NCBI GenBank assembly: GCA_964597895.1
Contig: CAZQZS010000001.1
Coordinates: forward strand, 183,178-247,177
Direction of reading: 5' to 3'
Origin: an uncultured Candidatus Saccharibacteria bacterium
Lineage (GTDB): Bacteria > Patescibacteriota > Doudnabacteria > UBA920
DNA: 64,000 nucleotides
The translations under genes were made by a program, and so were the position numbers. The notes beneath the pieces are model-generated. The model was not told where the DNA came from. It saw only the letters and a list, made by a program, of their open reading frames with translations, and did not search any database. Positions 1-64,000 of the stretch are shown in pieces. Numbering within the stretch: the stretch's first letter is position 1; every line of letters starts with the position of its first letter.

Positions 1-131
1 CCAGCGGCGAGGATACCTCCGGAAAGGGGAGGCAGACCGCGAAGCGGTCGTTGGAAAGGGTCCGGGTTAAGTCCAAACTTGGTTTGGACTGCTAACCGGT
101 GAAAACCCTTTCCGGGTTTCCCCCTCCAAGA
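1..131 (+). repeat. Family-A structured intergenic repeat, long variant, 5' end truncated by window edge; ends 6 nt before rplP ATG
   Basis: Near-identical to 4607-4756 (shares ggaaaggggaggcagaccgcgaagcggtcgttggaa plus 48-nt insert with gtccaaacttggtttggac hairpin and gaaaaccc/gggttt 3' hairpin ending cccctccaag). Confidence 0.8.
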
Positions 132-136
132 ACATT

Positions 137-541
137 ATGTTAATTCCAAAAAAGGTCAAACACCGCAAGCATCACCGCGGTCATAACAAGGGTAAAGCTA
201 CTTCCGGTAACACAATTGCTTTCGGCTCCTACGCTTTGAAGGCAATGGAAGGCCGCTTTGTTACTGCCCGCCAGATTGAAGCTGCTCGTCGCGCCATGAC
301 TCGTTCTGTACAGCGCGGTGGCAAAATCTGGATTCGTATTTTCCCAGACAAGCCGATTACCGATCACGGTAACGAATCTGTGATGGGTAGCGGTAAGGGT
401 GCGGTATCCCATTTCGTGGCTGTCGTAAAGAAAGGCCGTATTCTGTTTGAGATGGACGGTGTGAGCGAAGAAGCTGCTCGCGAAGCTATGCGCCTCGCAG
501 CGCACAAGTTGCCAGTAAAGTCCAAATTCCTAATTAAGTAA
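137..541 (+). CDS. rplP: 50S ribosomal protein L16
   Basis: 134 aa, [15 protein letters not shown]...; classic L16 N-terminus and operon position. Confidence 0.95.
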
Positions 542-542
542 T

Positions 543-725
543 ATGAAGTATTCATCATTATCCAAAAAGAAAGCCGAAGACATTCGTAAAGAATTGATTC
601 AGCTGCAAGAAAAGCGCGAGAACCTCAGAATGAAAGTGAAGCTGGGCCAGGTTAAGAATGCCCACGAACTTTCTGCGGTGCGCAAGGATATTGCTCGAAT
701 TCTAACTTACTTAAGAGCTAACTAA
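543..725 (+). CDS. rpmC: 50S ribosomal protein L29
   Basis: 60 aa, operon position between L16 and S17, K/E/R-rich helical protein. Confidence 0.85.
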   Translation: MKYSSLSKKKAEDIRKELIQLQEKRENLRMKVKLGQVKNAHELSAVRKDIARILTYLRAN

Positions 726-729
726 ACAT

Positions 730-972
730 ATGACTACAGCAACTAAGCAACAAATGACCGGCACTGTTATTTCCAACAAGATGGATAAAACAGTTGTGGT
801 AAAAGTAGATTTGGTAAAGCGTCACCCAAAGTATCACAAGAGCTATACCAAGTCCTACCGCTACAAAGCGCATGACGCAGACAACAGCTGTGAAATCGGA
901 GACAAAGTGGTAATTGAATCCATTCGTCCGATGAGCCGCGACAAGCGTTTCGCTGTTATTAAGAAAGTTTAA
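730..972 (+). CDS. rpsQ: 30S ribosomal protein S17
   Basis: 80 aa; GTVISNKMDKTVVVKV motif typical of S17. Confidence 0.9.
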   Translation: MTTATKQQMTGTVISNKMDKTVVVKVDLVKRHPKYHKSYTKSYRYKAHDADNSCEIGDKVVIESIRPMSRDKRFAVIKKV

Positions 973-984
973 TTAATTTATTCT

Positions 985-1093
985 CCGAGTCGTCTGGTCT
1001 TGCCAGCGACGAGGAAACCTCCGGAAAGGGGAGGCAGACCGCGAAGCGGTCGTTGGAAGGGGAAAACCCCTTCTGGGTTGTCCCCTCCAAAGA
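985..1093 (+). repeat. Family-A structured intergenic repeat, short variant, ends 8 nt before rplN ATG
   Basis: ccgagtcgtctggtcttgccagcgacgaggaaacctccggaaaggggaggcagaccgcgaagcggtcgttggaaggggaaaaccccttctgggttgtcccctccaaaga; three conserved hairpins. Confidence 0.8.
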
Positions 1094-1101
1094 ATACACC
1101 T

Positions 1102-1473
1102 ATGTTACAAATTCGTTCTTACATTAAAATTGCAGACAATACCGGCGCCAAGGTCGTCAACGTGTTTAGCGTGAACGGAAAGAATAACCGTCGCTTTGCT
1201 CGCGTTGGGGATGTTGTCGCGGGGTCTGTTCGCCAGGCTGCACCAAACGGTTCAGTTAAGAAAGGCGATAAGATTTACGCTGTGATTGTTCGGACCCGCA
1301 AGGAAATCCGCCGCAAGGACGGATCTTACATCCGCTTTGATGAGAACGCAGGTGTATTAGTAGATAAAGAAAAGGGCGAGCCAAAAGGCACCCGTATCTT
1401 TGGTCCAATCCCTCGCGAAGTTCGCGACGCAGGATTTACCAAGATTGCCTCTCTGGCGCCGGAAGTAATATAA
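1102..1473 (+). CDS. rplN: 50S ribosomal protein L14 (track ORF starts at 1000 inside the repeat; true start ATG at 1102)
   Basis: MLQIRSYIKIADNTGAK... canonical L14 N-terminus. Confidence 0.93.
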   Translation: MLQIRSYIKIADNTGAKVVNVFSVNGKNNRRFARVGDVVAGSVRQAAPNGSVKKGDKIYAVIVRTRKEIRRKDGSYIRFDENAGVLVDKEKGEPKGTRIFGPIPREVRDAGFTKIASLAPEVI

Positions 1474-1477
1474 ATCT

Positions 1478-1804
1478 ATGACTCAAGTAAAGCTCAAAAT
1501 TAAGAAAGGCGACACCGTAAAGGTATTGTCTGGCAAGGACAAAGGCAAGACTGGCAAAGTATTGCGCGTGCTTCCTAGTGTCCACAAGGTAGTCGTAGAG
1601 AACGTAAATGTTCACACTAAGTATGAACGTCCTCGTGGCACCCGCCAGCGCACTCCGCAGCAAATTTCCTTTGCAAGCCCAATGCCTGTTTCTAAAGTTA
1701 TGCTGGTTGATTCAAATTCCGGCAAGCCGACCCGCGTTGGATATCAGATTTTAGAAAACGGAACCAAGCAGCGCATCGCCAAGAAGAGCGGAAAAGCAGT
1801 CTAA
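1478..1804 (+). CDS. rplX: 50S ribosomal protein L24
   Basis: KIKKGDTVKVLSGKDKGKTGKV KOW motif. Confidence 0.92.
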   Translation: MTQVKLKIKKGDTVKVLSGKDKGKTGKVLRVLPSVHKVVVENVNVHTKYERPRGTRQRTPQQISFASPMPVSKVMLVDSNSGKPTRVGYQILENGTKQRIAKKSGKAV

Positions 1805-1816
1805 TAATATTTATTT

Positions 1817-2356
1817 ATGAATCGTTTACAAGAACAATATAATAAAGAGATTGCTCCAGCCTTGAAGGAAAAGTTCGGCTATACCAATGTAATGGCTGTG
1901 CCGAAAATCAAGCAGATCAATATCAATATCGGCGTTGGTAAGTACCTCAAAGACAATCGCTTTATGGAATCAATCCGCAAAGACCTGACAGCTTTGTCTG
2001 GTCAGAAGCCGGTTGAAACCAAAGCGCGCAAGTCTATCGCTGGATTCAAGATTCGTGATGGGCAGGTTGTCGGAATGACAGTCACCCTCCGCGGTCAGCG
2101 CATGTATGATTTTCTGGACAAGCTGATCAGTATCGGTCTTCCACGCGTGAAGGACTTCCGTGGTGTATCTAAGAAAGGCTTTGACCGCCGTGGTAATTAC
2201 AACCTCGGACTCAAGGAACATCTTGTTTTCCCGGAAATTTCCCAAGACGCGCTAGAACACATCTTTGGTCTGCAAATCACTATTGTTACTGACGCAGGCA
2301 AAGACGAGCCAGCTTACGAGCTGCTCAAAGCAATGAAGTTTCCATTTAAAGACTAA
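1817..2356 (+). CDS. rplE: 50S ribosomal protein L5
   Basis: 179 aa, NVMAVPKIKQININIGVG, L5 family. Confidence 0.93.
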   Translation: MNRLQEQYNKEIAPALKEKFGYTNVMAVPKIKQININIGVGKYLKDNRFMESIRKDLTALSGQKPVETKARKSIAGFKIRDGQVVGMTVTLRGQRMYDFLDKLISIGLPRVKDFRGVSKKGFDRRGNYNLGLKEHLVFPEISQDALEHIFGLQITIVTDAGKDEPAYELLKAMKFPFKD

Positions 2357-2378
2357 TCATTAAGTAACTAAATTTTCG

Positions 2379-2478
2379 CTTGGGCTAAGCCTGAGCCGAC
2401 CCGACGTAGTGTAACGAGGTGGGTCGCAGCGAAGGCGCCAGTTAAGCGAAAATTTAAGAGGAGTACTTGGCGGAGGGC
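2379..2478 (+). other. Structured element inside an unusually long (175 nt) rplE-rpsZ spacer; closed by perfect 12-bp stem aaattttcgctt/aagcgaaaattt
   Basis: Inverted repeat at 2379-2390 and 2467-2478 enclosing GC-rich inner hairpins (cgaccc...gggtcg). Confidence 0.5.
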
Positions 2479-2531
2479 GATAGGAATTAGCATTAGCTGA
2501 TACCGATAGCCCGGCAGACAAGTACGACGAT

Positions 2532-2726
2532 ATGGCTAAAAAGAGTTTAATCGCAAAAGCAAATCGCAGTTTGAAGAAACCGAAGTTCTCTTCTCGAGTA
2601 ATTCGGCGCTGTTTGAAGTGCGGCCGTAAAGCTGCTTTCATGAGAGATTTCTCTTTGTGCCGTATTTGTTTTAGAGAATTAGCTAGCCGCGGCGAAATCC
2701 CTGGCGTAGTAAAGGCCTCCTGGTAA
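2532..2726 (+). CDS. rpsZ: 30S ribosomal protein S14 type Z (zinc-binding, 4 Cys)
   Basis: 64 aa with CLKCGRK...CRICFRE. Confidence 0.9.
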
Positions 2727-2730
2727 AACT

Positions 2731-3123
2731 ATGTATACAGATCCAATTTCCGACATGTTAACAAGAATCCGCAATGGGCTTGCAGCAGGCAAGCAGGATT
2801 TGGTAATGCCTTACTCTAAGTACAAGCACAGCTTGGCTAAAGTATTGTTAGAAGAAGGCTTTCTCTCTGGCGTCAATGAGTTGCCTGGCCGCATCAAAAT
2901 GCTCCAGATCAATTTGAAGTATGATAACGGCGGTAGCCCGGTAATTTCTGGCATCAAGCGCGTTAGCACTCCAGGACAGCGCATTTACATGCCTGTCGGC
3001 AAGATTCCTCGCACTAACGGCGGCTACGGCGTGACAGTTGTTTCCACATCCAAAGGTCTAGTTACAGATAAGCGCGCCCGCAAGGATCGCATCGGCGGAG
3101 AAGTAATTTGCCAAATTTGGTAA
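2731..3123 (+). CDS. rpsH: 30S ribosomal protein S8
   Basis: DPISDMLTRIRNG N-terminus. Confidence 0.93.
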   Translation: MYTDPISDMLTRIRNGLAAGKQDLVMPYSKYKHSLAKVLLEEGFLSGVNELPGRIKMLQINLKYDNGGSPVISGIKRVSTPGQRIYMPVGKIPRTNGGYGVTVVSTSKGLVTDKRARKDRIGGEVICQIW

Positions 3124-3138
3124 AGGTTAATCAAATAT

Positions 3139-3720
3139 ATGAGTAGAGTAGGTAAAAAACCAGTCATTCTTCCAAACGGCATTACCGCCGAATTGAAAGA
3201 CAACACCCTGACCATCAAAGGTGGTAAAGGCAGTTTAACTATGACCGTTCATCCAAAAGTTACAGTTGAAATTAAGGATAACGAAGTCTCTGTTGATGTA
3301 GCAAAGAAAGAAGACAAGCGCGAAAAAGCTCTATGGGGCTTGTCCCGCGCTTTGGTTCAAAATATGGTTGATGGTCTGGAAAAAGGTTACAGCAAGCAGC
3401 TTGATGTAGTCGGTGTTGGTTTTAAAGCTGAAGTCCGCGGCAAAGATCTGGTTCTCAACTTAGGTTTCTCTCACCCAATTGAATTCCCAATTCCAGAAGG
3501 CATTGAAGTGAAGGCCGAAAAGGATCCAGCTAAAGTTACTATTCAGCAATATCAGACTACTATTACATTGACCGGTATTGATAAGCAGTTGGTTGGCCAG
3601 GTCGCAGCCAACATTCGCGAATTAAAGAAGCCAGAACCTTATAAGGGCAAGGGTATTCGTTATAGCGACGAAAACATCCTGCGCAAGGCTGGTAAAGTCG
3701 TTAAGGCGGTAGGTAAATAA
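3139..3720 (+). CDS. rplF: 50S ribosomal protein L6
   Basis: [15 protein letters not shown]... two-domain L6. Confidence 0.93.
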
Positions 3721-3721
3721 T

Positions 3722-4075
3722 ATGAACAAGATTCAGCATAAACAACTCAAGCATCAGCTCCGCAAGGGACGCGTGCGCAGCGTAGTTTCTGGGACCACTA
3801 GCCGGCCACGCCTGTCAGTGTTCCGCTCTAATGCTCACATCTCAGCCCAGATTATTGATGACGAAACCGGCAAGACCTTAGCATCCTCTTCTACTTCTAT
3901 TTTGAAAGCTTCTGGTAATAAAGTAGAGCAAGCAGTAGCAGTTGGTAAGGATATCGCTGCTAAAGCACAAGCTGCTGGCGTAAAGGCTGTCGTATTTGAC
4001 CGCGGCGGCTATAAGTATCATGGCCGCGTTAAAGCAATCGCTGATGGCGCTCGCGAAGCTGGCCTGCAATTTTAA
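3722..4075 (+). CDS. rplR: 50S ribosomal protein L18
   Basis: [20 protein letters not shown] motif. Confidence 0.92.
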
Positions 4076-4093
4076 TTCTAATTCTCAATAACT

Positions 4094-4594
4094 ATGGAAA
4101 AGAGATCTCGCAAACCGAATAATCGCACTCCGCAGCAGCCTCGTGAATTTGATCAGAAGGTTGTGGAAGTTAAGCGCGTCACCCGCGTAGTTGCTGGTGG
4201 TAAGCGCATGCGTTTCCGCGCTTTGGTGGTAATTGGTGACCACAAAGGCAAAGTTGGTATTGGTTTGAAAAAGGGGATGGACGTTACTGAGAGCGTCAAC
4301 AAAGCCGTGAATGCTGCAAAGAAGAACATGATTACTGTACCGATTGTTAACGATACGATTCCTCACGAAGTTAAAGTAAAGTACAAGTCCAGCAAACTCT
4401 TGATGATGCCTGCTCGTCCTGGTACTGGTGTAATTGCCGGTGGCGCTGTCCGTAGCGTTTTGGACATGGCTGGTATTAAGAACGTAATCAGCAAAATGGT
4501 TGGGTCTAACAATAAGACTAACAACGTTCGCGCTGCTTACGAAGCGTTCAAGATGATGCGCAGTAAAGAAGATATCTTGGCAGCCCGCAAATAA
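4094..4594 (+). CDS. rpsE: 30S ribosomal protein S5
   Basis: VTRVVAGGKRMRFRALVVIGD...; S5 dsRBD and C-terminal domain. Confidence 0.93.
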   Translation: MEKRSRKPNNRTPQQPREFDQKVVEVKRVTRVVAGGKRMRFRALVVIGDHKGKVGIGLKKGMDVTESVNKAVNAAKKNMITVPIVNDTIPHEVKVKYKSSKLLMMPARPGTGVIAGGAVRSVLDMAGIKNVISKMVGSNNKTNNVRAAYEAFKMMRSKEDILAARK

Positions 4595-4606
4595 CTAATT
4601 TAAACC

Positions 4607-4756
4607 CCGAGTCGTCTGGGTCTCCCAGCGACGAGGAAACTTAAGGAAAGGGGAGGCAGACCGCGAAGCGGTCGTTGGAAAGGGTCCGGGTTAAGTCCAA
4701 ACTTGATTTGGACTGCTAACCGGTGAAAACCCCTTCTGGGTTTTCCCCTCCAAAGA
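4607..4756 (+). repeat. Family-A structured intergenic repeat, long variant, occupying the position where rpmD (L30) normally sits; ends 5 nt before rplO ATG
   Basis: Near-identical to 1-131 over ~130 nt. Confidence 0.8.
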
Positions 4757-4761
4757 GATAT

Positions 4762-5196
4762 ATGATCAAGCTACACGATTTAAAACGTCATCCAAAATCA
4801 ACCAAGCGCCGCAAAGTTGTCGGTCGCGGTGTTGGTAGTGGACACGGTACCTATTCCACCCGCGGTGCCAAAGGTCAAAAGTCCCGCACCGGGCACTCCA
4901 AAACCCCAGCTCGCTTTGAAGGTGGCCGTCAACCGTTGATTCGCCAAGTGCCAAAGAGCCGCGGTTTTAAGAGCTTGCATGAAAGCGCGATGGCAGTGAG
5001 CGTTACTGCTCTCAATAAATTCGCCGACGGCGATGTTGTAACCATCGCAACCCTAAAGAAGGCAGGACTTATCCCAAGCACGGTTAATAGAGTCAAATTG
5101 CTCAAGGGTGATCTTAAGCGCAAGCTTACAGTCGGCGTCCCTGCGTCTGCGACAGCAAAAGAAGCTATCGAAAAAGCAGGCGGCAGCATTAAATAA
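4762..5196 (+). CDS. rplO: 50S ribosomal protein L15 (track ORF 4723 starts inside the repeat; true start 4762)
   Basis: MIKLHDLKRHPKSTKRRKVVGRGVGSGHG. Confidence 0.92.
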   Translation: MIKLHDLKRHPKSTKRRKVVGRGVGSGHGTYSTRGAKGQKSRTGHSKTPARFEGGRQPLIRQVPKSRGFKSLHESAMAVSVTALNKFADGDVVTIATLKKAGLIPSTVNRVKLLKGDLKRKLTVGVPASATAKEAIEKAGGSIK

Positions 5197-5241
5197 TAAA
5201 TTTTAAGATGCCATCTTTGCCTGTGACTAAGATGGCATCTA

Positions 5242-6534
5242 TTGTATAATACCAATATGAATAAACTCAGTTTAATTTGGAAAACTAAGGATTTGCGCTG
5301 GAAAATCACCATGGTGCTGATTCTCTTGCTGATGACCCGCGTTTTGGCGCACATCCCAATCCCTGGGGTTAGCGTAGAAGGTTTGCGGACTTTCTTTGAA
5401 AGCAACCAATTCTTGAATTTGTTGAATATTTTCTCTGGTGGTGGGCTGAGCAATTTTTCTATTGCTTTACTTGGTGTCGGTCCTTACATTACCGCATCTA
5501 TCATCATGCAACTCTTGGCCATGATCGTACCTTCACTGCAGGAATTGCAAAAGGAAAGCGGAGAAGCTGGTCGTACAAAAATCAACCAGTACACAAGATT
5601 CCTAACTATCCCATTAGCGATTTTGTCCGGATTCGGTACTATTCGCTTGCTGCAAAGCCAGGGCGGAGCAGAACTGCTCGGCGTGTTCACTCCTTTCCAG
5701 TGGTTTTTGACTTTGCTCGCGGTTACAGCCGGAACCATGCTAGTCATGTGGATCGGTGAAATTATTTCTGAGTACGGCATTGGTAATGGTATCTCTTTGG
5801 TAATTTTCGCAGGTATCGTTGCGCAGCTGCCAGCCAGCGCAGGCTCTTTGATTGAACTGTATGATCCAACTCAATTGCCGACAATTTTAGGTTTTGCTGC
5901 TGTCTCACTGCTGGTTATTGCTGGAGTGGTCTATGTAACTGAAGCTCAGCGGAATATTCCTGTATCTTATGCTAAACGCATGCAGGGTGAACGCCAGGTC
6001 GGCGGAGTCAGTTCTCATCTGCCTTTGCGTTTAAACCAAGCCGGTGTAATTCCAATCATCTTTGCCATTTCCTTGTTGCTGTTCCCAGCGATTATCGCCC
6101 AGTTCTTTGTGAACGCCAAAACTCCTTTGGTTGCAGAATGGGCGCAGAAAGCTATTGACTTCACTAATAATCAAGGGCTGTGGTACGGCGTGGCTTACTT
6201 CGTATTAGTGGTATTGTTCACCTATTTCTACACCAATATCGTGGTTAATCCTGATGATGTTTCCAAGAATATGCAGCGCAGCGGGGGCTTTATTCCTGGT
6301 ATTCGCCCGGGAAATCAGACAGCTGATTATCTTTATAAAGTGCTAAACCGCATTACCTTGCCTGGTTCGTTATTCCTTGGCACGATTGCTATTCTGCCGT
6401 TCTTGATGCAGACTTGGACAGGCACTCAAGCCTTAACATTCGGCGGTACCGGATTGCTTATTGTTGTATCGGTTGTCATTGAAAGTATCAAACAGGTTGA
6501 GGCACAACTTACAATGCACGATTACCAGAAATAA
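5242..6534 (+). CDS. secY: Preprotein translocase subunit SecY (start may be 5257)
   Basis: 430 aa, 10 TM segments, conserved plug and gate regions, operon position after L15. Confidence 0.93.
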   Translation: MYNTNMNKLSLIWKTKDLRWKITMVLILLLMTRVLAHIPIPGVSVEGLRTFFESNQFLNLLNIFSGGGLSNFSIALLGVGPYITASIIMQLLAMIVPSLQELQKESGEAGRTKINQYTRFLTIPLAILSGFGTIRLLQSQGGAELLGVFTPFQWFLTLLAVTAGTMLVMWIGEIISEYGIGNGISLVIFAGIVAQLPASAGSLIELYDPTQLPTILGFAAVSLLVIAGVVYVTEAQRNIPVSYAKRMQGERQVGGVSSHLPLRLNQAGVIPIIFAISLLLFPAIIAQFFVNAKTPLVAEWAQKAIDFTNNQGLWYGVAYFVLVVLFTYFYTNIVVNPDDVSKNMQRSGGFIPGIRPGNQTADYLYKVLNRITLPGSLFLGTIAILPFLMQTWTGTQALTFGGTGLLIVVSVVIESIKQVEAQLTMHDYQK

Positions 6535-6556
6535 AATTATTTTTGATTGCAAATTT

Positions 6557-6582
6557 AAACCCCCGCTGCGCGGGGGTTTTTG
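6557..6582 (+). terminator. Rho-independent terminator after secY
   Basis: cccccgctgcgcggggg followed by tttttg. Confidence 0.8.
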
Positions 6583-6589
6583 TATGTTC

Positions 6590-6672
6590 GACCGAGCTTG
6601 CCGCTCAAGCCGATGGGCTACGTTTCGCTTTCCGAAACTGGGCCCAGAGCCTTTCGCTTAGCAAGCTCGGTC
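6590..6672 (+). other. 83-nt structured element closed by perfect 12-bp stem gaccgagcttgc/gcaagctcggtc with nested inner hairpins
   Basis: Inverted repeats seen directly; inner gtttcg-ctttc-cgaaac and gggc/gccc pairs. Confidence 0.5.
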
Positions 6673-6705
6673 TCTAAAAGGGAGTTAGTAGATTCATGTG
6701 TTTTA

Positions 6706-6714
6706 TGGTATAAT
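6706..6714 (+). promoter_or_regulatory. Extended -10 promoter TGgTATAAT; ATG 9 nt downstream (leaderless transcript predicted)
   Basis: tggtataat at 6706-6714, ATG at 6724. Confidence 0.55.
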
Positions 6715-6723
6715 TTGGTCACT

Positions 6724-7047
6724 ATGGAACAAGAAAATAAAGAATTTCCTCAACATTTGGAACAACCCAATCATGAGTTTGCCGCACCAGAAAACTCTCC
6801 CATGCAAGAAACCGAAGGGTTCATTGTTGAGCTGCAGGTCACTGAAGCGGAAAAGCAAGAAATAGCCGAACAGCTGGCAGAACAGCAGCCGGTTGCTCCT
6901 ACCATACAGGAAGTAAAGGCAGCTGCAGTAGAACGCGCCCAGCAACAGGAAGAAATTGATAAAGCTCACGAGCATTTGCAAAAAGATAATGACATAGAAA
7001 CCAGCGGCGATGCCTATGAAATGATCAACGACTTAATGAATAACTAA
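6724..7047 (+). CDS. Small acidic hypothetical protein (108 aa; track ORF 6580 is an upstream extension)
   Basis: Start placed after the promoter; E/Q-rich, low complexity. Confidence 0.5.
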   Translation: MEQENKEFPQHLEQPNHEFAAPENSPMQETEGFIVELQVTEAEKQEIAEQLAEQQPVAPTIQEVKAAAVERAQQQEEIDKAHEHLQKDNDIETSGDAYEMINDLMNN

Positions 7048-7091
7048 GCTTCAGTCCGCAAATTACTTAAAACAAAAAGCAAAATTACCAA

Positions 7092-9650
7092 ATGTTATTT
7101 GGATTTGATATCAGCACGATACTTATAGCCACACTACTACTAGCGGTTTTAGTAGTAGTCTTTGTATTGGCGGCAATGTATTACATTCACAGATTTTGGT
7201 ATTACAAGCATGTGATTTTGCCTCGCACCAAAAATTGGGTGTTCTTGGAAATTCAAATGCCCAAAGACAATAGCGACGACAAAGAACGAACCTTGCGCGA
7301 TGAGGAAAAGAAAAAACTGATTGCTGTTGCAGAGCAGCTCTACACAACTTTGTCTGGCATAAGCCATGAGAACTGGTTTTGGCAGCCCAAGGATTACATC
7401 AGTTTTGAGATTGCCTGTTCGGCAAAAAAGATTTCCTTTTATATTAACTGTCCGAAGCATCTCCAGGATTTAATCGAAAAGCAGATACAAGCGCAGTATC
7501 CGCACGCATTTATTGAAGAGATTAAAGGCTATAACCCTTTTCCTAAAGCCGGCGAGCTGGCAGCCGCAGAGCTGCAGCTTAACAAGCCGTATGTTTACCC
7601 TTTGCGAACTTACGAAGACATGGAGTCTGATCCGCTTAATGCGCTGACTAACGCCATGTCAAAGTTATCAGAACAAGATGGCGCAGCTATTCAGATGATT
7701 TTGTATCCAGCCGGAACTCACTGGCAGCTCAAACCTCGTCACATGGCCTTGGAAATTCAGCAAGGCAAAAATCCAAATACCGTAGCGCAAAGCGCTAGCG
7801 GCCGGTTTGCGCGTGAGGTCGGCACTGGACTTAAGACCAGCGTTATGGGCAGCAGCAAGCCCAGCGCCGATCAAGCTCAGATGCGCACTGATTTAAGTGG
7901 CACTTATTCCGCTATCAACTTAACCCCGATGCAGCAGGAAATGGTAAAGCGCTTTGAAGAGAAAGCCAGCCGCCCAGGGTTCTTTACGAATATTAGAATT
8001 GTGACAGCTTCAGAAGTGCCGGGTCAGGCGCGCTTGCATCTGCAAAACATTACGGCGTCATTTTTGGAATACAATATGGCTCCGTTTAATGGTTTTCGCA
8101 TTAAGTCGCGCAAGAAGAAACGGATCGTCAAAGATTATATTTTCCGCATTTACCGCCGCTACGGGCGTAAAATGATTCTGAATACCGAAGAGTTGGCCAG
8201 TATCTGGCATTTACCAACTCCATACCTGGAAACGCCAAATATCAAATGGCTGTTGTCTAAAAAGGCTCCGGCACCAGTGAATTTAGCCGAAGAAGGCTTA
8301 CTGCTCGGCCGCAACGTTTACCGCGGGGTGGAAACGAAGATTCATATCGCCAAAGAAGATCGCCGGCGCCACATGTATATTCTGGGCCGAACCGGTGTTG
8401 GTAAAACCGAAATCATGAAGTATATGGCCGTTCAAGATATCGCCAACGGAGAAGGACTTTGTATTATTGATCCGCACGGCGATTTTATAGAAGACGTTTT
8501 GCCTCATATTCCTAAGCACCGTGCCGAGGATGTAATTTTATTTGACCCTTCAGATACGGAGCGACCACTGGGACTGAACATGCTTGAGGTGAATAGGGAA
8601 GAGCAAAAGGATTTTGCGGTTCAGGAGATGATTTCTATTTTTTACAAGCTGGTAACCGACCCGGCCATGCTTGGTCCAATGTTTGAGCATAACATGCGTA
8701 ACGCAATGCTCACGCTCATGGCCGACAAGGAGCATCCGGGCACGATTGTAGAGATTCCTAGAATCTTTACAGACATGGAATTTCAAAAGTACAAAGTTTC
8801 CAAAGTTGCCGATCCAGTCGTTCGCGCGTTTTGGGAAAAAGAAATGGCTAAAACTTCTGACTTCCATAAATCAGAAATGCTCGGTTACTTGATTTCTAAA
8901 GTTGGCAGGTTCGTAGAGAATAGCATGATGCGCAATATTGTCGGGCAGGCGAAAAGTTCGTTCAACTTCCGCGACATCATGGATAGCCAAAAAATCTTGC
9001 TCGTGAATCTGGCTAAGGGCAAGATTGGGGAGATGAATGCCAAGCTGCTAGGTTTGATTATTGTCTCTAAGATTCAAATGGCGGCATTGAGCAGAGCTGA
9101 TCAGCCCGAAGATCAGCGCCGAGATTTTTACTTGTACGTTGATGAGTTTCAGAATTTCATCACTGATGCTTTTTCGTCAATCTTAAGCGAAGCGCGCAAA
9201 TACAAACTCAACTTAATTATTGCCCATCAATTTTTGGCGCAGCTTCAGCAAGCAGCAGGCGCGCAGGGCGCGGCCAGCCAAGACTTGCGCGATGCGGTAT
9301 TCGGCAATACTGGCTCCATGTTAAGTTTTCGCATCGGTGTTGAGGATGCCGAAGTAATGGCCAAAGAGTTTGCGCCAACTTTTAACGAGTTTGATTTGCT
9401 CAACATAGAACGCTATAACGCGTTTGTGAAGCTGATGGTGAATGGTTCTGCTTCTAAGCCGTTCAATATGTCGACTTATCCTTTACCCAAAGCCATAGCC
9501 GAACAAAAGCAGACGGCTGAGGCAATCAGACAGCTTTCTAGGCTAAAATATGGACGAGCTCAAGCCGAGGTAGAAGCGGGGATTTTACGGGCTAGTCAGA
9601 TTGCAGATATGATGGCAGCCGGGACAGCCACTACCGAAAAAACCTTATAA
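7092..9650 (+). CDS. Membrane-anchored P-loop ATPase, type IV coupling protein-like (VirD4/TraG family), with unusually long 400-aa pre-Walker-A region
   Basis: N-terminal TM helix; Walker A LGRTGVGKTE; DPHGDF; Walker B YLYVDEFQNF; SEARKYKLNLIIAHQFLAQL resembles T4CP RKYG/Q..QL C-terminal motif. Confidence 0.65.
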   Translation: MLFGFDISTILIATLLLAVLVVVFVLAAMYYIHRFWYYKHVILPRTKNWVFLEIQMPKDNSDDKERTLRDEEKKKLIAVAEQLYTTLSGISHENWFWQPKDYISFEIACSAKKISFYINCPKHLQDLIEKQIQAQYPHAFIEEIKGYNPFPKAGELAAAELQLNKPYVYPLRTYEDMESDPLNALTNAMSKLSEQDGAAIQMILYPAGTHWQLKPRHMALEIQQGKNPNTVAQSASGRFAREVGTGLKTSVMGSSKPSADQAQMRTDLSGTYSAINLTPMQQEMVKRFEEKASRPGFFTNIRIVTASEVPGQARLHLQNITASFLEYNMAPFNGFRIKSRKKKRIVKDYIFRIYRRYGRKMILNTEELASIWHLPTPYLETPNIKWLLSKKAPAPVNLAEEGLLLGRNVYRGVETKIHIAKEDRRRHMYILGRTGVGKTEIMKYMAVQDIANGEGLCIIDPHGDFIEDVLPHIPKHRAEDVILFDPSDTERPLGLNMLEVNREEQKDFAVQEMISIFYKLVTDPAMLGPMFEHNMRNAMLTLMADKEHPGTIVEIPRIFTDMEFQKYKVSKVADPVVRAFWEKEMAKTSDFHKSEMLGYLISKVGRFVENSMMRNIVGQAKSSFNFRDIMDSQKILLVNLAKGKIGEMNAKLLGLIIVSKIQMAALSRADQPEDQRRDFYLYVDEFQNFITDAFSSILSEARKYKLNLIIAHQFLAQLQQAAGAQGAASQDLRDAVFGNTGSMLSFRIGVEDAEVMAKEFAPTFNEFDLLNIERYNAFVKLMVNGSASKPFNMSTYPLPKAIAEQKQTAEAIRQLSRLKYGRAQAEVEAGILRASQIADMMAAGTATTEKTL

Positions 9651-9662
9651 ATTCGCTTAATT

Positions 9663-9692
9663 AACCGGACTTTTTTAAAGCCCGGTTTTTTA
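9663..9692 (+). terminator. Putative terminator after the ATPase gene
   Basis: aaccgg...ccggtt stem with large loop then tttttt; moderate. Confidence 0.4.
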
Positions 9693-9698
9693 TTTGCA

Positions 9699-9727
9699 TT
9701 GACAAAAGCTTCAAAAAGTGCTATAAT
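9699..9727 (+). promoter_or_regulatory. Perfect sigma70 consensus promoter TTGACA-17-TATAAT followed by ~140-nt structured leader
   Basis: ttgaca 9699-9704, tataat 9722-9727. Confidence 0.7.
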
Positions 9728-9867
9728 TTGCTTTAATCTGCGCAAGTGGTATTCCTTGCGAAACTGTTATGTATTATGATGGTTTCGCTGGGAAGGCGAC
9801 TTCCCTGCAAGCTAAATGCTTGTATTAGTTCTTTTACAATACAATATCTATCTTATGGAGGTGAAAG

Positions 9868-11211
9868 ATGAAATGGTTGAAAGAGTGGTTGATTTGGCTG
9901 GGCGCGTTGTTTAAGCGTTTGTTTAGCCGAAGACAACCTGAACAGAGTTCGGTAGTGCCGCCGTACAATTCGACTGGCGACTTAACGGTGCCTAAGCAAT
10001 TAGGCGCGGGTAATCCGCCGGCATCGGAGCAACTACTTAGGGAAATGTCGGAAGATATTTCTTACAGGGAAGCTGCGCTAGATGCTAAATTGGTTGATGC
10101 AAAAATCGAGCAGATGTCCGCGGAACAAAAACTCCGCGAGCGCGAGCTTGATGCGAAGGCTGCCAATGAAAAAGCTCGTTTAGAGTTTGAACAAAAGCAG
10201 TTTGAGTTAGAAGCAGAAGAACGGCGAGCTAAGCAAGCTCGGATGGACCGAGAGCATGAGCAAAAGCTTGCTCTTGTTCAGTTCAAAACTGAACAAGAAG
10301 AATTTCGTAAGAACAACGAGCAAGCTGAAACTTCGAGGCAGAAACGCCGTGAAGAGAAGCAGCAGGATCAGGCTAAGCGAGCCGAGCGAAGAGCGCAAAG
10401 ATGGCAGGCATTCAAAACGAGTGCTAGTCATATTCTTTCCAAATTGGGGAGCGGGATTCAATTCTCGTTTCGCAAAGCTTGGGAACAGCTCAACAAGAAA
10501 TGGGTAAAACCGATTCTCGGTGCTTTGCTAATCGTCGGATTCGGCTTCTGGTTTTTCCAGACGGAAACCGGACAGCTTTGGCTGTTTGGCTTTCTGGGCT
10601 GGTTAGAACAAAATCAGCAGTATGTGATCACCACACTTGGCGTTGCCTTGCTGTTAGTGCTGGCTTACAGACTGGTTCGTTCTGATCACTGGCCTGCCGT
10701 GAAAGCCTCGCTGTCTGCTTTGGTTAAGCGCAAGTCCTTTTGGGTTAGCGTCTTAACCGTCGCTTTAATTGGCGGAGTTGTTTGGCTTTACCAATCCGGA
10801 TATTTATCAGTTTGGATTGCCAACCTATTGGTATTTTTATCAGAAGTGTGGGTCTACAAGTGGTATTTATTCGTCGCGATTGCCGTGGCTGCGGTTTTGG
10901 CTGTTAGTTTTCTGCCCAGATTTGTCGGCATCAGAAGCAGGCTTGGCGTAAGCAAAGACCATCTCGTGGAGAAGGCTAGCGCCATCGCTAGAGCTTTGTC
11001 CATTGCTACCGGTGTTACCGCGGCAGTGGTTTTGCTCTTTGTCGCGGTTATCGGCATTTTGAGCCATTCAGTGTTAATCACAGTTTCGGCTCTGGGTTTA
11101 TTGCCGCTTTGCGCAGGACTGAAACCGAGCTTCGGTTTTACCGTTCGGCTGCTGGTGGTGATTCTTTTCCAAGGTTTGGCTTTAACGCTGAGCCTGGTCA
11201 GACTGAACTGA
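9868..11211 (+). CDS. Membrane protein: N-terminal E/R/K-rich coiled-coil (single-alpha-helix-like) domain plus C-terminal polytopic TM domain; hypothetical, possibly VirB6-like
   Basis: Charge-periodic segment residues ~60-190; >=6 hydrophobic helices residues 210-447. Confidence 0.55.
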   Translation: MKWLKEWLIWLGALFKRLFSRRQPEQSSVVPPYNSTGDLTVPKQLGAGNPPASEQLLREMSEDISYREAALDAKLVDAKIEQMSAEQKLRERELDAKAANEKARLEFEQKQFELEAEERRAKQARMDREHEQKLALVQFKTEQEEFRKNNEQAETSRQKRREEKQQDQAKRAERRAQRWQAFKTSASHILSKLGSGIQFSFRKAWEQLNKKWVKPILGALLIVGFGFWFFQTETGQLWLFGFLGWLEQNQQYVITTLGVALLLVLAYRLVRSDHWPAVKASLSALVKRKSFWVSVLTVALIGGVVWLYQSGYLSVWIANLLVFLSEVWVYKWYLFVAIAVAAVLAVSFLPRFVGIRSRLGVSKDHLVEKASAIARALSIATGVTAAVVLLFVAVIGILSHSVLITVSALGLLPLCAGLKPSFGFTVRLLVVILFQGLALTLSLVRLN

Positions 11212-11222
11212 GGTGAAATAAT

Positions 11223-11873
11223 ATGGCAACACGCGTAGCAAAAAGCAAAGGGCCGTTGCCTTTTGCATTAGTTGAGCTTGCTGTAAATTCTTATGTTATT
11301 GCAGGTTCTGAGGGCACTTATGAGGTTACCGTTCAGGTAATCTCATTGGCTGATCCCGAAAAGGAATCGTTCACTGTTGTTCCGTTCGTAAATGGTGTTC
11401 AGCAGCCTGGTGCAGAAATGCTATCCGGAGACCGGCTGTATACCTTTCGAGCTGTAAAGCCGGAAGAAAACAAAGACGTGGTTCTAGGTTTGGCAGAGAT
11501 TGCAGACTTGAGCAATAGAATTGAGCTCACTATCAACGCGAGCAAATTTCAAAAGCCTGCTGTAGTAGCTGCCGTAACTGCTCTAAAAGAGCTGCTAGTT
11601 ACCGCATCTTACCGTGCTCCTGACGGCAATCATCAAGTGAGAATTCTGCTGTTAGATGAAAACGGCAAGTCCAGAAATGGGCAAGTTGAAATCCTTGCTG
11701 GGCAGAATTTTGAACTGAACGGAGCTATGTGCGACGGTTCTACTATCATTGAGGTCAACGATGACAAAGGCGTATCGGTAAAAATCAAGCCTTTGTCATT
11801 TGACGAAGGCTTCTTATTTACTGATCTGGACACAAGGCTTTTTGTAAAGAAAACCTTGTTGGCAAAAAAATAA
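11223..11873 (+). CDS. Hypothetical protein (216 aa)
   Basis: ORF with good context, follows previous gene by 11 nt. Confidence 0.5.
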   Translation: MATRVAKSKGPLPFALVELAVNSYVIAGSEGTYEVTVQVISLADPEKESFTVVPFVNGVQQPGAEMLSGDRLYTFRAVKPEENKDVVLGLAEIADLSNRIELTINASKFQKPAVVAAVTALKELLVTASYRAPDGNHQVRILLLDENGKSRNGQVEILAGQNFELNGAMCDGSTIIEVNDDKGVSVKIKPLSFDEGFLFTDLDTRLFVKKTLLAKK

Positions 11874-11888
11874 GGAGAAAAGAAAAAA

Positions 11889-13988
11889 ATGATCGTAAAA
11901 GGAACTTTGCTAAAATGGTTGATCGGAGATTTTTTGTTTGATCAGTTGATGGGGCCGGTGTTCGCCGGGCTGCGCCGAATCTTTTCGCCGCTAATCGAAG
12001 CTTTCAGTAAGAAGGCTGGCGGCAAGATTGCGGAGCGGGCAGCGCAAAAATTCGCCGACGAGTTCTTCACGTTGTTGGGTGAGACCGACATCGACGAAGA
12101 ACGGCTCGCCGATGCTTTTCTTGAGCGGGACGATTATAACGAGCTTGAAGCGTTTTCGAACAAGCTCGAGATGATTGGGAATTGGTTTGCACCACACGAT
12201 TCTAAGCGCGCCGATGAAATGCGGGAGTATTTTAGAAGGTTGGTCATTCAGAAAGATGTCGAGCAGACTGGCAGAATGATAAGTTTCTTTGCGGCTATGC
12301 CGGAAGACACTTTTAAGAAGTATCTCCGGTCGATTGACATTGAACACAAAGACTTGCGCAGCAAGTATAAGTTCTTGGTCGGTTTGCAGGAGAGCTTTAA
12401 GAAAGGCGGTAAGTATGGCTTCAAGTATTTCCGTCGAGCAACTCGTCGTTACTGGCATGGCTTGTTTATGCCGATTTGGACCATGCTCAAAGCTCGCGTC
12501 CAAAAAGTCGTAATCGCCGTGCTGGCAGTTTTCACTGTATTGATCATCATGGCAGTGGCAGCTTATGCAGCCAGATGGCCTGGCGCGTTGGTAGCCTTTT
12601 TGCTGGCGATGAGTGCGGCTTTGGCTTTTCTTGAGTCGGTTTGGCTGAAGGTTTACTGGTTTGTGATTTCACTGCCGGCGAGGCTGAGCACGCAAGAAAC
12701 TGTTGATGATCTGCCGGATTTGAACGAGCTGATGGCTCGGAACGAGTATCCGCCATTGGTGCGCGGATTTCGGTTGGTCTTTATGCTGATTGCCCATTTT
12801 TTGGTCATAGTATTACTCAGACCGGATTGGGCTTGGACGTATGTGTTCTGGGGATATCTCACACTATTTCTAGTATTAAGCTCGATGTGGATTAAGGCTT
12901 ACCCTTCTCCGCAGTTTATGGCTGCGAAGGTGATTTTTACCATGACATTTCTGTTCGTCGGTTTTGTTGGTTCGGTCAGGGTTTTCCCAGCTCAAGCTAA
13001 ATCCGCCGAGCTGAGCTATCAGCGCTACATGAGCACCTGGAACCAGCAAAATATTGTTGATGAACTCAATAATAATCCGGAGTTGGTTGCTACAGAGTCC
13101 GCTCTGGGTTGGCAGTTTGATCGCGATGAATTTGGCACCCCAGTTCTGGATGCAAGCGGTTTCGTTGCTGTTCAGCCATGCATGGTGAATATCAAGGGCG
13201 AGCAGGTGCAGTTTAGGTTGTCTAAAGGGGATCGGTTTAAGATTCTTGGCGACGGCGTTACTGTAAATGCTGGCGAGCCTTTAGTTCAGGTTTATGTTCC
13301 TAATCAGGACGGATCCTGGATCCAAGGTCCCTCTAGTCCTAAGTGCTGGGTTCCAGTAGCGAAGACTGGCCTGGCTATTCCGAAATCGCAATCGCAGAAT
13401 CCGTCGGCGCTAGTTTGGGTTAAACCAGATTCTGCGCCGCAGCCTGCTCCCACGCAAGAAACCGCGCCGACTCCCAAAACCGATGACATCAAAGCTATTC
13501 AGGCTTCGGTGGAATCTGTTACTGGCACGCAGCCGAGCGCTGCCAAGAAGCAATTCTTGGTCAACGCCACGGCTGTTTATGCCAGCGGCATTTGGGTAAC
13601 TAAAGGTCAAACCATTGTAGTCAAAGCTTCCGGGAAAGTGAACTCTTTGCCTGAAGCCAAGAACTACGACGCAACTTACCGCTGGGTCGGTCCGGATGGC
13701 TGGGGACAGAAAAGCCCTGGTTATATTACCGAGGGTGGAAAGTCCTTGGCCGGACCGCTTCCAGCTGGTTCTTCCTACTTGGCGCTTGCTGCTCGTGTTG
13801 CTACCAGTCAGCCGTCACTTGTTGATGGCAAATGGCTGATGGTGGGCAGCAGCAAGACCTTTACTGCGGAACAAGATGGGTATTTGTATTTTGTGCTCAA
13901 CGAGGTACTTCAGGAGAATGGCTATTCTCGGTTGGAATACCTCACTAACAATCAAGGAGGATTTCAGGTTGAGGTGAAAGTGCAATGA
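11889..13988 (+). CDS. Large membrane protein (699 aa): soluble N-domain, ~6 TM helices, PT-rich linker, C-terminal probable beta-sandwich extracytoplasmic domain
   Basis: Hydrophobic stretches residues ~200-370; linker PAPTQETAPTPKTDD; C-terminal GYLYFVLNE...NQGGFQVEVKV. Confidence 0.55.
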   Translation: MIVKGTLLKWLIGDFLFDQLMGPVFAGLRRIFSPLIEAFSKKAGGKIAERAAQKFADEFFTLLGETDIDEERLADAFLERDDYNELEAFSNKLEMIGNWFAPHDSKRADEMREYFRRLVIQKDVEQTGRMISFFAAMPEDTFKKYLRSIDIEHKDLRSKYKFLVGLQESFKKGGKYGFKYFRRATRRYWHGLFMPIWTMLKARVQKVVIAVLAVFTVLIIMAVAAYAARWPGALVAFLLAMSAALAFLESVWLKVYWFVISLPARLSTQETVDDLPDLNELMARNEYPPLVRGFRLVFMLIAHFLVIVLLRPDWAWTYVFWGYLTLFLVLSSMWIKAYPSPQFMAAKVIFTMTFLFVGFVGSVRVFPAQAKSAELSYQRYMSTWNQQNIVDELNNNPELVATESALGWQFDRDEFGTPVLDASGFVAVQPCMVNIKGEQVQFRLSKGDRFKILGDGVTVNAGEPLVQVYVPNQDGSWIQGPSSPKCWVPVAKTGLAIPKSQSQNPSALVWVKPDSAPQPAPTQETAPTPKTDDIKAIQASVESVTGTQPSAAKKQFLVNATAVYASGIWVTKGQTIVVKASGKVNSLPEAKNYDATYRWVGPDGWGQKSPGYITEGGKSLAGPLPAGSSYLALAARVATSQPSLVDGKWLMVGSSKTFTAEQDGYLYFVLNEVLQENGYSRLEYLTNNQGGFQVEVKVQ

Positions 13989-14023
13989 ATTATCAAAAAA
14001 TTCAGTGCAAATCACCTCCATAA

Positions 14024-14053
14024 AGAGACGTTGCAAAAACGTCTCTTTTAATT
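14024..14053 (+). terminator. Rho-independent terminator
   Basis: agagacgtt-gcaaa-aacgtctct then tttt. Confidence 0.8.
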
Positions 14054-14151
14054 TGCCAAAAAAAGGACTTGTGTTATAATAATTTAAAGTATTCTAGTTT
14101 GAAACCCAAACAAAAGTTCGCAAGAATACAAACAAAAATTCAACTAAAGTT

Positions 14152-14781
14152 ATGGATAAACACGCAAATTTGGCATTAATCGTGCAGATGATTGAAGCGG
14201 CTGAAAAAAACATTCAGTCTGCTAAGCATTTGTTGCGAGAAATGGCGGGCGGAGCACCAGTCAGAGGCAGCAGCAATATTGCCGAAAAAGTAACTGGTTT
14301 GGCGGTTTTAGATGGCGGCAAGATTATTGAAGGCGTGTTTGACGGCCAAAATATGATTGGTCCGGACAACAAGCAGTACCCAGTTCCAGCTAACTATGCT
14401 TCAAAATCTAAACTCGTAGAAGGAGACGTGCTTAAACTCACGATTGCTGATGATGGCTCCTTTATTTACAAACAAATTGGTCCGGTTGATCGCAAGAAGA
14501 TGATTGGTATGCTCCTGCAAGATGAAAACGGCGATTATAAAGTAATTGCTGATGGGAAAACTTTCCGAGTCCTTTTGGCTTCTTTAACTTATTTTAAAGC
14601 GTCAGCTGGCGATGAAGTCACGATTGTGGTTCCGCAAGAAGGCGATAGCCAATGGGCAGCCGTAGAGAATGTCATCAAGCACGGTGCAAATGCAGATTCA
14701 GAATTCAGTGCCGCTAGTGGGGAAGTTGATCCGGATGTAGAAGCGGATTCTTTAGCGCAACCAGAAACCGAAGAGTTTTAA
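14152..14781 (+). CDS. Hypothetical soluble protein (209 aa), acidic C-terminus
   Basis: ORF preceded by TTGCCA-16-TGTTATAAT promoter at 14053-14083. Confidence 0.55.
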   Translation: MDKHANLALIVQMIEAAEKNIQSAKHLLREMAGGAPVRGSSNIAEKVTGLAVLDGGKIIEGVFDGQNMIGPDNKQYPVPANYASKSKLVEGDVLKLTIADDGSFIYKQIGPVDRKKMIGMLLQDENGDYKVIADGKTFRVLLASLTYFKASAGDEVTIVVPQEGDSQWAAVENVIKHGANADSEFSAASGEVDPDVEADSLAQPETEEF

Positions 14782-14798
14782 ATTAAAATTTTTAATTC

Positions 14799-14934
14799 TT
14801 TGGCCAATTTCTTTGTCGTCAGCTCCGCTACTCGTTCACCGTAACTTTCATTACGACTCACTCGTTGCTCGCTGACTCCTGGCTCGCGATGGTCGGGCTT
14901 TGCCCGACCAAGCTCGTGTCGAACTTGACTCAAA
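14799..14934 (+). repeat. Family-C structured intergenic repeat, copy 1, with extra ggtcgggc-ttt-gcccgacc hairpin
   Basis: Shares ttggccaatttctttgtc...ctcgttcaccgtaacttNcattacgRctcactcgKtgctc...gaacttgRctcaaa with 17303-17400. Confidence 0.8.
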
Positions 14935-14975
14935 TAATTAAAAATTAAGAATTTAATTAGAAATTAAGAATTTCG

Positions 14976-15647
14976 ATGCAAAATACAGCCCAGCTCAGTT
15001 TAAATCAGAAAGTTGCCAACTTTTTGGCAGCTAAGCCAGTAATCTTGCAAATCTTGCGCTTTGGTGCCATTGGCACCCTTAACACGGCGCTGGATTTTAT
15101 TATACTTAACTACGTAACCGAAACTTTCGGAGTAGTAAGTGGTGTGCCTTTAGGACTTTTGAACGTAATTAGTTTTAGCGCGGCAGTAATTCAGAGTTAT
15201 TTATGGAACCGGGCTTGGACTTTTGCCAGCTTCAACCTTTCGCCATTCGCAAATGCGTTTAGATTGGTCGTAGTAGGCACTTTGGGTTTCGTTGCGTTTT
15301 TGCTTGTAATTTTTGGTGGTTTGCAAAATGCGGCAGAAAATTATTACTTATTTATTTTAATTGTCTTTATCGTTGTAGAAATCGTGATTTGGTATGCCTT
15401 TGGGCTTAAGTTAACTAGCAAGGACGATCGCGGCGTTGGCCAGCAGTTTGCCGTATTTATGTCTATTAGCCTAATTGGCCTGCTGATCAATAGCGGTATT
15501 GTTGCTTTAGCTTCTATTGCCTTGGCACCTTCTCTTTCCAGCCTTATCAATGAAGCTAGTATCAAGAATGCAGCCAAGATTTTGGCAACTGGTGTATCGC
15601 TCATCTGGAACTTCCTGGGCTACAAGCTTGTAGTGTTTAAGAAGTAG
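14976..15647 (+). CDS. GtrA-family membrane protein
   Basis: RFGAIGTLNTALDF ... NRAWTF motifs typical of GtrA; multiple TM helices. Confidence 0.6.
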   Translation: MQNTAQLSLNQKVANFLAAKPVILQILRFGAIGTLNTALDFIILNYVTETFGVVSGVPLGLLNVISFSAAVIQSYLWNRAWTFASFNLSPFANAFRLVVVGTLGFVAFLLVIFGGLQNAAENYYLFILIVFIVVEIVIWYAFGLKLTSKDDRGVGQQFAVFMSISLIGLLINSGIVALASIALAPSLSSLINEASIKNAAKILATGVSLIWNFLGYKLVVFKK

Positions 15648-15706
15648 AAATCCACGGCTTTAGGCGTTATTCTTCTCGCTTATCCATACTTGACTTTTTT
15701 CACCCA

Positions 15707-15735
15707 AAACCGCTCAATTAAGAGCGGTTTTGTTA
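15707..15735 (+). terminator. Terminator hairpin abutting dnaX promoter
   Basis: aaaccgctc-aatta-gagcggttt then tgtt. Confidence 0.6.
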
Positions 15736-15744
15736 TGGTATAAT
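15736..15744 (+). promoter_or_regulatory. Extended -10 promoter TGgTATAAT; dnaX ATG 8 nt downstream (leaderless)
   Basis: tggtataat 15736-15744; ATG 15753. Confidence 0.55.
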
Positions 15745-15752
15745 GATTATAT

Positions 15753-17288
15753 ATGGCAGTTTACTACCAGACTTATAGACCCCAGAATTTTAGCGAGGTT
15801 GTTGGTCAAGAACCAATCGTCAAAGCGCTTCTTTCAGCTTCAAAACTTGGCAAAATTGGCCATGCTTATTTATTTTGCGGAAGCCGGGGAGTGGGCAAGA
15901 CAACTTTGGCCAGAATTCTTGCCAAAGCTGCGAACTGCCCAAATTTAAAAGATGGTGATCCTTGCGGTGTTTGCGAAGTTTGTACTGCGATAGCGCGCGG
16001 CGCTTTTTTGGATGTTGTAGAAATTGATGCCGCCTCTCATACGGGAGTAGATAACATCCGCGAGCTTATAGAGCGCATCAATTTTGGCCCGACTCAAGGC
16101 AAAACCAAAGTTTTTATTATTGATGAAGTCCACATGCTTTCTAAGGCAGCCTTTAACGCTTTGTTAAAGACTTTAGAGGAACCGCCTTCTCATGCCTTAT
16201 TTATTTTAGCGACTACCGATTTAGACAAAGTGCCAGATACGATAGTTTCGCGCACTCAGCGGTTTGATTTTAGAAAGATTACAGCACCACAGATTTTAGA
16301 AACTTTAAAACGTATTGTAAAAAAGGAAAAATTAAAGCTGGAAGAATCAGCTTTACAAATTATCGTAGATAACAGCGAAGGCGGTTTGCGCGATGCGCTC
16401 TCGCAGTTATCCATGATTGCTGTGTTGGATAAAACTTCCAGCGAAGCGGACATTCACTTGCTGCTCGGAACTACTTCTCGGGCTACGGTAGTTTCGCTTT
16501 TGGATTTCGTTGCATCTGGTACGACCTCAGCTATGCCGGAATTTTTTGCCAAACAAACGGAATTGAATTTTGACCCGAGTAGCTTTACCAGAAAAGTCTT
16601 GCAAGTTCTTCAGGAACTCTTGGAAGACAGCTTGGCGAAAACCGGCGGCGACCATGAACTAGCCGGCAAGTTTTTGTTACCACAGCTGCTTCACGTAATG
16701 CGCCTGTATTTGCGCGCCTATAAAGAAATAGAGCGGGCTTTAAGCCCAGAACTTCCTTTATTACTGGCTAGTATAGAGGCGGCCTTATACATGTCGGGAG
16801 GTCGCGGCGCTTCCCAGAACGGCAACCAGGCAACCAAGCCCGCTGCAGAGTCTGCTGCTTCTCCAGTTAATCAAGTTCAAATTCAGCAACCTGTTGAACC
16901 TGTTGTTATTGATGCAGTTGTCGCCAGCGAGGCAACTGGCAAACCACCGGTATTAGAAACAGCCCAGGTTAAGAGCTGGTGGCCTAGCTTAGTGGATGAG
17001 ATGCGCAAAGTAAATGGACCATTGGCAACGTTGCTCCGCAATTGTCCGATTGCTTCGGTGGAGGGCAATAAGGTTGTGGTGGCAGTAAAATATTTATTTC
17101 ATAAAGAACAGCTTGAAAGCACAAAAATCCGGTCGTTTATTAATGAGCACTTAAGCAGCCAGGCCGGTGGCCCAGTTATGTTTTCGGCTACTATTGATAA
17201 GCGTTTAACCGTGACCGAGCAAATCGGCGACACCGCAACTGCAGTGTCGGATGCATTGCGGATCTTTGGCGGGGAAGTCATAGAGTAG
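15753..17288 (+). CDS. dnaX: DNA polymerase III subunit gamma/tau
   Basis: AAA+ clamp-loader motifs GSRGVGKTT, DEVHML, SRTQRFDF; zinc module CGVCEVC. Confidence 0.93.
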   Translation: MAVYYQTYRPQNFSEVVGQEPIVKALLSASKLGKIGHAYLFCGSRGVGKTTLARILAKAANCPNLKDGDPCGVCEVCTAIARGAFLDVVEIDAASHTGVDNIRELIERINFGPTQGKTKVFIIDEVHMLSKAAFNALLKTLEEPPSHALFILATTDLDKVPDTIVSRTQRFDFRKITAPQILETLKRIVKKEKLKLEESALQIIVDNSEGGLRDALSQLSMIAVLDKTSSEADIHLLLGTTSRATVVSLLDFVASGTTSAMPEFFAKQTELNFDPSSFTRKVLQVLQELLEDSLAKTGGDHELAGKFLLPQLLHVMRLYLRAYKEIERALSPELPLLLASIEAALYMSGGRGASQNGNQATKPAAESAASPVNQVQIQQPVEPVVIDAVVASEATGKPPVLETAQVKSWWPSLVDEMRKVNGPLATLLRNCPIASVEGNKVVVAVKYLFHKEQLESTKIRSFINEHLSSQAGGPVMFSATIDKRLTVTEQIGDTATAVSDALRIFGGEVIE

Positions 17289-17302
17289 ACTATGTTGTAA
17301 AT

Positions 17303-17400
17303 TTTGGCCAATTTCTTTGTCACCAGTTCCGCTCCTCGTTCACCGTAACTTTTATTACGGCTCACTCGGTGCTCACTGGTTTCGCGAACTTGGCTCAAAA
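17303..17400 (+). repeat. Family-C structured intergenic repeat, copy 2
   Basis: See 14799-14934; conserved hairpin cgtaa-cttttat-ttacg at 17344-17359. Confidence 0.8.
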
Positions 17401-17450
17401 TTTCCAACATTAATTCCAATGAATTTTAAATAAAAAATTAATTAAAACTT

Positions 17451-19094
17451 ATGGAAGACAAAAATAAAAAAATCATGTCCGCAGTGATTGGAATAGCGGT
17501 CTTGGCTTTGGTCGTTGTGACAGTTTGGGAACCGGGCTCCCTGAGTTTCCGAGACCCGACCGATTATGACGAACAGGCACGCCTAGCTCAAGAAGAGTTA
17601 GAACAATACCGGGAATTACTTGCCTCAATTGAGCCGAACGTTGCCGCTAGTCAGCAGTTCCTGCAAAAAGTTGCCACAGAAGAGCTGGTGCGCGAAGAAG
17701 TGGAAGCTGCTTTGCAAACCAACCAGCGCGTAACCATTCCACAAGTCGCTAATTCAGAAATCAACTTGGCTAGCCGGAATGACCGAGACTTCGTGGTAAA
17801 TTATCTCAACGACACGCGCTCTATGATGGCTAATTATTCAGAGTCAATCAAGGGGAGTGTGGATGACCTGTTTTCACCGACTGGTAGTGCAGCTGAATTA
17901 GCCCGCGCCGAAGCGCTTACTAATGATTTTGTAAATAATTGGAAGACAGTCAGTGTGCCGCCTTCAGCGGCAGAACTGCACAAAGCAAGTATGACTGCTT
18001 TGGATCAGTACGGTGATGTGTTTGCCGTAGCTAAGGATTATTCCGGCATTCAAACCAATGAGCCGTGGCCGACAGTGTATAACAAGTATGCGGTGATAGA
18101 CAACCGCTTAGCGAGCGTCAAAACTGAGCTAGAAAAACTTAATGCCACATTTGCTTTCGCACCAGAGGAAGTAGAATTGCCAGATTTTAGCTTAGTAAAA
18201 ACAGCTCACGCCCAATTTGGATTTGGAACTATCGTTACTATAGACTGGCAAATGATTTTATACGAAGGGATTCGCACTGGATTAGCTCGGTCTTTTGCGC
18301 AGTTTAGCATTAACATGATTGATAAGCTGGTTGGCCATATTGAAAAGAACTTTGCCATTGCCAGTCAGCTCTACTATTCTAACGAGCTTGGGCGCTTCTA
18401 TTCGGTAGAGTACATGCAAAAATTCGTGTCTGATCCATTGGACCGTGACATTATTTCTAAATTTATTCCAGAGTATTTCTGTATCAATCCGGACGGCCGG
18501 CAATTGCGAGATATTTTTGTAGCCAAGGCCAGAGAAAATGTCGGCAACGATTTGGTGATTAATCCGGCCGACCCAGACTTCTTACAAAAATTAGCGCGCC
18601 TTGGCGCAGACGAAAAGAACTATCCGCTATGGTGGGAAGGTTATTACCAGTCATTGGCTGCCCAGACTAAAGCCGAGGCCGACAAGGCCGCTACAAAAGA
18701 AGTTGTTAGCCCTGGTGTTAAGAGCGGGCGCGACATTGTAAACAGTCAAATCCAGAAAACCGTTTCTTCTATTTTGGGCGTTCAGGAATCTGCTATTAAT
18801 GGCGCTATGGAGCTTGGTTCTAATAATGCCGAGAATATAGCCAGCCAGTTAGTTGCTGGTATCGTCCAGAATTTAGTTAATAAGTTTATTTTCACTCCGC
18901 TAGCTGGCGGCTCAACATCTGGCCCTGGTGGTATCGGCATCATCGCCGAGCGCAATGTTTGTTTGGCCAGTGCTCAGATAAAACCGCTTATTCCGCTTCC
19001 AGAAGGCGGATATCAGAGTCCGCAGCAGCCCACTGTGCCGCCTCAAACAGAAAACCCGGGCAATTATCCTGGCACGGGACTGCCACCCCGTTAA
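17451..19094 (+). CDS. Hypothetical secreted/membrane-anchored protein (547 aa) with Pro-rich C-terminus
   Basis: N-terminal TM/signal anchor; no recognisable catalytic motifs. Confidence 0.5.
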   Translation: MEDKNKKIMSAVIGIAVLALVVVTVWEPGSLSFRDPTDYDEQARLAQEELEQYRELLASIEPNVAASQQFLQKVATEELVREEVEAALQTNQRVTIPQVANSEINLASRNDRDFVVNYLNDTRSMMANYSESIKGSVDDLFSPTGSAAELARAEALTNDFVNNWKTVSVPPSAAELHKASMTALDQYGDVFAVAKDYSGIQTNEPWPTVYNKYAVIDNRLASVKTELEKLNATFAFAPEEVELPDFSLVKTAHAQFGFGTIVTIDWQMILYEGIRTGLARSFAQFSINMIDKLVGHIEKNFAIASQLYYSNELGRFYSVEYMQKFVSDPLDRDIISKFIPEYFCINPDGRQLRDIFVAKARENVGNDLVINPADPDFLQKLARLGADEKNYPLWWEGYYQSLAAQTKAEADKAATKEVVSPGVKSGRDIVNSQIQKTVSSILGVQESAINGAMELGSNNAENIASQLVAGIVQNLVNKFIFTPLAGGSTSGPGGIGIIAERNVCLASAQIKPLIPLPEGGYQSPQQPTVPPQTENPGNYPGTGLPPR

Positions 19095-19100
19095 AACCCT

Positions 19101-20342
19101 ATGACTGATTTAGATAAACCAACAATTGAATCCGGCAACCACATCCCGACAGCTCCAGCCGTAGAACCATCTCCACCCCAAGCGCCTTATTGGGTTGTGG
19201 TTTTGGCTTTACTGGCCGGCATAGTTGGCGGAATGTATGGGGCGCTAGATTTATCACAGCGGCCGTTCTTTCAAAACTTGTTTGGCCAGGGACCGCAAGA
19301 CTCCAGTCTTAGTCAGACAGTTCAGGTGACAGAGGATTCTGCGGTGACGAATGTTGTCAGCGAAGCTGGCCCTGCTGTGGTATCAATTGTGATTTCTCGC
19401 GATGTTAGTCAAGATTTTATATTTGATCCGTTCGGGTTTTTTGGCAGTCAACCACAGGCTCAAAGTGAGCCCAATGTGCAAGAGGTCGGAGCAGGTAGCG
19501 GGTTCTTTGTGAGTCCCGATGGCTGGATCATGACCAACAAGCATGTAGTCTTAGATGAGACTGCTACTTATACAGTAGTGACAAAGGATGGCGAGTCATA
19601 CGAGGCAAAGGTTATGGCGCGCGACCCGAGCAATGACTTAGCCTTAATGAAGATTGAAATTAGCAATGCGCCGTACTTGCGCTTTGCCGACTCTGATAAT
19701 CTACAGCTCGGGCAAAGTGTCGTGGCTATCGGTAATTCTCTTGGCCAGTATCAAAATACTGTTACCTTTGGAATTATTTCCGGAGTCGGCCGAAGCATTC
19801 GCGCTGGCGGCGGCGGAATCTCAGAACTGTTGGAGGGTGTGATTCAGACTGATGCGGCGATTAATCAGGGCAATTCTGGTGGTCCATTGCTCAATTTAGC
19901 TGGTTCTGTGGTAGGGATTAACACGGCAGTTGATTTTAGTGGTCAATCCATCGGTTTTGCCATTCCCGCTAACGATGCCAAAATCGCTTTTGAAAGCTAT
20001 CAGAGAAACGGAAAAATTTTGCGGCCTTATCTTGGCGTACGGTATACGATGATCACTCCGGCCATGGCTGAAGCCAACGATCTACCCAAGGATTACGGCG
20101 CTTTGATTGTCCGCGGCAGTGGTTTAACCGACTTTGGCGTGTTGCCTGGTAGCCCTGGTGATCGAGCTGGCCTGCGCGAGAATGATATAATTTTAGAGTT
20201 AGGTGGACAACGATTGGATGAAGATAATTCGTTGGCAAGAGCTTTGCGCAAGTTTTCTCCGGGAGAGCGCGTGGAAGCTAAGATTTACCGCGATGGCGGC
20301 GAACAAAATATTACTATAGAAATAGGAGAGCGGACGCAATGA
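19101..20342 (+). CDS. HtrA/DegP-family serine protease (trypsin-like + PDZ), membrane-anchored
   Basis: Catalytic triad contexts TNKHVV, DLALMKI, GNSGGPL; C-terminal PDZ-like region. Confidence 0.9.
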   Translation: MTDLDKPTIESGNHIPTAPAVEPSPPQAPYWVVVLALLAGIVGGMYGALDLSQRPFFQNLFGQGPQDSSLSQTVQVTEDSAVTNVVSEAGPAVVSIVISRDVSQDFIFDPFGFFGSQPQAQSEPNVQEVGAGSGFFVSPDGWIMTNKHVVLDETATYTVVTKDGESYEAKVMARDPSNDLALMKIEISNAPYLRFADSDNLQLGQSVVAIGNSLGQYQNTVTFGIISGVGRSIRAGGGGISELLEGVIQTDAAINQGNSGGPLLNLAGSVVGINTAVDFSGQSIGFAIPANDAKIAFESYQRNGKILRPYLGVRYTMITPAMAEANDLPKDYGALIVRGSGLTDFGVLPGSPGDRAGLRENDIILELGGQRLDEDNSLARALRKFSPGERVEAKIYRDGGEQNITIEIGERTQ

Positions 20343-20716
20343 AAATTTTAGGAATTGATTTTGGTGAAAAGCGCATCGGTCTTGCTATCAGCGATGAAAC
20401 TCAAACATTAGCCCGTGAGCTAGATATTTGGTCGCCGGCAAAATTTTGGTTAGAAATTGCGGATCTGGTTTCCAAGCAGGCTGTAGAAAAGGTAGTGGTT
20501 GGCTTGCCACTGAATATGTCCGGAGAACAAACCGAAAAATCAGTCGAAGTTCAAACATTTGTTGACCAGTTGAGTAAGCTCATCAGCCAGCCAATAGAAT
20601 TAACAGATGAACGATTGTCCAGCGTGATGGCTGCCCAGGTAGCAGGACAAGACAGAAATATTGATAGTCTCGCAGCCCAAATATTCTTGCAAGAGTACTT
20701 AAATAGTAAAAAGTAA
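20339..20716 (+). CDS. ruvX: Putative pre-16S rRNA nuclease / Holliday junction resolvase-like YqgF
   Basis: ILGIDFGEKRIGLAISD N-terminus. Confidence 0.88.
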   Translation: MKILGIDFGEKRIGLAISDETQTLARELDIWSPAKFWLEIADLVSKQAVEKVVVGLPLNMSGEQTEKSVEVQTFVDQLSKLISQPIELTDERLSSVMAAQVAGQDRNIDSLAAQIFLQEYLNSKK

Positions 20717-20729
20717 AGAGTAAAATGTA

Positions 20730-21086
20730 ATGAAAGATAGTAATTATCAACATTGGCCAGTATGGCAAAAGTCTATGGAATTAGTACTCAAAGTTTATAA
20801 GTTAACTAATAATTTTCCAAAGTCTGAAATGTTTGGCCTCACTTCACAAATGCGCAGATGTGTAACCTCTATTCCTGCTAATATTGCCGAAGGTAGTAGA
20901 AGGAATTCAAAAAAAGAATTGCACAGATTTTTATCTATAGCTTTTGGTTCTGGGGCAGAGCTAGAAACTTTTTTACAGATTGCTTTATCTCTAAAATTTA
21001 TCAAATCATCTGAATTTAATGATTCATATCCGCTTTTACAGGAAGTGATGAAGATGTTAAACGTAATGACCAAAAATACCAGGTAA
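20730..21086 (+). CDS. Four-helix-bundle protein (23S rRNA intervening-sequence protein family), AT-rich gene
   Basis: W..S..L...VYKLT..FPK.E.FGLTSQMRR...SIPANIAEG family signature. Confidence 0.8.
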   Translation: MKDSNYQHWPVWQKSMELVLKVYKLTNNFPKSEMFGLTSQMRRCVTSIPANIAEGSRRNSKKELHRFLSIAFGSGAELETFLQIALSLKFIKSSEFNDSYPLLQEVMKMLNVMTKNTR

Positions 21087-21122
21087 AGCAGATTACTTCT
21101 TACTATTTACTTTTTAATTTTT

Positions 21123-22127
21123 ATGTCCCAATTTCGCCAAAATCCAGTTAATAAACAATGGGTTCTGATTGCGCCAAGCCGCAGCAAGCGCCCCGAAGAC
21201 TTCCGTACTTATAGCGTTGGTTTTGGCTTGCCAGAACTTGATCCTGCGTGCGTTTTTTGCCCTGGTAATGAACACAAAAATCCGGATCTATGCGAAGACG
21301 TCTGCCGTTTGCCGAACGATAATAATTGGCAGCTACGAGTAATCTCTAATAAATATTCTGCCCTAGAAGAAGCTCGGATTTATCGCAACCGAGATTTTTA
21401 TCATTCCCAGGCAGGATATGGAGAGCATGAAGTGATTATCACGCGCAAGCACAACGAACCGCCGGCTTTGCAATCGGCTGTCTTGGTTCAGCAGACTTTA
21501 AAGATGTTCCAGGACCGCATTAAGTTCATCCATCAAGATCCAAAGATTAATTACGTACAAATCTTTCATAACCACGGCCGCGACGCTGGCGCTTCACTGA
21601 TTCATCCCCACTATCAGATTTTGGCAACGCCAATGGTGCCACCTCATGTTCACGACGAAATCCGCGGCTGCTATCACCATTACCAGCTTACTGGCCACTG
21701 CATATATTGCGATATTATCAAAGAAGAAACCAAGCTGCGCGATCGCATTGTCTACGAAGACGATTATTTTATTGTGATGTCTGCATACGCGTCCCGCAGT
21801 CCGTTTGAAACTTGGGTTTTACCAAAGCGACACCACGCGCGTTTTGAGGCGACCTCTGACGTTGAATTGCTGCATTTATCGCATGTGCTCAAAAAGGTGC
21901 TTGGCTCTTTGTATGTAAAGCTCTCGGACCCGCCACTGAATTTTTATTTCCACTCCATGCCGAAATCAACTGACAAACACATTATTCAGGAAGAAAAGAG
22001 CTATCATTGGCACCTTACAATATTCCCACGCTTGACCATTTGGGCCGGCTTTGAGTACGGTACTGGCATTCCAGTGAACCCAATGGCCCCAGAAATGACG
22101 GCGCAATTTTTAAGAGGGGAGTTATGA
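21123..22127 (+). CDS. galT: Galactose-1-phosphate uridylyltransferase family (HIT-like)
   Basis: CVFCPGNEH zinc motif and HPHYQ active-site motif. Confidence 0.8.
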   Translation: MSQFRQNPVNKQWVLIAPSRSKRPEDFRTYSVGFGLPELDPACVFCPGNEHKNPDLCEDVCRLPNDNNWQLRVISNKYSALEEARIYRNRDFYHSQAGYGEHEVIITRKHNEPPALQSAVLVQQTLKMFQDRIKFIHQDPKINYVQIFHNHGRDAGASLIHPHYQILATPMVPPHVHDEIRGCYHHYQLTGHCIYCDIIKEETKLRDRIVYEDDYFIVMSAYASRSPFETWVLPKRHHARFEATSDVELLHLSHVLKKVLGSLYVKLSDPPLNFYFHSMPKSTDKHIIQEEKSYHWHLTIFPRLTIWAGFEYGTGIPVNPMAPEMTAQFLRGEL

Positions 22128-22810
22128 TGGGCAAGTTAATCGTCGCTAACTGGAAACTTAATCCGCTCACCGAACGTGAAGCCATCTCTTTGTCTGAGCG
22201 CATCAAGCAGGTTAGCCCGTATGAAGTTGTTCTTTGTCCGCCATTGGCTTTTTTGAATTCGGTAAAGTATCTTCATCTGGGAGCACAGGATGTCTCCCCT
22301 CAAATTAAGGGACCATATACAGGACAGGTGTCAGCGAGCCATCTTGCCAGTTTGGACGTTAAGTATTGCATCGTAGGACACAGCGAGCGCAGAGCGATGG
22401 GTGAGAGGGACGATTTGATTAACCAAAAATTGCAGGCTTTAGTTCATTACAAAATTACTCCAATCCTTTGCGTAGGCTACGGTACTACGGTTAGTCAGGA
22501 TGAGTTAGAGGTCACTGATGTGCTAGGCTCTCAATTGAACCAGGATTTGGACGGCATAGATCCAAAAAAGATAATCGTTGCTTATGAGCCGGTCTGGGCG
22601 ATCGGCAGCGGCCGGGCAGCTACACCTGAACATGCCGAGCAAATAGCTTTGTACATTCAAACTAAGTTCGGAGTCAAGAAAGTTTTGTATGGAGGTAGCG
22701 TTAACAGTACCAACAGCGAAGCATTTTTGTCGCAGCATCATATTGATGGTTTGCTGGTCGGGGGAGCCTCTCTATTGCCAGATGACTTTAATAAGATAAT
22801 AAGAGCATGA
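22124..22810 (+). CDS. tpiA: Triose-phosphate isomerase
   Basis: ANWKLN, VGHSERR, AYEPVWAIG motifs. Confidence 0.9.
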   Translation: MMGKLIVANWKLNPLTEREAISLSERIKQVSPYEVVLCPPLAFLNSVKYLHLGAQDVSPQIKGPYTGQVSASHLASLDVKYCIVGHSERRAMGERDDLINQKLQALVHYKITPILCVGYGTTVSQDELEVTDVLGSQLNQDLDGIDPKKIIVAYEPVWAIGSGRAATPEHAEQIALYIQTKFGVKKVLYGGSVNSTNSEAFLSQHHIDGLLVGGASLLPDDFNKIIRA

Positions 22811-22817
22811 ATCAATT

Positions 22818-22978
22818 TCGCTCATTTGGCTTCAGTCGGAAGTAAATTCCAACCTTCAGCCAAATATCGCCCCTTTGGGGTTTAACCAATTGCTTCGTTA
22901 TTTTCCTCGGAACCCTGTCATCGTAGCTTTACTACGACTCCAGAGTTCCTCGGAAAATGCCTCGCACTTGGCTAAACG
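22818..22978 (+). repeat. Family-B structured intergenic repeat, copy 1 (contains terminator-like gcccctttggggttt and conserved hairpin cgtag-cttta-ctacg)
   Basis: Shares ~80 nt near-identity with 33974-34040 and a core related to family C. Confidence 0.8.
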
Positions 22979-23008
22979 AAAACGATTCATGTAAAAAGTA
23001 AGCATATA

Positions 23009-23458
23009 ATGATTTATATTGCAGCCGACCACGGCGGATTTAAACTTAAACAGCATCTAGTGAAGTTTTTGCAAAAGCAAAAGCTTGAGTTTAAAGATCT
23101 CGGTCCGGCAAAATTTAAAGACGGCGATGACTATCCTGAGTACGGCTCCAAGGTCGCGAGGCAGGTTTCCAAAAATCCTGTCAGCAATCTTGGCATATTG
23201 ATTTGCCGCAGTGGGCAAGGCATGTGCATCGTTGCCAACAAGTTTATTGGCGTGAGAGCAGCTTTGGCCTGGAATACAGCTTCCGCAAAACAGAGCCGCA
23301 ATGATGATATGGCTAATGTATTGTGTTTACCTAGTGATTTTCTTAACAGCCAGCAGGCCGAAGATATACTGAAAGCATGGCTGAATACACCTTATTCTAG
23401 CGACGCTCGCCATATGAGAAGAATTAAAAAAATAAGCAAATTAGAGGAGTCCTTGTGA
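23009..23458 (+). CDS. rpiB: Ribose-5-phosphate isomerase B
   Basis: MIYIAADHGG...ICRSGQGM RpiB/LacAB signature. Confidence 0.88.
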   Translation: MIYIAADHGGFKLKQHLVKFLQKQKLEFKDLGPAKFKDGDDYPEYGSKVARQVSKNPVSNLGILICRSGQGMCIVANKFIGVRAALAWNTASAKQSRNDDMANVLCLPSDFLNSQQAEDILKAWLNTPYSSDARHMRRIKKISKLEESL

Positions 23459-24102
23459 TTATACCGGCAATTTTAGAAACGAATGCAAAACAATTTCAGG
23501 CAAAATTAAAAGAAGTTTTAGTTTTAAAGAATGGCATTAAAACCATTCAGGTTGATTTTGCGGATGGTGAGTTTGTGGCAACCAAAACCGTTGAGGTTGG
23601 GGAAATCAAACTCCCAAAAAATAAAATTGAGTTTGAAGCTCACCTCATGGTTAGGCGTCCTGATAACTTTACAGATTACAAAAAGGCCGGCTTTGATAAG
23701 ATCATTCTTCACTATGAGTCATTTGATAATGAAACAGAATTGGAAGATGCTTTGGAGGAAATTCGCAAGCTAAAGATGAAACCAGCGTTGGCAATTTCGC
23801 CGACCACGGCTGTTTCAGTATTGCGTTATTTTTCTGATAACATTTTGAATTTTACATTATTAGCCGTAGTGCCAGGCAAGCAAGGTCAGAAAATGCTTCC
23901 TGATACGCTTGAGAGGTTGATGGAACTCCGTGACCATGCCAAGGCAGGCACGGTAATTGAGGTTGACGGTGGAGTCAACGAAGCAAATATTGCCGGCTTA
24001 ATCGACGCGGGTGCGACCGATTGCGTAGTCGGCTCGGCTTTGGTCTCGGGTGATATAAAAGAAAATTATCAAACATTATTAGCAGCGATTACCAATGGCT
24101 AA
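23455..24102 (+). CDS. rpe: Ribulose-phosphate 3-epimerase
   Basis: IIPAIL N-terminus, VDGGVN, TIM-barrel Rpe pattern. Confidence 0.85.
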   Translation: MIIPAILETNAKQFQAKLKEVLVLKNGIKTIQVDFADGEFVATKTVEVGEIKLPKNKIEFEAHLMVRRPDNFTDYKKAGFDKIILHYESFDNETELEDALEEIRKLKMKPALAISPTTAVSVLRYFSDNILNFTLLAVVPGKQGQKMLPDTLERLMELRDHAKAGTVIEVDGGVNEANIAGLIDAGATDCVVGSALVSGDIKENYQTLLAAITNG

Positions 24103-24946
24103 ACTTTCTTCAGTAGAATTACAACTCACAGCGAACAGCATTCGCCAAAATATTATTGAAATGTTAGTGGAAGCGGGAAGCGGGCATAGCGCAGGACCGT
24201 TAGGCATGTCTGACGTGTTTACGGCGCTGTATTTTGAGCTGATGAACATTGATCCAAAAAAGCCAGATTGGGATGAGCGCGATTGGCTAGTACTATCCTG
24301 CGGTCACATCTGCCCGGTACTTTACGCAACTTTATCGGAGCGCGGCTTTTTTCCAAAGTCAGAGTTAAAGACTTTGCGTAAACTTGGCACTCGCTTGCAA
24401 GGTCATCCGCATAACCTGTCTCTCCCTGGAATAGAAACTACCAGCGGTCCCTTAGCGCAGGGCTCATCACAGGCTGTCGGAATTGCGCTAGCTTTTCGCA
24501 TGAATAAGCAAAGAAATCGGGTTTATTTAGTTATGAGCGATGGTGAGCAGCAGGAGGGTCAGACTTGGGAAGCGGTAATGCTTGCCGGTAAAGAAAAGCT
24601 CCACAACCTTACTGCAGTTATTGACCGCAATAATATTCAAATTGATGGTTACACCGAAGACGTAATGCCCCTTGATGATTTAAAGGCTAAGTACGAAGCC
24701 TTTAATTGGCATGTCATTGAGGTTGATGGTCATAATATTCAGGCGGTGATTAACGCCTATCGTGAAGCCGAAGCCATTTACGAAAAACCCACAGTCATTA
24801 TTGCGCATACAATTCCCGGTAAAGGCGTTGATTTTATGGAAGGTAAGTATGAGTGGCACGGCAAACCACCAAAGCCAGAGGAAGCCAAAGTTGCGTTGCA
24901 AGAACTGCGAACTCTTCAAGGAAAAATCAAGAGCGAACATGAATAA
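24095..24946 (+). CDS. Transketolase, N-terminal (TPP-binding) subunit of a split transketolase
   Basis: GSGHSAGPLGMSDV, GHPH motif regions. Confidence 0.88.
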   Translation: MAKLSSVELQLTANSIRQNIIEMLVEAGSGHSAGPLGMSDVFTALYFELMNIDPKKPDWDERDWLVLSCGHICPVLYATLSERGFFPKSELKTLRKLGTRLQGHPHNLSLPGIETTSGPLAQGSSQAVGIALAFRMNKQRNRVYLVMSDGEQQEGQTWEAVMLAGKEKLHNLTAVIDRNNIQIDGYTEDVMPLDDLKAKYEAFNWHVIEVDGHNIQAVINAYREAEAIYEKPTVIIAHTIPGKGVDFMEGKYEWHGKPPKPEEAKVALQELRTLQGKIKSEHE

Positions 24947-25051
24947 AGGATATAATCGTGGTTATGCACTTGTCACTAGTCCTCGACCAGCAACTGGTCT
25001 GCGGAATAGTTCCAAGCGCATAACCACCATTTAGAAGGTTGTAATAAAAGT

Positions 25052-26041
25052 ATGTTAAATCCAAAACAAAAATTAAATCCTGATTTAGGAAAAAGTACCA
25101 TTGAGCAAAAGGCCACTCGCGACGGTTTTGGCGACGCTCTTTTGGAACTGGGTGAAAAAGATGACCGCATTGTGGCGCTCACGGGAGACTTGGCAGAATC
25201 CACGCGCGTGCTGCCTTTTGCAGAAAAATTTCCAGAGCGGTTTATTGAATGCGGTGTGGCTGAGCAAAACATGATGGGCGTGGCGGCGGGTTTGGCTCTG
25301 GCGGGTAAGATTCCTTTCGCGGCAAGTTATGCAACGTTCAGTCCAGGTCGGAATTGGGATCAGTTGCGCGTGTCGGTTTGTTATAGCCAAGCCAACGTAA
25401 AAATTATCGGAGCGCATACAGGTGTTTCGGTCGGTCCGGATGGCGCAACTCACCAAGCTTTAGAGGATATTGCGATTACCAGAGTCTTACCGAATCTTAC
25501 AGTGATTCAGCCATGTGATGCACATGAGGCGCTCAAGGCAACTTCTGCAATAGCTCATGCCACTGGTCCGCATTATCTTCGTCTTACTCGCGAAAAAACC
25601 CCGCTGATTACTACTGAGGATTCGCCGTTTCAAATCGGCAAAGCCAATATCATCAAAGAAGGAAAGGATGTTGCCTTAATCGGCTGTGGCCCTGTCCTGT
25701 ATAATGGTATTAAGGCCGCCCTAGAGCTAGAGCCGGGAAATATTAATGTTTTAGTGATGAATTTGCACACTATCAAACCGTTAGATGATTCAGCTTTAAT
25801 TTGGGCTGCGAAATTAACTGGTGCGGTAGTAACTTTAGAAGAACATCAGGTTAACGGCGGGATGGGAAGTGCAGTAGCAGAATTTTATGCAAAGAATTAT
25901 CCGATTCCAATTGAAATGGTTGGTATGCAAGATAGTTTTGGAGAAAGCGGCAGACCAGAAGAATTGTGGGAAAAGTATGGCATGGGGGTTGAAGCAATTA
26001 AACAAGCAATACACAAAGTCATTAAGAGAAAGGTTAAATAA
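25052..26041 (+). CDS. Transketolase, C-terminal (pyrimidine-binding) subunit
   Basis: Tkt central and C-terminal domain similarity. Confidence 0.88.
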   Translation: MLNPKQKLNPDLGKSTIEQKATRDGFGDALLELGEKDDRIVALTGDLAESTRVLPFAEKFPERFIECGVAEQNMMGVAAGLALAGKIPFAASYATFSPGRNWDQLRVSVCYSQANVKIIGAHTGVSVGPDGATHQALEDIAITRVLPNLTVIQPCDAHEALKATSAIAHATGPHYLRLTREKTPLITTEDSPFQIGKANIIKEGKDVALIGCGPVLYNGIKAALELEPGNINVLVMNLHTIKPLDDSALIWAAKLTGAVVTLEEHQVNGGMGSAVAEFYAKNYPIPIEMVGMQDSFGESGRPEELWEKYGMGVEAIKQAIHKVIKRKVK

Positions 26042-26048
26042 TTTAGTC

Positions 26049-27074
26049 ATGCCAAAACCAAAATACGACATGATTGCCATCGGTGATCCAACTATAGATA
26101 CGTTCTTGTTTGTTGACGACATAGAAGTAAAGAAAATTAACGGCCAGCTCAAAGCTATTATCAGCTGGGGCGACAAGCTTCCAGTCAAAAAATTTGCGCG
26201 CACAGTTGCCGGAAACGCTGCTAATGCCGCGGTTGGTTCACGCCGTCTCGGATTAAGGACAGCTTTCTACACCGTACTTGCGCATGATACTGGCGGCCGC
26301 GAAATCGTGCACAAGATGCGCAAAGAAAAAGTTGCTACTGATTACATTGTGATAGATGAGAAGCACCCGACCAATGCTTCAACCGTCTTGAGCCATGACG
26401 GCGAGCGGACGATTTTTGTTTACCACGAGCACCGGCAATATAAACTGCCAAAATTAGCGACTACTTCTTGGGTTTACTTAACGAGTATGGGAGTTGGCTT
26501 TGAAAGAATTTATAAAGATTTAGCCAAGTATTTAGACAAGACGGGAGCCAAACTAGCATTCAATCCAGGAACTTTCCAACTCCGCAAAGGACCAAAGTTT
26601 AACAAGCAGATTTTGGAGCGCACAACTGTACTGTCTATTAATAAAGAAGAAGCCCAGAGCTGGGTGGGGAACAGTGAAGACTTTGAAGTTCTGGCAAAGA
26701 AACTTCTTCAATTAGGTCCGGAAAATGTTGTAATTACCGATGGCCGCAAAGGAGCGTATAGCTACGGCCCAGAAGGCTACTATTATATTCCAGAATTCCC
26801 AGGGCCACGCATTGAAGCAACTGGTGCGGGTGATAGTTTCACTACGGCGTATGTCGGCGCTTTAGCTTCTGGACTCTCACATGCGGAAGCGTTGCGCTGG
26901 GGTCCGGTTAATGCCGGCAGTGTAGTTATGGCTATTGGCCCCCAAGAAGGTTTGCTGACCAAGAAGCAGATTCTATCCAAGCTCTCCCGCCGTAAGAGTT
27001 ATAAACCCGTGGCCATGAAGGACGAAAAAACCAAATCAAAAATTGCCGCGATGGTTGGCAAGATGAAAGATTAG
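26049..27074 (+). CDS. PfkB-family carbohydrate kinase (track ORF 25887 is an upstream extension overlapping tkt)
   Basis: GAGDSFTTAY PfkB signature 2; start chosen at MPKPKYDMIAIGD. Confidence 0.75.
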   Translation: MPKPKYDMIAIGDPTIDTFLFVDDIEVKKINGQLKAIISWGDKLPVKKFARTVAGNAANAAVGSRRLGLRTAFYTVLAHDTGGREIVHKMRKEKVATDYIVIDEKHPTNASTVLSHDGERTIFVYHEHRQYKLPKLATTSWVYLTSMGVGFERIYKDLAKYLDKTGAKLAFNPGTFQLRKGPKFNKQILERTTVLSINKEEAQSWVGNSEDFEVLAKKLLQLGPENVVITDGRKGAYSYGPEGYYYIPEFPGPRIEATGAGDSFTTAYVGALASGLSHAEALRWGPVNAGSVVMAIGPQEGLLTKKQILSKLSRRKSYKPVAMKDEKTKSKIAAMVGKMKD

Positions 27075-27075
27075 C

Positions 27076-27942
27076 ATGCTTGTTCACATCAAAGAACTAT
27101 TCGAAAAACCAGTCCGGGGTAAGTTCGCTTATCCGGCCTTTAATACTATCAACTTTGAGACCACTCGGGGCATTATTGATGCTGCCGAAGAAATGGGAAC
27201 TCCGGTAATAATTGAAACGACTGAATCCACTGTGAAGTATGCAGGCTTAGAAACCATTTTTGAAACTGTGGCTAGTTTGGCTATCAAGTCAACGGTGCCG
27301 ATTGTACTTCATTATGATCACGGTAAAGAGGCGGATCATCTAAAGAGGGCTATCCAATTAGGATACTCGTCAGTTATGATTGACCATTCTGCCCTGGATC
27401 TCGATCAGAATATCAAAGATACTAAAGAAATGGTTGAGTTCGCTCATAAGGAGGGTGCTTGGGTTCAAGGCGAGGTTGGTAAGATTCGAGGTAATGAAGA
27501 TTGGGTTTCCGTGTCCGAAACGGAAGCGTTACTGACCGAACCAGAGGAGGCGGAGAAGTTTTGGCAAGCTACTGGAGTCGACACCTTGGCTAGTGCAGTC
27601 GGGACTATTCACGGTATAATAAAAATGACCGGAAACGCTAAAGCCCATGTTGATATTGAAAGGATAGAGCAGATTGCAAGCCGGGTTCCTGTACCTTTGG
27701 TCCTTCATGGAGCAAGTGGGGTTCCAGATGATATAATATTGAAAGCGATAAGTGCTGGTATATCGATAATCAATATTGATACGGAAATTAGAATCGGATT
27801 TTCTTCTGAACTTCGCAAAGCTTTAGCAGACCATCCCGATGAGATTGATCCGCGCAAATATCTCACCCCAGCGATTGAAGGCGTGAAAAACGCCGCTATA
27901 AGGAAGTTAAAAGCTTTTAAAACTATTAATCAAGTATTTTAA
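27076..27942 (+). CDS. fba: Class II fructose-bisphosphate aldolase
   Basis: Class II aldolase fold motifs (HYDHG, GEVG). Confidence 0.85.
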   Translation: MLVHIKELFEKPVRGKFAYPAFNTINFETTRGIIDAAEEMGTPVIIETTESTVKYAGLETIFETVASLAIKSTVPIVLHYDHGKEADHLKRAIQLGYSSVMIDHSALDLDQNIKDTKEMVEFAHKEGAWVQGEVGKIRGNEDWVSVSETEALLTEPEEAEKFWQATGVDTLASAVGTIHGIIKMTGNAKAHVDIERIEQIASRVPVPLVLHGASGVPDDIILKAISAGISIINIDTEIRIGFSSELRKALADHPDEIDPRKYLTPAIEGVKNAAIRKLKAFKTINQVF

Positions 27943-27946
27943 ATTT

Positions 27947-28183
27947 ATGATTCAAGGAAGTGGCTTGCAGGATAAAAATGTGAGATTGCGCTTTTTGATG
28001 TATATTTTCTTGGGCGTGATCGCATTTGGCTCTTTACTCTATTGGAGGACAGCTGCCTTAGATTCAGCTGAGTATGTTGAATTTGCGACTCCCCAAAAAA
28101 GCAAAGCTGATAGATTAGAGAATAATTTGCGCTCTAACCGCTACCAGATTGAAACCTTCGATAGTTCGCCGACTATCAATTAA
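27947..28183 (+). CDS. Small hypothetical membrane protein (78 aa)
   Basis: One TM helix; tight spacing in operon. Confidence 0.4.
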   Translation: MIQGSGLQDKNVRLRFLMYIFLGVIAFGSLLYWRTAALDSAEYVEFATPQKSKADRLENNLRSNRYQIETFDSSPTIN

Positions 28184-28198
28184 TTTGTAGGAAACAAA

Positions 28199-29230
28199 AT
28201 GTTAAAAACCAAACTCGCGATAAATGGCTTCGGCCGCATTGGTCGCCAAGCTTTTAAAATCGCCTTAGAAAAACCAGAATTGGAAATTGTCGCGATAAAT
28301 GATTTAACCAGCCCCGAAGCTTTGGCTGGTTTATTGAAATATGATTCCAATTACGGCAAGTATGCAGAAAGCGTGGATTTTGACGAGAAACATGTCATTG
28401 TCGGAGGTAAAAAATTCCCAGTGTATGCCGAAAAGGATCCTAGTCTTTTGCCTTGGAAAGATTTGGAAGTTGATGTGGTGATAGAGAGCACAGGCCGCTT
28501 TACGGATAGCGAAAAAGCCGGTGCGCATCTGACTGCTGGTGCAAAACGGGTAATTATTTCTGCTCCAGCCAAAGACGAAGGTATGACCAAGACTTTTGTG
28601 CTGGGCGTAAACGATGACAAGTATTCTGACGAGGCGATTATCAGCAATGCCTCATGCACCACCAACTGTATTGCGCCAGTGGCGCATGTTTTGCACACCA
28701 AGTTCGGGATTCAAAAGGCAATGATGACAACCATTCATAGCTACACTGCAGAGCAGAATTTGGTGGATGGACCGCCTCCTGGCGGGCATGCTAATGATAT
28801 GCGCCGCGCCCGCGCTGCCGCCGTGAATATTGTACCGACTACCACAGGGGCTGCTATTTCGGCCACCGAAACCATCCCTGCTCTTAAAGGTTTGTTTGAC
28901 GGCATGGCTATCCGCGTACCGACCCCTGTCGGCAGCTTGTCTGACTTTACAGTGCTTCTGTCTAAAGATGTGACAGCCGAAGAAGTGAATAAAGCTTTCG
29001 AAGAAGCTGCGAACCATCCATTATATAAAGATCGCATTTCGGTAACTTATGATCCTATCGTATCTACCGATATCGTCGGCAACCCTTCTTCCGCTATTGT
29101 TGATTTGGCTCTGACTAAAGTTGTAGGCGGCAACATGGTTAAAGTTATTGCTTGGTATGACAATGAATTTGGTTACTCTAATCGTTTAGTAGAGCAGTGT
29201 GTGTTGGTTGGCCAGACTTTGCACAAATAG
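28199..29230 (+). CDS. gap: Glyceraldehyde-3-phosphate dehydrogenase
   Basis: INGFGRIGR, SNASCTTNC active site. Confidence 0.95.
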   Translation: MLKTKLAINGFGRIGRQAFKIALEKPELEIVAINDLTSPEALAGLLKYDSNYGKYAESVDFDEKHVIVGGKKFPVYAEKDPSLLPWKDLEVDVVIESTGRFTDSEKAGAHLTAGAKRVIISAPAKDEGMTKTFVLGVNDDKYSDEAIISNASCTTNCIAPVAHVLHTKFGIQKAMMTTIHSYTAEQNLVDGPPPGGHANDMRRARAAAVNIVPTTTGAAISATETIPALKGLFDGMAIRVPTPVGSLSDFTVLLSKDVTAEEVNKAFEEAANHPLYKDRISVTYDPIVSTDIVGNPSSAIVDLALTKVVGGNMVKVIAWYDNEFGYSNRLVEQCVLVGQTLHK

Positions 29231-29349
29231 AAAACCGACCTCTTTACAAGGCCGGTTGGTTGGTTACATCAACACGTAGAAGATGTAAACTATGATCAGC
29301 GCGCCAACAACATTGAAGGCGACTAAAAATCTGAGAGGAGATATGCGTG

Positions 29350-29469
29350 CTAACCGTTCCATATCAACACAATACCTCCTATGATGAGCATCACAATGAT
29401 GATAGTCACCGTTACGCTGTCGGGAATTTGCAGCTTATCTTCGTCCGCGATTTTAGGATTCAGATTCAT
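29350..29469 (-). CDS. Candidate small membrane protein (39 aa) antisense to the gap-pgk spacer
   Basis: GAGGAGG 11 nt upstream of ATG; one TM helix; followed on minus strand by hairpin aaccggcct/aggtcggtt plus tttt at 29231-29262. Confidence 0.35.
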   Translation of the reverse strand: MNLNPKIADEDKLQIPDSVTVTIIIVMLIIGGIVLIWNG

Positions 29470-29532
29470 TTCATGTTAGTCCTCCTCAGGCATGGGAATT
29501 CAGCATCAATATTAAACCATAATTTAATATAA

Positions 29533-30765
29533 TTGTCAATTAAGCAAATTTCAGCCGAAAAAAACCTCAGAGATAAGCGTATAATATTACGTTTAGATTT
29601 AAACGAGCCTATTGATGATGCAGGTAAACTCCTGGATGATTTTAGGATTTTAGCCGCTCTACCAACCATCAAAGAGTTCTGGAAGAATGGCAATAAGCTG
29701 ATTTTAGTTTCTCATTTGGGCAGGCCTGAAGGCCGAGCTGTCGGTAAGCTTTCGCTTCGTCCAGTTGCTATGCGTTTAGCAGAATTACTACAAGCTAAAT
29801 TTGTGGAAACCAGTAACCAACTGCCGGATTACGCTGTGCGGCACTTGATATTTTATACGGGTAATGTGGCTGATAATCAGACTCGAGATATTTTATCTAA
29901 GCAGTTACCTAAAGATATTGTTTTACTAGAAAATATTCGCTTTGATTACGGTGAGGAGTCTTCTGATGAGAGTTTTGCAAAACACTTGGCCGCGTTAGGG
30001 GACGTGTTCGTTAATGAGGCGTTTAGCGTATCCCATCGCAATGCAGCTTCAATTACGGCTTTACCAGAATTGTTGCCTGGCTACGCCGGTCCATTGCTTG
30101 CCAAAGAAACCTCAGCACTAGATGTTTTATTGTCAGGCCGATATAAAAAACCGTTTATCTTGATGATGGGCGGTATCAAAATCACCGATAAGTCCCAAAC
30201 TTTGATGAATTTAGGAAAGTTCGCGGATAAAATTTTGATCGGCGGGGGGTTGGCCAATTTATTTTTGGCGGCGCAGGGTTACGATGTGGATGTGCAGGAT
30301 GACAAAGCCAGCATCTCCATTGCCAAACAAATTCTGTTGAACTACAAGTCTAAAATTGTATTACCGGTTGATGCGACTTGTTATTCTGCCAACAAGCGAA
30401 CTGGCAGCAAGGTGGTTGTAAAGAAGATTCCTGATATTACCAAATTAGATAAAGTTTATGATATTGGTCCAGCCACGATACTGGAATTTACCAAAATCTT
30501 GCAAACTGCCGGGACGATTTGCTGGAACGGACCAATGGGCTACTTTGAAGAAAAGCCTTATCGGGCCGGGACTTTAAGCATGGCTAAAGTGGTCGGCGGA
30601 CTTGGCAAGCGCAAAGCTTATGTTGTTGCTGGCGGCGGCGAAACTGTGGCGGCGATTAGGCAATCTGGACAACTTGATCATCTGGACCATGTTTCTACTG
30701 GCGGCGGCGCCATGCTAGAATATTTAGCCGGCAGTAAACTTCCAGGCATAGAAGTATTAAAATAA
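29533..30765 (+). CDS. pgk: Phosphoglycerate kinase (TTG start per track)
   Basis: RLDLNEP, GGGA...; PGK fold. Confidence 0.9.
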   Translation: MSIKQISAEKNLRDKRIILRLDLNEPIDDAGKLLDDFRILAALPTIKEFWKNGNKLILVSHLGRPEGRAVGKLSLRPVAMRLAELLQAKFVETSNQLPDYAVRHLIFYTGNVADNQTRDILSKQLPKDIVLLENIRFDYGEESSDESFAKHLAALGDVFVNEAFSVSHRNAASITALPELLPGYAGPLLAKETSALDVLLSGRYKKPFILMMGGIKITDKSQTLMNLGKFADKILIGGGLANLFLAAQGYDVDVQDDKASISIAKQILLNYKSKIVLPVDATCYSANKRTGSKVVVKKIPDITKLDKVYDIGPATILEFTKILQTAGTICWNGPMGYFEEKPYRAGTLSMAKVVGGLGKRKAYVVAGGGETVAAIRQSGQLDHLDHVSTGGGAMLEYLAGSKLPGIEVLK

Positions 30766-30787
30766 CGCCTCGGGCGTTTTTTTATTT
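30764..30787 (+). terminator. Rho-independent terminator after pgk
   Basis: aacgcc-tcg-ggcgtt then ttttttattt. Confidence 0.75.
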
Positions 30788-30797
30788 CGCGCAAAAA

Positions 30798-30806
30798 TGG
30801 TATAAT
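30798..30806 (+). promoter_or_regulatory. Extended -10 promoter TGgTATAAT upstream of eno
   Basis: tggtataat motif. Confidence 0.5.
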
Positions 30807-30853
30807 TAATTTGAAACCCGACTTAAGAAATAAAAACTGCAAAAAGAAAATTC

Positions 30854-32101
30854 ATGCCTAAGCTCACAAAATTAACAGCTCGACAGATTTTGGATAGCCG
30901 TGGAAATCCTACCGTTGAGGTAAGGGCTTTTTCTGGGAAGGATTTTGCAGTCGCCAGCGTGCCGAGCGGTGCTTCTACTGGCAGTCATGAGGCTATTGAG
31001 CTGCGCGATCACGGTAAAACTTTTTCTGGAGCCAGCGTGGCAAAGGCAGTCCGAAACATTGAGACTAAAATTGCCAGGAAGCTAAAAGGTTTGGATGTTT
31101 ATGATCAGGAAGTTATTGATTTAGCTATGGTTGAACTAGACGGCTCCGAGCAAAAAGGGCGCTTGGGCGGCAATAGTATTTTGGGAGTTTCATTGGCCAT
31201 TGCCAGACTGAGCAGTCAATTAAGCGGTCAGCCGCTGTATTTATATTTGGCTAAAACTTACGGATATCGCAAACCCAGTAAATTGCCAACTCCATTGTTT
31301 AATGTGATTAACGGTGGGCTACATGCAGACAGTGGTACTGATGTGCAGGAGTTTTTTCTAATTCCCAAAAAGGGCAATTATTGGAACCGGCTTGATGCTG
31401 CGCACAAAGTTATCTCTGCTCTTAAGCTGGAGCTTGCCAAAAAGAAACTGTCTGTTGGAGTCGGCGATGAGGGTGGCTTTGCGCCCAAATTAAATTCTAA
31501 TGAAAAGGCTTTGCGCTTGCTTCATTCGGCTGTACATCATGCAGGATTAAGACTCGGCCGTGACATAGCTTTAGGAATAGACGCAGCGGCTACGGTATTC
31601 TTTGATTCTGACAAAGAAATTTATCGTTTCAAAGCCGATAAGCGAAATTTTAAGCCCGCTAGCGTTTATCAGTTATACGCGCGGTGGATTAAAAAGTATC
31701 ATTTGGAAGTAATAGAGGATGGCTGTAGCGAGGATGACCTTTTAGGTTGGCAAAAGCTTACTGTTCAGCTTGGAAAAAAGATTTGCCTAGTTGGCGATGA
31801 TTTGTTCGTCACGAATCCTTATCGTCTGCAAGCAGGGATTATCGCGGGCGTTGCCAACGCGGTTCTGATTAAACCTAATCAAATAGGCACTCTGACCGAA
31901 ACCATGGCCACAATCTCTTTGGCCCAGCGGTACGGTTATAAGGTCGTAGTTTCTCATCGGAGCGGTGAAACCGTTGATGATTTTATTGCTGACTTGGCTG
32001 TGGCAGTCGGCGCCGATTACATCAAGGCTGGCAGCTTGGCTCGCGGTGAGCGCGTCGCCAAGTATAATCGGCTGTTAGCGATAGAAGAGGAGCTTTCTTA
32101 G
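30854..32101 (+). CDS. eno: Enolase
   Basis: ARQILDSRGNPTVEV N-terminus. Confidence 0.95.
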   Translation: MPKLTKLTARQILDSRGNPTVEVRAFSGKDFAVASVPSGASTGSHEAIELRDHGKTFSGASVAKAVRNIETKIARKLKGLDVYDQEVIDLAMVELDGSEQKGRLGGNSILGVSLAIARLSSQLSGQPLYLYLAKTYGYRKPSKLPTPLFNVINGGLHADSGTDVQEFFLIPKKGNYWNRLDAAHKVISALKLELAKKKLSVGVGDEGGFAPKLNSNEKALRLLHSAVHHAGLRLGRDIALGIDAAATVFFDSDKEIYRFKADKRNFKPASVYQLYARWIKKYHLEVIEDGCSEDDLLGWQKLTVQLGKKICLVGDDLFVTNPYRLQAGIIAGVANAVLIKPNQIGTLTETMATISLAQRYGYKVVVSHRSGETVDDFIADLAVAVGADYIKAGSLARGERVAKYNRLLAIEEELS

Positions 32102-32102
32102 C

Positions 32103-32333
32103 ATGGTCCAACCCGGTATTTGGGAGCATTATAAAGGTGGTCGCTACGAAGTTGTTTTGAATGCGCTACTGGAAAATGATGAACGGCCTGCTGTAGTATA
32201 CCGAGCTTTGTATAGCAACGATAAATCGGAATATTGGATACGCACCGAACAGGATTTTTTGGCAGAGGTTGAAGTAAATGGACAGAGTATGCCTAGATTT
32301 AAATTAGTGGAGGCGCATGATCAAGACTTATAA
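32103..32333 (+). CDS. DUF1653-like small protein
   Basis: G.WEHYKGGRYEV...VVYRALY pattern. Confidence 0.6.
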   Translation: MVQPGIWEHYKGGRYEVVLNALLENDERPAVVYRALYSNDKSEYWIRTEQDFLAEVEVNGQSMPRFKLVEAHDQDL

Positions 32334-33933
32334 AAAAATTGTACTAATAGTATTGGATGGTTTTGGGGTCGCAACTTACAGTCATGGGAATGCGATTGCT
32401 ATGGCAAATCCGGAAGCTTTGAACGACATGATCGCTAACTATCCATCCCTCACATTACTAGCTTCAGGTCCAGTGGTTGGTTTGCCTTGGGGGGAAATGG
32501 GCAACTCCGAAGTTGGTCACTTAAACATGGGAGCGGGCCGTATAGTGGGCCAGGATTTACCTCGTATAAACACGGCGATTTCTAACCGCTCATTTTTTAG
32601 CAACCAGATTTTGCTGGACTCTATTGAGCATGTTAAAAAGAATAGCTCTAAGCTGCATTTGATCGGTCTTGTTAGCGAGGGTGGCGTGCACGGCAGCAGC
32701 GAGCATCTATATGCGTTACTGGCATTGGCTGCTGAGCAGGGTATTAAAGATGTCTTTATTCATATGATTACTGATGGGCGCGACACTGGTCCGAAAGTTG
32801 CCTTAGATGCTTTGCGCAAATTGCGAACTAAAATTGAAGAAATTGGCGTAGGGAAAGTCGCAACCATAACTGGAAGATTTTATGCCATGGACCGTGGTGG
32901 CCATTGGGAACAAACTATGGCAGCTTACCGGGCAATGGTTTTTGGAAGTGGTTCAGCTGCGGAGACTGCCGAAGATGCTGTGCTTAACAATTACAATCAG
33001 AATGTTTTTGATGAAATGATCCCTCCAACCGTTATCGTAGACCGGTCTGATAGTAGCCAAATAAAGCCAACAGCAGTAATCGGTTCAAATGACTCAGTTA
33101 TTTTTTATAATTTTCGCTCTGACCGAGCCTTACAGTTAACTGAAGCATTTATGAAGCCAGAAGCGGTGCCAGCAGAACCTGGTCCGGCGCATCTGGATAA
33201 TTTGTTTTTCGTGACCATGACCGAGTATTTTGAAGATTTGCCCGTACACGTAGCCTTTCCGCCAACGAATTTGCAGAACAATCTGGCAGAAGTTTTGGCT
33301 GCTAACGGTCTTAAACAGTATCATATTGCAGAAACAGAAAAGTACGCCCATGTTACTTCATTCTTTAACGGCGGCGCCAGCGAGTCTTTGATTGGAGAAC
33401 AGCGGACAATTGTGCAAAGCCCGGTGAATGATAAGAATTACGTTGACCGTCCGGAGATGTCTGGGTTGGAAATCACCACTAAGCTGATAGAAAAGATTAC
33501 TAACGAAGACTTTTCCTTTTATTTAGCCAACTTTGCCAACGCCGATATGGTTGGCCATACAGGTAGTATTGATTCTGCCACCAAGGCTATTCAGTATTTG
33601 GACAGATTTTTGGAGCAAATTCGCCGAGCTGCTTTGGATGCCGGTGCTTTACTCCTGATCACTGCTGATCATGGCAACGCAGAGTATATGATTGAATCTA
33701 AAACCGGTGATATCAATAAAGAGCACACTACCAGCCCAGTGCCATTTGTAGTTGTGGCTAAAGAGCTGGCCTTTCACAAGCCCAAGCAGCGCAATTATTT
33801 ATCCCTTTCCGGGATGGTTCCTTCGGGGGTAATTTCGGATATTGCGCCTACTATTTTAGAATTTTTTGGCATAGACAAGCCAAAAGAAATGACTGCCGTG
33901 AGTTTGGTGGAGCAGATTGAATCGCAATTGTGA
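32317..33933 (+). CDS. gpmI: 2,3-bisphosphoglycerate-independent phosphoglycerate mutase
   Basis: LIVLDGFG, SEVGHLNMGAGR metal-site motifs. Confidence 0.93.
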   Translation: MIKTYKKIVLIVLDGFGVATYSHGNAIAMANPEALNDMIANYPSLTLLASGPVVGLPWGEMGNSEVGHLNMGAGRIVGQDLPRINTAISNRSFFSNQILLDSIEHVKKNSSKLHLIGLVSEGGVHGSSEHLYALLALAAEQGIKDVFIHMITDGRDTGPKVALDALRKLRTKIEEIGVGKVATITGRFYAMDRGGHWEQTMAAYRAMVFGSGSAAETAEDAVLNNYNQNVFDEMIPPTVIVDRSDSSQIKPTAVIGSNDSVIFYNFRSDRALQLTEAFMKPEAVPAEPGPAHLDNLFFVTMTEYFEDLPVHVAFPPTNLQNNLAEVLAANGLKQYHIAETEKYAHVTSFFNGGASESLIGEQRTIVQSPVNDKNYVDRPEMSGLEITTKLIEKITNEDFSFYLANFANADMVGHTGSIDSATKAIQYLDRFLEQIRRAALDAGALLLITADHGNAEYMIESKTGDINKEHTTSPVPFVVVAKELAFHKPKQRNYLSLSGMVPSGVISDIAPTILEFFGIDKPKEMTAVSLVEQIESQL

Positions 33934-33973
33934 TCAGATTTGGTTATGCTATGATGGAAAGGTTAGAACTCTG

Positions 33974-34136
33974 TCGCTCATTTGGCTTAAGTTGTAAGTA
34001 AATTCCAACTTTCAGCCAAATATCGCCCCTTCGGGGTTTAGTCAATTTCATTGTCATCGGCTTCCGTTACTCATTCATCGTACTATTAAGTACGACTCAT
34101 TCGTTACTCAGCCGATTCCTCGAGCTTGACTAAACG
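33974..34136 (+). repeat. Family-B structured intergenic repeat, copy 2 (gccccttcggggttt; hairpin cgtac-tattaa-gtacg)
   Basis: See 22818-22978. Confidence 0.8.
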
Positions 34137-34163
34137 CCAGTGTTCTAGGTATTTAAGTAGATT

Positions 34164-35966
34164 ATGGCGAAACACTGGCAGCTCAAAAATTCAGTTCCTG
34201 CAAATATTGTGGAGCAATTCCCCGAATTATCTAGTTTGCAGGTCCAATTACTCTATAATTTAGGTTTGTCCGATCCTGATCGGGTAGACTGGTTTTTAAA
34301 TCCGGATTACCACAATTTGTATGATCCGTTTTTATTTAGCCAAATGCAGGCAGCCGTTGACCGCACCTGGGAAGCAATCGCTAAAAACCAAAAAATTCTT
34401 ATTTATGGCGACTATGATGCTGATGCTGTGACTGCGAATGCTCTCTTGACGCAAACATTCCGGTATTTAGGCGTTCAGGTGGAAAGCTATATTCCAGACC
34501 GATTTAGTGAAGGATACGGACTCAATTTAGAGGCCTTTCAAAAAATCAAAGACCAGGGCGTTGAGGTGGTAATTACGGTTGATTGCGGTACTAACTCGGT
34601 TGCCGAAGCTGAATTCTGCAAGCAGAACGGCATTGATTTGATTATTACGGACCACCATGAAATAACCGGTAGTATCCCCGATGCATTTGCTTTGGTTAAT
34701 CCAAAAAATCCCGAGGAGCTTTATCCGGACAAGCAGATTACGGGAGTCGGGGTAGCTTACAAGTTTGCCAAAGCTTTACTGAGCGATCATGATAAGGTTA
34801 TCACCCAGCGCGGCATAGACCCTGCTGAGCATATCCCAGAATGGGATAAGTGGCTACTAGATTTAGTTGCCATTGGTACCGTAGCTGACTGCCATTCCTT
34901 ACTGGGCGAAAACCGTATCTTAGTAAAATTTGGTTTAAAAGTATTACAGAAAACTAAGTGGCTTGGTTTGCGGTTGCTTATGGAAAACGCAGGTATTGAT
35001 GTGAATAAGAAAGTTCCCGATACAGTTACTCTTGGGTTCACTATTGCGCCTCGGATTAATGCTGCCGGACGCTTGGAGCATGCCAATGTCGCCTTGGATT
35101 TATTGACTACATCCGATTATGCCCAGGCAATTGATTTGGCAAATCGTATTGAGGAAATCAATCGTCGCCGGCAAGATATCACGGCGCGCATGGTTTCGGA
35201 AGCCAAAGAAAAAGCCGAGAACATTGCCGACCGAAAGATTTTAGTCTTGTCGGACTCTGCTTGGCCAAAGGGCGTGGTTGGTATAGTTGCTGGAAAGCTG
35301 GCTGATTTTTATCAAAAACCGGTGATTGTTTTGGAGCGAGGCGAAACCGAGAGTACCGGCAGCGCCCGCAGCGCCCGCGGTTTTGATATCGTGGCAGCGC
35401 TTAAAGCTGTCAGTGAACACTTATCCCGTTTTGGCGGTCATAAGGAAGCTGCTGGCTTAACTTTGGCCAATGAGAAGTTTGATGAATTTTACCTTAGCTT
35501 ATTGAAGTATGCCGAGACGCATTGGCCCGAAGAATTGCCCGAAGCGGTGTTGGAGGTTGACGCTGAGCTGGGGGAGGCCGATTTATCCTTTGACCGCTAC
35601 GAGGAGATTGAATCGCTTGAACCTCACGGCGCGGGCAACCCTAAGCCCAAGTTTTTGATTTCCGAATTAACCTTAGCCGGTTTTCGCACTGTTGGCGCCA
35701 CGCAAAGCCATTTGCAGATGCAGCTGATGTGCGGCGAAAAATTGGTGGAGACCATAGGGTTTGGCCTGGGCTTTTGGGCTGGTCAGCTAGAAGTTGGGCA
35801 AAATTTAAACTTAGTGGCCGAACTGATAGTGGATTCATGGAATGGCACCAAAAAATTGAAATTAAGAATTATTGATTTAAAAATCCTCCCCGTAGTAGCG
35901 GCGAGCGAAGAAAGTACGATAGAAGATGAATCAACCAAACAAGTCGAGCAGACGCCTGTTTCTTAG
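34164..35966 (+). CDS. recJ: Single-stranded-DNA-specific exonuclease RecJ
   Basis: DHH motifs (GDYDADAV, DHH) and DHHA1. Confidence 0.9.
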   Translation: MAKHWQLKNSVPANIVEQFPELSSLQVQLLYNLGLSDPDRVDWFLNPDYHNLYDPFLFSQMQAAVDRTWEAIAKNQKILIYGDYDADAVTANALLTQTFRYLGVQVESYIPDRFSEGYGLNLEAFQKIKDQGVEVVITVDCGTNSVAEAEFCKQNGIDLIITDHHEITGSIPDAFALVNPKNPEELYPDKQITGVGVAYKFAKALLSDHDKVITQRGIDPAEHIPEWDKWLLDLVAIGTVADCHSLLGENRILVKFGLKVLQKTKWLGLRLLMENAGIDVNKKVPDTVTLGFTIAPRINAAGRLEHANVALDLLTTSDYAQAIDLANRIEEINRRRQDITARMVSEAKEKAENIADRKILVLSDSAWPKGVVGIVAGKLADFYQKPVIVLERGETESTGSARSARGFDIVAALKAVSEHLSRFGGHKEAAGLTLANEKFDEFYLSLLKYAETHWPEELPEAVLEVDAELGEADLSFDRYEEIESLEPHGAGNPKPKFLISELTLAGFRTVGATQSHLQMQLMCGEKLVETIGFGLGFWAGQLEVGQNLNLVAELIVDSWNGTKKLKLRIIDLKILPVVAASEESTIEDESTKQVEQTPVS

Positions 35967-36360
35967 CACCGACGGCGGCGCGCGTGGAAATCCCGGACCA
36001 TCAGCAGCAGGTTATGTGCTGTATAACGAAGCTGGTGAGATTCAGTTTGCCGCAGGAAAGTACCTAGGCGAAAACACGAATAATTTTGCAGAGTATTCAG
36101 CCTTAATTTTGGGTTTAGAAAAAGCGCTTGAGTTAGGGGCAGATGAAGTGGTTATTAAGATGGATTCGGAATTAATTGTTAAGCAAATGAGCGGGGAGTA
36201 TAAAATTAAACAGCCGCACTTGCAGGAGCTGGCGGCTGAAGTTCAAGCTTTACTGGCAAAGTTCAGTCATTATGAATTCAATCATGTCCTAAGGCATTTA
36301 AACAAAGCTGCAGACGAGCAGGTAAACAAAGCCATAGACCAAGCGCTGGGCTTCAAATAA
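35926..36360 (+). CDS. rnhA: Ribonuclease HI (overlaps recJ 3' end by 41 nt)
   Basis: TDGGARGNPGPSAAG and NNFAEYSAL RNase H motifs. Confidence 0.85.
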   Translation: MNQPNKSSRRLFLSTDGGARGNPGPSAAGYVLYNEAGEIQFAAGKYLGENTNNFAEYSALILGLEKALELGADEVVIKMDSELIVKQMSGEYKIKQPHLQELAAEVQALLAKFSHYEFNHVLRHLNKAADEQVNKAIDQALGFK

Positions 36361-36380
36361 ATCACGCTAAGCGTGATTTA

Positions 36381-37721
36381 TTATTTTTGAATCAGAACTG
36401 AGTAGAGATTGTTTTCTGATCTAATCACCACTGCTTTTTGATTTGCAGTGATGAATATTTGCTGGCTGGGATTAGAAAATAAGTTGTAGCGATTTTGATT
36501 ACCACGGGAGTCAATTTCTACAGCTTCGGTTCCGCTTGGTCCGGCGAGAAAGCCATAACCAAATGACGGGATAACACTGGCGGAGCTGAGGCCTTCAGTG
36601 CTGCGTGCCAACAGTTCGCTGCGGTTTGAACTAAAGTTGTAAAAGTAAATTTCTGTTGGTGTGACATAGCTTAAGCGCTGATTAGCAGGGTCAAAGTCAA
36701 CATACCTGGTAAAGCTATTAAGCAGCTCTAAATTTTGATTGACCCGATAGAAATTTTCTCCAGCCAGCATGAATAACTCTTTTTGGTTAGTGAGATAGAA
36801 TTTGACTGACTGGTTTAATGGTATCCCCTCAGAGATGATGACAAGTTGTTGATTGAGCGCTGTACCAGTCCAATTGTATGTGGCAATTTGTGATACTGTT
36901 TGGTTTTGCGATGCGATATAGAAAAGACCATCCTTGATTGTGTAACCCAAAACTCCAGTGAGTAAAGTTTCTGTTTGAGTATTGCCAAATTTGCCAATAA
37001 TCAGGTTATTGTTCACCAACCCAGACACGGTATTGTTATCTACCAAGGAGAGTTCGGTAGCATCATTAAAAGCACTTGGCAGTAGGGAAGTTTCCCAATT
37101 GGAGGAGTTTAGCAAGTAGCGCTGGTTTGTGTCAGTGTTGACAAACCATAAATTTTTATTGTTTGTCTCTTCAAGTCGGGTGATTGTGAAGGGTAGTGTA
37201 GTCTGCCTGGAAGTTGTATTATCAATTACGTCGTAGAGTAAGATTTGACGACCTTTAGTGTATAGAATCTGATTGTCTACAATGGTGAAAGTTTCGACTC
37301 CGGAGTCTATGGCCATCGGCTCCGTTTCTGGCAGTAACCTAATCGCATCGTTAATGTTGCCTGCATATGTAACTTCACCTGCTTCAATAAACAGCTGTTT
37401 TTGCCAAGGCCGAAAGCCTTCCAGACGAACTTGCACCTGATGCCAACCTTGTTTTACAAATCTGACTGTGGCTGGAGTAGAGCCAATTTCTTCGCCATCT
37501 AACAGCACAGTGGCTCCGTTTGGTTCCGACTGGACGTCAATAATCCCGGTATTAGTTGGTAGGGGATCAAAAAAAGGCAGTGTTCGGCCGGTGACGTACA
37601 TCAAAATCAGGGGTGATAAAATCACAAACACGGCGACTAATAACGCAATGATTAAATATCTGGTAGTTGAATCCAAGTTGAAAAGGGTTAATAGTTGAAA
37701 TGAAGCTCCACAGAGCTCCAA
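36381..37721 (-). CDS. Membrane-anchored PEGA-domain protein with beta-rich C-terminal region (TTG start)
   Basis: TM helix then IDVQSEPNGATVLLDGEEIGSTP (PEGA). Confidence 0.65.
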   Translation of the reverse strand: MELCGASFQLLTLFNLDSTTRYLIIALLVAVFVILSPLILMYVTGRTLPFFDPLPTNTGIIDVQSEPNGATVLLDGEEIGSTPATVRFVKQGWHQVQVRLEGFRPWQKQLFIEAGEVTYAGNINDAIRLLPETEPMAIDSGVETFTIVDNQILYTKGRQILLYDVIDNTTSRQTTLPFTITRLEETNNKNLWFVNTDTNQRYLLNSSNWETSLLPSAFNDATELSLVDNNTVSGLVNNNLIIGKFGNTQTETLLTGVLGYTIKDGLFYIASQNQTVSQIATYNWTGTALNQQLVIISEGIPLNQSVKFYLTNQKELFMLAGENFYRVNQNLELLNSFTRYVDFDPANQRLSYVTPTEIYFYNFSSNRSELLARSTEGLSSASVIPSFGYGFLAGPSGTEAVEIDSRGNQNRYNLFSNPSQQIFITANQKAVVIRSENNLYSVLIQK

Positions 37722-37800
37722 ACATATACATTATATCAGAATTTGTCGAGTGTCGAGACCTAGACTGCAGTCTTAAGAATGGCTACAATTGGGAGGTCAT

Positions 37801-39078
37801 ATGCACTCCAAAGAAGATAAATTTTTAATAACTGGCAACCAGCCTCTGGGTGGTGAAATCAAGGTGGTGGGGGCAAAAAATGCGAGCCTTAAAGCTTTGG
37901 CTGCCAGCTTGATATTGGACGGCCCAAGCGTCATTAAAAATGTTCCTCACATTGAAGACATCCAAAGGCTTTTGGATATTATTGTTGATCTGGGTGTGCA
38001 AATTCGGCAAGAAGGTCATCAGATTACTATCACCAATCCAATTATTGCCAAATCCACGCTAGATCCGACTTTGCACCAGCGAACACGTTCTTCCATTCTT
38101 CTGGCTGTGCCAACCTTGCTCCAGCATGGCGAAGTAGAGTTTGCCTATCCAGGCGGCTGTGTGATTGGTAAGCGCCCGATTGATTTTTTTCTAAATGGCT
38201 ACAGGCAATTTGGGATCAACATAGAAGAACGGGGTGATGGCTTTTTGCTGCGAGCCAACAAACTCAATCCTGCCCGAGTGGTGTTTACACGCGTAAGCGT
38301 TACTGGTACCGAAGCCATGATGATGCTGGCTGCCAGAGTGCCAGGCCAGAGCGTAATTGTTAACGCAGCAATGGAGCCCGAAGTAGTGGCGTTAGGGGAA
38401 TTTCTAAATAACTGCGGCGCCAACATTTCTGGCCTCGGTACACCCCGTATCATTATTGAAGGAGTAGACCGGCTTGAGGGCGGAATTTTTATCACCCCGC
38501 CGGATAGAATCGAGGCTGGCACGTTTAGCATTCTCGCTGCTGCGGCCAATGCGGAACTGCTGGTAAGTAATATTGAACCCAATCATTTAGAAGTGTTTTG
38601 GCAGCTGCTGCGGCAGGCTGGTGTTGAGTTTGAACTAGGCGCTAATAATGTTAAGATAAGTCCATCGCGCCATCGGCTTAAAGCCATTCCTAAAGACATA
38701 ATCACGCATGAATATCCAGGTTTTCCTACAGATTTACAGGCGCCGATGGCGGTATTGATGACTCAGGCGAAAGGTCAGTCTTTAATTTTTGAGACGATTT
38801 ATGAAGGTCGGTTGTTTTATGTTGATTTGCTTAATAGTATGGGCGCAAACATCTTTATGGCCGACCCCCATCGAGTGATGATTAATGGTCCAAGTCAATT
38901 GACTGGCGCAAAACTTACTTCGCCAGACATACGCGCTGGTATTGCGATGGTTATCGCCGGACTTATTGCCGAAGGTCAGACTGAGATTGATAATATCTAC
39001 CAAATCGATCGTGGTTATGAAAACATTGAAAATCGCTTGAAAGCTATTGGCGCCCAGATAGAACGCATAAAAAATTAA
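37801..39078 (+). CDS. murA: UDP-N-acetylglucosamine 1-carboxyvinyltransferase (alt. TTG start 37789)
   Basis: EPT fold; GGGAGG SD before ATG at 37801. Confidence 0.9.
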   Translation: MHSKEDKFLITGNQPLGGEIKVVGAKNASLKALAASLILDGPSVIKNVPHIEDIQRLLDIIVDLGVQIRQEGHQITITNPIIAKSTLDPTLHQRTRSSILLAVPTLLQHGEVEFAYPGGCVIGKRPIDFFLNGYRQFGINIEERGDGFLLRANKLNPARVVFTRVSVTGTEAMMMLAARVPGQSVIVNAAMEPEVVALGEFLNNCGANISGLGTPRIIIEGVDRLEGGIFITPPDRIEAGTFSILAAAANAELLVSNIEPNHLEVFWQLLRQAGVEFELGANNVKISPSRHRLKAIPKDIITHEYPGFPTDLQAPMAVLMTQAKGQSLIFETIYEGRLFYVDLLNSMGANIFMADPHRVMINGPSQLTGAKLTSPDIRAGIAMVIAGLIAEGQTEIDNIYQIDRGYENIENRLKAIGAQIERIKN

Positions 39079-39099
39079 ATGATCGTATTCCATTTACCA

Positions 39100-39200
39100 C
39101 TACCCACTTCGGAGGTAGTAAGCTAGCGCCAGACCGCCAAAGCCTAACGTGAGTTAGGCGAAAGGCGGGCGAGAGCGCTGCCGAAGAAGTGGGTGGCTAA
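39100..39200 (+). other. ~100-nt rod-like structured leader ending ~8 nt before the mreB ATG
   Basis: cccacttcgg/ccgaag(aag)tggg outer stem; gcgc/gcgc, ccgcc/ggcgg inner stems; apical gcctaac-GTGA-gttaggc. Confidence 0.5.
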
Positions 39201-39207
39201 AAGAATT

Positions 39208-40215
39208 ATGTTACAGAACAAAATTGGAATTGATTTAGGAACAGCTAATGTATTAGTGCACGTGCCCAAGCGCGGCATTATTATCAACGAACCAACAGTG
39301 GTGGCCATCTCGGTAGATGACAACCGCGTTTTGGCCGTTGGTCAGGAAGCCAAAGAAATGCTGGGGCGCACCCCCGAAACTATTGTGGCGCACCGGCCTA
39401 TGAAGGACGGGGTGATCGCTGATTACAGGGTCACCGAAGCTATGATTCGCTACTTTATTAATAAAGCCTTGGGGAAAGTCCGCTTTTTTCGTCCGGAAGT
39501 CATGATTAGCGTGCCGGGAGGAATTACTTCTACCGAGCGTCGCGCTGTGATTGACGCCGCGCAAAGTGCTGGTGCTAAAACCGCTTTTGTTATTAAAGAA
39601 ACCGTTGCGGCTGCTATTGGTGCTGGGATTCCGATTTCTTCGGCCAGCGGGAATTTGATTATAGACATGGGCGGGGGCACTACTGATGTAGCCGTGCTGT
39701 CGCTCGGTGGCATAGTAAATTCAACTTCTGTGCGCGTGGCTGGTAACCGTATCGACCAAGCCATCATTGAATATGTTCGCAAAAAGCACGGTCTGGCAAT
39801 CGGAGATCGCACGGCAGAAGAAATTAAAATTTCCATTGGTAGCGCTATGGCTTTACCGGAAGAAGAAGTCGCGGAAATCAAAGGACGCGACAATATTACT
39901 GGTCTTCCTAAAACCGTGACGATTTCTACTAACGAAGTTGTAGAAGCCATTCAGGAAGAATTAAAAGCTATTGTTCGTGCTGTGAAAACTGTACTTCAGG
40001 AAACGCCGCCGGAACTCGCCAGCGATATTATCGATAAAGGTATGATTATGACCGGTGGTACTGCCCAGCTTCGCAACTTGGATCAGTACATTGCAAAAGC
40101 CATTGGCGTGCCATGTTACGTGGCCGAAGAGCCGCTGCTTTGCGTAGCTAAAGGTACAGCGATTGCGCTGGATCACTTGGACAGTTATAAGAAGAGCATA
40201 CTTAGTATCAAATAA
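39208..40215 (+). CDS. mreB: Rod-shape-determining protein MreB (track GTG 39193 start lies inside the structured leader)
   Basis: IGIDLGTANVLV actin-fold phosphate-1 motif. Confidence 0.9.
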   Translation: MLQNKIGIDLGTANVLVHVPKRGIIINEPTVVAISVDDNRVLAVGQEAKEMLGRTPETIVAHRPMKDGVIADYRVTEAMIRYFINKALGKVRFFRPEVMISVPGGITSTERRAVIDAAQSAGAKTAFVIKETVAAAIGAGIPISSASGNLIIDMGGGTTDVAVLSLGGIVNSTSVRVAGNRIDQAIIEYVRKKHGLAIGDRTAEEIKISIGSAMALPEEEVAEIKGRDNITGLPKTVTISTNEVVEAIQEELKAIVRAVKTVLQETPPELASDIIDKGMIMTGGTAQLRNLDQYIAKAIGVPCYVAEEPLLCVAKGTAIALDHLDSYKKSILSIK

Positions 40216-40218
40216 AAA

Positions 40219-40245
40219 CAGACGACCCGAGGGTCGTCTTTTGAT
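40219..40245 (+). terminator. Bidirectional rho-independent terminator between convergent mreB and minus-strand gene
   Basis: agacgaccc-ga-gggtcgtct then tttt. Confidence 0.8.
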
Positions 40246-40716
40246 TCAGAAACAGCCTTGTCGCTGGGACAGCAGTTCTGTGGCTAGTGTGTCGTAGATT
40301 TTGCTGAACAACTGTTCTGGCTCACTGAGTAAAGTCTCGTCGATTGCGCCTAGACCCCGATCGCTGGAATGAACAAATTGCTGTTTAGCTTTTTTGATTT
40401 GGGCGTGGTACGCGCCGATACGATCAGAGAATCCTTTCTGGTAGATTTCGAATGGTTTGAACCAGTCAAGTTCGACCATCGCTTTCTGACAAAGCTCAAG
40501 CTGTGATCGGGTATCTCGGTCGGAAACCAAGTACTGCTTGGTCGCTTGGTGAACTTTACCGAGAAAGTCTAGGGCATTATCCAACGCGTCTAGATTGCGC
40601 TGGAACCGTTCTTTGTCGTCCCAGGCTTTTCGGGAGAAGGCAAAGTTAACACTAGCGATCAGGGCTTGTTGCGCGGAATTGCGCAAGTTATCAACTCCAC
40701 CACTGCAACTAATCAT
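40246..40716 (-). CDS. Hypothetical protein (156 aa)
   Basis: ORF ending at terminator. Confidence 0.5.
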   Translation of the reverse strand: MISCSGGVDNLRNSAQQALIASVNFAFSRKAWDDKERFQRNLDALDNALDFLGKVHQATKQYLVSDRDTRSQLELCQKAMVELDWFKPFEIYQKGFSDRIGAYHAQIKKAKQQFVHSSDRGLGAIDETLLSEPEQLFSKIYDTLATELLSQRQGCF

Positions 40717-40841
40717 TGAATTGTTCCTCCTATATTAGGCTCAGTTTAACACTTAGCTTTCTGGTGTACAAATTTGGTGGTTTGGCCGAAATAGGGTATA
40801 ATGTATTTAATATAAGTCAGTTAGAAATAAACACCAAATCA

Positions 40842-41408
40842 ATGGAGATTACGCGCAGAAAAGCGCTTTACTTATTCTTGAGTTCATTGCTCGGAATGAT
40901 CCTGGTGCTGATGTTTCATCGCTCGGTTTTTGTGATTTACGAGATTCTTGGCGACTTCTTTCCACGGCAGCAATGGCTCAATTTGCCCTATTACCACATT
41001 GCTGTTGCAGATTTTTTGACTATGCTGTTAGCCATGTTTATCGGTGGCTGGTATGGAATTTGGTTGGGACTTCACTGGTATAAGTTGGTGTACGAAGATC
41101 GGCGGGTTCGGTCTTGGTTTCATGGTTTTGTGCCTCATACTTGGCGTTCTCATAAAGTAAAGGATAATCCTAGCCAAACCGCTGCGACTGGCATGCCACG
41201 CAAGATTGTGGCCACTTCTAATTCTGATTCAGATGATGTGTTTCAAACTATGCGCGCGACTGGCATTAAACCTGTGTGGAGTTTTGAAGATTTCAAAAAG
41301 GTTGAAACAAACGAGACTCCCAAAAAGCGCGTAGCGAGAAAGCGTACTGTCAAAAAGCGTGTAGTTAAAAAGACTGCTAAGAAAACCGCTGAGCCAGAAG
41401 CTGAGTAA
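40842..41408 (+). CDS. Membrane protein with K/R-rich DNA-binding-like tail (KKRVARKRTVKKRVVKKTAKK)
   Basis: Start after TATAAT at 40799; track ORF 40716 is an extension. Confidence 0.5.
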   Translation: MEITRRKALYLFLSSLLGMILVLMFHRSVFVIYEILGDFFPRQQWLNLPYYHIAVADFLTMLLAMFIGGWYGIWLGLHWYKLVYEDRRVRSWFHGFVPHTWRSHKVKDNPSQTAATGMPRKIVATSNSDSDDVFQTMRATGIKPVWSFEDFKKVETNETPKKRVARKRTVKKRVVKKTAKKTAEPEAE

Positions 41409-41511
41409 TTATGATCTATTCGCGGATCTGGTTTTCCCAGGCCGAGAATCTCCAAGGAAGGGTGAGCTGTTGAGAGAAACACTTTTCAGGTCTCTTTCTT
41501 AATATTTTTTT

Positions 41512-41883
41512 ATGACTCCTGGTCAACTCATTTCCAAAACAGTACTCATGCAGCTATTTTTGGTGATCATCAAGATCATCTTTTTTGGTTTCTTAAACAT
41601 TGAGTTGTTATCAATTCTTATAGTCTATTATCTGCTTTTGGCAGCTTGTGCCATCGCTTTGGTTCGTCGCTTCGGCCCGCTTAATTACTTTGAGGCATTT
41701 CTGGCCATGGGGTTATGGTTAATACTCAGTTTAGTAATGGATTACTTAATTACAGCTTCCATTATCGGCAGGGAAGTGTTCAGTGATTATCATTTTTGGA
41801 TTTCATACGCCGTAGTACTCTTGGCTATACTGATCTTTCACAAAAAACAGCATGTGGAAATGCGCAAAGCTTTAAAGAAGTGA
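41512..41883 (+). CDS. Hypothetical polytopic membrane protein (123 aa)
   Basis: 4 hydrophobic helices. Confidence 0.5.
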   Translation: MTPGQLISKTVLMQLFLVIIKIIFFGFLNIELLSILIVYYLLLAACAIALVRRFGPLNYFEAFLAMGLWLILSLVMDYLITASIIGREVFSDYHFWISYAVVLLAILIFHKKQHVEMRKALKK

Positions 41884-41890
41884 TTAGATA

Positions 41891-41917
41891 AAACCGCTGA
41901 CTAAAGCGGTTTTTTTA
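41891..41917 (+). terminator. Rho-independent terminator
   Basis: aaaccgct-gactaa-agcggttt then ttttt. Confidence 0.85.
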
Positions 41918-41957
41918 AATAATTGCATTTAGGTGAACAATCGTATACCATAATGGT

Positions 41958-43292
41958 ATGCAACCTATAATTGCGCATATAGATATGAATTCGTATTTTG
42001 CCACGTGCGAACAGCAGGATAATCCGTCGTGGCGTGGCAAGCCGATCGGGGTGTGTGAACATCTTGGCGGGATTATTATTGCAGCCAGTATAGAGGCAAA
42101 ACGTTGGGGAATTAAGACCGGCACGCCGGTTTGGGAAGCGCGCAAGTTGTATCCGCAGGTTATTCTGACTAAAACTAATCCAGACCGTTATCGGTTCTAT
42201 ACTGCGCGGTTTTTAAAAGTGTTCGCAGATTATACCGACCGTATAGAAAAGTACAGCATAGACGAGGCGTTTTTGGATTTAAGCAAGGCTTGCAATATTC
42301 GTGTACCTGTTTATAGAAATTCCTCCCCCTCAAGAGGGGGAGGAGTCACTTATGAATATGTAGATCCGTGGGAAGAAGCACGGCGCATAATTTTAGAGAT
42401 CAAGCAGCGCATGATTACCGAGGTCGGGGATTGGATTACCTGCAGTGCCGGTATATCTTACAGCAAGCTGGTGGCTAAGATTGCTTCAGATTTGCAAAAA
42501 CCAAACGGGCTGGTGATTGTCAGGCCCGAAGACAAAGATGTGTTATATGGTCGGCTGTCGTTAATAGACATTCCTGGAATCGGCAAGCGTCAAGAACGCA
42601 ATTTAAACAAGCTCGGTATCTTTACTCTAAAGGAGCTGCGCGATTATCCGCTCAGCAAGTTAGTGACGCATTTCGGCATTGGCGGTTATCATTTGTATAG
42701 CATGGGCCAGTTGGAAGGAAGCTGGAAGGAAAGTTTTGACGAAGAGGTGGTGGCGTCGCCCGTGAAGTCTATGGGACACATGTACACAGTGCCAATTGAG
42801 TATCGCAAAAAGAATGTGATGCGGCCTGTGCTGTATAAGCTGTCGGAGATGGTGGCTGCGCGTTTGCGCGTGAATGGTTTGATGGGTAATCAAATTTATG
42901 CGCATGCTTACAATGGTAATGAGGTTCATGTTGGTCGTGGTGCTAAGATTGGCTATTATGTACAGGACGGCCGTGATATTTATCTGGAAGCGCTGACTTT
43001 ACTACGTAGTACCGCGAGTTTGCAAGAGTTAGAGACCAATACTTATTTTGTTGGGGTAACAGTGGGCGGGTTGATGCCGTACTCCCCGCAAGCCAGCTTG
43101 TTTGAAGATAAGCCTCGGCGTGAACGCTTGGCGGCAGCTTTGGACAAGATTAATCAAAAGTATACTGACTTTACCATCGCACGGGTCCCGGCGTTTTTGG
43201 CTCGCGATATTATTCGCGATAGCGTGGGCTTTGGTCGGATGAAGGAATTCAAAACAACTTTCATGCGTGGTGGTCGGGGGCGGTTTCAGTAA
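41958..43292 (+). CDS. dinB: DNA polymerase IV (Y-family)
   Basis: IAHIDMNSYFATCEQ, SIDEAFLD motifs. Confidence 0.88.
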   Translation: MQPIIAHIDMNSYFATCEQQDNPSWRGKPIGVCEHLGGIIIAASIEAKRWGIKTGTPVWEARKLYPQVILTKTNPDRYRFYTARFLKVFADYTDRIEKYSIDEAFLDLSKACNIRVPVYRNSSPSRGGGVTYEYVDPWEEARRIILEIKQRMITEVGDWITCSAGISYSKLVAKIASDLQKPNGLVIVRPEDKDVLYGRLSLIDIPGIGKRQERNLNKLGIFTLKELRDYPLSKLVTHFGIGGYHLYSMGQLEGSWKESFDEEVVASPVKSMGHMYTVPIEYRKKNVMRPVLYKLSEMVAARLRVNGLMGNQIYAHAYNGNEVHVGRGAKIGYYVQDGRDIYLEALTLLRSTASLQELETNTYFVGVTVGGLMPYSPQASLFEDKPRRERLAAALDKINQKYTDFTIARVPAFLARDIIRDSVGFGRMKEFKTTFMRGGRGRFQ

Positions 43293-43326
43293 ATATGGTA
43301 TGATTAAGCCAAAGGGGGAAAATAAT

Positions 43327-43524
43327 ATGGAGGTCAGACCAAAATTTAGTTTAGAAGAGTTGGATGGAATGATGCACGATGCTCAGAAGATGAGCATAGA
43401 CGAATTCAGAGAAAAGTATCAGGATAAGATAGAGTTAATTCCAGACGACACATTGGCAACTATTGATCTAAAAGTAAAGAAAGGGTCTAAAAAGGTTGCA
43501 TTGAATTTAGTGGGTCAAAGCTAA
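43327..43524 (+). CDS. Small protein, paralogue 1 of cassette (65 aa)
   Basis: SD aaggggg; LEELDGMMHDAQKMSIDEFREKY paralogous to next ORF. Confidence 0.6.
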   Translation: MEVRPKFSLEELDGMMHDAQKMSIDEFREKYQDKIELIPDDTLATIDLKVKKGSKKVALNLVGQS

Positions 43525-43536
43525 AAGGAGGCTATT

Positions 43537-43854
43537 ATGTTGTTTAAAGAAGATGGTTCTACAGTGAATCTTTCAAGTCTCAAATCGAAAGTGACTCGTG
43601 AAGAGCTAAAGCAATTGTTTGCTGACGCTGATGTTATGAGCAGGGAAGAGTTTGCGGCAAAGTATAACTCGTGGATTGAATCGGGTAAGTTGGATCTGGG
43701 AGAAGCAGTTCGAATAATGATGGGTGAATTAAGTGATAATTACTTATTTTCAACCCCCGATAGTGAATTAACACCTTTTCAACAGCGAATCAAGCAAATC
43801 AGGTCAACCGAAAGACTGACTAGCAAAGATTTAAATTTGACTATCAATTGTTAG
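43537..43854 (+). CDS. Small protein, paralogue 2 of cassette (105 aa)
   Basis: SD aaaggagg; REELKQLFADADVMSREEFAAKY. Confidence 0.6.
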   Translation: MLFKEDGSTVNLSSLKSKVTREELKQLFADADVMSREEFAAKYNSWIESGKLDLGEAVRIMMGELSDNYLFSTPDSELTPFQQRIKQIRSTERLTSKDLNLTINC

Positions 43855-43934
43855 TTTAGGCAATTTAGAGTTCATTGGAGGTTTTCTAAAAAGTCTATCG
43901 TGCTTTTGCGAAGTGGTGAACAAAGGAGGATGTA

Positions 43935-44129
43935 ATGAGAGAAGAACAGAAGTCCGAACGCAAGTCTATTCAAGTTAATGGCGACTTAACACCAGAAGCG
44001 GCAGCAATCGCCAATCCGCAATTCGCGGCCGCTCAAAAAGCAGCACAACCGATGTATAAACGCATCGAAGAATCTCGTCGTCTCAGCGGAGAAGACATGG
44101 CTTGGACCGCGAATACTTTGCCGGATTAG
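43935..44129 (+). CDS. Small hypothetical protein (64 aa)
   Basis: SD aaaggagg. Confidence 0.5.
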   Translation: MREEQKSERKSIQVNGDLTPEAAAIANPQFAAAQKAAQPMYKRIEESRRLSGEDMAWTANTLPD

Positions 44130-44146
44130 AAAATTAGGGGGGTAGC

Positions 44147-44389
44147 ATGCAAGAAAAAGAACCTGCAGAAATCATTTGCGAAATGATTCGCAAAGGAGAA
44201 TTGTCTTGTACAATCAATCCTGACGGAACATTTACAAAAGCTGCTGAAGAACGAATAAGCCGGAAAATTGATGCATCTGAAAATGTTTTTAGTAGTAATA
44301 TAAAAACATTAAAAGATATGCGGACATTCTCAGCAGAAGATTTGAATTCTTACATCGGTCCTACGAAAGAAAATTCCTATGACCGATAG
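44147..44389 (+). CDS. Small hypothetical protein (80 aa)
   Basis: SD gggggg. Confidence 0.5.
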   Translation: MQEKEPAEIICEMIRKGELSCTINPDGTFTKAAEERISRKIDASENVFSSNIKTLKDMRTFSAEDLNSYIGPTKENSYDR

Positions 44390-44395
44390 TCACAA

Positions 44396-44431
44396 AAGAC
44401 GCATCACCCATGGCGCGTCTTTTTTATTTTT
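44396..44431 (+). terminator. Rho-independent terminator after small-protein cassette
   Basis: aagacgc...gcgtctt then ttttttatttt. Confidence 0.8.
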
Positions 44432-44476
44432 GTGGTATAATTAATGTAAGTTTTTAGCAGTACGAAACCAAAACCA

Positions 44477-44809
44477 ATGGCGAATTTGCCAAAATACAAA
44501 CAATTTATCAGCGAGTTTGTTCGCCAACAGATTAACGTGCTTGGGCCGCAAATTGCTGTCAGTACCGCCAATCGCACAGCGGGCCTGCAGGTAGATTATA
44601 AAGGGTCCGTAATTGTGATTGAAGGGGATGCAACTTTGGTTCTGAAAGGGTTACTCTCAGAATTTAGCAAACTGATCCCGCAATTGACTTCATATTTTGT
44701 TGAAGGCTTTTTTGCTAAATACCCTGATATTGCAGAGGAGTACGGTGAGTCACCGGCAAAAAGCAATTTTCATTGTGCCTTGAAGCAATCCAAAAATTCT
44801 GCCAAATAA
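44477..44809 (+). CDS. Hypothetical protein (110 aa)
   Basis: Follows TGTGGTATAAT promoter at 44431-44441. Confidence 0.5.
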   Translation: MANLPKYKQFISEFVRQQINVLGPQIAVSTANRTAGLQVDYKGSVIVIEGDATLVLKGLLSEFSKLIPQLTSYFVEGFFAKYPDIAEEYGESPAKSNFHCALKQSKNSAK

Positions 44810-46476
44810 TGACCGTTGTAGTTTTATTACTCATAGATTTTTTCCTGCTTTCTCTTGTGTTGGCGTTTTATTTGCGCAAGATTTATAAAGAGCGCCAAGA
44901 GTTGCTTGGGCACGCGAACGAATCTTACCAGCTACAGCAGCAGATGTATCAAGTGGAAGTGCTGCAAGAAATTAGTGAGCGCTTGGGGTATTCGCTAGAG
45001 GGAAGTAAGGTTATTGAAATCATTACGAATAGTATCGGTAACTTATTAGAGTATGAGACCGTATCATTCATGCTTTATAACCAGCCAGAAAAAGTCGTCT
45101 TTAAGTGTCACGTTCACCAAAGCGTTAACCATAGATTTATCACTGAAGTTAAAGAGCATATGATTACTGCTACAGAGTTGCTCTGCGGTGGTTTGGATAA
45201 AAATATTAAATTTGATGATACAATTGGCGGCTCTTTGCTTCAAGACCACTTGGACGTTGATGTAAAATCTTATGTTAATATCCCTGTTATCATTGGTAAC
45301 GAGCTGTTAGGATTAATTAATATTTCTTCCTCAAAGCCTAATCTGTTTAAGTACGATCAGGCGGCTATTTTGTTTAACATTACTAATCAGGCTGCCAAGG
45401 CTGTGAGTCAGCTACAGACTTTACTAGAAAGCGAAAAGGGTAAGTTGATCGGCATTATCGCTGCTATGACCGATGGTGTAATGATGGTTGATTTGGATAA
45501 TAAATTGGAAATTTATAATCCTGCAGTGGTTGATTTGCTGGAGTTACCAGTAGGCCGCGAAATTACTATGTTTGATATTGTTGACTCCCTTGCCGGTAAA
45601 GTGGATTTGCGAACGAAGATTGACGAAGCCTTGGCCAAGAGCGCACCGGTGACGATTAATGATTTGGTGTTGCGTGATAAAGCTTTTGAAATCACTATTA
45701 CGCCAGTGCGCGACCATGCCGGTAATCAGCGAGGTGCGGCAGTGATTTTGCATGATGTCACTTCAGAAAAATCTTTAGAGAAGCTGCGTCAAGAATTTAC
45801 CGCTATGATGGTGCACGAGCTGCGCGCGCCGCTTACAGCAGTGCGTTGGAGCGCGGAAAGCTTGCTCAAAAATTTAACAGACGCCAAAGCGCAACTAGAA
45901 GCTGCCAAACTTAAAGAAAGCATTTCTAATATTGATATCTCTGCCACTAACATGCTTGATTTGGTTAATGATTTGCTGGATGTAGCTAAAATTGAAGCTG
46001 GTAAGTTTGATTTGAATATCCAAGAGTACGATTTGTCTGGAATTATCAGCGATGAAGTTTCTACATTCAAGGCTTTGGCCGAGAGCAAGCATTTAACTTT
46101 GAACTTTATAACGCCTGGAGTGATCAAGGTTAAGTGTGACAAGATTCGTATTGGCCAGGTCATCAGTAATTTATTGAGCAATGCCATCAAGTATACCGAT
46201 AGCGGTCAAGTAGACATTCACTTATCTACAGATCCCGCCAAGCAGCAAGTTGTGGTGGCAGTTAAAGATAGCGGCCTAGGGGTAAGCCGGGAAGATTTGG
46301 CTGTACTGTTCTCCAAGTTTAAGCAGCTGAAGAGTTTTGATCGCACTAAAAAAGGCACTGGTTTGGGTTTGGTGGTTAGCAGAGGGATTATAGAGGCCCA
46401 CCAAGGTAAAATCTGGGCGGAAAGCGCTGGGGAAAACCTGGGTTCTACTTTCTCTTTCAGTTTGCCCCTAAATTAA
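44808..46476 (+). CDS. Sensor histidine kinase (TM, GAF/PAS-like sensor, HisKA, HATPase_c)
   Basis: H-box MMVHELRAPLTAV; G2 box GTGLGLVVSRGIIEAHQGKIWAES. Confidence 0.85.
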
Positions 46477-46517
46477 CAGAATAGTATAATTAAGTCACTT
46501 AATTAAGGAGTTAAAAA

Positions 46518-46898
46518 ATGCCCAAAATTGTGTGTGCTGAAGATGACCAGATGATTGCCGCCTCGTTAGTAGAGGGTTTTAAAGGTGCTGGTTTTGAGGT
46601 TATTTCTGCATATGATGGCGAGGAGGCTTTGACCAAAATCAAAGACACTAAGCCGGATGTGGTTTTATTGGATATCATGATGCCTAAACTAGATGGCATT
46701 GGTGTTGTGTGGGAGCTAAAAGCCGATGCTGATCTGGCTAAGACCCCGGTCGTAATGTTAACTAATCTGAGCGACCCAGCTACTGTTAGCAAGATTTTGG
46801 AAGCAGGTGTTACTGATTATCTGCTTAAAAGCGAACAGACGATTGATGAAATCGTCCACAAAGTAACCGAAGTAATGAACCGTGGTAAAGGCGCCTAA
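46518..46898 (+). CDS. Stand-alone response-regulator receiver domain (CheY-like)
   Basis: DD...D(LLDIMMP)...K pattern, no output domain. Confidence 0.85.
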   Translation: MPKIVCAEDDQMIAASLVEGFKGAGFEVISAYDGEEALTKIKDTKPDVVLLDIMMPKLDGIGVVWELKADADLAKTPVVMLTNLSDPATVSKILEAGVTDYLLKSEQTIDEIVHKVTEVMNRGKGA

Positions 46899-47364
46899 TT
46901 CTCAGCAACTTTACTTAATAGCACACAATATTCGCTCCTTACATAACGTGGGAGCGATTTTTCGCACTGCTGATAGTTTTGGCGTAGACAAGATTTATCT
47001 GACTGGTTATACTGGCACGCCAATTGGTAAGAACGCTGATAAAATTTCTAAAGTTGCTTTAGGCGCGGAACAGTTTGTTCCTTGGGAGAAAGTAAAAAAC
47101 TTGGGACCGCTCTTAAAAAAGTTGAAAGCCAGTGGTGTTCGCATTGCGGTTTTGGAGAATAATGTGAAATATAAAACCACGCCTTTGCCAAAGTTTAAGG
47201 CGAAGTTTCCCATTGCTTTGGTGCTTGGCGAAGAAACTAAAGGCAATACCAAGAAAATTCTGGACCTAGCTGATGATATTTTAGAAATTCCTATGCATGG
47301 CCAAAAAGAAAGCTTGAACGTTTCCGTGGCTTGCGGCGTTGCCCTGTATCAGATTGCAAAATAA
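46882..47364 (+). CDS. SpoU/TrmH-family RNA 2'-O-methyltransferase
   Basis: HNVGAIFRTA, LGEETKG, IPMHGQKESLNVSVACGVALY SPOUT motifs. Confidence 0.8.
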   Translation: MVKAPNSQQLYLIAHNIRSLHNVGAIFRTADSFGVDKIYLTGYTGTPIGKNADKISKVALGAEQFVPWEKVKNLGPLLKKLKASGVRIAVLENNVKYKTTPLPKFKAKFPIALVLGEETKGNTKKILDLADDILEIPMHGQKESLNVSVACGVALYQIAK

Positions 47365-47365
47365 A

Positions 47366-47388
47366 AAGGAACCCGAAGGTTCCATAAG
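47366..47388 (+). terminator. Bidirectional terminator hairpin between convergent genes
   Basis: ggaacc-cgaa-ggttcc. Confidence 0.55.
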
Positions 47389-47389
47389 T

Positions 47390-48169
47390 TTAGGCCATGG
47401 CCGGAGCAAGATGTCTCTTGTAGGCCGTAATTAAATTGCGGGATTTTTCCGAGTCCAGCTGGTCTCGTTCATCCCGAATATTAGTTTCCGCATCAACGCA
47501 GAGCGGATAGTATTTGCGAAGCAGCGGTGCTACATATGGGACTGCTTCTGCATATAGCCCGCCGGCTATGCCGAATCTCAGAGAATTTTGTAGTCCTCTG
47601 GCGTAGAGTTCAGTCAAGTAGCCATCCATCACATCAACTTTGATGCCTTTGCCTGTTCCGCCCGAAGGATCGAGCAGTACATAGTCCACCAAGTCAGCGT
47701 ATTCTTTCTGGACTTTATCGGCAAGAATTTTTGGGTTCTTGTCGATTCTCTCGTAGGCGCCTGGCCCGATTTGCAGGACAATCAGGTGAGGGTAGTACAG
47801 ATTGCGAAATCTTTCGATTTCTTTCGGGTTAGGCCAAACCATGTTTAGCTGAAAACCGTGAAGGTTATGCCAGCCTTTGTCTCCAAGTCGCTGCAGTTCT
47901 GTGGTGAAATTATCGCTGCTGCTGTTATAGTGAATCATATTCAGCAGCCGTGGTGCTTCTAGCAGCAGAGAGGGGACTTCGCTGAGTTTAGGGTAGCGAT
48001 TGGGGTTACTAGCTGGCTCGCCGTTCAAAGTTTTGCGGCTGACCAGAATTCCTAACATCAGATAATAATCGGGGTTAGGGAGAATGGATGTATCGAACAT
48101 ATCCGAGCCAATCACATCGTATGCTTGTTCAGCGGTCGTTATTCCCGTAATTCCATAATAGGGATACAT
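47390..48169 (-). CDS. TIM-barrel protein with phosphoribosylanthranilate-isomerase-like (TrpF-family) motifs
   Basis: VLLDPSGGTGKGIKVD and GIAGGL resemble PRAI phosphate-binding motifs; low-confidence family assignment. Confidence 0.4.
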   Translation of the reverse strand: MYPYYGITGITTAEQAYDVIGSDMFDTSILPNPDYYLMLGILVSRKTLNGEPASNPNRYPKLSEVPSLLLEAPRLLNMIHYNSSSDNFTTELQRLGDKGWHNLHGFQLNMVWPNPKEIERFRNLYYPHLIVLQIGPGAYERIDKNPKILADKVQKEYADLVDYVLLDPSGGTGKGIKVDVMDGYLTELYARGLQNSLRFGIAGGLYAEAVPYVAPLLRKYYPLCVDAETNIRDERDQLDSEKSRNLITAYKRHLAPAMA

Positions 48170-48191
48170 AATCAGCCTCCTGTGGCAGTGT

Positions 48192-48437
48192 TTATTCGGC
48201 AGTTGCGTATTCGAATTTGAATTCGCTGGGGTAGCCTTCGCTCATCCATTTGTTAAGTGATTCTTCGGTTGGCGTACGTTGGCATTCACATGAACACTTG
48301 GCTGTTGGTCGGCCTGGGATTTCGATGTCCCTAAAACATTTATGTTCATGAACGCCTAATGCGCGGCACTCTGGGCAAGTCAACTTGCCATCCTCCTCTA
48401 GGATGGGGTTTCCCGCCCTGTCTTCAATTAGTCCCAT
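48192..48437 (-). CDS. Small Cys-rich (putative Zn-binding) protein; start moved to internal ATG preceded by AAGGAGG
   Basis: CPEC...C..C.C pattern; strong SD 8 nt upstream of internal ATG. Confidence 0.5.
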   Translation of the reverse strand: MGLIEDRAGNPILEEDGKLTCPECRALGVHEHKCFRDIEIPGRPTAKCSCECQRTPTEESLNKWMSEGYPSEFKFEYATAE

Positions 48438-48579
48438 TATTAGTTCCTCCTTTGCGGTAAATTGTGCCATAAAGGGTTAAAAAAAGCTACCCCAGCGGTT
48501 AAGCCCGACTATTCCCTCACAGCAAGTAGGCGCGGGAAATCCTGTTGATAAACCCCTCACTGGAAAGGGGGTGGTTTAG

Positions 48580-49089
48580 ATGTATACTCACCAATCTAAA
48601 AGGAGTAAAATAAGAGATATGTGGAAAAGAAGAAGACTTTTACTTTTATTGAAACATCTTGAAGGGTATATTGGTTCTGTTGCTCACAATCAGGGTGTTG
48701 GAATTTGGACTGACGAGGTTGGGGTGGATTCTATTCGTTTCCAAATATTTTATGAGTATCACAATAAGTTGAGATATTTTATTCAATTTGCCTTTAGGGT
48801 AAATAGAGAGTTTTCTCAAGATGAGGAAATACCTAAACCCAAAAAGAAAAGGTTTAATTTAGCTGAGTTTAATGAACTACTTAATGTTTTAGAAAAAGAA
48901 GGGTTAGTTAAAATAACTAAACTAGCTGTCCACGAAAATATAAGAATTACCCTTGAGGGCGAAGAATATATCAAGCCGGCTTATTTTTACACAGCCATCT
49001 TGGAGAAGTTTAAAATTTGGTATGTATTCTTCGCAGGCTTGCCAATAGGGTTTGTTATAGGAGTAATATACGAATATATTGGTAAATAG
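48580..49089 (+). CDS. Hypothetical protein in AT-rich islet (169 aa), C-terminal TM helix
   Basis: Markedly lower GC than surroundings. Confidence 0.45.
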   Translation: MYTHQSKRSKIRDMWKRRRLLLLLKHLEGYIGSVAHNQGVGIWTDEVGVDSIRFQIFYEYHNKLRYFIQFAFRVNREFSQDEEIPKPKKKRFNLAEFNELLNVLEKEGLVKITKLAVHENIRITLEGEEYIKPAYFYTAILEKFKIWYVFFAGLPIGFVIGVIYEYIGK

Positions 49090-49326
49090 GTGTGGATAAG
49101 ATACATACCAAAATGTATTTAATTGATATACAATAGATATATCAGAACTGTTCTTTCAAAATGAAAGAAAAATATAAGGAAAACATATAAAAGAAAAACC
49201 CGCTTGTTTAGAACAAACAGGTTGACTTTTATTGATTTCTAGTTATAATAAGGTTTCTTCGACTTTATTGCCTAGACGCGGGGCATATACTTGGGAGCAA
49301 CTATATCTGAATTTCAGGTAGTGCTG

Positions 49327-49431
49327 TGGAGAGGGCGCCGGGATTTGAACCCGGACCTTGGCCTAAGTTGGCCTGCCTCTGGGGAGGTACAGTTTTCAAG
49401 ACTGTTGCTTTTTCCATTAAGCTACGCCCCC
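49327..49431 (-). tRNA. tRNA-Ser(UGA)-like, 105 nt, with abnormal 34-nt variable region
   Basis: Acceptor GGGGGCG/CGCCCTC, D arm GCTT-AATGGAAA-AAGC, anticodon arm ACAGT-CTTGAAA-ACTGT, T arm CCGGG-TTCAAAT-CCCGG, encoded CCA. Confidence 0.7.
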
Positions 49432-49534
49432 AAGAGTATACACCCCGCGTCTGAGCAATAATAAAAACGCTCAGTAAATTATTCTCTCAGAAATATTTTC
49501 GAAGGGGATGATTAAGAACTAAGTTTCTAGAAAG

Positions 49535-49681
49535 CTACGTTTTCACTGACGTAGTTTTCTGCTTTTTAGGGCGAGCGGGAAACTTATACCACTTGCCTTT
49601 TGCAAGACGAAGCTTGCCTTTGATGTAGATTCCGTTGCAGAATATATAACCATCTTTTTCAAAGCATTGTTGACTAACCAT
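49535..49681 (-). CDS. Candidate small Lys-rich protein (48 aa, CxxxxxxxC)
   Basis: AGGAGG 11 nt upstream of ATG; not in track (short). Confidence 0.3.
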   Translation of the reverse strand: MVSQQCFEKDGYIFCNGIYIKGKLRLAKGKWYKFPARPKKQKTTSVKT

Positions 49682-49743
49682 AGATAGAAGAGCCTCCTTT
49701 CTCTTCAAAAGCACATCTGAAAGAACAATAGGTAGGTATCAAA

Positions 49744-49854
49744 AAAACTTGTACCCGATTCATAATGCAAGGCGCAGAACCCTTTCGGGAATACGCTTTG
49801 TAGCGCATGGACTTTTTAGTTTCCTTGCACTATGAATCCGACACAAGTTTAGTG
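49744..49854. repeat. Palindromic element: ~28-nt near-perfect inverted repeat (aaacttgtacccgattcataatgcaagg / ccttgcactatgaatccgacacaagttt) flanking 50-nt core with two small hairpins
   Basis: Seen directly; adjacent to IS1595 transposase 3' side. Confidence 0.55.
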
Positions 49855-50012
49855 TCATGGCTCTGCCTATCTTGAGGGGGTCCAACCCTGTTTGTAAAAG
49901 TACTGAAATAAATATAGCATATTCAAAAAGCCAAGCAAATAGCTTGGCTGTGGAAAACTGATTATGAATCAAGAACCAGAAAAACAAGACTTCTTTGACC
50001 TCCTCGACGAAG

Positions 50013-50855
50013 CTATTGGTGAACCAGCCGATTTAAAAGCACCAAGAAAATCGGAACAGGAGAGCGAGAGTGAGTCAGACGAAAGCTAAACTCGTTTAAG
50101 TAGTCCTGCAAATATTTGGGCGAGACTCTATGATACGTGCCATCGATAGACCGCTTGATTTGGCTAAAGAAGCCCTCAACGCTGTTGGTGTGAGTCCAGC
50201 CATTAACATACTGCTTACTAGAGTGGTTCACAGAGCTATGACCATAACCCTTTAGGCTCTTGCGGTTATACACCGAAGCACCGTCAGTCATAATCGCACT
50301 GCCGGCCTCAACCTCGTTATGGATTAACGGAATGGTATTGAACTGCTTTATTTTCTGCATTACCACAGCTTTAGCACTACCGCCACGCTGAACCAAACCT
50401 AAAACCTTTGGAACACCCGCCCTAGAGCGTGGTGTTTTCATTTTCTCCAAGTAGGCTTCATCCACCTCAACCACTCCGCTTAGTTTTAAGTCGCTCAAAT
50501 CCATAAGGGAGCGGATTTGTTTAGCGATACGCCAAGCAGTTTTGTAGGTTACACCCAAGTCTCTTTCCAACTCTTTGCCGGAAACTCCATTACGAGAGTT
50601 GGCGAACTTGTAAATGGCGAAGAACCACAAGACTAAATCTGTTTCTGATTTATGGAAGATAGTCCCAGCAGTGGGGTGAATTTGATAAGCACAGCTAGCG
50701 CAAGCCCACGCTTTGCGTTTCTTAATCCTGTGCCAACTAGACTTCCCACAGTTAGGGCAAGGGAACTGATAGCCATAACGATACTTAAAGATATACTCCA
50801 AGCAAGCGTCATTATCTGGGAAGTCTTTTTTGAAGTCTTTTATTGTGTATTTCAT
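50013..50855 (-). mobile_element. IS1595-family (ISXO2-like) transposase gene; IS boundaries not determined
   Basis: N-terminal Zn-ribbon CPNCG...CASC; DDE region with DEAY, TDGASVY, HSSVNHS..YVNG.HTNSVEGFFSQIKR. Confidence 0.85.
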
Positions 50856-51148
50856 ACATTAAAGTTAATTATATTTTGAGAGTAACTCCATACTTACTTG
50901 TTGTCAAGGGATAGTCGGGCGGTTAAGTGTGCATAACTAGGGAGCTATTTCGGAGAATCATCAAAACCTTTTTAATTAAGAGGGTTTTTTTAGTTTTGAG
51001 GTGAGGTATATAAATTGAAAAATGGGTCAGAGTGGGGTATACTGACTTCAAGTGGAATGGAGTGGGGAAAAGTGGGGATAAGTGGGTGGATAAGTGGACA
51101 ACTCAAATCATTCAGATTTCTGAAACTAACAGTAATAGACGCGAAGAC

Positions 51149-51246
51149 ATCTGGCTTTGCCAGGGTCTGAGCACCCAAGGAAAGGGGAGGCAGGAGCGAA
51201 GCGACGTTGGAAGGAGAAAACCCTTCCCGGGTTTTCTCCTCCAAAC
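51149..51246 (+). repeat. Family-A structured repeat, divergent copy, ending at the mraZ ATG
   Basis: tctggctttgccag...ggaaaggggaggcag...ttggaaggagaaaaccc...gggttttctcctccaaa; compensatory changes in hairpins. Confidence 0.7.
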
Positions 51247-51684
51247 TGTCTTATGTTTATCGGTGAATTTCAAGCATCAATTGATGATAAGGCCCGCGTG
51301 GCAATCCCAGCCAAGTTCCGCAGTTCTTTGAAATCAAAGGTCGTAGTAACCAGAGGGTTGGATAACTCCTTGGTTCTGTACACATTAGACGAATGGAAGA
51401 AGCTTGCCGAGAAGGTGGCTAGTCTCCCAATTTCTACTGCCAACACGCGCGCTTTTTCTCGTCTGATGCTTGCAGGAGCAATGGATTGCGATATTGATAA
51501 GCAGGGTCGCATTGTCATTCCAGGCTACCTCAAGGAATTTGCCAAGATTTCCAAAAAGCTTGTTTTCGCCGGTCTTTATAACCGCGTGGAAATTTGGAGC
51601 GACGAAGCTTGGCAAAAATACAAAACACAAACAGAAAAACAAAGCAATCAAATTGCCGAACAATTGGGTGATCTAGGAGTATAA
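51247..51684 (+). CDS. mraZ: Transcriptional regulator MraZ (track ORF 51157 starts inside repeat)
   Basis: MFIGEFQASIDDKARVAIPAKFR and second SpoVT/AbrB-like repeat. Confidence 0.9.
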   Translation, partial: CLMFIGEFQASIDDKARVAIPAKFRSSLKSKVVVTRGLDNSLVLYTLDEWKKLAEKVASLPISTANTRAFSRLMLAGAMDCDIDKQGRIVIPGYLKEFAKISKKLVFAGLYNRVEIWSDEAWQKYKTQTEKQSNQIAEQLGDLGV

Positions 51685-51685
51685 A

Positions 51686-52615
51686 ATGTTTGCTCATACT
51701 CCCGTATTACTCAAGGAAGTTTTGGAACTGCTGGGGCCCGAGGCGAACACGAATTTTGTGGATGCAACCTTGGGCGGCGGTGGTTACACCAAAGCATTAC
51801 TCTCGCGCACTGCACCGAACGGAAAAGTCTTGGCTATTGATTTGGACCACAAAGCGCTAGACAATGCCCGTCAGAATTTGCCAAAAGACCGACTCATTTT
51901 GGTCCATGGCAACTTTCGAGAGATCGGCCATCATGTCACTGCTCACGACTTTACCGATATTGCCGGAATTGTTGCCGACATCGGCCTATCCAGTTTCCAG
52001 CTGGATCAATCCGGCAGGGGAATCAGCTTTCAGAAAGATGAGCCTCTGGATATGCGCTTTGATGAAAGTTCGGATCAGCCTGACGCTCGATTCATTCTCA
52101 ATCATCATGACACTGCTCAGATTGCCGCCATCTTCCAGGATTACGGCGAAGAGAAGTACAGCCATAAGATTGCTGACCGGATTACAAAGAGTCGTGAACA
52201 GCAGCCAATCAAGACTACTTTCCAGCTTAACGAGTTGATTAAGGACGCCCTGCCAAAGCCTGTGCAGCATAAATGGCAGGATACTGCGCGCCGGATATAC
52301 CAAGCGCTGCGCATCGCGGTCAATCATGAACTGGCAAATCTAGAACGTTTTCTTCCTGAAGCTTTTAACATCCTGGCGCCGGGCGGCACGTTGGTGCTGG
52401 TAACCTTTCACTCTCTTGAAGACCGCATCGTAAAAAACTATTTTAAGTCGCTGGCTGCTGGCTGTATCTGTCCTCCAGAATTCCCGGTCTGCCGCTGCGG
52501 CCGCAGTCCGCAAGCAGAAATCCTCACCAAAAAAGCAGTCATGGCCTCCGAAGAAGAACTAGAGCAAAATTCGCGCGCCAAACCAGCCAAACTGCGCGCC
52601 GTAAAAAAATTATAA
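51686..52615 (+). CDS. rsmH: 16S rRNA (cytosine1402-N4)-methyltransferase RsmH
   Basis: HTPVLLKEVLELL, DATLGGGGY SAM motif. Confidence 0.92.
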   Translation: MFAHTPVLLKEVLELLGPEANTNFVDATLGGGGYTKALLSRTAPNGKVLAIDLDHKALDNARQNLPKDRLILVHGNFREIGHHVTAHDFTDIAGIVADIGLSSFQLDQSGRGISFQKDEPLDMRFDESSDQPDARFILNHHDTAQIAAIFQDYGEEKYSHKIADRITKSREQQPIKTTFQLNELIKDALPKPVQHKWQDTARRIYQALRIAVNHELANLERFLPEAFNILAPGGTLVLVTFHSLEDRIVKNYFKSLAAGCICPPEFPVCRCGRSPQAEILTKKAVMASEEELEQNSRAKPAKLRAVKKL

Positions 52616-52621
52616 ATCTCA

Positions 52622-53023
52622 ATGACAAAAACCAATTCACTCAAATTTTTATCACCTTTTGTAAGTTCCCAGACTAATGGCCGTGGCCAGTCCGCGGTTT
52701 CATGGAGCGGGCGCAATGAATCTCCTGCGCGCGTGGCAATGAACAGTAATTTTGTTGCCAAAGCGTCTTTGCTTGGCGTGGTTGCTATCGCAGCCATGCT
52801 GGCACTGCATTTATACTGGGTCAACACGTATTCCGATAAAGGCTTTGCTTTGAGTGAGGTTCAAGATTCCATCAAAGAACAAACAGAACTTCAGAAAAAA
52901 CTCTTAGTTCAACAGTCGCTATTAAATGCAACCACTGGTTTAACTGAGTCTGCCCAAACTGGGTTAGTAGCCATTACCGACCAGGAGTACTTAGTCAACA
53001 ATAATTTTGCAGCTGCAGAATAA
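52622..53023 (+). CDS. ftsL: FtsL-like cell-division protein (single TM + coiled coil)
   Basis: Position between rsmH and ftsI; TM helix VVAIAAMLALHLYWV. Confidence 0.55.
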   Translation: MTKTNSLKFLSPFVSSQTNGRGQSAVSWSGRNESPARVAMNSNFVAKASLLGVVAIAAMLALHLYWVNTYSDKGFALSEVQDSIKEQTELQKKLLVQQSLLNATTGLTESAQTGLVAITDQEYLVNNNFAAAE

Positions 53024-53032
53024 TCTCTCGTT

Positions 53033-54763
53033 ATGGTGAGTCGTCCTTCATTTGAACACACCTTCAAGCAAAGAATAGTCGTTTTGACTGTTCTTTTCGT
53101 ATTGTGCATGTTAATAATCATACTGCGCTTGGCCAGTATGCAGATTTGGAATAGCGATAAATATAAAGTCTTGGCCGAAAACCAGCGTACAGGCCAGCAG
53201 CAGTTGGAACCTGAGCGTGGCGAGATTCAGATTTGGGACAGTTTTAATAATTTGCCCTACACAGTGGCGACTTCAAACGAAAAAGTGATGGTTTATGTTA
53301 ATCCTAGCCAAGTTCAAAATATCGAAGAGGTTGCTGCTAAGTTGTCCGAAATTACCAGTGTGGATCCGAAAGAGATTATAGCCAAGATTTCCGATAACAC
53401 CAAAAAATATGTAGTGATCAAAAAGGACCTTTCGGAAGATGAGCAGAGCAGAATCAAGGAAGCGGCCATTACTGGGGTTAGTTTTGATCGCGAGACATCT
53501 AGACTTTATCCAGAAAAATCCATGCTGGCGCAGCTGCTCGGTTTTGTGGGCTATGTCGGCGACGTTAAGCAGGGCGCTTATGGCTTAGAATTAGCATATA
53601 ATAACGAGTTGTCCGGTACTCCGGGATTACTACTGGAAGAAACTGATAACGCCGGACGGTGGATTTTTGGCGGGAAGCGCGACCGTGTTCCGGCGAAAGA
53701 CGGCGATTCAATCATGCTGACGATAGATAAAACCGTGCAGCTTAAAGTGGAAGCAGTGCTTAAGGAAACAGTTGAGAAGCACAGCGCTGATAGCGGCAGC
53801 GTAGTCGTGATGGATCCGAAGACTGGAGCTATCATTGCTATGGCAACGTATCCGACTTTTGACTTAAACAACTATTCTAAAGTAGAAGACCCGGAGATTT
53901 ATCTCAACCAGGTGACTGTCGGCGCTTATGAGCCAGGATCAATTTTTAAACCGCTCACTATGGCAGCGGCAATTAATGAGGGGAAGATTACACCCACTAC
54001 ACCTTTCAATGACATTGGTGAAGTCAAGGTGGACGAATACACGATTAAAAATTCTGATGACAAGGCCTATGGGATGCAGTCTATGACGCAAGTTCTGGAA
54101 CAGTCGCTCAATACCGGAACTATCTTCGCCAAGGATTCCATTGGCAACGCAAAATTTTTGGAGTATGTGAACCGATTTGGCTTTGGTCAAAAAACCGGCT
54201 TTGAAGTGGTGGAGAGCGCCGGCAATCTAGCAAACTTAAAAGGCAATATTAAAGTCAATTATCATACGGCTAGTTTCGGTCAGGGGATTAGCGTTACGCC
54301 ATTACAGATGGTGCAGGCGTTTTCGGCAATTGCTAACGAAGGCAAAATGCGCGCCCCGTATGTAGTCAATAAAATCATCCGCTCGTCAGGGGAGTTAGAA
54401 GAAATCGCTCCACCTGAGGCGAGGCAAGTGATCTCCAGTAAAACAGCTACCGAGGTCGCGGCGATGATGGTGAATGTGGTAGAGAACGGTCACGGCACCA
54501 AAGCTGCTGTACCAGGTTATTACATTGCAGGCAAAACCGGAACTGCGCAGGTGCCGCGCAAGGACGGCCGCGGCTATGAAGAAAACAACAATATAGGTTC
54601 GTTCATTGGCTTTGGACCGGTGGAAGATCCTAAGTTTGTGATGCTGGTGAGGGTTAACCATCCTCGCACCGTCAAATTTGCCGAAAGCACAGCAGCCCCA
54701 GCCTTTGGAGAAATAGCTCGTTTTTTGGTTCAGCACTATAATATTCCTCCTAGCCGCAAGTGA
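53033..54763 (+). CDS. ftsI: Penicillin-binding protein 2/3 class (FtsI-like transpeptidase)
   Basis: SxxK-containing transpeptidase (KTGTAQ) and dimerisation domain. Confidence 0.88.
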   Translation: MVSRPSFEHTFKQRIVVLTVLFVLCMLIIILRLASMQIWNSDKYKVLAENQRTGQQQLEPERGEIQIWDSFNNLPYTVATSNEKVMVYVNPSQVQNIEEVAAKLSEITSVDPKEIIAKISDNTKKYVVIKKDLSEDEQSRIKEAAITGVSFDRETSRLYPEKSMLAQLLGFVGYVGDVKQGAYGLELAYNNELSGTPGLLLEETDNAGRWIFGGKRDRVPAKDGDSIMLTIDKTVQLKVEAVLKETVEKHSADSGSVVVMDPKTGAIIAMATYPTFDLNNYSKVEDPEIYLNQVTVGAYEPGSIFKPLTMAAAINEGKITPTTPFNDIGEVKVDEYTIKNSDDKAYGMQSMTQVLEQSLNTGTIFAKDSIGNAKFLEYVNRFGFGQKTGFEVVESAGNLANLKGNIKVNYHTASFGQGISVTPLQMVQAFSAIANEGKMRAPYVVNKIIRSSGELEEIAPPEARQVISSKTATEVAAMMVNVVENGHGTKAAVPGYYIAGKTGTAQVPRKDGRGYEENNNIGSFIGFGPVEDPKFVMLVRVNHPRTVKFAESTAAPAFGEIARFLVQHYNIPPSRK

Positions 54764-54846
54764 TTTTCCAGCTTGACATTTTGGAATGATAGGCTATGCT
54801 TAGCTCACATAGCCAGTTTAAATTTGGCTTAACTAAGGAGGTAATT

Positions 54847-55185
54847 ATGGGTAGTAGCCATAAACGCAGATCAGGCCGCGAGATCAGGCGAGCTCGTCCA
54901 TTATTTGGGGAGTCGCTAATTCGCCACCGTCCGCTCATGATGGAAGTTAAAGAGAATCTACCCATGGCAAGAGAAATTACAGCTAAGGGGTTAGAGATCT
55001 CGGTCCTTCCAAAGGGGCATTACGAAGTGAGAATTCAATCTCACCCCAGGCCCGAGATGAGAGGCCGTCAAACCAAATGGGTTGTTGCAGATTGCAACGG
55101 CCATCAGGTAGGATTGGCTAAAAACTTCATTCGGAAAAATTTGGAGCCACATGGCTTAGTAAGATTTTATCTCTTGGGTTCATAG
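54847..55185 (+). CDS. Basic hypothetical protein (113 aa; start after AAGGAGG)
   Basis: TTGACA-16-TATGCT promoter 54770-54797; SD ctaaggagg. Confidence 0.5.
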   Translation: MGSSHKRRSGREIRRARPLFGESLIRHRPLMMEVKENLPMAREITAKGLEISVLPKGHYEVRIQSHPRPEMRGRQTKWVVADCNGHQVGLAKNFIRKNLEPHGLVRFYLLGS

Positions 55186-55270
55186 CGCGAGCACGTCAAC
55201 GACATGCTCGCCATTTTATTTACAAAAAACTATTCCCACAGAAAATTATTTACTCTATAATGAAGACAAC

Positions 55271-57577
55271 ATGATCATCGTTCGCGCTATAAATTTTGTT
55301 GCCAAGTCACTTGGCTTGCTGATCGTCACTGCAGCAACAGGTTTCATGTTCGTGTTTTTTGTTCTCGGAGTAAGCTCGCTGGTTTATTTGTACATGGTTA
55401 ACCAGTCGTTGCCAAGCTATGAGGAGTTAGTGGATCGTGATGTGCCGGAATCCAGCAAGCTGTATGCCCGTGATGGCACTTTAATTTATGAATTCTACGG
55501 TGAATATAAGCGTTCGCGAATTCCTCTTGAGCGGGTTTCTCCTTATCTAGTCAATGCCACCCTGGCTATTGAAGATAAAGACTTTTATAACCATGGCGCG
55601 ATTTCATTGCCCGCAATTGCGCGTGCTGTAATTGCCAACTATGAAACTGGCGCGCCGGTACAGGGGGGCAGCACTATTACGCAGCAGTTCGTTAAAAATG
55701 CTCTACTGGACCGTAAAAAACTGTACAGCCGCAAGGTGCGCGAAATTTTGCTGGCCTATAAGGTTGAGTCGCACTTCACCAAACAAGAAATTTTAGAACT
55801 CTACTTAAACGAAATTCCTTACGGCCGCAACAGTTACGGAGCCGAAGCCGCGGCAAAAATTTATTTTGGCAAGTCTGCCTCAGAGCTTAACTTGGCTGAA
55901 AGCGCTTATTTGGCAGCTTTGCCTCAAGCCCCAAGCTATTACAGTCCGACTGGCAAAAATCGCCAAGCTTTAGATGCACGCAAGGATTTAGTGTTGCAGA
56001 ACATGCTAGAGCAGGGGTATATCACCGAGAATGAGATGTATCAGGCACGTACCGTGCCTGTGGCATTCTTAAACAATACCAATAAGTTAGTGGCGCCATA
56101 TTTTGTGGCTTATGTTCAGACTTATCTCACCGAAAAATACGGCGAAGCTTTTCTTAAGGAAGGCGGTTTAAAAGTTTACAGCGCGCTGGATATGAACTTG
56201 CAAACTTTAGCAGAACAAGTTGTTAAAGAGGGTGCGGAAGAAAATCGCATCAAGAATCGCGCTCATAACGCCGCTTTAGTCGCAGTTGACCCATCTAATA
56301 ATAAAGTTGTCGCTATGGCCGGAGGTAAGGATTTTTGGGCCGAGCCTGAACCGGCAGGGTGTATCGTAGGCAAGAACTGCAAGTTTGAGCCAAACGTGAA
56401 TGTTGCTACTAGCTTGCGCCAGCCTGGCAGCAGCTTTAAACCATATGCTTATTTGACGGCGTTTAAGCCTGAACATGGCTATACACCGCTATCGCGCGTG
56501 CTGGATGCGCCGATCACTTTCGGTGTTGTCGGTAGTAGACCATACTCCCCACAAAATTATGACGGCAGTTTCCGGGGTTCAATGACGATCCGCAAAGCCT
56601 TGGCTGGCAGCTTGAATGTGCCTGCTGTGCGCACCCTAAATGCTGTAGGCGTAGAAAACGTGGTTCAAACCGCTAAGGATTTAGGGATAACTTCTCCGAT
56701 GAAGAACTGCGGTTTGTCTTTGGTGCTCGGTGGCTGCGAAGTTAGGCTAATGGATCACACTATTGCCATGTCGGTAATCGCTAATGGCGGCAAGGCCAAT
56801 TTGAGCAGTCCGTTTATTCGTATAGAAGATAAGCATGGAGAAATTTTAGAAGATTCTACGGCGCCACCCGAGCAAGTCGTTAACCCCGAAGCTATCTATT
56901 CTCTTATCAGCATTATGAGCGACGACCAATCGCGGCAATATATTTTTGGTCCCAAGAATCCGCTGACTTTGCCGGATGGCCGGCCGGTAGCAGCCAAGAC
57001 TGGCACCACTCAAAACTGGAAGGACGGATGGACTATGGGCTTTACACCACAGTTGGCCGTGGGCGTTTGGACCGGCAACAACGACAGCACTGTCATGCGT
57101 GCCGGTGCTGACGGCGTGTTTACGGCCGCGCCGATTTGGCAAAAGTTTATGATTGAAGCGCACAAGAATTTGCCGGCCAAAGATTTTGAGGTTCCCGAAG
57201 GCATTATTCAAGTTGCTTACGACATTTACTCAAACAGGCCGGTAACCCGTGATTCCAAAAACGTACGCATGGAGCCAATCGCTTGGTATGCATTGCCGAA
57301 AGACATTCAAGTGAGCGCCGCGCCGCGCAATATGCCAAAGTCGCTGATTGGTCCGATTGATAACCAACCAATTTCCACGGACGGGCAGGGAACAGTGGGT
57401 GGGATTTCTACCGAAATTCCTTCTACCGAGCCTGAGCCTGTTCCAGTCGTTCCTTACGAACAAGCTTTCCCGCAGGGTTTTAGTCCGTATTTTGACTCGG
57501 GAGGAGTACCCGATACTGAGCAAGAATCTTTGACGGATATTCCTGCTTTGCGCCGACCCGGTTTATGGGCAAATTAA
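55271..57577 (+). CDS. Class A penicillin-binding protein (glycosyltransferase GT51 + transpeptidase)
   Basis: GT51 motifs EDKDFYNHGAIS, GGSTITQQ; TP SxxK/KTG. Confidence 0.9.
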   Translation: MIIVRAINFVAKSLGLLIVTAATGFMFVFFVLGVSSLVYLYMVNQSLPSYEELVDRDVPESSKLYARDGTLIYEFYGEYKRSRIPLERVSPYLVNATLAIEDKDFYNHGAISLPAIARAVIANYETGAPVQGGSTITQQFVKNALLDRKKLYSRKVREILLAYKVESHFTKQEILELYLNEIPYGRNSYGAEAAAKIYFGKSASELNLAESAYLAALPQAPSYYSPTGKNRQALDARKDLVLQNMLEQGYITENEMYQARTVPVAFLNNTNKLVAPYFVAYVQTYLTEKYGEAFLKEGGLKVYSALDMNLQTLAEQVVKEGAEENRIKNRAHNAALVAVDPSNNKVVAMAGGKDFWAEPEPAGCIVGKNCKFEPNVNVATSLRQPGSSFKPYAYLTAFKPEHGYTPLSRVLDAPITFGVVGSRPYSPQNYDGSFRGSMTIRKALAGSLNVPAVRTLNAVGVENVVQTAKDLGITSPMKNCGLSLVLGGCEVRLMDHTIAMSVIANGGKANLSSPFIRIEDKHGEILEDSTAPPEQVVNPEAIYSLISIMSDDQSRQYIFGPKNPLTLPDGRPVAAKTGTTQNWKDGWTMGFTPQLAVGVWTGNNDSTVMRAGADGVFTAAPIWQKFMIEAHKNLPAKDFEVPEGIIQVAYDIYSNRPVTRDSKNVRMEPIAWYALPKDIQVSAAPRNMPKSLIGPIDNQPISTDGQGTVGGISTEIPSTEPEPVPVVPYEQAFPQGFSPYFDSGGVPDTEQESLTDIPALRRPGLWAN

Positions 57578-57602
57578 AACAGCACTGTCCGTGCTGTTTT
57601 TT
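57578..57602 (+). terminator. Bidirectional rho-independent terminator
   Basis: aacagcac-tgtcc-gtgctgtt then tttt. Confidence 0.8.
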
Positions 57603-57825
57603 AGTTGGTGATGATCTCAAAAACCTTCTGTTTGCTTTTCTGTCCAGAGATGAATTGAATTTTGCTTTTGGCTACACTGAAATGTTCAGCCAAAGCTTTG
57701 ATTACAGCTAGATTCGCTTTGCTTTCTAAAGGTGGCTCAGATACATAAATATGTAAGCCGCCAAACAAATCAGTTTCGATTCTCGGTTTGCGAGAGTTGG
57801 GGTGAGCTGTGACAGTTATTCTCAC
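57601..57825 (-). CDS. DUF167 (YggU-like) protein
   Basis: 74 aa; pattern ...VSEPPLESKANLAVIKALAEHF.V.KS...SGQKSKQKV. Confidence 0.6.
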   Translation of the reverse strand: MRITVTAHPNSRKPRIETDLFGGLHIYVSEPPLESKANLAVIKALAEHFSVAKSKIQFISGQKSKQKVFEIITN

Positions 57826-57835
57826 AAAATTAAAC

Positions 57836-58483
57836 CTATTGTTTAATACTGCTCAAGCACTGACTTTTGGCAGGTTCAGAAAGTGAGTTACAAATTGCGG
57901 CTGGATCAAGCTGCATTTGGGTTTGCCCGCTGGTGCTGGAGGAAGCAGCTGGTAAAGCTGGGATATTAAATTCCTGGAAGTCGATGTTGCTTGGCGGTTC
58001 AAAGAATGAACTGTCTGCGTCCCATGATTTGCAGGAGTAATCATAGTTCTCATTTGGATCCATGCCTTGCGAGCTGCTGGTCTCGGCTTCGGTGGTGTTC
58101 TCAAATGACATTTTGAAACCTTTGTCTTCACCGTCCATCCAGACATAACTGGTGTTGATGCTACCAGCCATAAAGATCATATGACCAGTGCGGGTTTGAC
58201 CTTCGTCTGTGGAGGTAAAGTTAGCGCGGCCTTTATCTTTGGTTACGTAGATCGTGCCAGAGCTTTGGTTGTTGGCGTCGGTGCTGTTCCAGGAGCACTC
58301 AATGTCTCGGCCCCGAGTCATCAACTCTTTTAGGGAAGTGCTCTCCATGGCGAGCTCTGATTCTGTCTCTGTGGTGGTAGAATCATTTTGCACTTCGCTA
58401 GGGTTTTGGTTTTGAGTGAAGTACCACACTCCAGCTCCAACCACGACGATAGCGGCAATTATGCCAATAATTTTCGCGTTCAT
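57836..58483 (-). CDS. Secreted/membrane-anchored S/T-rich hypothetical protein
   Basis: N-terminal signal anchor, low-complexity acidic S/T region. Confidence 0.5.
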   Translation of the reverse strand: MNAKIIGIIAAIVVVGAGVWYFTQNQNPSEVQNDSTTTETESELAMESTSLKELMTRGRDIECSWNSTDANNQSSGTIYVTKDKGRANFTSTDEGQTRTGHMIFMAGSINTSYVWMDGEDKGFKMSFENTTEAETSSSQGMDPNENYDYSCKSWDADSSFFEPPSNIDFQEFNIPALPAASSSTSGQTQMQLDPAAICNSLSEPAKSQCLSSIKQ

Positions 58484-58545
58484 ATTGTTTAGTTAATAAT
58501 CTTGGCTCCAGTATAACAAAAAATCGCCCCAAGGGCGATTTGTTT

Positions 58546-58620
58546 TGGCTGGGGTACCAGGATTCGAACCTGGGAATGAGCGGACCAAAACCGCTTGCCT
58601 TACCACTTGGCTATACCCCA
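58546..58620 (-). tRNA. tRNA-Gln(UUG)
   Basis: Cloverleaf: acceptor TGGGGTA/TACCCCA, anticodon arm AGCGG-TTTTGGT-CCGCT, T arm CCAGG-TTCGAAT-CCTGG, G73+CCA. Confidence 0.85.
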
Positions 58621-58696
58621 ATATATAATTTTCTGATTCGTTTGCCTGTGTCCGCTCTGAGCGGACCTCTATAATATAACGGCTACTGGCGTAAGC

Positions 58697-58731
58697 CTAT
58701 GGCGCTTGCCTTACCACTTGGCTATACCCCA
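58697..58731 (-). pseudogene. Duplicated 5' half of tRNA-Gln (~30 nt identical to 58593-58620)
   Basis: gcttgccttaccacttggctatacccca repeated 104 nt downstream. Confidence 0.6.
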
Positions 58732-58832
58732 ATAATTTTCAATTAGCCTTGATATGATACCGAAAATAGTGGTTTTTGGCAAGAATGCGCGCGTTTTTGT
58801 ATGGTATAATTTACCTATATTTAACAAGATTT

Positions 58833-59693
58833 ATGCCTATCTCAACCCCAAAACGGAGTAGTAACTGGAACTACGGCGGTAATAATTGGAAATTGTCGCG
58901 CTCAAAAATTGAATTATTCCAGCAGTGCCCGCGCTGTTTTTATTTAGACAATAAACTCGGTATTCGTCGGCCATCCATGCCTGCTTTTTTGCTTAACTCA
59001 GCGGTAGACTCACAGCTCAAAAAAGAATTTGATGTTCATCGTGCCCAAGGTACCAAGCATCCCTTTCAGGACGAGTACGGTATAGATGCTATCCCAGCGC
59101 AGCACGACAAAATTAATACCTGGCGAGAAAACTTTGAAGGCGTGCAGTATTTTCATGCGCCAACCGGTTTGCTCGTCAGTGGCGCTATAGATGACCTCTG
59201 GCTTAACAGCCAGGGCGAATATATAGTGGTGGATTACAAAGCCACTGCCAAAGATGCGCCTGTAAAAGAACTTAGTGGCGTCTGGCATGAAGGCTATAAG
59301 CGGCAGATGGAAATCTATCAATGGCTGCTCAGGCGAAACGATCTGAAAGTTTCCGATACAGGCTACTTTGTTTACTGTACTGGCAAGGCCGATCAAGAAG
59401 CTTTTGATAAAACCATTGAGTTTGATGTCGTGCTGATTCCTTACACCGGTAAAGACGACTGGGTTGAGGGCGTGCTGTATAAAATTAAAGATTGTTTGGA
59501 AGGTTCCAGCATCCCCGAAGCCGGAGAGGGCTGCGAGTACTGCGGCTGGTATTACGCACGTGCTTCAGAAGAGGGAGGCGTGCCAGCTTCATCGCCACCT
59601 GCTAAAAAAAAGCCTGAATTGCGCACCCACATCGCTCGCAGAACCTCAAAACCAAAACCGCTAGCCAAAGATGACTCGGCAACGCTATTTTGA
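58833..59693 (+). CDS. PD-(D/E)XK nuclease, Cas4/RecB-like with 4-Cys cluster (track ORF 58776 extension excluded)
   Basis: N-terminal CPRC, core D..IVVDYK, C-terminal CEYCGWY; TGGTATAAT promoter at 58802-58810. Confidence 0.6.
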   Translation: MPISTPKRSSNWNYGGNNWKLSRSKIELFQQCPRCFYLDNKLGIRRPSMPAFLLNSAVDSQLKKEFDVHRAQGTKHPFQDEYGIDAIPAQHDKINTWRENFEGVQYFHAPTGLLVSGAIDDLWLNSQGEYIVVDYKATAKDAPVKELSGVWHEGYKRQMEIYQWLLRRNDLKVSDTGYFVYCTGKADQEAFDKTIEFDVVLIPYTGKDDWVEGVLYKIKDCLEGSSIPEAGEGCEYCGWYYARASEEGGVPASSPPAKKKPELRTHIARRTSKPKPLAKDDSATLF

Positions 59694-59747
59694 TTGAGTT
59701 TGCCTAAAGATAGGAATATAATATAGAAGAGCATTAAGAAAGCAATT

Positions 59748-60944
59748 ATGAAAAAATATGCACGCATTTTAGGGGGCATTGGTGCGGGGATCGTGGCTTT
59801 GACCATGGTTTTGGCGCCAGGTGCGCAAGTTTCAGCGGCAGAGTTTTTGGTGCCAGACGAGAGTGGTAACATCACTATTTCTGCTGACAGCGTGCACCGA
59901 AATCTTTATACCGCTGGCGGCACGGTTCTGCTCAACAACGCCACTTTGGGTGATGCAGTAGTCGTGGGCGGCAATGTGACCATTGAGGGCAACGTTGAAA
60001 GCGACTTAACCGTAGCTGGCGGCAATGTTTATATTAACGGAACTGTCGGCGGTGACGTGCGCGTGGCAGGCGGTGACGTAACCATTAATAACGCGGTAAG
60101 CGGCGATGTGGTCGGTGTTGGCGGCAGCATCCGTTTGACCGATCGTGCGGCGGTTGCTGGCGATGTTATGATTGCCGGCGGACAGATTGAATTACTCGGG
60201 CCAGTAACAGGAAAGCTCACTGCTCACGCCGATCTGATAACTATTAACAGTGCCGTTACAGGGGCAGTAGTCATTACAGCTGGTCAAAAGTTGAGTCTTG
60301 GGGCAAAAACTAATTTTGCTGGCGAAGCAAAATACAAGTCGTGGCAGGAAGCCGAGATTGCAGACGGTGCCCAGACGGGTAATTTGCAGTACGAACAAAT
60401 TCCTCGTAAACAGAACGAAGGCGGTAAAGCATTGGCCGGTGTTTTGACTTTAGGGTTTGTATTCAAGCTCTTGGCCATGATTTTGGCAAGCTTGGTACTG
60501 CTCAAGCTGTTCCCAAAGACCAGCACCGAGCTGGTTACTCATCTTAAAGAAAACGTATGGGCTAATTTGGGTATCGGCTTCGTTGCATTTATTGCCATGC
60601 CAATTATGGCGCTACTGTTGCTGTTCACCTTTGTTGGGTTTTACGCGGCTTTGATTGTGTTCGTTCTCTGGCTGCTATGGTGCATGGTCGGCGCATTGGT
60701 GGGTATGGTCTTTGTCGGAGCTTGGATTAATCAGAAGTTTATCAAGAAGGAACAACTGACTATTGATTGGCAAGCAGTCGTGCTGGGTGTTGTTATTGTT
60801 TCTATCTTGGCGTTGATCCCAGCCATCGGCTGGCTAATCAGCTTATTGATTGTTTGGGTAGGTTTTGGTACAATCATTCGGCATATTACTGCGATCAGTC
60901 GCGGTCAACAAGCAACACCAACAATTAATAACGAAACTGTCTAA
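59748..60944 (+). CDS. Membrane protein with signal peptide, beta-helical G-x-V repeat domain (bactofilin/LiaF-like) and C-terminal polytopic TM domain
   Basis: Repeats VGGNVTIEGNV...VAGGNVYINGTVGGDVRVAGGDVTINNAVSGDV. Confidence 0.55.
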   Translation: MKKYARILGGIGAGIVALTMVLAPGAQVSAAEFLVPDESGNITISADSVHRNLYTAGGTVLLNNATLGDAVVVGGNVTIEGNVESDLTVAGGNVYINGTVGGDVRVAGGDVTINNAVSGDVVGVGGSIRLTDRAAVAGDVMIAGGQIELLGPVTGKLTAHADLITINSAVTGAVVITAGQKLSLGAKTNFAGEAKYKSWQEAEIADGAQTGNLQYEQIPRKQNEGGKALAGVLTLGFVFKLLAMILASLVLLKLFPKTSTELVTHLKENVWANLGIGFVAFIAMPIMALLLLFTFVGFYAALIVFVLWLLWCMVGALVGMVFVGAWINQKFIKKEQLTIDWQAVVLGVVIVSILALIPAIGWLISLLIVWVGFGTIIRHITAISRGQQATPTINNETV

Positions 60945-61222
60945 TGGGATTATTTGATAAGCTTAAAGATGTAAACGAAATGCGTAAGCAGGCTAAGCAG
61001 ATTGAAATGATGCTTGGCCAAGAAGAAGTTACCGGCAAATCTTCTGGCTCCAAAATTGAAATTACTATTGATGGCAATCAAACTGTAAAGAGTGTAAAAG
61101 TAGATGATTCAATAGTTGGGGATAGGGGAGATATTGCGCGCAACATTCGCGAGGCAATGGAAGACCTTAACAAGAAGCATAAAAAAATGCTGCAGCAAAA
61201 ATTTGGCAGCATGATGCAATAA
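60944..61222 (+). CDS. ybaB: Nucleoid-associated protein YbaB/EbfC family
   Basis: 92 aa; ...KIEITIDGNQTVKSVKVDDSIV... Confidence 0.7.
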   Translation: MGLFDKLKDVNEMRKQAKQIEMMLGQEEVTGKSSGSKIEITIDGNQTVKSVKVDDSIVGDRGDIARNIREAMEDLNKKHKKMLQQKFGSMMQ

Positions 61223-61320
61223 GTTTATATTCGAACATACTCACTCTTCACTAGGCTTCGCCGCTACGTGGCTGCAGAATTGTTCAGAGTAAGTATGTTC
61301 TCCTGAAGGGGAGTGGGAAA

Positions 61321-61364
61321 ATAAAAAAAGAAGCGGTGAGAGGAATAAATTCCTTCTCACCGCT
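61321..61364 (-). terminator. Rho-independent terminator for minus-strand membrane protein gene
   Basis: agcggtgagaagga...tcctctcaccgct 12-bp stem followed on minus strand by cttctttttttat. Confidence 0.75.
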
Positions 61365-61368
61365 TTCG

Positions 61369-61779
61369 CTAGTCTTCGTCTGTGATGATTCCCGGTCGTT
61401 TTCGGACCGGAGGTAAACACTCAGGAGCAAGCAGGCAGATGCTGATTAACAGCATCGTGGCATAAGTAGCCACGATGGCGGTCCATGTTTCACTAGGTTT
61501 CAACAACGCAGAGGCTATGATAAAGATAGCAAATGTGAAGTTGAAGCCGATAGTTGCCGCAATCCATCCCGCGTTGCGATCTTGTCGCAATTTTCGGACC
61601 GCCGCCGCAGCCAAACCTGGCGCCGCCACAGCCAAGACAAAGAGAAAGATGAACGCCTTGGCAGGGTCGGTGGGTGTGTGAGACTCTGCCGTGATCAGGA
61701 TGACTCCTACTGGGAGTATCACTCCCATGGCCATCCCAATGATCATCGTTAGTATGCTACTAATGATTTCGTTTACCAT
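61369..61779 (-). CDS. Hypothetical polytopic membrane protein (start at MVNEI..., 137 aa)
   Basis: Start placed after consensus promoter and GGGGGA SD. Confidence 0.55.
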   Translation of the reverse strand: MVNEIISSILTMIIGMAMGVILPVGVILITAESHTPTDPAKAFIFLFVLAVAAPGLAAAAVRKLRQDRNAGWIAATIGFNFTFAIFIIASALLKPSETWTAIVATYATMLLISICLLAPECLPPVRKRPGIITDED

Positions 61780-61819
61780 ACATAGATCCCCCAAAAAATT
61801 TTGTATTTCTAAATTACAT

Positions 61820-61848
61820 ATTATAGCATAAATTCGTATATTTGTCAA
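61820..61848 (-). promoter_or_regulatory. Perfect consensus promoter TTGACA-17-TATAAT on minus strand
   Basis: tgtcaa 61843-61848 and attata 61820-61825 on plus strand. Confidence 0.7.
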
Positions 61849-61851
61849 TAA

Positions 61852-62946
61852 ATGAAACAGGGAAGTAAGACAACTAAAAAGCGCGTACTTATGGCACTTT
61901 CTGGCGGAATTGATTCTGCTGTTTCGGCGTATTTGCTACAAAAAGCCGGTTACCAAGTTGAAGCCGCATTTATGAAAAACTGGTCTTCAACTGCTGGTTT
62001 AAAATATTCAGATTGTCCTTGGCTGATTGATCGCCAAGATGCGTTGCGCGTGGCTGCTCATTTGGGTATCCCTATGCACACAGTGAACTACGAAAAAGAA
62101 TATAAAAAGAACGTCATGGATTATTTCTTTAAGGAATATAAAGCTGGCCGCACCCCAAACCCTGATGTAATGTGTAACAAAGAAATCAAATTCAAAGTTT
62201 TATACAACTGGGCTATGAAGAATGGTTTTGATTATGTCGCTACCGGCCATTACGCACAAGTCAAAAAAATAAAAAATAAGGCAGGGGAGAACTACCAGCT
62301 TGTTCGCAGCAAGGATGAATTCAAGGACCAGACTTACTTCATTTACAATATTAAGCAATTACAACTCCCCCATTTGCTCTTCCCTATCGGCTCAAAGAAA
62401 AAATCCGAAGTTCGGGCTATGGCCAAGAAGCTTAAACTGCCGAATGCAGATAAAAAAGAAAGCATGGGGCTCTGTTTTGTAGGTCAGATTCGCTTAAAGG
62501 ATTTTTTGTCGCAAAAAATTAAACCAAAAATCGGGCCGGTTGTTACCCAAGATGGACAAAAAATTGGCGAGCACCAAGGTTTGCCGTATTACACTATTGG
62601 CCAGCGCCAGGGAATTAACATTGGCAAGGGTGGTCCATGGTATGTTGTCAGTAAGAATCTTAAGACCAACACTTTGGTTGTCACTAATGATGCAAATGAC
62701 AAGGCTTTACTAACCCAAGAAGTTGAAATTCACAGTGTGAATTGGATTACCAAACCAAAAAGTTTTCCAGCTAAGCTGGAGGGACGTTATCGTCATCAAG
62801 GAAAACTCGAAAAGCTCACAATTCAACTCAAAAGCCGCGATCATTATCTGGTTAAGTTCGCCAAGCCGCAATCAGCCGTCGCTAGCGGTCAAAGTTTGGT
62901 ACTATACGACAAAAAAGTCTGCGTGGGCGGCGGAGTAATTGCCTAA
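61852..62946 (+). CDS. mnmA: tRNA-specific 2-thiouridylase MnmA
   Basis: PP-loop ALSGGIDSAV. Confidence 0.92.
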   Translation: MKQGSKTTKKRVLMALSGGIDSAVSAYLLQKAGYQVEAAFMKNWSSTAGLKYSDCPWLIDRQDALRVAAHLGIPMHTVNYEKEYKKNVMDYFFKEYKAGRTPNPDVMCNKEIKFKVLYNWAMKNGFDYVATGHYAQVKKIKNKAGENYQLVRSKDEFKDQTYFIYNIKQLQLPHLLFPIGSKKKSEVRAMAKKLKLPNADKKESMGLCFVGQIRLKDFLSQKIKPKIGPVVTQDGQKIGEHQGLPYYTIGQRQGINIGKGGPWYVVSKNLKTNTLVVTNDANDKALLTQEVEIHSVNWITKPKSFPAKLEGRYRHQGKLEKLTIQLKSRDHYLVKFAKPQSAVASGQSLVLYDKKVCVGGGVIA

Positions 62947-62949
62947 ATA

Positions 62950-62976
62950 TAAACGCCAGCTTATAGGCTGGCGTTG
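62950..62976 (+). terminator. Bidirectional terminator hairpin
   Basis: aacgccagc-ttatag-gctggcgtt. Confidence 0.65.
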
Positions 62977-63094
62977 GTAGTACTATACTCGGGATCGTTC
63001 GCAGTTGGTTAAGCTTGCATATGTTATTCCTCCTCAATAGATTTGTTTGTAGGTATGGGATATTAATAGCCTAGATTTTTTTAGTAATTTTAGT

Positions 63095-63646
63095 TTAATC
63101 CAATCGCACAGAATTTACCAGTCCTGCGAGTTCTGGTAAATATTCGCCAGCATCGGTGCCATCAAAGACGTAATAATACTCACCCACTTTGGTTTGGTAG
63201 ATAAGGTTATTAAAATTTGTGGTTAGGTAACCGTTGGCAGTAGTATAATTGGCTTGGGATAATGTTTGCGGTGCAGCTGGGGCGATTTTGCTTAGATAGA
63301 TTTTGATTTGCGCTCTAGGATTGGAGCGGGTCACGGACACAACGTATAGATCAGGGACATCGTCGTTCCAGGTAACGTTCCATCCTTGAGGTCGCAAGAA
63401 AGTCAGTGGGTAGTCTTGGTCTTTAAATTCGTTCCATCTCGTAGTATCTGCAGCTTCTACCTGCCTAAAACTTGTTTGGGTTGGTTGATTGTCAGGTTGT
63501 GCTTGGATGGGTTGAGTGGCCGCCGGAGCTTCTACATATAAGCGGTTGATGCGGCTCAATACCAAAGCGGCATACACTGTGCAGAGTACGATAATGGTCA
63601 GAAGCACAAAGCTTCTACTGGGGGTTGAGTGATGAGTCAACTTCAT
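63095..63646 (-). CDS. Hypothetical membrane-anchored protein (183 aa)
   Basis: N-terminal TM anchor. Confidence 0.5.
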   Translation of the reverse strand: MKLTHHSTPSRSFVLLTIIVLCTVYAALVLSRINRLYVEAPAATQPIQAQPDNQPTQTSFRQVEAADTTRWNEFKDQDYPLTFLRPQGWNVTWNDDVPDLYVVSVTRSNPRAQIKIYLSKIAPAAPQTLSQANYTTANGYLTTNFNNLIYQTKVGEYYYVFDGTDAGEYLPELAGLVNSVRLD

Positions 63647-63878
63647 CGTAAGTTTGTTTGGCTTGTTCTAGTTTTTCTTTGGCATCTATGGTGTTGCCGT
63701 AAACATCTGCTATATTGCTTTCGTTGCCGCAGTAGTAAAGATTATTGGTTAAGGCAACGCAGTAGCCAGGATTCTTTTGGACGTAAGAGTATTTAGGTAA
63801 AAACCAAACCAAAAATATTACTAATGCAATTACAACTAGGTAAAATACGTATTTGGCAATATGGAACATGTGCGGCAT
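63615..63878 (-). CDS. Hypothetical membrane-anchored small protein (87 aa)
   Basis: N-terminal TM helix; overlaps downstream gene by 32 nt. Confidence 0.45.
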   Translation of the reverse strand: MPHMFHIAKYVFYLVVIALVIFLVWFLPKYSYVQKNPGYCVALTNNLYYCGNESNIADVYGNTIDAKEKLEQAKQTYDEVDSSLNPQ

Positions 63879-63983
63879 TGGTTTGGTTTCAGGTGTCGGA
63901 CTTTTATTTATTATAGCACAAACAAGGGCTAGGTTGAAAATTGTCAGGATTTGAATTATAATATTGTGGAATTTTGAAATCGA

Positions 63984-64000
63984 TGGGGTATAGCCAAGTG
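63984..64000 (+). tRNA. 5' start of a second tRNA-Gln-like gene, truncated by window end
   Basis: tggggtatagccaagtg identical to the 5' end of the 58546-58620 tRNA. Confidence 0.5.

Follow-up and report, generated by a model that had tools for sequence, protein, structure and literature searches.

The long hairpin that separates murA from mreB in the 64,000-nucleotide stretch of DNA analyzed here (the window) is, with a probability of roughly three in four, a copy of a small, non-coding, palindromic and non-autonomous mobile element that resembles REPINs and MITEs and that represents a new family, known so far from Candidatus Doudnabacteria only. The element is a lineage-specific insertion that occupies the entire spacer between the two genes. 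Further copies are dispersed over other gene junctions in related species, and the copies have conserved ends, an interior that is kept complementary by compensatory changes, and a consistent asymmetry between the strands. The hairpin behaves as a dispersed mobile repeat and not as a gene-specific riboregulator.

REP/REPIN, Correia, and ERIC repeats are familiar from Proteobacteria and a handful of other phyla. In the literature, we found no description of small palindromic mobile repeats in the reduced genomes of about 1 Mb of the Candidate Phyla Radiation (Patescibacteria). On our reading, even extremely compact genomes tolerate and exchange such elements, here in the 1-7-nt junctions of the essential operons murA-mreB and lytR-engA, and the window offers a natural experiment in which translationally coupled genes have been pushed apart by a 35-bp RNA helix. 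For annotation purposes, the start of mreB should be placed at the ATG at 39208 and not at a GTG within the hairpin, and the hairpin should not be catalogued as an mreB riboregulator.

A stable rod in the murA-mreB spacer

The spacer between the murA stop codon (TAA, 39076-39078) and the mreB ATG measures 129 nt. The rod extends from 39100 to 39196 on the plus strand, and its 97 nt adopt a single-rod fold with 35 bp and an MFE of -58.2 kcal/mol (Table 1). For the slightly longer stretch 39080-39215 the MFE is -60.7 kcal/mol (z = -6.26), and none of 200 dinucleotide shuffles is equally stable. The rod-like hairpin that a first-pass annotation had described here from the sequence alone is therefore real as a predicted structure, as are its apical GCCUAAC-GUGA-GUUAGGC helix and the CCGCC/GGCGG helix below it. 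In a scan of the whole plus strand, the rod is the most stable 110-nt stretch of the window, tied with the copies of another repeat, family A, described below. The complementary strand of the rod is less stable by 9-13 kcal/mol, and 25 of the 27 unpaired bases within the rod are purines (P = 3.5e-4 given the composition of the rod).

The outer stem had also been recognized, though in a register that has to be revised. The first-pass pairing of CUUCGG with CCGAAG, with an AAG bulge, is 9 kcal/mol worse than the pairing of CUACCCACUUC with GAAGUGGGUGG, and its pairs are broken in two homologues. Lower energy and the support of homologues thus both favor the latter register, in which 11 bp are followed by a 3x3 GGA/GAA loop and by GGUAGU/GCUGCC. 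The basal arms of the element (CTACCCACTTCGGAGGTAG... and ...CTGCCGAAGAAGTGGGTRG, or CTACCCACTTC...GAAGTGGGTAG) are inverted repeats, and each arm is itself a small imperfect palindrome, CTACC-N9-GGTAG. Upstream of the rod, a degenerate remnant of a further hairpin, P0, is found at ~39085-39097 (GTATTCCATTTAC).

The distance from the rod to the mreB ATG is 11 nt and not the approximately 8 nt estimated before. The mechanically called GTG at 39193 lies inside the element, as had been pointed out, namely in the 3' arm of the rod. This GTG is not the start of mreB; orthologous MreB proteins all begin at the ATG with M(L/F)QNKIGIDLG.

Several readings of individual segments were considered and rejected. 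The rod is not an intrinsic terminator: it is followed by CUAAAAGAAUU without a U-tract, and the terminator scan was negative here. The SD-like sequence GGAGG at 39111-39115 is unsuited as a displaced ribosome-binding site, being ~93 nt upstream of the mreB ATG, half paired, and absent from one of the two subtypes of the element described below (beta), which has GAGGGAG instead. A short open reading frame from the ATG at 39080 was discarded, its frame not being conserved in the L096 copy, and no reading frame is kept between the copies, as judged from their sequences. A promoter belonging to the element itself was likewise rejected, with only weak -10-like hexamers at varying positions.

Table 1. 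Parts of the murA-mreB junction in the window, followed by the other full copies of the element
Feature	Position	Strand or orientation	Basis
murA (UDP-N-acetylglucosamine 1-carboxyvinyltransferase), upstream cistron	37801-39078	+	Translation; Pfam EPSP_synthase on the identical L081 gene
5' flank of the element; abuts the murA stop	39079-39099	+	Alignments
P1, 5' strand CUACCCACUUC; partner 39186-39196	39100-39110	+	MFE folds; pairing across 5 copies
IL1, 5' side GGA, all purines; opposite GAA 39183-39185	39111-39113	+	Fold
P2, 5' strand GGUAGU, AA bulge, GCU	39114-39124	+	Fold, copy comparison
Junction AGCGCC (conserved), bulge, P3 5' strand CCGCC, IL2 5' side AAA	39125-39141	+	Alignments
Apical hairpin P4, GCCUAAC-GUGA-GUUAGGC, 7 bp and tetraloop	39142-39159	+	Fold
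IL2 GAAA, P3 3' strand GGCGG, junction GCGAGAG (conserved), AGC, P2 3' strand GCUGCC, IL1 GAA	39160-39185	+	
P1, 3' strand GAAGUGGGUGG; contains the mechanical GTG "start" 39193	39186-39196	+	Fold
A-rich single-stranded tail CUAAAAGAAUU (conserved); mreB positions -11 to -1	39197-39207	+	Alignments
mreB, downstream cistron, 335 aa; start ATG 39208-39210	39208-40215	+	Orthologue N-termini
Copy in the ftsZ / DUF202 spacer (740 nt) of another Doudnabacteria species (FtsZ 89% identical)	L096:6624-6737		Two-part pattern
Copy at the 114-aa gene / NTP_transf_2 junction of a sister species	L120:19495-19598	+	
Copy at the same 114-aa gene / NTP_transf_2 junction of another species	L122:13392-13492	Inverted relative to L120	
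Copy at the lytR/engA junction of the window's own species; contig ends inside the element	L125:1-98	Antisense to lytR and engA	

Insertion into a formerly contiguous junction

The MreB sequence assigns the window to Candidatus Doudnabacteria (Patescibacteria). We compared 80 mreB loci from species-representative genomes, 44 of them Doudnabacteria-like, together with contigs from Logan, NCBI, and ENA that carry exact MreB variants. Among the ~45 orthologous Doudnabacteria mreB loci, the element is absent from all but those of the window's own species. Within that species it is unchanged save for one substitution, A39099G, found in Logan contigs, which adds a G-C pair to P1, as in the L096 and L122 copies. 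In the two closest species, whose MreB differs by one residue and whose DNA is 83% identical, the murA stop lies 1 nt from the mreB ATG, and in the next lineage (MreB with nine differing residues) the gap is 7 nt, compared with 129 nt in the window. With a sister genome, L127, the window shares 21 kb of syntenic, collinear sequence at 71-83% identity, interrupted exactly at the murA-mreB spacer and at other hairpin-bearing spacers. The 129-nt spacer is therefore a lineage-specific insertion into a junction that used to be contiguous.

A second difference from the sister species lies on the other side of mreB, where a 156-aa orphan gene without a Pfam match is encoded on the opposite strand (40246-40716). 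It is part of ~540 nt missing from the sister species, where the next gene directly follows mreB. A link between the element and this orphan gene, or a reverse transcriptase, was considered and dropped, as it finds no support in Pfam.

Copies elsewhere and empty sites

A homologue in L096 was found with a two-part pattern derived from the basal stems. Further copies were sought in the ftsZ and mreB neighborhoods of related genomes, using BLAST and a covariance model built from four copies. Five full copies are now known, besides remnants; they occupy four loci in four species, two of the five belonging to the species of the window. With the model, which was built from the window copy and three of the others, the four homologous full copies score 95-149 bits; the L125 copy, which is not among the source copies of the model, scores 94.7 bits. 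The L096 copy is placed between the terminator of ftsZ and the promoter of the DUF202 gene, so that it may not be part of any mRNA, and in two of the five cases the element is antisense to the surrounding genes. Remnants include a degenerate second copy beside the full copy in L122, and a 3' remnant at the lytR/engA junction of L120 (L120:3500-3536), which adjoins a copy of another hairpin family.

The same junctions are found empty in other genomes. The murA/mreB junction is empty in sister species (1-7 nt), the 114-aa gene/NTP_transf_2 junction is empty in the species of the window (2 nt), the lytR/engA junction is empty in L113 and L114 (7 nt), and the element is missing from the ftsZ spacers of four relatives. 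Sister species thus show reciprocal presence and absence, the classic signature of a mobile or dispersed element.

Neither BLAST nor the covariance model detected another copy in the 64-kb window. The sampled density amounts to two copies in ~82 kb of the window's species and to one copy and one remnant in ~42 kb of the sister species; the element was not found in ~60 kb of L127-L131. A very rough extrapolation from this DNA, which represents less than 10% of any genome, gives ~10-25 copies per Mb. The exact apical 22-mer has no match in JGI metagenomes, viral contigs gave only chance 17-mer matches, and plasmid and phage collections gave none. Two candidates for further evidence were discarded: L097 is a chance match and not a homologue, and the mreB 5' sequence seemingly carried along with the L120 copy comes down to ~13/24 matches in AT-rich DNA, which is not significant.

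Anatomy and conservation of the family

The whole unit of ~130-150 bp consists of a small upstream hairpin, a rod of 97-114 nt, and an A-rich tail. All five copies share one rod architecture (-58 to -65 kcal/mol, z = -6.3 to -8.5), and in all five it is the same strand that folds better, by 4-13 kcal/mol over its complement. From the outside inwards, the common elements are P0 (intact as GGATT-loop-AATCC in the L120, L096, and L122 copies), P1 with 11 bp, an all-purine 3x3 or 4x4 loop, P2 with 6 bp of which one or two are G.U pairs, and an AA bulge. There follow the junctions AGCGCC and CGAGAG, P3 with 4-6 bp, a loop with A(A/U)A opposite GAA(A/G), and P4. In the window, P2 contains two G.U pairs; its GGUAGU strand pairs with GCUGCC at 39177-39182 and its GCU with AGC at 39174-39176. 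The tail GCU(A/U)AA..GAA is common to all copies.

The interior differs strongly in sequence while remaining paired, P3 and P4 being formed by different yet fully complementary sequences in different copies. P3 occurs as CCGCC/GGCGG, CCGGCC/GGCCGG, CGGC/GCCG, or CCGGU/ACCG. P4 is a 7-bp helix in three copies and longer in two, and in the former it is capped by GUGA, GUCA, or GUUA (GUNA). The helices GCUCGCU-GUCA-GGCGAGC of L125 and GCCCGCU-GUUA-GGCGGGC of L122 show compensated changes in 5 of the 7 pairs. The apical loop had been called GNRA-type, which holds for the window copy and not for its paralogues with GUCA and GUUA.

In the outer part, 98% of the P1 and P2 cells are paired across the five copies. 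Position 2 of P1 is variously U.G, U-A, or C-G, and position 3 of P2 is U.G in three copies and G-C in two; at both positions, the two strands have each changed. The covariation score of P1 and P2 was reached by 3 of 500 shuffles, a weak statistic given that only five sequences enter it. Two subtypes can be distinguished, alpha (GGUAGU/GCUGCC) and beta (GGGAGU/GCUCCC), which cut across species, so that the window's species has both.

Arm identity between copies is 74-100% and that of the centers 56-91%, compared to 76-82% for the ftsZ DNA of the same species. In most comparisons, both ends are better conserved than coding DNA. All pairs agree at 84-100% in the 5' arm, whereas identity in the 3' arm drops as low as 74% between subtypes. 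That the 5' end is more conserved than coding DNA suggests constraint, but recent transfer between species could have the same effect.

Other hairpins and repeats in these genomes

Several of the long spacers in the window are insertions relative to the sister genome, and the window holds several other intergenic hairpin families. Hairpin elements are thus a general and rapidly turning-over feature of these compact genomes, and it is apparently in tight gene junctions that they persist.

The repeats of family A each comprise several hairpins, measure ~120-160 nt (-46 to -59 kcal/mol), and occur at 1-130, 970-1091, 4592-4754, and 51141-51245 of the window and at L127:18831-18985, the copy at mraZ being shared with the sister species at 86-90% identity. 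Its copies end ~7 nt before the starts of rplP (L16), rplN (L14), rplO (L15), and mraZ, and its 3' end CCCCUCCAA pairs with the SD-like GGAAGGGG. The D1 hairpin family is found at 14799-14874, 17303-17378, and 34038-34113 of the window and at the lytR/engA junction of L120 (L120:3340-3450), where its abutting on the remnant of the element studied here indicates nested insertions. Two copies of the D5 family (22818-22901 and 33974-34057) are 87% identical; the one at 33974 forms, with the adjacent D1, a ~190-nt insertion between iPGM and recJ, where the spacer in L127 is 52 nt. A 78-nt hairpin (24954-25031, arms 83% complementary) occupies yet another operon junction, exactly between the two halves of a split transketolase, whose N-terminal gene lies at 24095-24946 and whose C-terminal gene lies at 25052-26041.

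The window also contains larger repeat-bounded segments. The segment 48503-50920, which is not collinear with L127, is delimited by 26-nt repeats (48503-48528 and 50895-50920), likely the inverted repeats of the IS1595-family transposase gene inside it (50013-50855, minus strand). Within the same segment, a 102-nt tRNA-like sequence at 49330-49431 (minus strand) scores 62 bits with the Rfam tRNA model, was missed by ARAGORN, and lies between 27-nt inverted repeats of its own. Elsewhere, in the segment 20697-21126, inverted repeats of 35 nt (20697-20731 and 21092-21126) enclose a gene for a 23S-rRNA-intervening-sequence protein with a bAvd-like fold (20730-21086), with no adjoining reverse transcriptase. 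Part of tRNA-Gln (58546-58620, minus strand) recurs as an exact 32-nt duplicate 111 nt away (58592-58623 and 58703-58734), which may mark an integration site.

In other Doudnabacteria, two layouts are found upstream of mreB (represented by loci L003, L013-L017, L020-L024, L026-L028, L032, L035, and L039, at ~1380-1500 in each, and by L006-L012, L018, and L031): a leaderless type, with TATAAT, 6-9 nt, and the ATG, or long hairpins unrelated to the rod, which start ~7 nt after an extended -10 box and end 1-26 nt before the ATG. Short periodic repeats, such as GAATTAT/G x5 in L039, often make up the arms of these hairpins. In L021/L023, a second, inverted copy of the hairpin follows just after mreB. 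The ftsZ-DUF202 spacer of L096 (6174-6914) is a pile-up of palindromes that contains, besides the element, a second (duplicated) terminator, a ~110-nt palindrome (6213-6318), a 44-nt direct repeat (6287-6330 and 6519-6562), and a GC-rich structured stretch.

Alternative explanations

The elaborate structure of the element invites functional explanations. The copies could be paralogues of a small structured RNA that is transcribed on its own and acts in trans or binds proteins, with genes that would happen to lie in different spacers. The conserved architecture, with its covarying helices, asymmetric purine-rich loops, GUNA caps in three copies, tail, and upstream hairpin, speaks for such RNAs, as do the constancy of the better-folding strand and a 5' arm conserved above the level of coding DNA, and an orientation independent of the neighboring genes would suit a gene with its own promoter. 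However, the copies have no conserved flanking promoter or terminator, the sequences upstream of P0 are unrelated, and the rod lacks a U-tract. Moreover, the copies exactly fill stop/start junctions of operons, alternate in presence and absence between sister species, leave truncated and nested remnants, and comprise two diverged subtypes within one genome. Taken together, this makes independent small RNAs an unlikely explanation.

Asymmetric purine loops and a GUNA loop are more elaborate than mobility alone seems to need, which counts against the preferred reading. It is on account of these elaborately conserved loops that we keep in consideration, as a rather improbable alternative, a functional RNA module of Patescibacteria or a general hairpin-before-start device for gene expression. 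In one variant, the element could be a portable intercistronic cassette, whose rod would bring the upstream stop close to the downstream start and whose A-rich tail could offer a landing site that needs no Shine-Dalgarno sequence; if so, it could enter operon junctions of 1-7 nt and leave the gene behind it active. In another, it could be a small RNA that binds a protein and propagates by way of an RNA intermediate, hinted at by the A-rich 3' tail and by imperfect direct repeats in the flanks. In a third, wider variant, Doudnabacteria may routinely set long hairpins of many unrelated families between the promoter or stop codon and the start codon of genes that are otherwise leaderless or coupled.

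The first-pass annotation had sought the role of the hairpin in its position before mreB. A cis-regulatory leader RNA dedicated to mreB, which would sense a signal or a protein and control translation or stability, accounts for the closeness of the rod to the mreB start, its very high stability, its purine-rich loops, and the occurrence of long hairpins just before mreB in several other Doudnabacteria. Those hairpins are not homologous to the rod, however, and at least one of them (L021/L023) is itself a repeat. The element has homologues at unrelated genes, two of them antisense to the flanking genes, and it matches no Rfam family. Above all, its pairing is not conserved upstream of orthologous mreB genes outside the window's species, even where MreB is nearly identical. 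As this is the observation by which the first-pass annotation itself had proposed to judge the idea, the leader reading fails, and we consider it very unlikely.

Finally, a neutral local palindrome that arose by chance, for example by replication slippage, and that has neither family nor function would fit the low-complexity, AT-rich hairpins of short periodic repeats found in many Doudnabacteria spacers, but can be dismissed for an element that is GC-rich and not of low complexity, that has four homologous full copies recognized by the covariance model (the L125 copy without having contributed to it), and whose arms are 74-100% identical across species with ftsZ DNA at 76-82%.

Probable spread of the element and its possible effect on the operon

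As it codes for nothing and no transposase is found near any copy, the element is probably non-autonomous. It would spread via a strand-specific folded form, either single-stranded DNA or RNA, with the help of a transposase or recombinase encoded elsewhere. Proposed mechanisms for REPINs with RAYT and for systems of the IS200/IS605 type invoke such a folded intermediate (PMC3116915). A cognate transposase was not found in the sampled DNA. The only insertion sequence of the window is the IS1595-family one, whose inverted repeats are unrelated, and Y1_Tnp is absent from the Pfam lists of the fetched loci and of 30 window ORFs, which cover less than 10% of any genome.

The flanks of the window and L120 copies contain imperfect A/T-rich direct repeats, of which the 3' one overlaps the conserved tail. 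A target-site duplication formed by TAAAAAATTAAATG and TAAAAGAATTATG was rejected, because the right-hand copy is the conserved tail of the element itself, and no unambiguous target-site duplication was found at the copies compared; the empty sites available for comparing flanks come from other species with diverged flanks.

A scan found no promoter or terminator adjoining the element in the window. With nothing of the kind to separate it from murA, the rod is probably transcribed inside the murA-mreB mRNA, where it would form an interrupted helix of 35 bp between the two cistrons. This helix probably breaks the tight stop-start coupling of the sister species, a 1-nt junction being replaced by a spacer of 129 nt. 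P1, the purine loop, and P2 together would make a quasi-continuous helix of ~20 bp, a plausible site for RNase III-type processing or a barrier to exonucleases, of the kinds described for Correia and REP elements, and the A-rich tail may supply unstructured bases immediately before the mreB start codon. The rod may in these ways influence the processing, stability, or translation of the mRNA.

Comparison with known systems

No known RNA family accounts for the element. With Rfam at gathering thresholds, the whole window gave two tRNA matches only; at E <= 10, the region 38950-39350 gave only chance matches to CRISPR repeats and miRNAs outside the rod, and the L096 copy gave nothing relevant. 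SRP RNA (4.5S, RF00169) had been considered by the first-pass annotation and doubted, rightly, as cmscan finds neither it nor any other family at the rod, even at E <= 10. The element shares with SRP RNA the ~100-nt rod and the apical tetraloop, but it varies most in the very region, the apex, that SRP RNA conserves best, and it has several diverged copies per genome. Kinship with 5S rRNA, suggested by eye from shared hexamers (GGUAGU, AGCGCC, GCGAGAG, GCCGAA, and GAAGUG), was dropped because their order is not collinear and the Rfam 5S model gives no match at E <= 10. A kink-turn in the inner loop was also rejected: GGGC-GAA-GA-CCG in L096 and L122 resembles Kt-7, but the window, L125, and L120 copies lack the G.A pair that such a motif requires.

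The attC sites of integrons are likewise imperfect palindromes of 60-140 nt that fold from one specific strand and lie at gene boundaries, with conserved and unpaired bases and a variable terminal structure. However, no integrase or cassette array accompanies the element, and the base of the hairpin, which in all copies is CUACCCAC/GUGGGURG, lacks the attC core sites R'' (RYYYAAC) and R' (GTTRRRY); the attC-like GCCTAAC/GTTAGGC sits at the apex of the window copy alone, its place being taken by other sequences in the remaining copies. An attC site was rejected on these grounds.

Closer parallels are found among MITEs. The element is ~130-150 bp long (<300 bp), non-coding, and bounded by terminal inverted repeats, and its copies are dispersed at non-orthologous sites, with empty sites (1-7 nt) at three loci. 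Correia (CREE/NEMIS), ERIC, RUP, and BOX elements are small non-coding elements of ~100-150 bp with terminal inverted repeats that lie near or between genes (PMC2649163, PMC2229807, PMC10969869). As in these, presence and absence vary between close relatives. Such elements are co-transcribed and folded into long RNA hairpins, which for the window element is only probable; Correia elements are reported to bind RNase III, to be cut or protected by it, and to alter the expression of adjacent genes (PMC2649163). Unlike them, the element shows no sequence similarity to any of these families, no TA or other clear target duplication, and no recognizable IHF site or end-generated promoter; its copy number is apparently far lower and its interior structure is more tightly constrained.

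Compared with REPs and REPINs, the element has longer stems and more elaborate conserved internal loops, and its sampled copy number is low; those repeats number tens to hundreds per genome. In ~0.7 Mb of related DNA we came across no RAYT, and Patescibacteria are not among the phyla listed for REPs. REP units carry an unpaired terminal GTAG (or CGTC) tag at one end. In the element, the outer ends are CTAC...GTAG for the L096 and L122 copies, CTAC...GTGG for the window copy, and CCAC...GTGG for the L120 and L125 copies, so that a GTAG tag is present only in part; GTGG is a degenerate form reported for some REP families. The tag of the element is base-paired and its polarity is reversed with respect to the canonical order of 5'-GTAG followed by the palindrome (PMC3733652). 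Both the element and REPs are extragenic hairpins of ~100 nt that lie between unidirectional genes and occur as several subtypes per genome. The element has G.T(U) wobble pairs on one strand, and G-T pairing in REP stems has been taken as a hint of transcription as RNA; REPs have also been hypothesized to stabilize mRNA (PMC3733652). REPINs are defined by conserved inverted ends around a less conserved spacer that keeps its hairpin, in single-stranded DNA or mRNA, through compensatory changes (PMC3116915), and the same combination is observed here, with arms at 74-100% identity, centers at 56-91%, and P3 and P4 replaced by other, fully paired sequences.

Follow-up and report, generated by a model that had tools for sequence, protein, structure and literature searches.

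Are four consecutive small ORFs (o1 to o4), lying between dinB and a two-component operon in a Candidatus Saccharibacteria genome, genuine genes, and, if so, do they act in the signaling system next to them? Most genes of Saccharibacteria/Patescibacteria are unannotated small ORFs, and whether such genes are real and how they spread is rarely clear. The locus was analyzed within a 64,000-nucleotide stretch of contig CAZQZS010000001.1 (hereinafter, the window), together with homologous loci of relatives, which are denoted by numbers with the prefix L. A preliminary description of the same stretch had suggested that the small proteins could be signaling peptides or anti-sigma-like modulators that feed the two-component system. 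The features of the locus are listed in Table 1.

Table 1. Genes and signals of the dinB-SpoU region, in window coordinates.
Feature	Position	Strand	Product size	Description and basis
dinB	41958-43292	+	444 aa	DNA polymerase IV; Pfam IMS, IMS_C, IMS_HHH
Extended -10-like element	43296-43304	+		TGGTATGAT, just past the dinB stop; putative cassette promoter (sequence reading)
o1	43327-43524	+	65 aa	Truncated paralogue (C') of o2; N-terminal helix module in common with o2
o2	43537-43854	+	105 aa	Subfamily C; family module plus ~24-residue insert, C-terminal end STERLTSKDLNLTINC (alignment)
o2-o3 spacer	43855-43934	+		Deletion derivative of a terminator-promoter-5'UTR module (80-nt gap in the window vs 190-nt gap in L003)
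o3	43935-44129	+	64 aa	Subfamily A; ..NGDLTPEAAAIANPQF..SRRLSGEDMAWTANT (alignment)
o4	44147-44389	+	80 aa	Subfamily B; EPAEIxCExIRxGE..PDGxxT..R(T/R)(F/L)(S/T)AED(L/M) (alignment)
Intrinsic terminator, cassette end	44394-44431	+		GACGC..GCGTC hairpin, then T-run; dG -14.7 kcal/mol, z -2.97 (RNA fold)
Extended -10 promoter of the o5-kinase operon	44433-44446	+		TGGTATAAT (44433-44441) plus TTAATG
o5	44477-44809	+	110 aa	Accessory protein coupled translationally to the kinase; conserved
Histidine kinase (HK)	44809-46476	+	555 aa	N-terminal TM anchor, GAF, PAS, HisKA, HATPase_c (Pfam)
CheY-like response regulator (RR)	46518-46898	+	126 aa	Single domain; Pfam Response_reg, E 1.6e-23
SpoU-family RNA methyltransferase	46882-47364	+		Pfam SpoU_methylase, E 2e-35; synteny conserved

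The canonical Shine-Dalgarno (SD) sequences that the preliminary description assigned to the four ORFs are indeed present, and they are the strongest in the window: the anti-SD duplex energies of o1 to o4 range from -10.9 to -11.8 kcal/mol (o1 -10.9, o3 -11.8, o4 -11.2), all in the top ~2%, vs a median of -1.5 kcal/mol in a comparison set of 58 long ORFs from the window, the starts of which were set at the longest possible ORF. By the same calculation, no SD was detected upstream of dinB, o5 and the kinase gene. These signals suggest that the small proteins are made abundantly. Independent gene calls in other assemblies yielded the same four lengths, which are exactly kept across assemblies, and pN/pS among orthologues is 0.15 to 0.42 (0.26 for o2 between the window and L003; 0.25 to 0.35 for o3), and pS is close to saturation for most pairs; the conservation among relatives on which the preliminary description had made its reading depend is thus observed. 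The notion that o1 to o4 are chance frames or decaying remnants without protein function could invoke the lack of database relatives and the low-confidence model of o2 (see below) but is hardly credible in the face of the exact length conservation, the range of pN/pS, the presence of canonical SDs in all four cases, and the retention of the same module and motif by divergent orthologues (29-45% identity); for o2 to o4, it is already refuted by the conservation data. On this comparative evidence, o1 to o4 are established as protein-coding genes that evolve under purifying selection.

All four products are predicted to be small, soluble, mildly acidic (pI 5.0-5.4), all-helical proteins. The AlphaFold2 (AF2) model of o2 is all-helical, with a pLDDT of 56.6 that drops below 50 in the C-terminal motif. 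Hydropathy analysis detected neither a signal peptide nor a TM segment in any of the four (KD19 maximum <0.4), so that these proteins are not signaling peptides. Precursors of secreted signaling peptides, bacteriocins or RiPPs were rejected, given the same lack of a hydrophobic segment and of a match to Nif11 or any other leader family; no transporter or modifying enzyme is encoded in the locus. The anti-sigma interpretation, whether as a factor or an antagonist, fares no better: no member matches an anti-sigma or any other known domain in Pfam or NCBIfam, and the neighbors are dinB and the o5-HK-RR-SpoU genes, with no sigma factor among them.

The tandem duplication of o1 and o2 claimed earlier is borne out by BLASTP (14/34 identities, E = 4e-6 for the pair); the motif said to be shared by the two is present as well, albeit with five residues, not four, between EEL and DA. 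The paralogy extends to all four proteins. The profiles of o3 and o4 (subfamilies A and B) align with an hhalign probability of 96.8% (E = 2e-10), and leave-one-subfamily-out HMMs link A with B at E 1e-11 to 1e-16 and C, the o2 type, with A/B at E 2e-4 to 2e-2; the matches are reciprocal, and among 4323 six-frame ORFs, no unrelated one outscored the family links. The weakest member is o1 (E 0.11 with the C-only profile); it is seen only together with the four-gene cassette and is the youngest and least certain member of the family. The shared C-terminal module ends with SRRL(T/S)xED(M/L), in its fuller form SRRL(T/S)xED(M/L)xF, and the consensus SRRLTAEDM holds the sole invariant residue apart from Met1; the conserved region encompasses ~45 residues and accordingly goes beyond a mere tail. 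The o4 protein of the window is a hyperdivergent allele, with 43-45% amino acid identity to other B alleles, whereas the kinase is 94% identical. Profile and pairwise comparisons establish that o1 to o4 belong to a single orphan family with three subfamilies that arose by duplication.

This family is previously undescribed. Among 1.84 billion (1.84e9) representative proteins, only five true 50% clusters were found, all in a narrow Saccharibacteria clade; the search with o2 yielded only three 90% clusters, and the genome scan matched two Saccharibacteria MAGs. No relatives of the small proteins were detected in Pfam, PHROG, NCBIfam, PADLOC or PDB, or in the viral, phage and metagenome scans; on the lack of matches in IMG/VR, GenBank phages and PHROG, a phage-borne family was rejected. 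A type II toxin-antitoxin pair was likewise rejected: the proteins are mutual paralogues, and none matches a toxin-antitoxin family in Pfam, NCBIfam or PADLOC. The family resembles the WXG100/Esx proteins in its tandem paralogous genes, helical proteins of ~60-100 aa, conserved C-terminal motif and fast evolution; however, W-x-G is absent in all members, there is no Pfam match to WXG100 and no secretion ATPase is encoded nearby, so that membership is unsupported.

All located family members occupy one and the same slot, between the stop codon of dinB, a conserved core gene, and the promoter of the o5-kinase operon, and this confinement extends to lineages with a kinase identity of only 65%. 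The slot contains o1-o2-o3-o4 in the window, L001, L002 and L026-L029; o2-o3-o4-x118 in L003; n64-o3-o4-x118 in L014; o4-o3 in L004-L006; n63-o4 in L016-L019; and o3-n67 in L020. In L011-L013, it harbors x118 alone and, in L021/L022, a 226-aa gene on the reverse strand; it is empty in L007-L010, L023 and L024/L025. Each slot occupied by family members includes at least two different subfamilies. Comparison of these loci establishes a fixed slot with presence/absence and reshuffling of family members among the relatives. Integron gene cassettes were considered and rejected: the gaps between the ORFs (12, 80 and 17 nt) lack attC-like inverted repeats, there is no integrase, and the breakpoints fall in homologous flanks, the cassette boundaries being a promoter and a terminator.

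The slot appears to carry its own transcription signals. All seven slot-bearing locus types share a TGnTAxxxT element in the same position, regardless of which gene comes first, and its version in the window, TGGTATGAT, is the putative promoter of the cassette; a consensus scan detected no -35 element for it. This promoter is known only as a conserved -10-like element. The gap between dinB and o1 is 34 nt, a spacing past the dinB stop that is approximately kept (~34 nt) whichever gene is first, and, given that no terminator was found between dinB and o1, their co-transcription is possible. The small proteins might be accessory to dinB, co-transcribed with Pol IV and involved in the DNA damage response, for example, as polymerase regulators or checkpoint proteins induced by damage, for which the dinB-yafNOP operon of E. 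coli is the model. The shared strand, the short gap free of a terminator, the constant spacing and the location of the left recombination anchor inside dinB would all fit such a role, which we nevertheless regard as quite improbable because the conserved -10-like element separates the first ORF from dinB, lineages that lack the family retain an intact, conserved dinB, and the four proteins, which are mutual paralogues rather than a toxin-antitoxin pair, resemble neither YafN/O/P nor UmuD nor any toxin-antitoxin family and have no visible clamp-binding motif.

At its other end, the cassette is closed by the strong terminator noticed in the preliminary description, now supported by the folding energy (z about -3.0) and by homologous hairpins with T-runs in L003, L004, L011, L014, L016, L020 and L026; a simple terminator scan missed this hairpin because of its 12-nt loop. 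The adjacent promoter of the o5-HK operon is conserved in every locus, including those with empty slots, and also serves as the right-hand anchor and breakpoint in the recombination of the portable unit. At the o2-o3 position, the array of L003 still contains a copy of the terminator-promoter-UTR module. The terminator, the duplicated promoter elements and this internal copy all suggest that the cassette is a transcription unit separate from the o5-HK operon.

The relationship between the window and L026 reveals how the cassette moves. Given that the cassettes of the two are 94-100% identical at the nucleotide level (100% in the leader, the o2-o3 spacer and o3), whereas the flanks are only 66-75% identical (dinB 75%, o5 66%, HK 75%, RR 74%), the whole unit has been transferred horizontally and recently; the flanks of L026, in turn, are 91-99.7% identical to those of L007, in which the slot is empty. 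On the left, the transferred segment breaks off within the 3' end of dinB, where the last ~80 nt (about 43215-43292) comprise the left anchor; on the right, the breakpoint directly follows TGGTATAATTAATG, with the identity between the window and L026 ending just past TTAATG. Mosaicism is apparent in other pairs as well: pS is 0.33 for o2/o3 vs 0.76 for the flanks between the window and L003, and 0.27 for o4 vs 0.65-0.82 for the flanks between L003 and L014, and the substitutions that separate the window from L002 are clustered in tracts, one of them at 43145-43244. These identity patterns establish that the whole unit was recently transferred between lineages with ~25% divergence, by recombination anchored in the conserved 3' end of dinB and in the conserved promoter.

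The downstream genes are largely as described before. The 110-aa gene and the membrane kinase with sensor domains are both present; the kinase has a single N-terminal TM helix (KD19 maximum 2.79), the H-box HELRAPL by sequence reading, and clear matches to HisKA (E 6e-14) and HATPase_c (E 1.6e-26). The receiver, which aligns with E. coli CheY and has the acidic pocket, Asp, Thr and Lys all in place, is a stand-alone single domain with no output domain detectable with Pfam; it is not an orphan, as had been stated, given that it lies 41 nt 3' of its kinase. The SpoU gene belongs to the same operon as the receiver, with which it overlaps by 17 nt. By virtue of the HisKA, HATPase_c and receiver residues, the segment 44809-46898 is assigned to a two-component system; o1 to o4 lie outside that assignment. 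The real, constant conserved partner of the kinase is o5 rather than o1 to o4: it sits next to the kinase in every locus examined, and the two are coupled via a TAATG or ATGA overlap. The fold of o5 has no significant match among solved structures. H-NOX sensors, which are paired with histidine kinases, have a heme-binding fold of ~180 aa that contains a proximal His and the motif Y-x-S-x-R, a comparison that concerns o5 alone and not the four small proteins; an H-NOX identity of o5 was rejected on account of its length of 110 aa, the non-conservation of its sole His, the absence of YxSxR and the non-significant fold matches.

Against this background, the proposal that the small proteins feed the two-component system is not supported. 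The preliminary description had itself named the occurrence of the kinase without the small proteins as contrary evidence, and the same o5-HK-RR operon is found with an empty slot or with unrelated cargo; a terminator and a separate promoter intervene, the cassette moved as a unit into a lineage in which the kinase is only 75% identical to that of the window at the nucleotide level, and the alpha4-beta5-alpha5 face of the receiver is invariant with or without the family. Given that the constant, translationally coupled partner is o5, the kinase system works without the small proteins, and the cassette does not constitute an obligatory input to its neighbor. Obligate kinase subunits were rejected in view of the absence of the family from L007-L010, L011-L013 and L021-L025 and of the intervening signals.

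An optional link is another matter, given that the family is never seen off this locus: o1 to o4 might be modulators or output adaptors, for example, with the terminal phi-(S/T)-x-E-(D/E)-(L/M)-x-phi peptide binding the receiver or the kinase. Every located member adjoins the o5-HK-RR operon across deep divergence; lacking an output domain, the receiver must signal through protein contacts; and, with its surface invariant, it would remain available as a target for a cassette that has been transferred. The conserved terminal motif also resembles the CheY-binding peptides carried by FliM at its N-terminus and by CheZ at its C-terminus (phi-S/T-x-E-(D/E)-(I/L/M)-(D/N)-x-phi-phi), and here a single-domain receiver of the CheY type is encoded next to it; this is resemblance of the motif alone. 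However, the similarity has no statistical support, given that a PDB profile search retrieved neither CheZ nor FliM and Pfam produced no FliM match; the receiver is conserved without these small proteins; Saccharibacteria are not known to have flagella; and a motif of this type is found generically at helix N-caps. Considering, further, that the terminator and separate promoter divide the cassette from the operon, that at least five lineages devoid of the family retain a complete operon and an unaltered receiver face, that SDs far stronger than that of the kinase argue against a stoichiometric partner, and that the linkage to dinB is equally tight, we consider such an optional role rather unlikely. 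The confinement of the family to the dinB/two-component junction could signify a functional tie to a neighbor, beyond history and flank-mediated recombination.

The explanation that we favor, with moderate confidence, is that o1 to o4 comprise a self-contained, dispensable, horizontally exchangeable cassette of paralogues (~1.2 kb) in a fixed slot, which would encode abundant, self-associating proteins with C-terminal docking. Found in a narrow Candidatus Saccharibacteria clade, the cassette spans roughly 43220-44446, from the dinB stop to the promoter that drives o5-HK-RR-SpoU, and brings along an extended -10 element and a terminator of its own, with a very strong ribosome-binding site ahead of each of the four genes. 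The small proteins probably associate with one another, as suggested by the presence of at least two subfamilies in each occupied slot; the helix-cap motif SRRL(T/S)xED(M/L)xF, which in the low-confidence AF2 model of o2 is not packed against the protein body, may dock onto a conserved cellular partner, and the fast-evolving bodies may confer strain-specific specificity. The ideas of docking and hetero-oligomerization derive from conservation, co-occurrence and this model. As a variant, the motif could be a targeting signal, for export to the bacterial host that these epibionts live on or for docking on the invariant receiver face, and the cassette a strain-specific effector or output layer swapped by natural transformation; we find this improbable.

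Very unlikely, in our estimate, is a role in conflict or host interaction of an epibiotic parasite, with the C-terminus as a translocation signal and the bodies as effectors or anti-defense/immunity factors, either delivered to a host or phage or directed against it. The rapid evolution with hyperdivergent alleles (o4 compared with the kinase, above), the strain-variable presence and recent transfer, the strong expression signals, the conserved C-terminus attached to divergent bodies and the acceptance of unrelated cargo by the slot are all features that such proteins would share; but secretion-system, phage and defense genes are absent nearby, there are no PADLOC or PHROG matches and no relatives in viral collections, pN/pS is below 1 throughout, and the conserved region of ~45 residues is not the tail alone. 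With respect to its mode of exchange, the favored portable cassette is best compared with chromosomal hotspots of accessory genes exchanged by homologous recombination or natural transformation, such as the capsule or bacteriocin (blp) loci of streptococci. The fixed site between core genes, the variable and reshuffled content, the empty sites, the mosaic alleles and the breakpoints in the flanks are common to both; in contrast, the cargo here is ~1.2 kb of tiny paralogues of an orphan family, with no transporter, modification, immunity or mobile-element genes, and the right anchor is merely a promoter element of ~15 nt.

The guilt-by-association reading of this locus is corrected by these results, in that the constant partner of the kinase is o5 and not the four small proteins. 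For the small proteins themselves, the locus presents a clean case of an orphan family of four paralogues under purifying selection, the boundaries of which are set within a few bases by the promoter, the SDs and the terminator, and it nominates for functional studies a short conserved candidate docking motif along with strains in which presence and absence of the family occur naturally. The recent transfer between species that are ~25% divergent is direct genomic evidence of homologous exchange of accessory genes in an epibiont with a reduced genome.

The segment 43327-46898 carries four small ORFs (o1 to o4), a 110-aa ORF (o5), a histidine kinase (HK) and a receiver (RR), exactly as stated in the preliminary description, with DinB (IMS) as the upstream and a SpoU methyltransferase as the downstream neighbor according to Pfam (see the table). 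Each of o1-o4 is preceded by a Shine-Dalgarno (SD) site of the AGGAGG or GGGGG type, with anti-SD duplex energies of -10.9 to -11.8 kcal/mol compared to a median of -1.5 for the 58 long ORFs of the window; by the same measure, no such site is present at dinB, o5 or the kinase gene. The terminator that follows o4 (fold energy -14.7 kcal/mol, z = -3) was passed over by the consensus scan because of its long loop, and no Rfam structured RNA was matched within 41500-47500. The four small proteins have pI values of 5.0-5.4 and negative GRAVY and contain no hydrophobic segment (maximum KD19 <0.4); the kinase has a single, N-terminal hydrophobic anchor.

Features of the dinB-SpoU region, the downstream island and related contigs (L numbers); positions are those of the window unless a contig is named
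Feature	Position	Strand	Description
Substitution tract, window/L002	43145-43244		dinB 3' end
Extended -10-like element	43296-43304		TGGTATGAT
o1	43327-43524	+	65 aa
Substitution tract, window/L002	43386-43437
o2	43537-43854	+	105 aa
Substitution tract, window/L002	43642-43833
o3	43935-44129	+	64 aa
o4	44147-44389	+	80 aa
Terminator	44394-44431		hairpin and T-run, after o4
o5	44477-44809	+	110 aa
Histidine kinase	44809-46476	+	555 aa; Pfam GAF, PAS, HisKA, HATPase_c
Receiver	46518-46898	+	126 aa; Pfam Response_reg alone
Substitution tract, window/L002	46983-47064
Second island	48400-50900
Low-GC ORF	48580-49089		169 aa
tRNA-like gene	49330-49431	-	102 nt; RF00005, 62 bits
Transposase	50013-50855	-	ISXO2/IS1595
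x118	L003 10989-11345; L011 7564-7920; L014 2034-2441		~118 aa
Reverse ORF	L021/L022 3180-3860	-	226 aa
Long o5 5'UTR	L007 7916-8042; L026 6064-6229; L016 975-1196; L020 635-818

The tandem duplication of o1 and o2 proposed in that description is borne out (14 of 34 positions identical, pairwise E = 4e-6) but was an understatement: o3 and o4 are paralogues as well (hhalign of ortholog alignments, probability 96.8%, E = 2e-10, 48 columns), and all four belong to one family. With the members from related contigs added, three subfamilies can be delineated, namely A (o3-like), B (o4-like) and C (o2-like, including short forms of 63-67 aa), all sharing a C-terminal module of ~45 residues, ..DGxLTPEAxA..F..P....I..SRRL(T/S)xED(M/L)xF.. 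Leave-one-subfamily-out profiles, run against a six-frame database of 4323 ORFs, ranked the other subfamilies above every unrelated ORF, with E values of 1e-11 to 1e-16 for the A-B link and 2e-4 to 2e-2 for the link of C to A/B; o1 is connected to C only at a profile E value of 0.11 and is therefore the weakest member. In the alignment, the 'N-terminal motif' of o1 and o2 falls on the first helix of the module shared by the family, and an insert of ~24 residues is present in o2. The small ORFs are conserved: orthologue lengths are kept exactly and pN/pS between orthologues is 0.15-0.42, with the true ratio being lower because pS is near saturation in most pairs; the four ORFs are therefore protein-coding genes under purifying selection. 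They diverge several-fold faster than the kinase (pN 0.2-0.39 vs 0.04-0.08).

A word-indexed search of 5.8 billion proteins yielded no more than three clusters for o2, at 83-100% identity, and 13 clusters for o5 (identity at least 59%). When 1.84 billion representatives were searched exhaustively with an HMMER profile, seven matches were obtained. Five of these belong to the family (o1, o2, P0021, P0022 and P0024); the other two, P0023 and P0025, are internally repetitive, with several weak stretches matching, and were discounted as spurious. For every family member, Pfam, PHROGs, NCBIfam and PADLOC gave only sub-threshold, non-recurrent matches, and a PDB profile search returned nothing significant, only repeat-driven AlphaRep and apolipoprotein noise. 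The scan of species-representative genomes detected two loci, both from uncultured Candidatus Saccharibacteria bacterium, and the literature search found no report of this family or of its genomic location. By these searches, the family is previously undescribed and without detectable relatives. Membership tests led us to reject integron cassettes, toxin-antitoxin pairs, RiPP/bacteriocin precursors, WXG100 proteins and anti-sigma factors. No relatives were found in IMG/VR, GenBank phages or JGI metagenome contigs, and hardly any weight can be given to a role in export or host/phage conflict.

The gene order in every related contig is dinB, a variable slot, and o5-HK-RR-(YdjM)-SpoU, where the slot is the interval between the dinB stop codon and the promoter of the o5 operon. 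All genomically placed family members are in this slot, even where the kinase is only 65% identical to that of the window, and each slot with family members holds at least two different subfamilies. The arrangement o1-o2-o3-o4 is found in the window, L001, L002 and L026-L029; other slots contain o2-o3-o4-x118 (L003), n64-o3-o4-x118 (L014), o4-like followed by o3-like genes in swapped order (L004-L006), n63-o4-like (L016-L019) or o3-like-n67 (L020), n63, n64 and n67 being short members. Unrelated proteins occupy the slot in L011-L013 (x118, a CxxC protein, alone) and L021/L022 (a 226-aa ORF on the reverse strand), and the slot is empty in L007-L010, L023 and L024/L025. Small genes confined to particular lineages and located at a recombination hotspot flanked by core genes are an already known kind of phenomenon.

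Several other features of the region vary among contigs. The x118 protein has a conserved CPxCE motif and its own terminator, lies in the slot either alone or behind small-protein genes, and has no Pfam or PADLOC family and no informative domain; the 226-aa ORF has no domain matches. A gene for a YdjM-family membrane hydrolase is located between RR and SpoU in L004, L007, L023, L025 and L026 but is missing from the window, L002, L011 and L021. Downstream, a second small island is missing from the SpoU-to-MraZ interval of L004, L007 and L011; its 169-aa ORF (GC 0.30-0.33) has weak winged-helix and CARF-like matches, and between this ORF and the IS1595-type transposase lies a tRNA-like gene detected by Rfam and uncalled by ARAGORN, the length of which suggests a long-variable-arm tRNA or a tRNA with an insertion.

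In every slot-bearing locus, an extended -10-like element (TGATATATT, TGCTATAAT, TGTTATACT or TGTTATAGT outside the window) is located right behind the dinB stop codon, followed by a strong SD and a start codon ~34 nt past that stop, irrespective of the identity of the first gene. The array ends with a terminator and then the conserved o5-operon promoter TTTGTGGTATAATTA, which adjoins the dinB stop in empty-slot genomes. From this combination of an own -10-like element, a terminator and a separate o5 promoter, we infer that the cassette is a separate transcription unit. In L003, o2 is separated from o3 by a complete terminator-promoter-5'UTR copy, and the 80-nt o2-o3 spacer of the window is a deletion derivative of it. 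The long (~100-180 nt) o5 5'UTRs of several lineages hold a conserved extended hairpin (CCCTGTTGAACAG...CGGTTCAACAGGG) that could serve the kinase operon as a regulatory RNA element; the 5'UTR in the window is short and lacks it.

L026, an 851,616-bp contig of GCA_022842405.1, shares 91-99.7% nucleotide identity with the empty-slot L007 in the flanking genes, yet it carries the four-gene cassette. Compared to the window, identity is 100% in the leader, 99.5% in o1, 94.3% in o2, 100% in the o2-o3 spacer and o3, and 99.6% in o4, vs 75% in dinB, 66% in o5, 75% in HK and 74% in RR; the breakpoints fall within the last ~80 nt of dinB and directly behind TGGTATAATTAATG. Mosaicism on a smaller scale agrees with this horizontal exchange: pS between the window and L003 is 0.33 in o2/o3 and 0.76 in the flanks, that between L003 and L014 is 0.27 in o4 and 0.65-0.82 in the flanks, and the o4 allele of the window has no more than 43-45% identity to other B alleles, against 94% for the kinase. 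The window and L002 are near-identical, with 78 substitutions over ~6.5 kb, most of them in four short tracts, where the changes in dinB and SpoU are mostly synonymous and those in o2 mostly non-synonymous. A diversity-generating retroelement acting on o2 was rejected because the changes are not adenine-specific, dinB and SpoU contain matching clusters, and L002 agrees with L026 in its o2 allele; these tracts rather indicate that co-occurring lineages frequently recombine over short patches. The cassette unit has neither an integrase nor a transposase nor any attC-like repeats, and homologous recombination through the conserved flanks is the simplest reading of the exchange. Saccharibacteria are naturally transformable.

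The o5 stop and the kinase start share 1 or 4 nt in the related contigs, in all of which o5 is present; the constant partner of the kinase, coupled to it in translation, is therefore o5. Its AF2 model is confident (pLDDT 83) and has no significant match in the PDB, with non-significant H-NOX entries dominating the lists; an invariant Cys lies close to the C-terminus. The analysis does not support the further proposal of the preliminary description, in which the small proteins feed the two-component system: the terminator and the separate promoter insulate the cassette from the operon, o5-HK-RR persists unchanged without the small proteins in several lineages, so that the kinase does occur elsewhere without them, the cassette was transferred to a genome whose kinase allele differs, and the alpha4-beta5-alpha5 surface of the receiver does not vary between loci that have the family and loci that lack it. 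An optional interaction is conceivable because the family was never found outside the slot. The C-terminal motif resembles the CheY-binding peptides of FliM and CheZ, but the PDB profile search lends this resemblance no support, and the receiver or kinase as the partner of the small proteins appears unlikely.

The cassette of four paralogous genes is autonomous, dispensable and exchangeable and has strong translation signals. Its products would be helical proteins, soluble and present in abundance. For o2, AF2 predicts six short helices (pLDDT 56.6); the best-conserved feature of the family, the C-terminal motif, which includes the sole invariant residue other than Met1, falls below pLDDT 50 and is read as not packed. 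Docking peptides typically combine strong conservation with little predicted order, and the motif might therefore dock small adaptor-like proteins, the bodies of which diverge rapidly, onto a conserved partner. Pol IV or the damage response is a very improbable candidate for this partner. Different subfamilies regularly occur together, which suggests hetero-oligomers. We lean slightly toward this explanation as a whole, docking of adaptor-like proteins included, with the docking mechanism as its weakest step. With its clean boundaries, its conserved motif and a documented transfer between species, this cassette is a good experimental entry point into the accessory genes of Saccharibacteria.

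Follow-up and report, generated by a model that had tools for sequence, protein, structure and literature searches.

A probable transporter IS of the IS1595 family, with tRNA and structured-RNA cargo, in the SpoU-mraZ spacer of a Candidatus Doudnabacteria genome

Does the AT-rich islet that lies upstream of the cell-division gene mraZ, in the SpoU-mraZ spacer of a Candidatus Doudnabacteria genome, represent several insertions collected beside a tRNA gene, or one? A sequence-only reading of the window (i.e. the whole stretch of 64,000 nucleotides that was analysed) had described a sharp fall in GC content near position 48580, followed by an orphan gene, an odd tRNA-Ser, a palindromic element and a transposase, and had proposed a tRNA-associated integration hotspot. 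The fall in GC content is clear, from 0.47-0.49 to 0.30-0.33 at 48600-49350. All the features named in that reading sit within one mobile element (48504-50919), and the islet is one insertion event rather than several. It very probably constitutes a single transporter IS of the IS1595 family, with a length of 2416 bp.

Boundaries and transposase of the element

The ends of the IS had escaped inspection by eye, but both could be located directly. Imperfect terminal inverted repeats of 26 nt (48503-48528 and 50895-50920, 85% complementary) are found at the two sides of the islet, and the element is flanked by a perfect 8-bp target-site duplication, CGGTTAAG, at 48496-48503 and 50920-50927. The features of the element and its immediate borders are the following.

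48496-48503, plus strand: left copy of the target-site duplication CGGTTAAG, the same as 50920-50927 and directly abutting the terminal repeat
48504-48528, no strand assigned: transposase-distal terminal inverted repeat CCCGACTATTCCCTCACAGCAAGTA, pairing with 50895-50919 (85%)
48553-48571, minus strand: terminator-like hairpin CCCCCTTTCCAGTGAGGGG followed by TTTAT, just inside the distal end
48580-49089, plus strand: convergent cargo gene ORF169 of a rare family, 169 aa, with a possible start at Met14 (48619)
49197-49223, minus strand: intrinsic-terminator-like site closing the cargo RNA unit, a 12-pair stem followed by TTTCTTTT
49265-49291, minus strand: 3' (trailer) arm of the 27-bp helix around the tRNA, 27 nt, 85% complementary
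49327-49431, minus strand: cargo tRNA with anticodon UGA and CCA encoded down to 49327 (RF00005; model match 49330-49431)
49435-49461, minus strand: 5' (leader) arm of the 27-bp helix around the tRNA, pairing with 49265-49291
49535-49681, minus strand: candidate basic ORF of 48 aa (ATG at 49681, stop at 49535) with an AGGAGG site 11 nt upstream
49744-49851, minus strand: 108-nt structured RNA (11-bp basal stem, G-G mismatch, 16-bp upper stem, three small hairpins) with a U7 run after it
49929-49949, minus strand: terminator-like hairpin 3' of the transposase gene, an 8-pair stem followed by TTTTG
49964-50089, plus strand: small convergent ORF of 41 aa, MNQEPEKQDFFDLLDEAIG..., overlapping the 3' end of the transposase gene
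50013-50855, minus strand: intact IS1595-family DDE transposase, 280 aa (PF12762, PF12760, NF033547)
50895-50919, no strand assigned: transposase-proximal terminal inverted repeat containing TATCCCTTGACAACAAG and including a TTGACA -35-like hexamer
50920-50927, plus strand: right copy of the target-site duplication CGGTTAAG, identical to the left copy
50928-50938, plus strand: TGTGCATAACT box in the host DNA outside the element, abutting the insertion

The transposase, earlier recognized as intact and ISXO2-like, indeed matches PF12762 (1.1e-33), PF12760 (6.4e-11) and NCBIfam NF033547 (167 bits, cutoff 75). The protein has 7632 homologs at E <= 1e-10, the nearest of those on annotated plasmids being at most 44% identical. 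A look-up of the exact protein returned the same locus only, and a distant DNA search in plasmids gave no match for the 2416-bp element. The combination of a DDE transposase carrying a zinc ribbon, terminal repeats at both ends and an 8-bp duplication is that of the IS1595 family, and the 1.5 kb of non-transposase DNA inside the duplication corresponds to the passenger genes by which a transporter IS (tIS) is recognized. In addition, of 26 elements from the whole IS group, 14 encode the motif [KDE]F[FL]xLLHxAI at the position of the small antisense ORF, outside the transposase ORF.

The same architecture recurs in related elements. All ten Doudnabacteria elements have the same proximal-end 17-mer TATCCCTTGACAACAAG, and relatives at 44-54% identity still share the end core TATCCCTTGAC. 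Four positions and one indel separate the distal repeat from the proximal one; this derived variant, TATwCCCTCAnnGCAAGTA, is also found as the distal end in L003, L016 and L032. The geometry of target-site duplication, 6 nt and TATCCC, together with a perfect 8-bp duplication, was observed in 19 elements out of the other 20 that are complete and have defined ends (L003, L007, L015, L016, L017, L019, L023, L024, L027, L028, L029, L033, L036, L038, L040, L041, L045, L047 and L057), the exception being L032, which has no matching distal duplication. All 21 complete elements of the group are 1.5-3.4 kb long. Moreover, the element of L007 carries a homologous ACCACCCCCTTyCC...GGGG with a T-run at the position of the hairpin at 48553-48571.

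The GC content amounts to 0.327 for ORF169, 0.263 for the spacer at 49090-49264 (which had rightly been singled out as AT-rich), 0.40 for the IS as a whole and 0.45 for the window. The AT-richness of the islet reflects the composition of the cargo. Two independent assemblies (L001 and L002) match the window exactly over 46450-51098, and therefore the islet is no assembly artefact.

Protein-coding and RNA cargo

ORF169 had been listed as an orphan. The ORF is present and a word-index search returned nothing except ORF169 itself, but a full HMMER search revealed a rare family, comprising P0122 (43% identity, E 5e-27) and four more proteins at around 30%, so that the strict orphan status is lost. 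The AF2 model (pLDDT 71) has only winged-helix structures as its top PDB matches, all sub-threshold (E >= 0.1), and comparison with Pfam DUF6293_C gave an E of 0.007. The product probably combines a winged-helix fold with a membrane helix at its C-terminus. The 48-aa ORF was found as described, with its ATG at 49681 and the AGGAGG 11 nt upstream; it has no family match in Pfam or NCBIfam. L032 and L036 also have small basic ORFs after their equivalent hairpins, and no homology could be demonstrated among the three. The tRNA, ORF48 and the exact hairpin sequence of the window are each known from one genome only.

The tRNA is real, with a score of 62.1 bits against Rfam RF00005 (gathering threshold 29, E 2.6e-12), and its anticodon is UGA, yet its earlier description as a tRNA-Ser holds in part. 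Bacterial tRNA-Ser (type II) has a 3-bp D stem, a G73 discriminator and a single variable stem-loop. The serine anticodon and the long variable region of the window tRNA agree with that class, whereas its 4-bp D stem (GCUU/AAGC), U73 and two variable hairpins do not. The acceptor stem counts 7 bp and includes G2.U71. The variable region measures 34 nt, forms the two hairpins and holds a 31-nt insertion; in its minimum free energy fold (-40.9 kcal/mol) the molecule adopts a cloverleaf with two additional hairpins. A variable region of that size exceeds the range handled by standard tRNA finders: ARAGORN reported only a tRNA-Gln for the window and missed the tRNA of the islet. The opposite error was seen in L036, where the 'tRNA-Phe(aaa)' of ARAGORN proved to be a false positive, namely a terminator hairpin that has no Rfam match.

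The tRNA is enclosed by a leader-trailer duplex with a predicted energy of -46.0 kcal/mol, versus -22.5 +/- 3.5 for shuffles. Equivalent helices of unrelated sequence enclose the tRNAs of L015 and L016, the three elements having values of about -46 as compared to about -22 when shuffled. Altogether, a tRNA lies inside the boundaries of seven of the 21 complete elements (the window, L015, L016, L024, L028, L038 and L045), and in the case of L015 both repeats are perfect. The seven show mismatched identity features. Three, those of L028 and L038 among them, have a UUA (ochre-suppressor-like) anticodon, in hosts that use TAA as a stop codon, and that of L016 combines a Lys anticodon with the alanine determinant G3.U70. 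The three Doudnabacteria tRNAs have anticodons UGA, GGA and UUU and discriminators U, C and A; their D and T arms are canonical, U33 and a purine at 37 are retained in the anticodon loop, and CCA is encoded, while acceptor stem and variable arm differ. Most likely the cargo tRNA of the window is expressed. It may serve in UCN decoding, be mis-charged, or act as a tRNA-like processing handle.

The palindrome consists of two 28-nt arms (49745-49772 and 49823-49850) that are 50 nt apart, as had been noted, with four DNA mismatches rather than two. Three of these become G.U pairs on the minus strand, leaving one G-G. The minus strand folds at -47.6 kcal/mol (z -6.3), versus -38.4 for the plus strand. 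Counterparts occur at the same position and strand in the sister elements L015, L016, L036 and L032. The transposase-strand fold is much the better one in four of the five elements, the strands of L032 differing by some 1 kcal/mol. Four of the five longest hairpins in 384 kb belong to these elements. Covariation was scored in an anchored manual alignment, as MAFFT was unable to align the hairpins, and applies to 16 of 20 arm pairs; the arms were preselected for pairing and hence the percentage of paired positions is circular. Rfam searches gave no match for the structured RNA, at E <= 5 for the window and at E <= 1 for L015, L016, L036 and L032.

Two other identities were considered for the palindrome. 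The suggestion that it might be a MITE derived from this IS did not survive: it is single-copy in the window, in 69 loci and in viral contigs, no duplication flanks it, and a shuffle test gave no resemblance of its arms to the IS ends (z of about 0.2), a test to which L036 forms the only exception (16/17 match, z 4.2). The viral contigs contained no match to the hairpin arm, nor to a degenerate pattern of the odd tRNA. A function as terminator of the transposase gene was also discarded, in view of the separate terminator at 49929-49949; the hairpin opens the next unit. Most likely, the two long helices of 27-28 bp would be stems for double-strand-specific (RNase III-type) processing or for stabilization of the cargo transcript.

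The insertion site and the competing explanations

All ten Doudnabacteria elements lie between SpoU and mraZ, that is, the window element and sister elements in nine other Doudnabacteria, which occur in either orientation and with different cargo. Eight of the nine sisters have a perfect duplication of their own, and the nine perfect duplications among the ten occupied genomes represent eight distinct sequences, with only L017 and L019 sharing one. Each genome shows one copy, always at this single locus, and the transposase clades broadly track the host clades. The transposases of L019 and L023 are 91% identical versus 67-77% for the host proteins. Relatives at 44-54% identity in other phyla are located away from mraZ. 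Empty spacers, in which SpoU is directly followed by mraZ, are present in L063, L065-68 and L069 (MraZ 96, 92 and 89% identical), and the empty site aligns with the right flank of the window. The synteny comparison that had been called for supports a foreign origin of the islet: as the region is not syntenic and equally AT-rich in all relatives, an insertion is favoured over an ancestral feature. The use of the same spot by the sister elements in either orientation implies a strong site preference of this IS lineage.

The site is characterized by a TGTGGATA-type box, which we take to resemble DnaA- and MraZ-type boxes. It abuts the duplication in seven of the ten Doudnabacteria elements and lies 9-11 nt off in the other three. 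The box is found in empty sites as well. It is positioned upstream of the mraZ promoter, and the insertion is on its SpoU side, some 330 bp upstream of mraZ. Like the IS end it contains GGATA. The hotspot of the sequence-only reading is borne out as a recurrently used spot and not as a tRNA-associated one: the tRNA is part of the cargo between the IS ends, and neither the empty sites nor five of the nine sister elements have it. What marks the site is the box. Two further ideas about the site were considered. A role of TGTGGATAA boxes as a replication origin found no backing, as the cumulative GC skew makes no turn here and the motif is not enriched over the window. RNA-guided targeting was dropped because five sister elements occupy the same site without a tRNA and apparently without the hairpin RNA.

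Three alternatives to a single transporter IS were weighed. Since tRNA genes are classic integration sites, a resident tRNA gene could have been the hotspot, with the orphan genes, the palindrome and the IS as separate insertions beside it, and the variability of the SpoU-mraZ spacer, which contains extra genes of 259 and 92 aa in some genomes only, would fit such a history. This is nonetheless very improbable. The tRNA is located between the IS ends, inside the duplication, and is missing from the empty sites of close relatives; no repeat of its 3' end occurs in the window, no integrase gene was noted among the ORFs and Pfam domains inspected near the islet, and sister elements at other loci hold tRNAs inside perfect boundaries. 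No more credible is a minimal IS of about 1.1 kb that lost its inner end near 49830 and lies beside unrelated DNA, the repeat at 48504 then being a relic of another copy and the 2.4 kb a composite instead of a single mobile unit. Typical IS1595 members are indeed around 1 kb in length, and the 16/17 match of the L036 hairpin to its own IS end (z 4.2), about 1.07 kb from the proximal end, suggests that the hairpins could be derived from a former inner end. However, it is the outer repeats that the identical 8-bp duplication flanks, the 21 complete elements without exception measure 1.5-3.4 kb and, save for L032, have perfect outer duplications, and the hairpin arms of the window are unlike IS ends (z 0.2). 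Slightly better, though still improbable, is an ancestral and vertically inherited transposase locus upstream of mraZ, possibly domesticated and kept for a host function. The single copy in the same spacer of ten genomes and the intact transposase ORFs at 58-77% identity, in clades that broadly match those of the hosts, can be read that way. However, the sites are empty in L063, the closest relative of the window genome, and in L065, that of L003; both orientations occur, and the transposases of L019 and L023 are far more alike than their hosts. Furthermore, two copies of a repeat 2 kb apart cannot drift in parallel, and therefore the perfect duplications in nine of ten occupied genomes, in eight distinct sequences, count against an ancestral locus.

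A different question is whether the cargo tRNA decodes at all. It might be a non-decoding, tRNA-like module that recruits RNase P and RNase Z and, together with the long helices, sets the ends of the cargo transcript, in which case the anticodon and identity elements would be free to drift. The variation of anticodon, discriminator, acceptor stem and variable arm among the three Doudnabacteria tRNAs, their strong leader-trailer helices (three of three) and the variable region of the window tRNA, which is far beyond normal length, are in line with this. On the other hand, U33, the purine at 37 and the encoded CCA are kept, and engineered tRNAs with an extra hairpin in a long variable arm are active in translation according to PMC7590224. 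We regard the module as a possible but doubtful explanation.

For the single transporter IS that we prefer, transposition and expression could be envisaged as follows. By analogy with the family, the DDE transposase would bind subterminal TATCCCTTGACA motifs in both ends and make target cuts with an 8-bp stagger, the repair of which would give the CGGTTAAG duplication. Targeting could depend on the GGATA motif, mimicking the IS end at a distance of two or three helical turns, or alternatively on a host protein bound to the TGTGGATA-type box. The transposase unit would have its promoter in the proximal repeat, its own terminator and the small, conserved antisense ORF. A second unit on the strand of the transposase gene, for transcription of cargo, would comprise the 108-nt RNA, the small basic ORF, the tRNA within its 27-bp helix and the terminator, and the convergent cargo gene would encode the rare winged-helix-like membrane protein.

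In a more far-reaching form, which as a whole we put forward tentatively and hold to be rather unlikely, an IS1595 lineage in the Patescibacteria both homes to the TGTGGATA box that precedes the promoter of the dcw cluster, guided by mimicry of its ends or by a box-binding host protein, and spreads functional non-canonical tRNAs. These would include ochre suppressors, a Lys-anticodon tRNA with G3.U70 and a six-armed UGA tRNA, processed from a transcript that opens with an undescribed structured RNA. If true, a simple DDE IS would transport tRNAs for recoding, mistranslation or anti-defence in genomes with only one copy of most tRNAs. The cargo of transporter ISs is normally protein-coding. An IS that repeatedly carries tRNAs with mismatched identity, along with a conserved structured RNA, would be a novel, highly compact means of moving translation components from one minimal-genome bacterium to another. 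In addition, the choice of a target site by a small single-protein DDE transposase becomes amenable to study through the near-invariant insertion by one box upstream of mraZ, and the window tRNA illustrates that standard tRNA finders miss real tRNA-like genes with over-long variable regions.

Comparison with known systems

Various known systems share part of these characteristics. Tn7 at attTn7 and the end-targeting ISs of the IS30 type likewise insert in intergenic DNA, with no gene disrupted and with constant spacing to a conserved sequence; the window element differs in that it has one small transposase, no TnsD-like targeting protein, and relatives in both orientations. The tRNA genes of phages and other mobile elements, suppressor tRNAs among them, are similarly carried with their own promoter and terminator, and the UUA (ochre-suppressor-like) anticodon of some relatives adds to the resemblance, but the vehicle here is an IS of 1.6-2.4 kb with one tRNA and not a phage, a plasmid or a tRNA array. 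A helix of 27 bp that flanks a stable RNA gene recalls the leader-trailer stems of rRNA operons, which are RNase III substrates. In this case the helix surrounds a single tRNA in a transposon, and its cleavage is a prediction.

The long variable arm and the anticodon that does not fit the body are reminiscent of allo-tRNAs and of aptamer-tagged tRNAs (PMC7590224), and extra hairpins in the variable arm can be tolerated. The window tRNA differs from these: it has the standard 7/5 acceptor/T geometry, a D stem of 4 bp as in type I, U73 as discriminator and a 34-nt variable region with two distinct hairpins, an architecture that is absent from the relatives examined here.

The closest parallel is provided by the tIS concept of the IS1595 family (Siguier, Gagnevin and Chandler 2009, as given in PMC7986276). 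The DDE transposase with its N-terminal zinc ribbon, the short terminal repeats, the 8-bp duplication and the passenger genes between the ends are all shared. The differences are that the cargo of the window element is largely RNA (the tRNA and the structured RNA), that its clade has a fixed insertion site, and that a conserved antisense ORF is found at the 3' end of the transposase gene. A full-text literature search yielded no report of IS1595 elements with tRNA genes. Transporter ISs as such were thus already known, and it is the site preference and the RNA and tRNA cargo that appear to be new.

Boundaries and contents of the element

The low-GC islet is foreign DNA and represents a single insertion rather than several events. 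In the repeat search, a third inverted repeat (48503-48528 versus 50895-50920; 26 nt, 85%, 2366 nt apart) was found to have CGGTTAAG directly outside it on either side (48496-48503 and 50920-50927). IS1595-family elements produce an 8-bp target duplication, and the inverted repeat together with the flanking 8-bp copies thus delimits the element to 48504-50919 (2416 bp). The ends that had escaped the sequence-only reading are hereby defined, as is the target-site duplication, and all items it had pointed out fall within them. By the criteria tested, the element is a transporter IS of the IS1595 family, the definition of which reportedly goes back to Siguier et al. in 2009.

Features of the element (window coordinates)
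48580-49089, plus strand: ORF169
49197-49223: terminator of the cargo unit, after the tRNA helix
49330-49431, minus strand: tRNA
49681 (ATG) to 49535 (stop), minus strand: ORF48, with AGGAGG 11 nt upstream
49745-49772 and 49823-49850: the 28-nt arms of the palindrome, around 50 nt (repeat search)
49929-49949, transposase strand: transposase terminator
49964-50089, plus strand: 41-aa ORF, in convergent overlap with the transposase 3' end
50013-50855, minus strand: transposase ORF (280 aa)

The 169-aa ORF, the small ORF with its AGGAGG and the transposase were all found as previously listed, in a sequence to which two independent public assemblies are identical throughout the region. The sharp fall in GC was likewise borne out, from ~0.48 to 0.30-0.33 across 48600-49350, with values of 0.327 for ORF169, 0.263 for the spacer after it and 0.45 for both the transposase gene and the window mean. 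Upstream of histidine-kinase/response-regulator genes there is a second low-GC stretch (43200-45500; 0.36-0.42), in which the GC skew is strongly positive.

The transposase scores above the cutoffs for PF12762, PF12760 and NCBIfam NF033547. A homology search showed ORF169 to be a member of a rare protein family; in its model (pLDDT 71) the core is winged-helix-like and the C-terminus forms a membrane helix, and the top matches in a PDB structure search with this model were all winged-helix proteins, none of them significant. The motif [KDE]F[FL]xLLHxAI of the 41-aa ORF is present at the same position in 14 of 26 elements from the whole IS group and, since it is coded outside the transposase ORF, the overlap does not account for its conservation.

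The insertion site beside mraZ

In three close relatives (reached via MraZ; 96, 92 and 89% identical) the SpoU gene is directly followed by mraZ, and the spacer of 270-430 bp lacks the transposase, the tRNA and ORF169. Starting at TGTGCATAACT, the right flank of the element can be aligned with these spacers, and at the empty site of relative L063 ...TTGCTCTT runs directly into TGTGGATAGCTGGGG. The synteny comparison proposed earlier therefore identifies the islet as inserted DNA. L063 is nearer to the window genome than is the occupied L003, and the equally empty L065 is very near L003 (MraZ 98%), so that the presence of the element is patchy within the nearest clade. Two minus-strand genes at 47390-48470, between SpoU and the IS, encode a 259-aa protein (weak PRAI-like match; L003 homolog 45% identical) and a Cys-rich 92-aa protein; as both genes are missing in the empty-site relatives, the variable DNA of the spacer is not limited to the IS.

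Judging from homolog names, the transposase clade belongs to Candidatus Doudnabacteria (Patescibacteria). Ten distinct Doudnabacteria elements were collected, with transposases 58-100% identical to that of the window, and all ten are located between a SpoU-type methylase gene and mraZ; two further JGI contigs have the order SpoU, transposase, mraZ likewise, as judged by gene order alone. One 17-mer of the transposase-proximal end, TATCCCTTGACAACAAG, is the same in every Doudnabacteria element, and their ends show the arrangement of duplication, 6 nt and TATCCC. At its distal end the window element has a derived variant that also occurs in L003, L016 and L032; a terminator-like hairpin lies directly internal to this end, and L007 shares this hairpin.

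Target duplications of the ten Doudnabacteria elements (window and fetched loci of relatives), read on the transposase-sense strand
Window: CTTAACCG (CGGTTAAG on the window plus strand)
L003: TTTGCCGC
L015: ACTTTTCG
L016: AGTCATGT
L007: AAAAAGCT
L017: AGTATTTT
L019: AGTATTTT
L023: TTCAAATT
L032: no distal duplication matching the proximal one found
L050: partial element, junction read on the mraZ side only

Duplication copies 2 kb apart cannot gain the same substitutions, and perfect yet differing duplications thus represent separate or renewed insertions. The transposases of L019 and L023 are 91% identical, the host RsmH, SpoU and MraZ proteins 67, 68 and 77%, and the duplications are unlike (AGTATTTT versus TTCAAATT); this contrast suggests that the IS moved between lineages in a recent transfer. 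Relatives farther off (44-54% identity; other Patescibacteria, Limisphaerales and Calothrix) have kept the GGyAAy-TATCCCTTGAC end, their 8-bp duplications are perfect, and none of them is near mraZ. With lengths of 1.5-3.4 kb, all 21 complete elements carry cargo.

The junction has a recurrent layout. With mraZ on the right, the order IS end, duplication, TGTG(G/C)ATA box holds for 7 of the 10 Doudnabacteria elements, the box being adjoined by the proximal end in five and by the distal end in two; in the other three it is 9-11 nt farther off. The box is similar to the final AAGTGG(G/A) repeat in the array downstream of the mraZ promoter, presumably the MraZ operator, and also a DnaA box. In the window, six AGTGG(G/A)-type boxes with a period of 10-11 nt (51031-51100) lie directly downstream of a TTGAAA-17-TATACT promoter-like site and upstream of mraZ, and the array is kept in all relatives (e.g. 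AAGTGGGGATAAGTGGGTGGATAAGTGGATAA). Between the GGATA of the box and the GGGATA of the IS end the distance is ~22 or 32 bp. Plausible targeting cues would be mimicry of the ends or a host protein bound to the box. The literature searches, which were not aimed at this point, returned no report of a fixed IS site upstream of mraZ. Of the tRNA-associated integration hotspot envisaged earlier, foreign DNA at a hotspot stands, whereas the anchoring to the tRNA does not.

Two side observations concern sequence motifs. The left flanks of L036 (~3910), L040 (~3920) and L047 (~3935), three of 12 non-Doudnabacteria elements, read TGTCAA, 4 nt, duplication; this hexamer, which is TTGACA of the IS end read on the opposite strand, may hint at end-like target motifs. 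A perfect TGTGGATAA occurs once in the 64 kb, within the IS and immediately past the stop codon of ORF169 (49091-49099), and 7 of the 20 one-mismatch matches in the window cluster within 48543-51093.

Hairpin RNA and tRNAs as cargo

On the transposase strand, the transposase terminator is followed by a 108-nt hairpin. The arms and core described earlier were recovered, with four DNA mismatches instead of two. Since three arm mismatches become G.U pairs on the transposase strand, the fold is stronger there (-47.6 kcal/mol, z -6.3) than on the opposite strand (-38.4 kcal/mol). Hairpins of 112-117 nt occupy the same place and strand in L015, L016, L036 and L032, and consist of an 8-11-bp basal stem, a 1x1 mismatch, a 12-20-bp upper stem and 2-3 small inner hairpins. 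For four of the five elements the fold on the transposase strand is much the better one, with 3-7 G.U pairs; for L032 the difference is only ~1 kcal/mol. Within 384 kb, both strands, there are five hairpins with arms of at least 23 nt, four of which are those of these elements. The arms of four elements, aligned by anchoring on the mismatch, show double changes at 16 of 20 pairs, one invariant U.G and a conserved purine-purine mismatch; as the alignment was made from paired arms, it is the covariation alone that counts and not the percentage paired. No Rfam family matches the hairpin. It had been considered a possible MITE of this IS, yet a search of the window, 69 fetched loci and viral contigs for further copies found none and, being single-copy with arms unlike the IS ends, it is not a MITE. 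In L036 (4969-5080) the upper 5' arm matches the reverse complement of the element's own terminal repeat at 16 of 17 positions, ~1.07 kb from the proximal end, and is possibly the remnant of an inner end that the IS once had.

Downstream of the hairpin follow ORF48 and then the tRNA, enclosed in a 27-bp leader-trailer helix (duplex -46.0 kcal/mol versus -22.5 +/- 3.5 for shuffles); the helices of L015 and L016 are similarly strong and unrelated in sequence. Helices of 27-28 bp suit a double-strand-specific nuclease and probably act as processing or stabilising stems. The tRNA was not detected by ARAGORN; the Rfam tRNA model (62.1 bits) bears out the odd tRNA noticed earlier, with anticodon UGA, an encoded CCA and a variable region enlarged by a 31-nt insertion. 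Folded alone, it forms a cloverleaf with two extra hairpins (CCUC/GAGG and GGCC/GGCC). A tRNA lies within the boundaries of 7 of the 21 complete elements.

Cargo tRNAs (element, anticodon, features)
Window: UGA; 34-nt variable region, U73
L015: GGA; both IS ends perfect
L016 (5072-5162): UUU; G3.U70, A73, long variable arm
L024 (5846-5931), L028 (3051-3137), L038 (3616-3706): UUA; Leu-like type-II body, strand opposite transposase
L045 (592-667): UGC; class I, G1.U72, U73, U37, without G3.U70; upstream of transposase

All these tRNAs have canonical D and T arms; their variation is in anticodons, discriminators and variable arms. It is possible that the cargo tRNA is a decoding or mis-charging tRNA, or a tRNA-like processing handle. 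The L016 tRNA joins a Lys anticodon to the alanine identity determinant G3.U70 plus A73 and is a candidate Lys-to-Ala mistranslating tRNA. The UUA tRNAs are ochre-suppressor-like, in elements with perfect 8-bp duplications; in their hosts TAA is a stop codon, also of the transposase genes, all of which end in it. L028 further has a weak SocA/Panacea-like antitoxin ORF (2100-2597) with a 144-aa partner. In L045 (2205 bp, duplication CTTAATTA) the stretch from the IS end to the transposase gene contains the tRNA.

Among annotated plasmids, the best matches to the window transposase reach no more than 44% identity, and full-text literature searches yielded no report of tRNA genes carried by IS1595 elements. 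The concept of the transporter IS (tIS) has been stated in PMC7986276, and PMC7590224 describes engineered tRNAs that, with a hairpin added in a long variable arm, can still work in translation.
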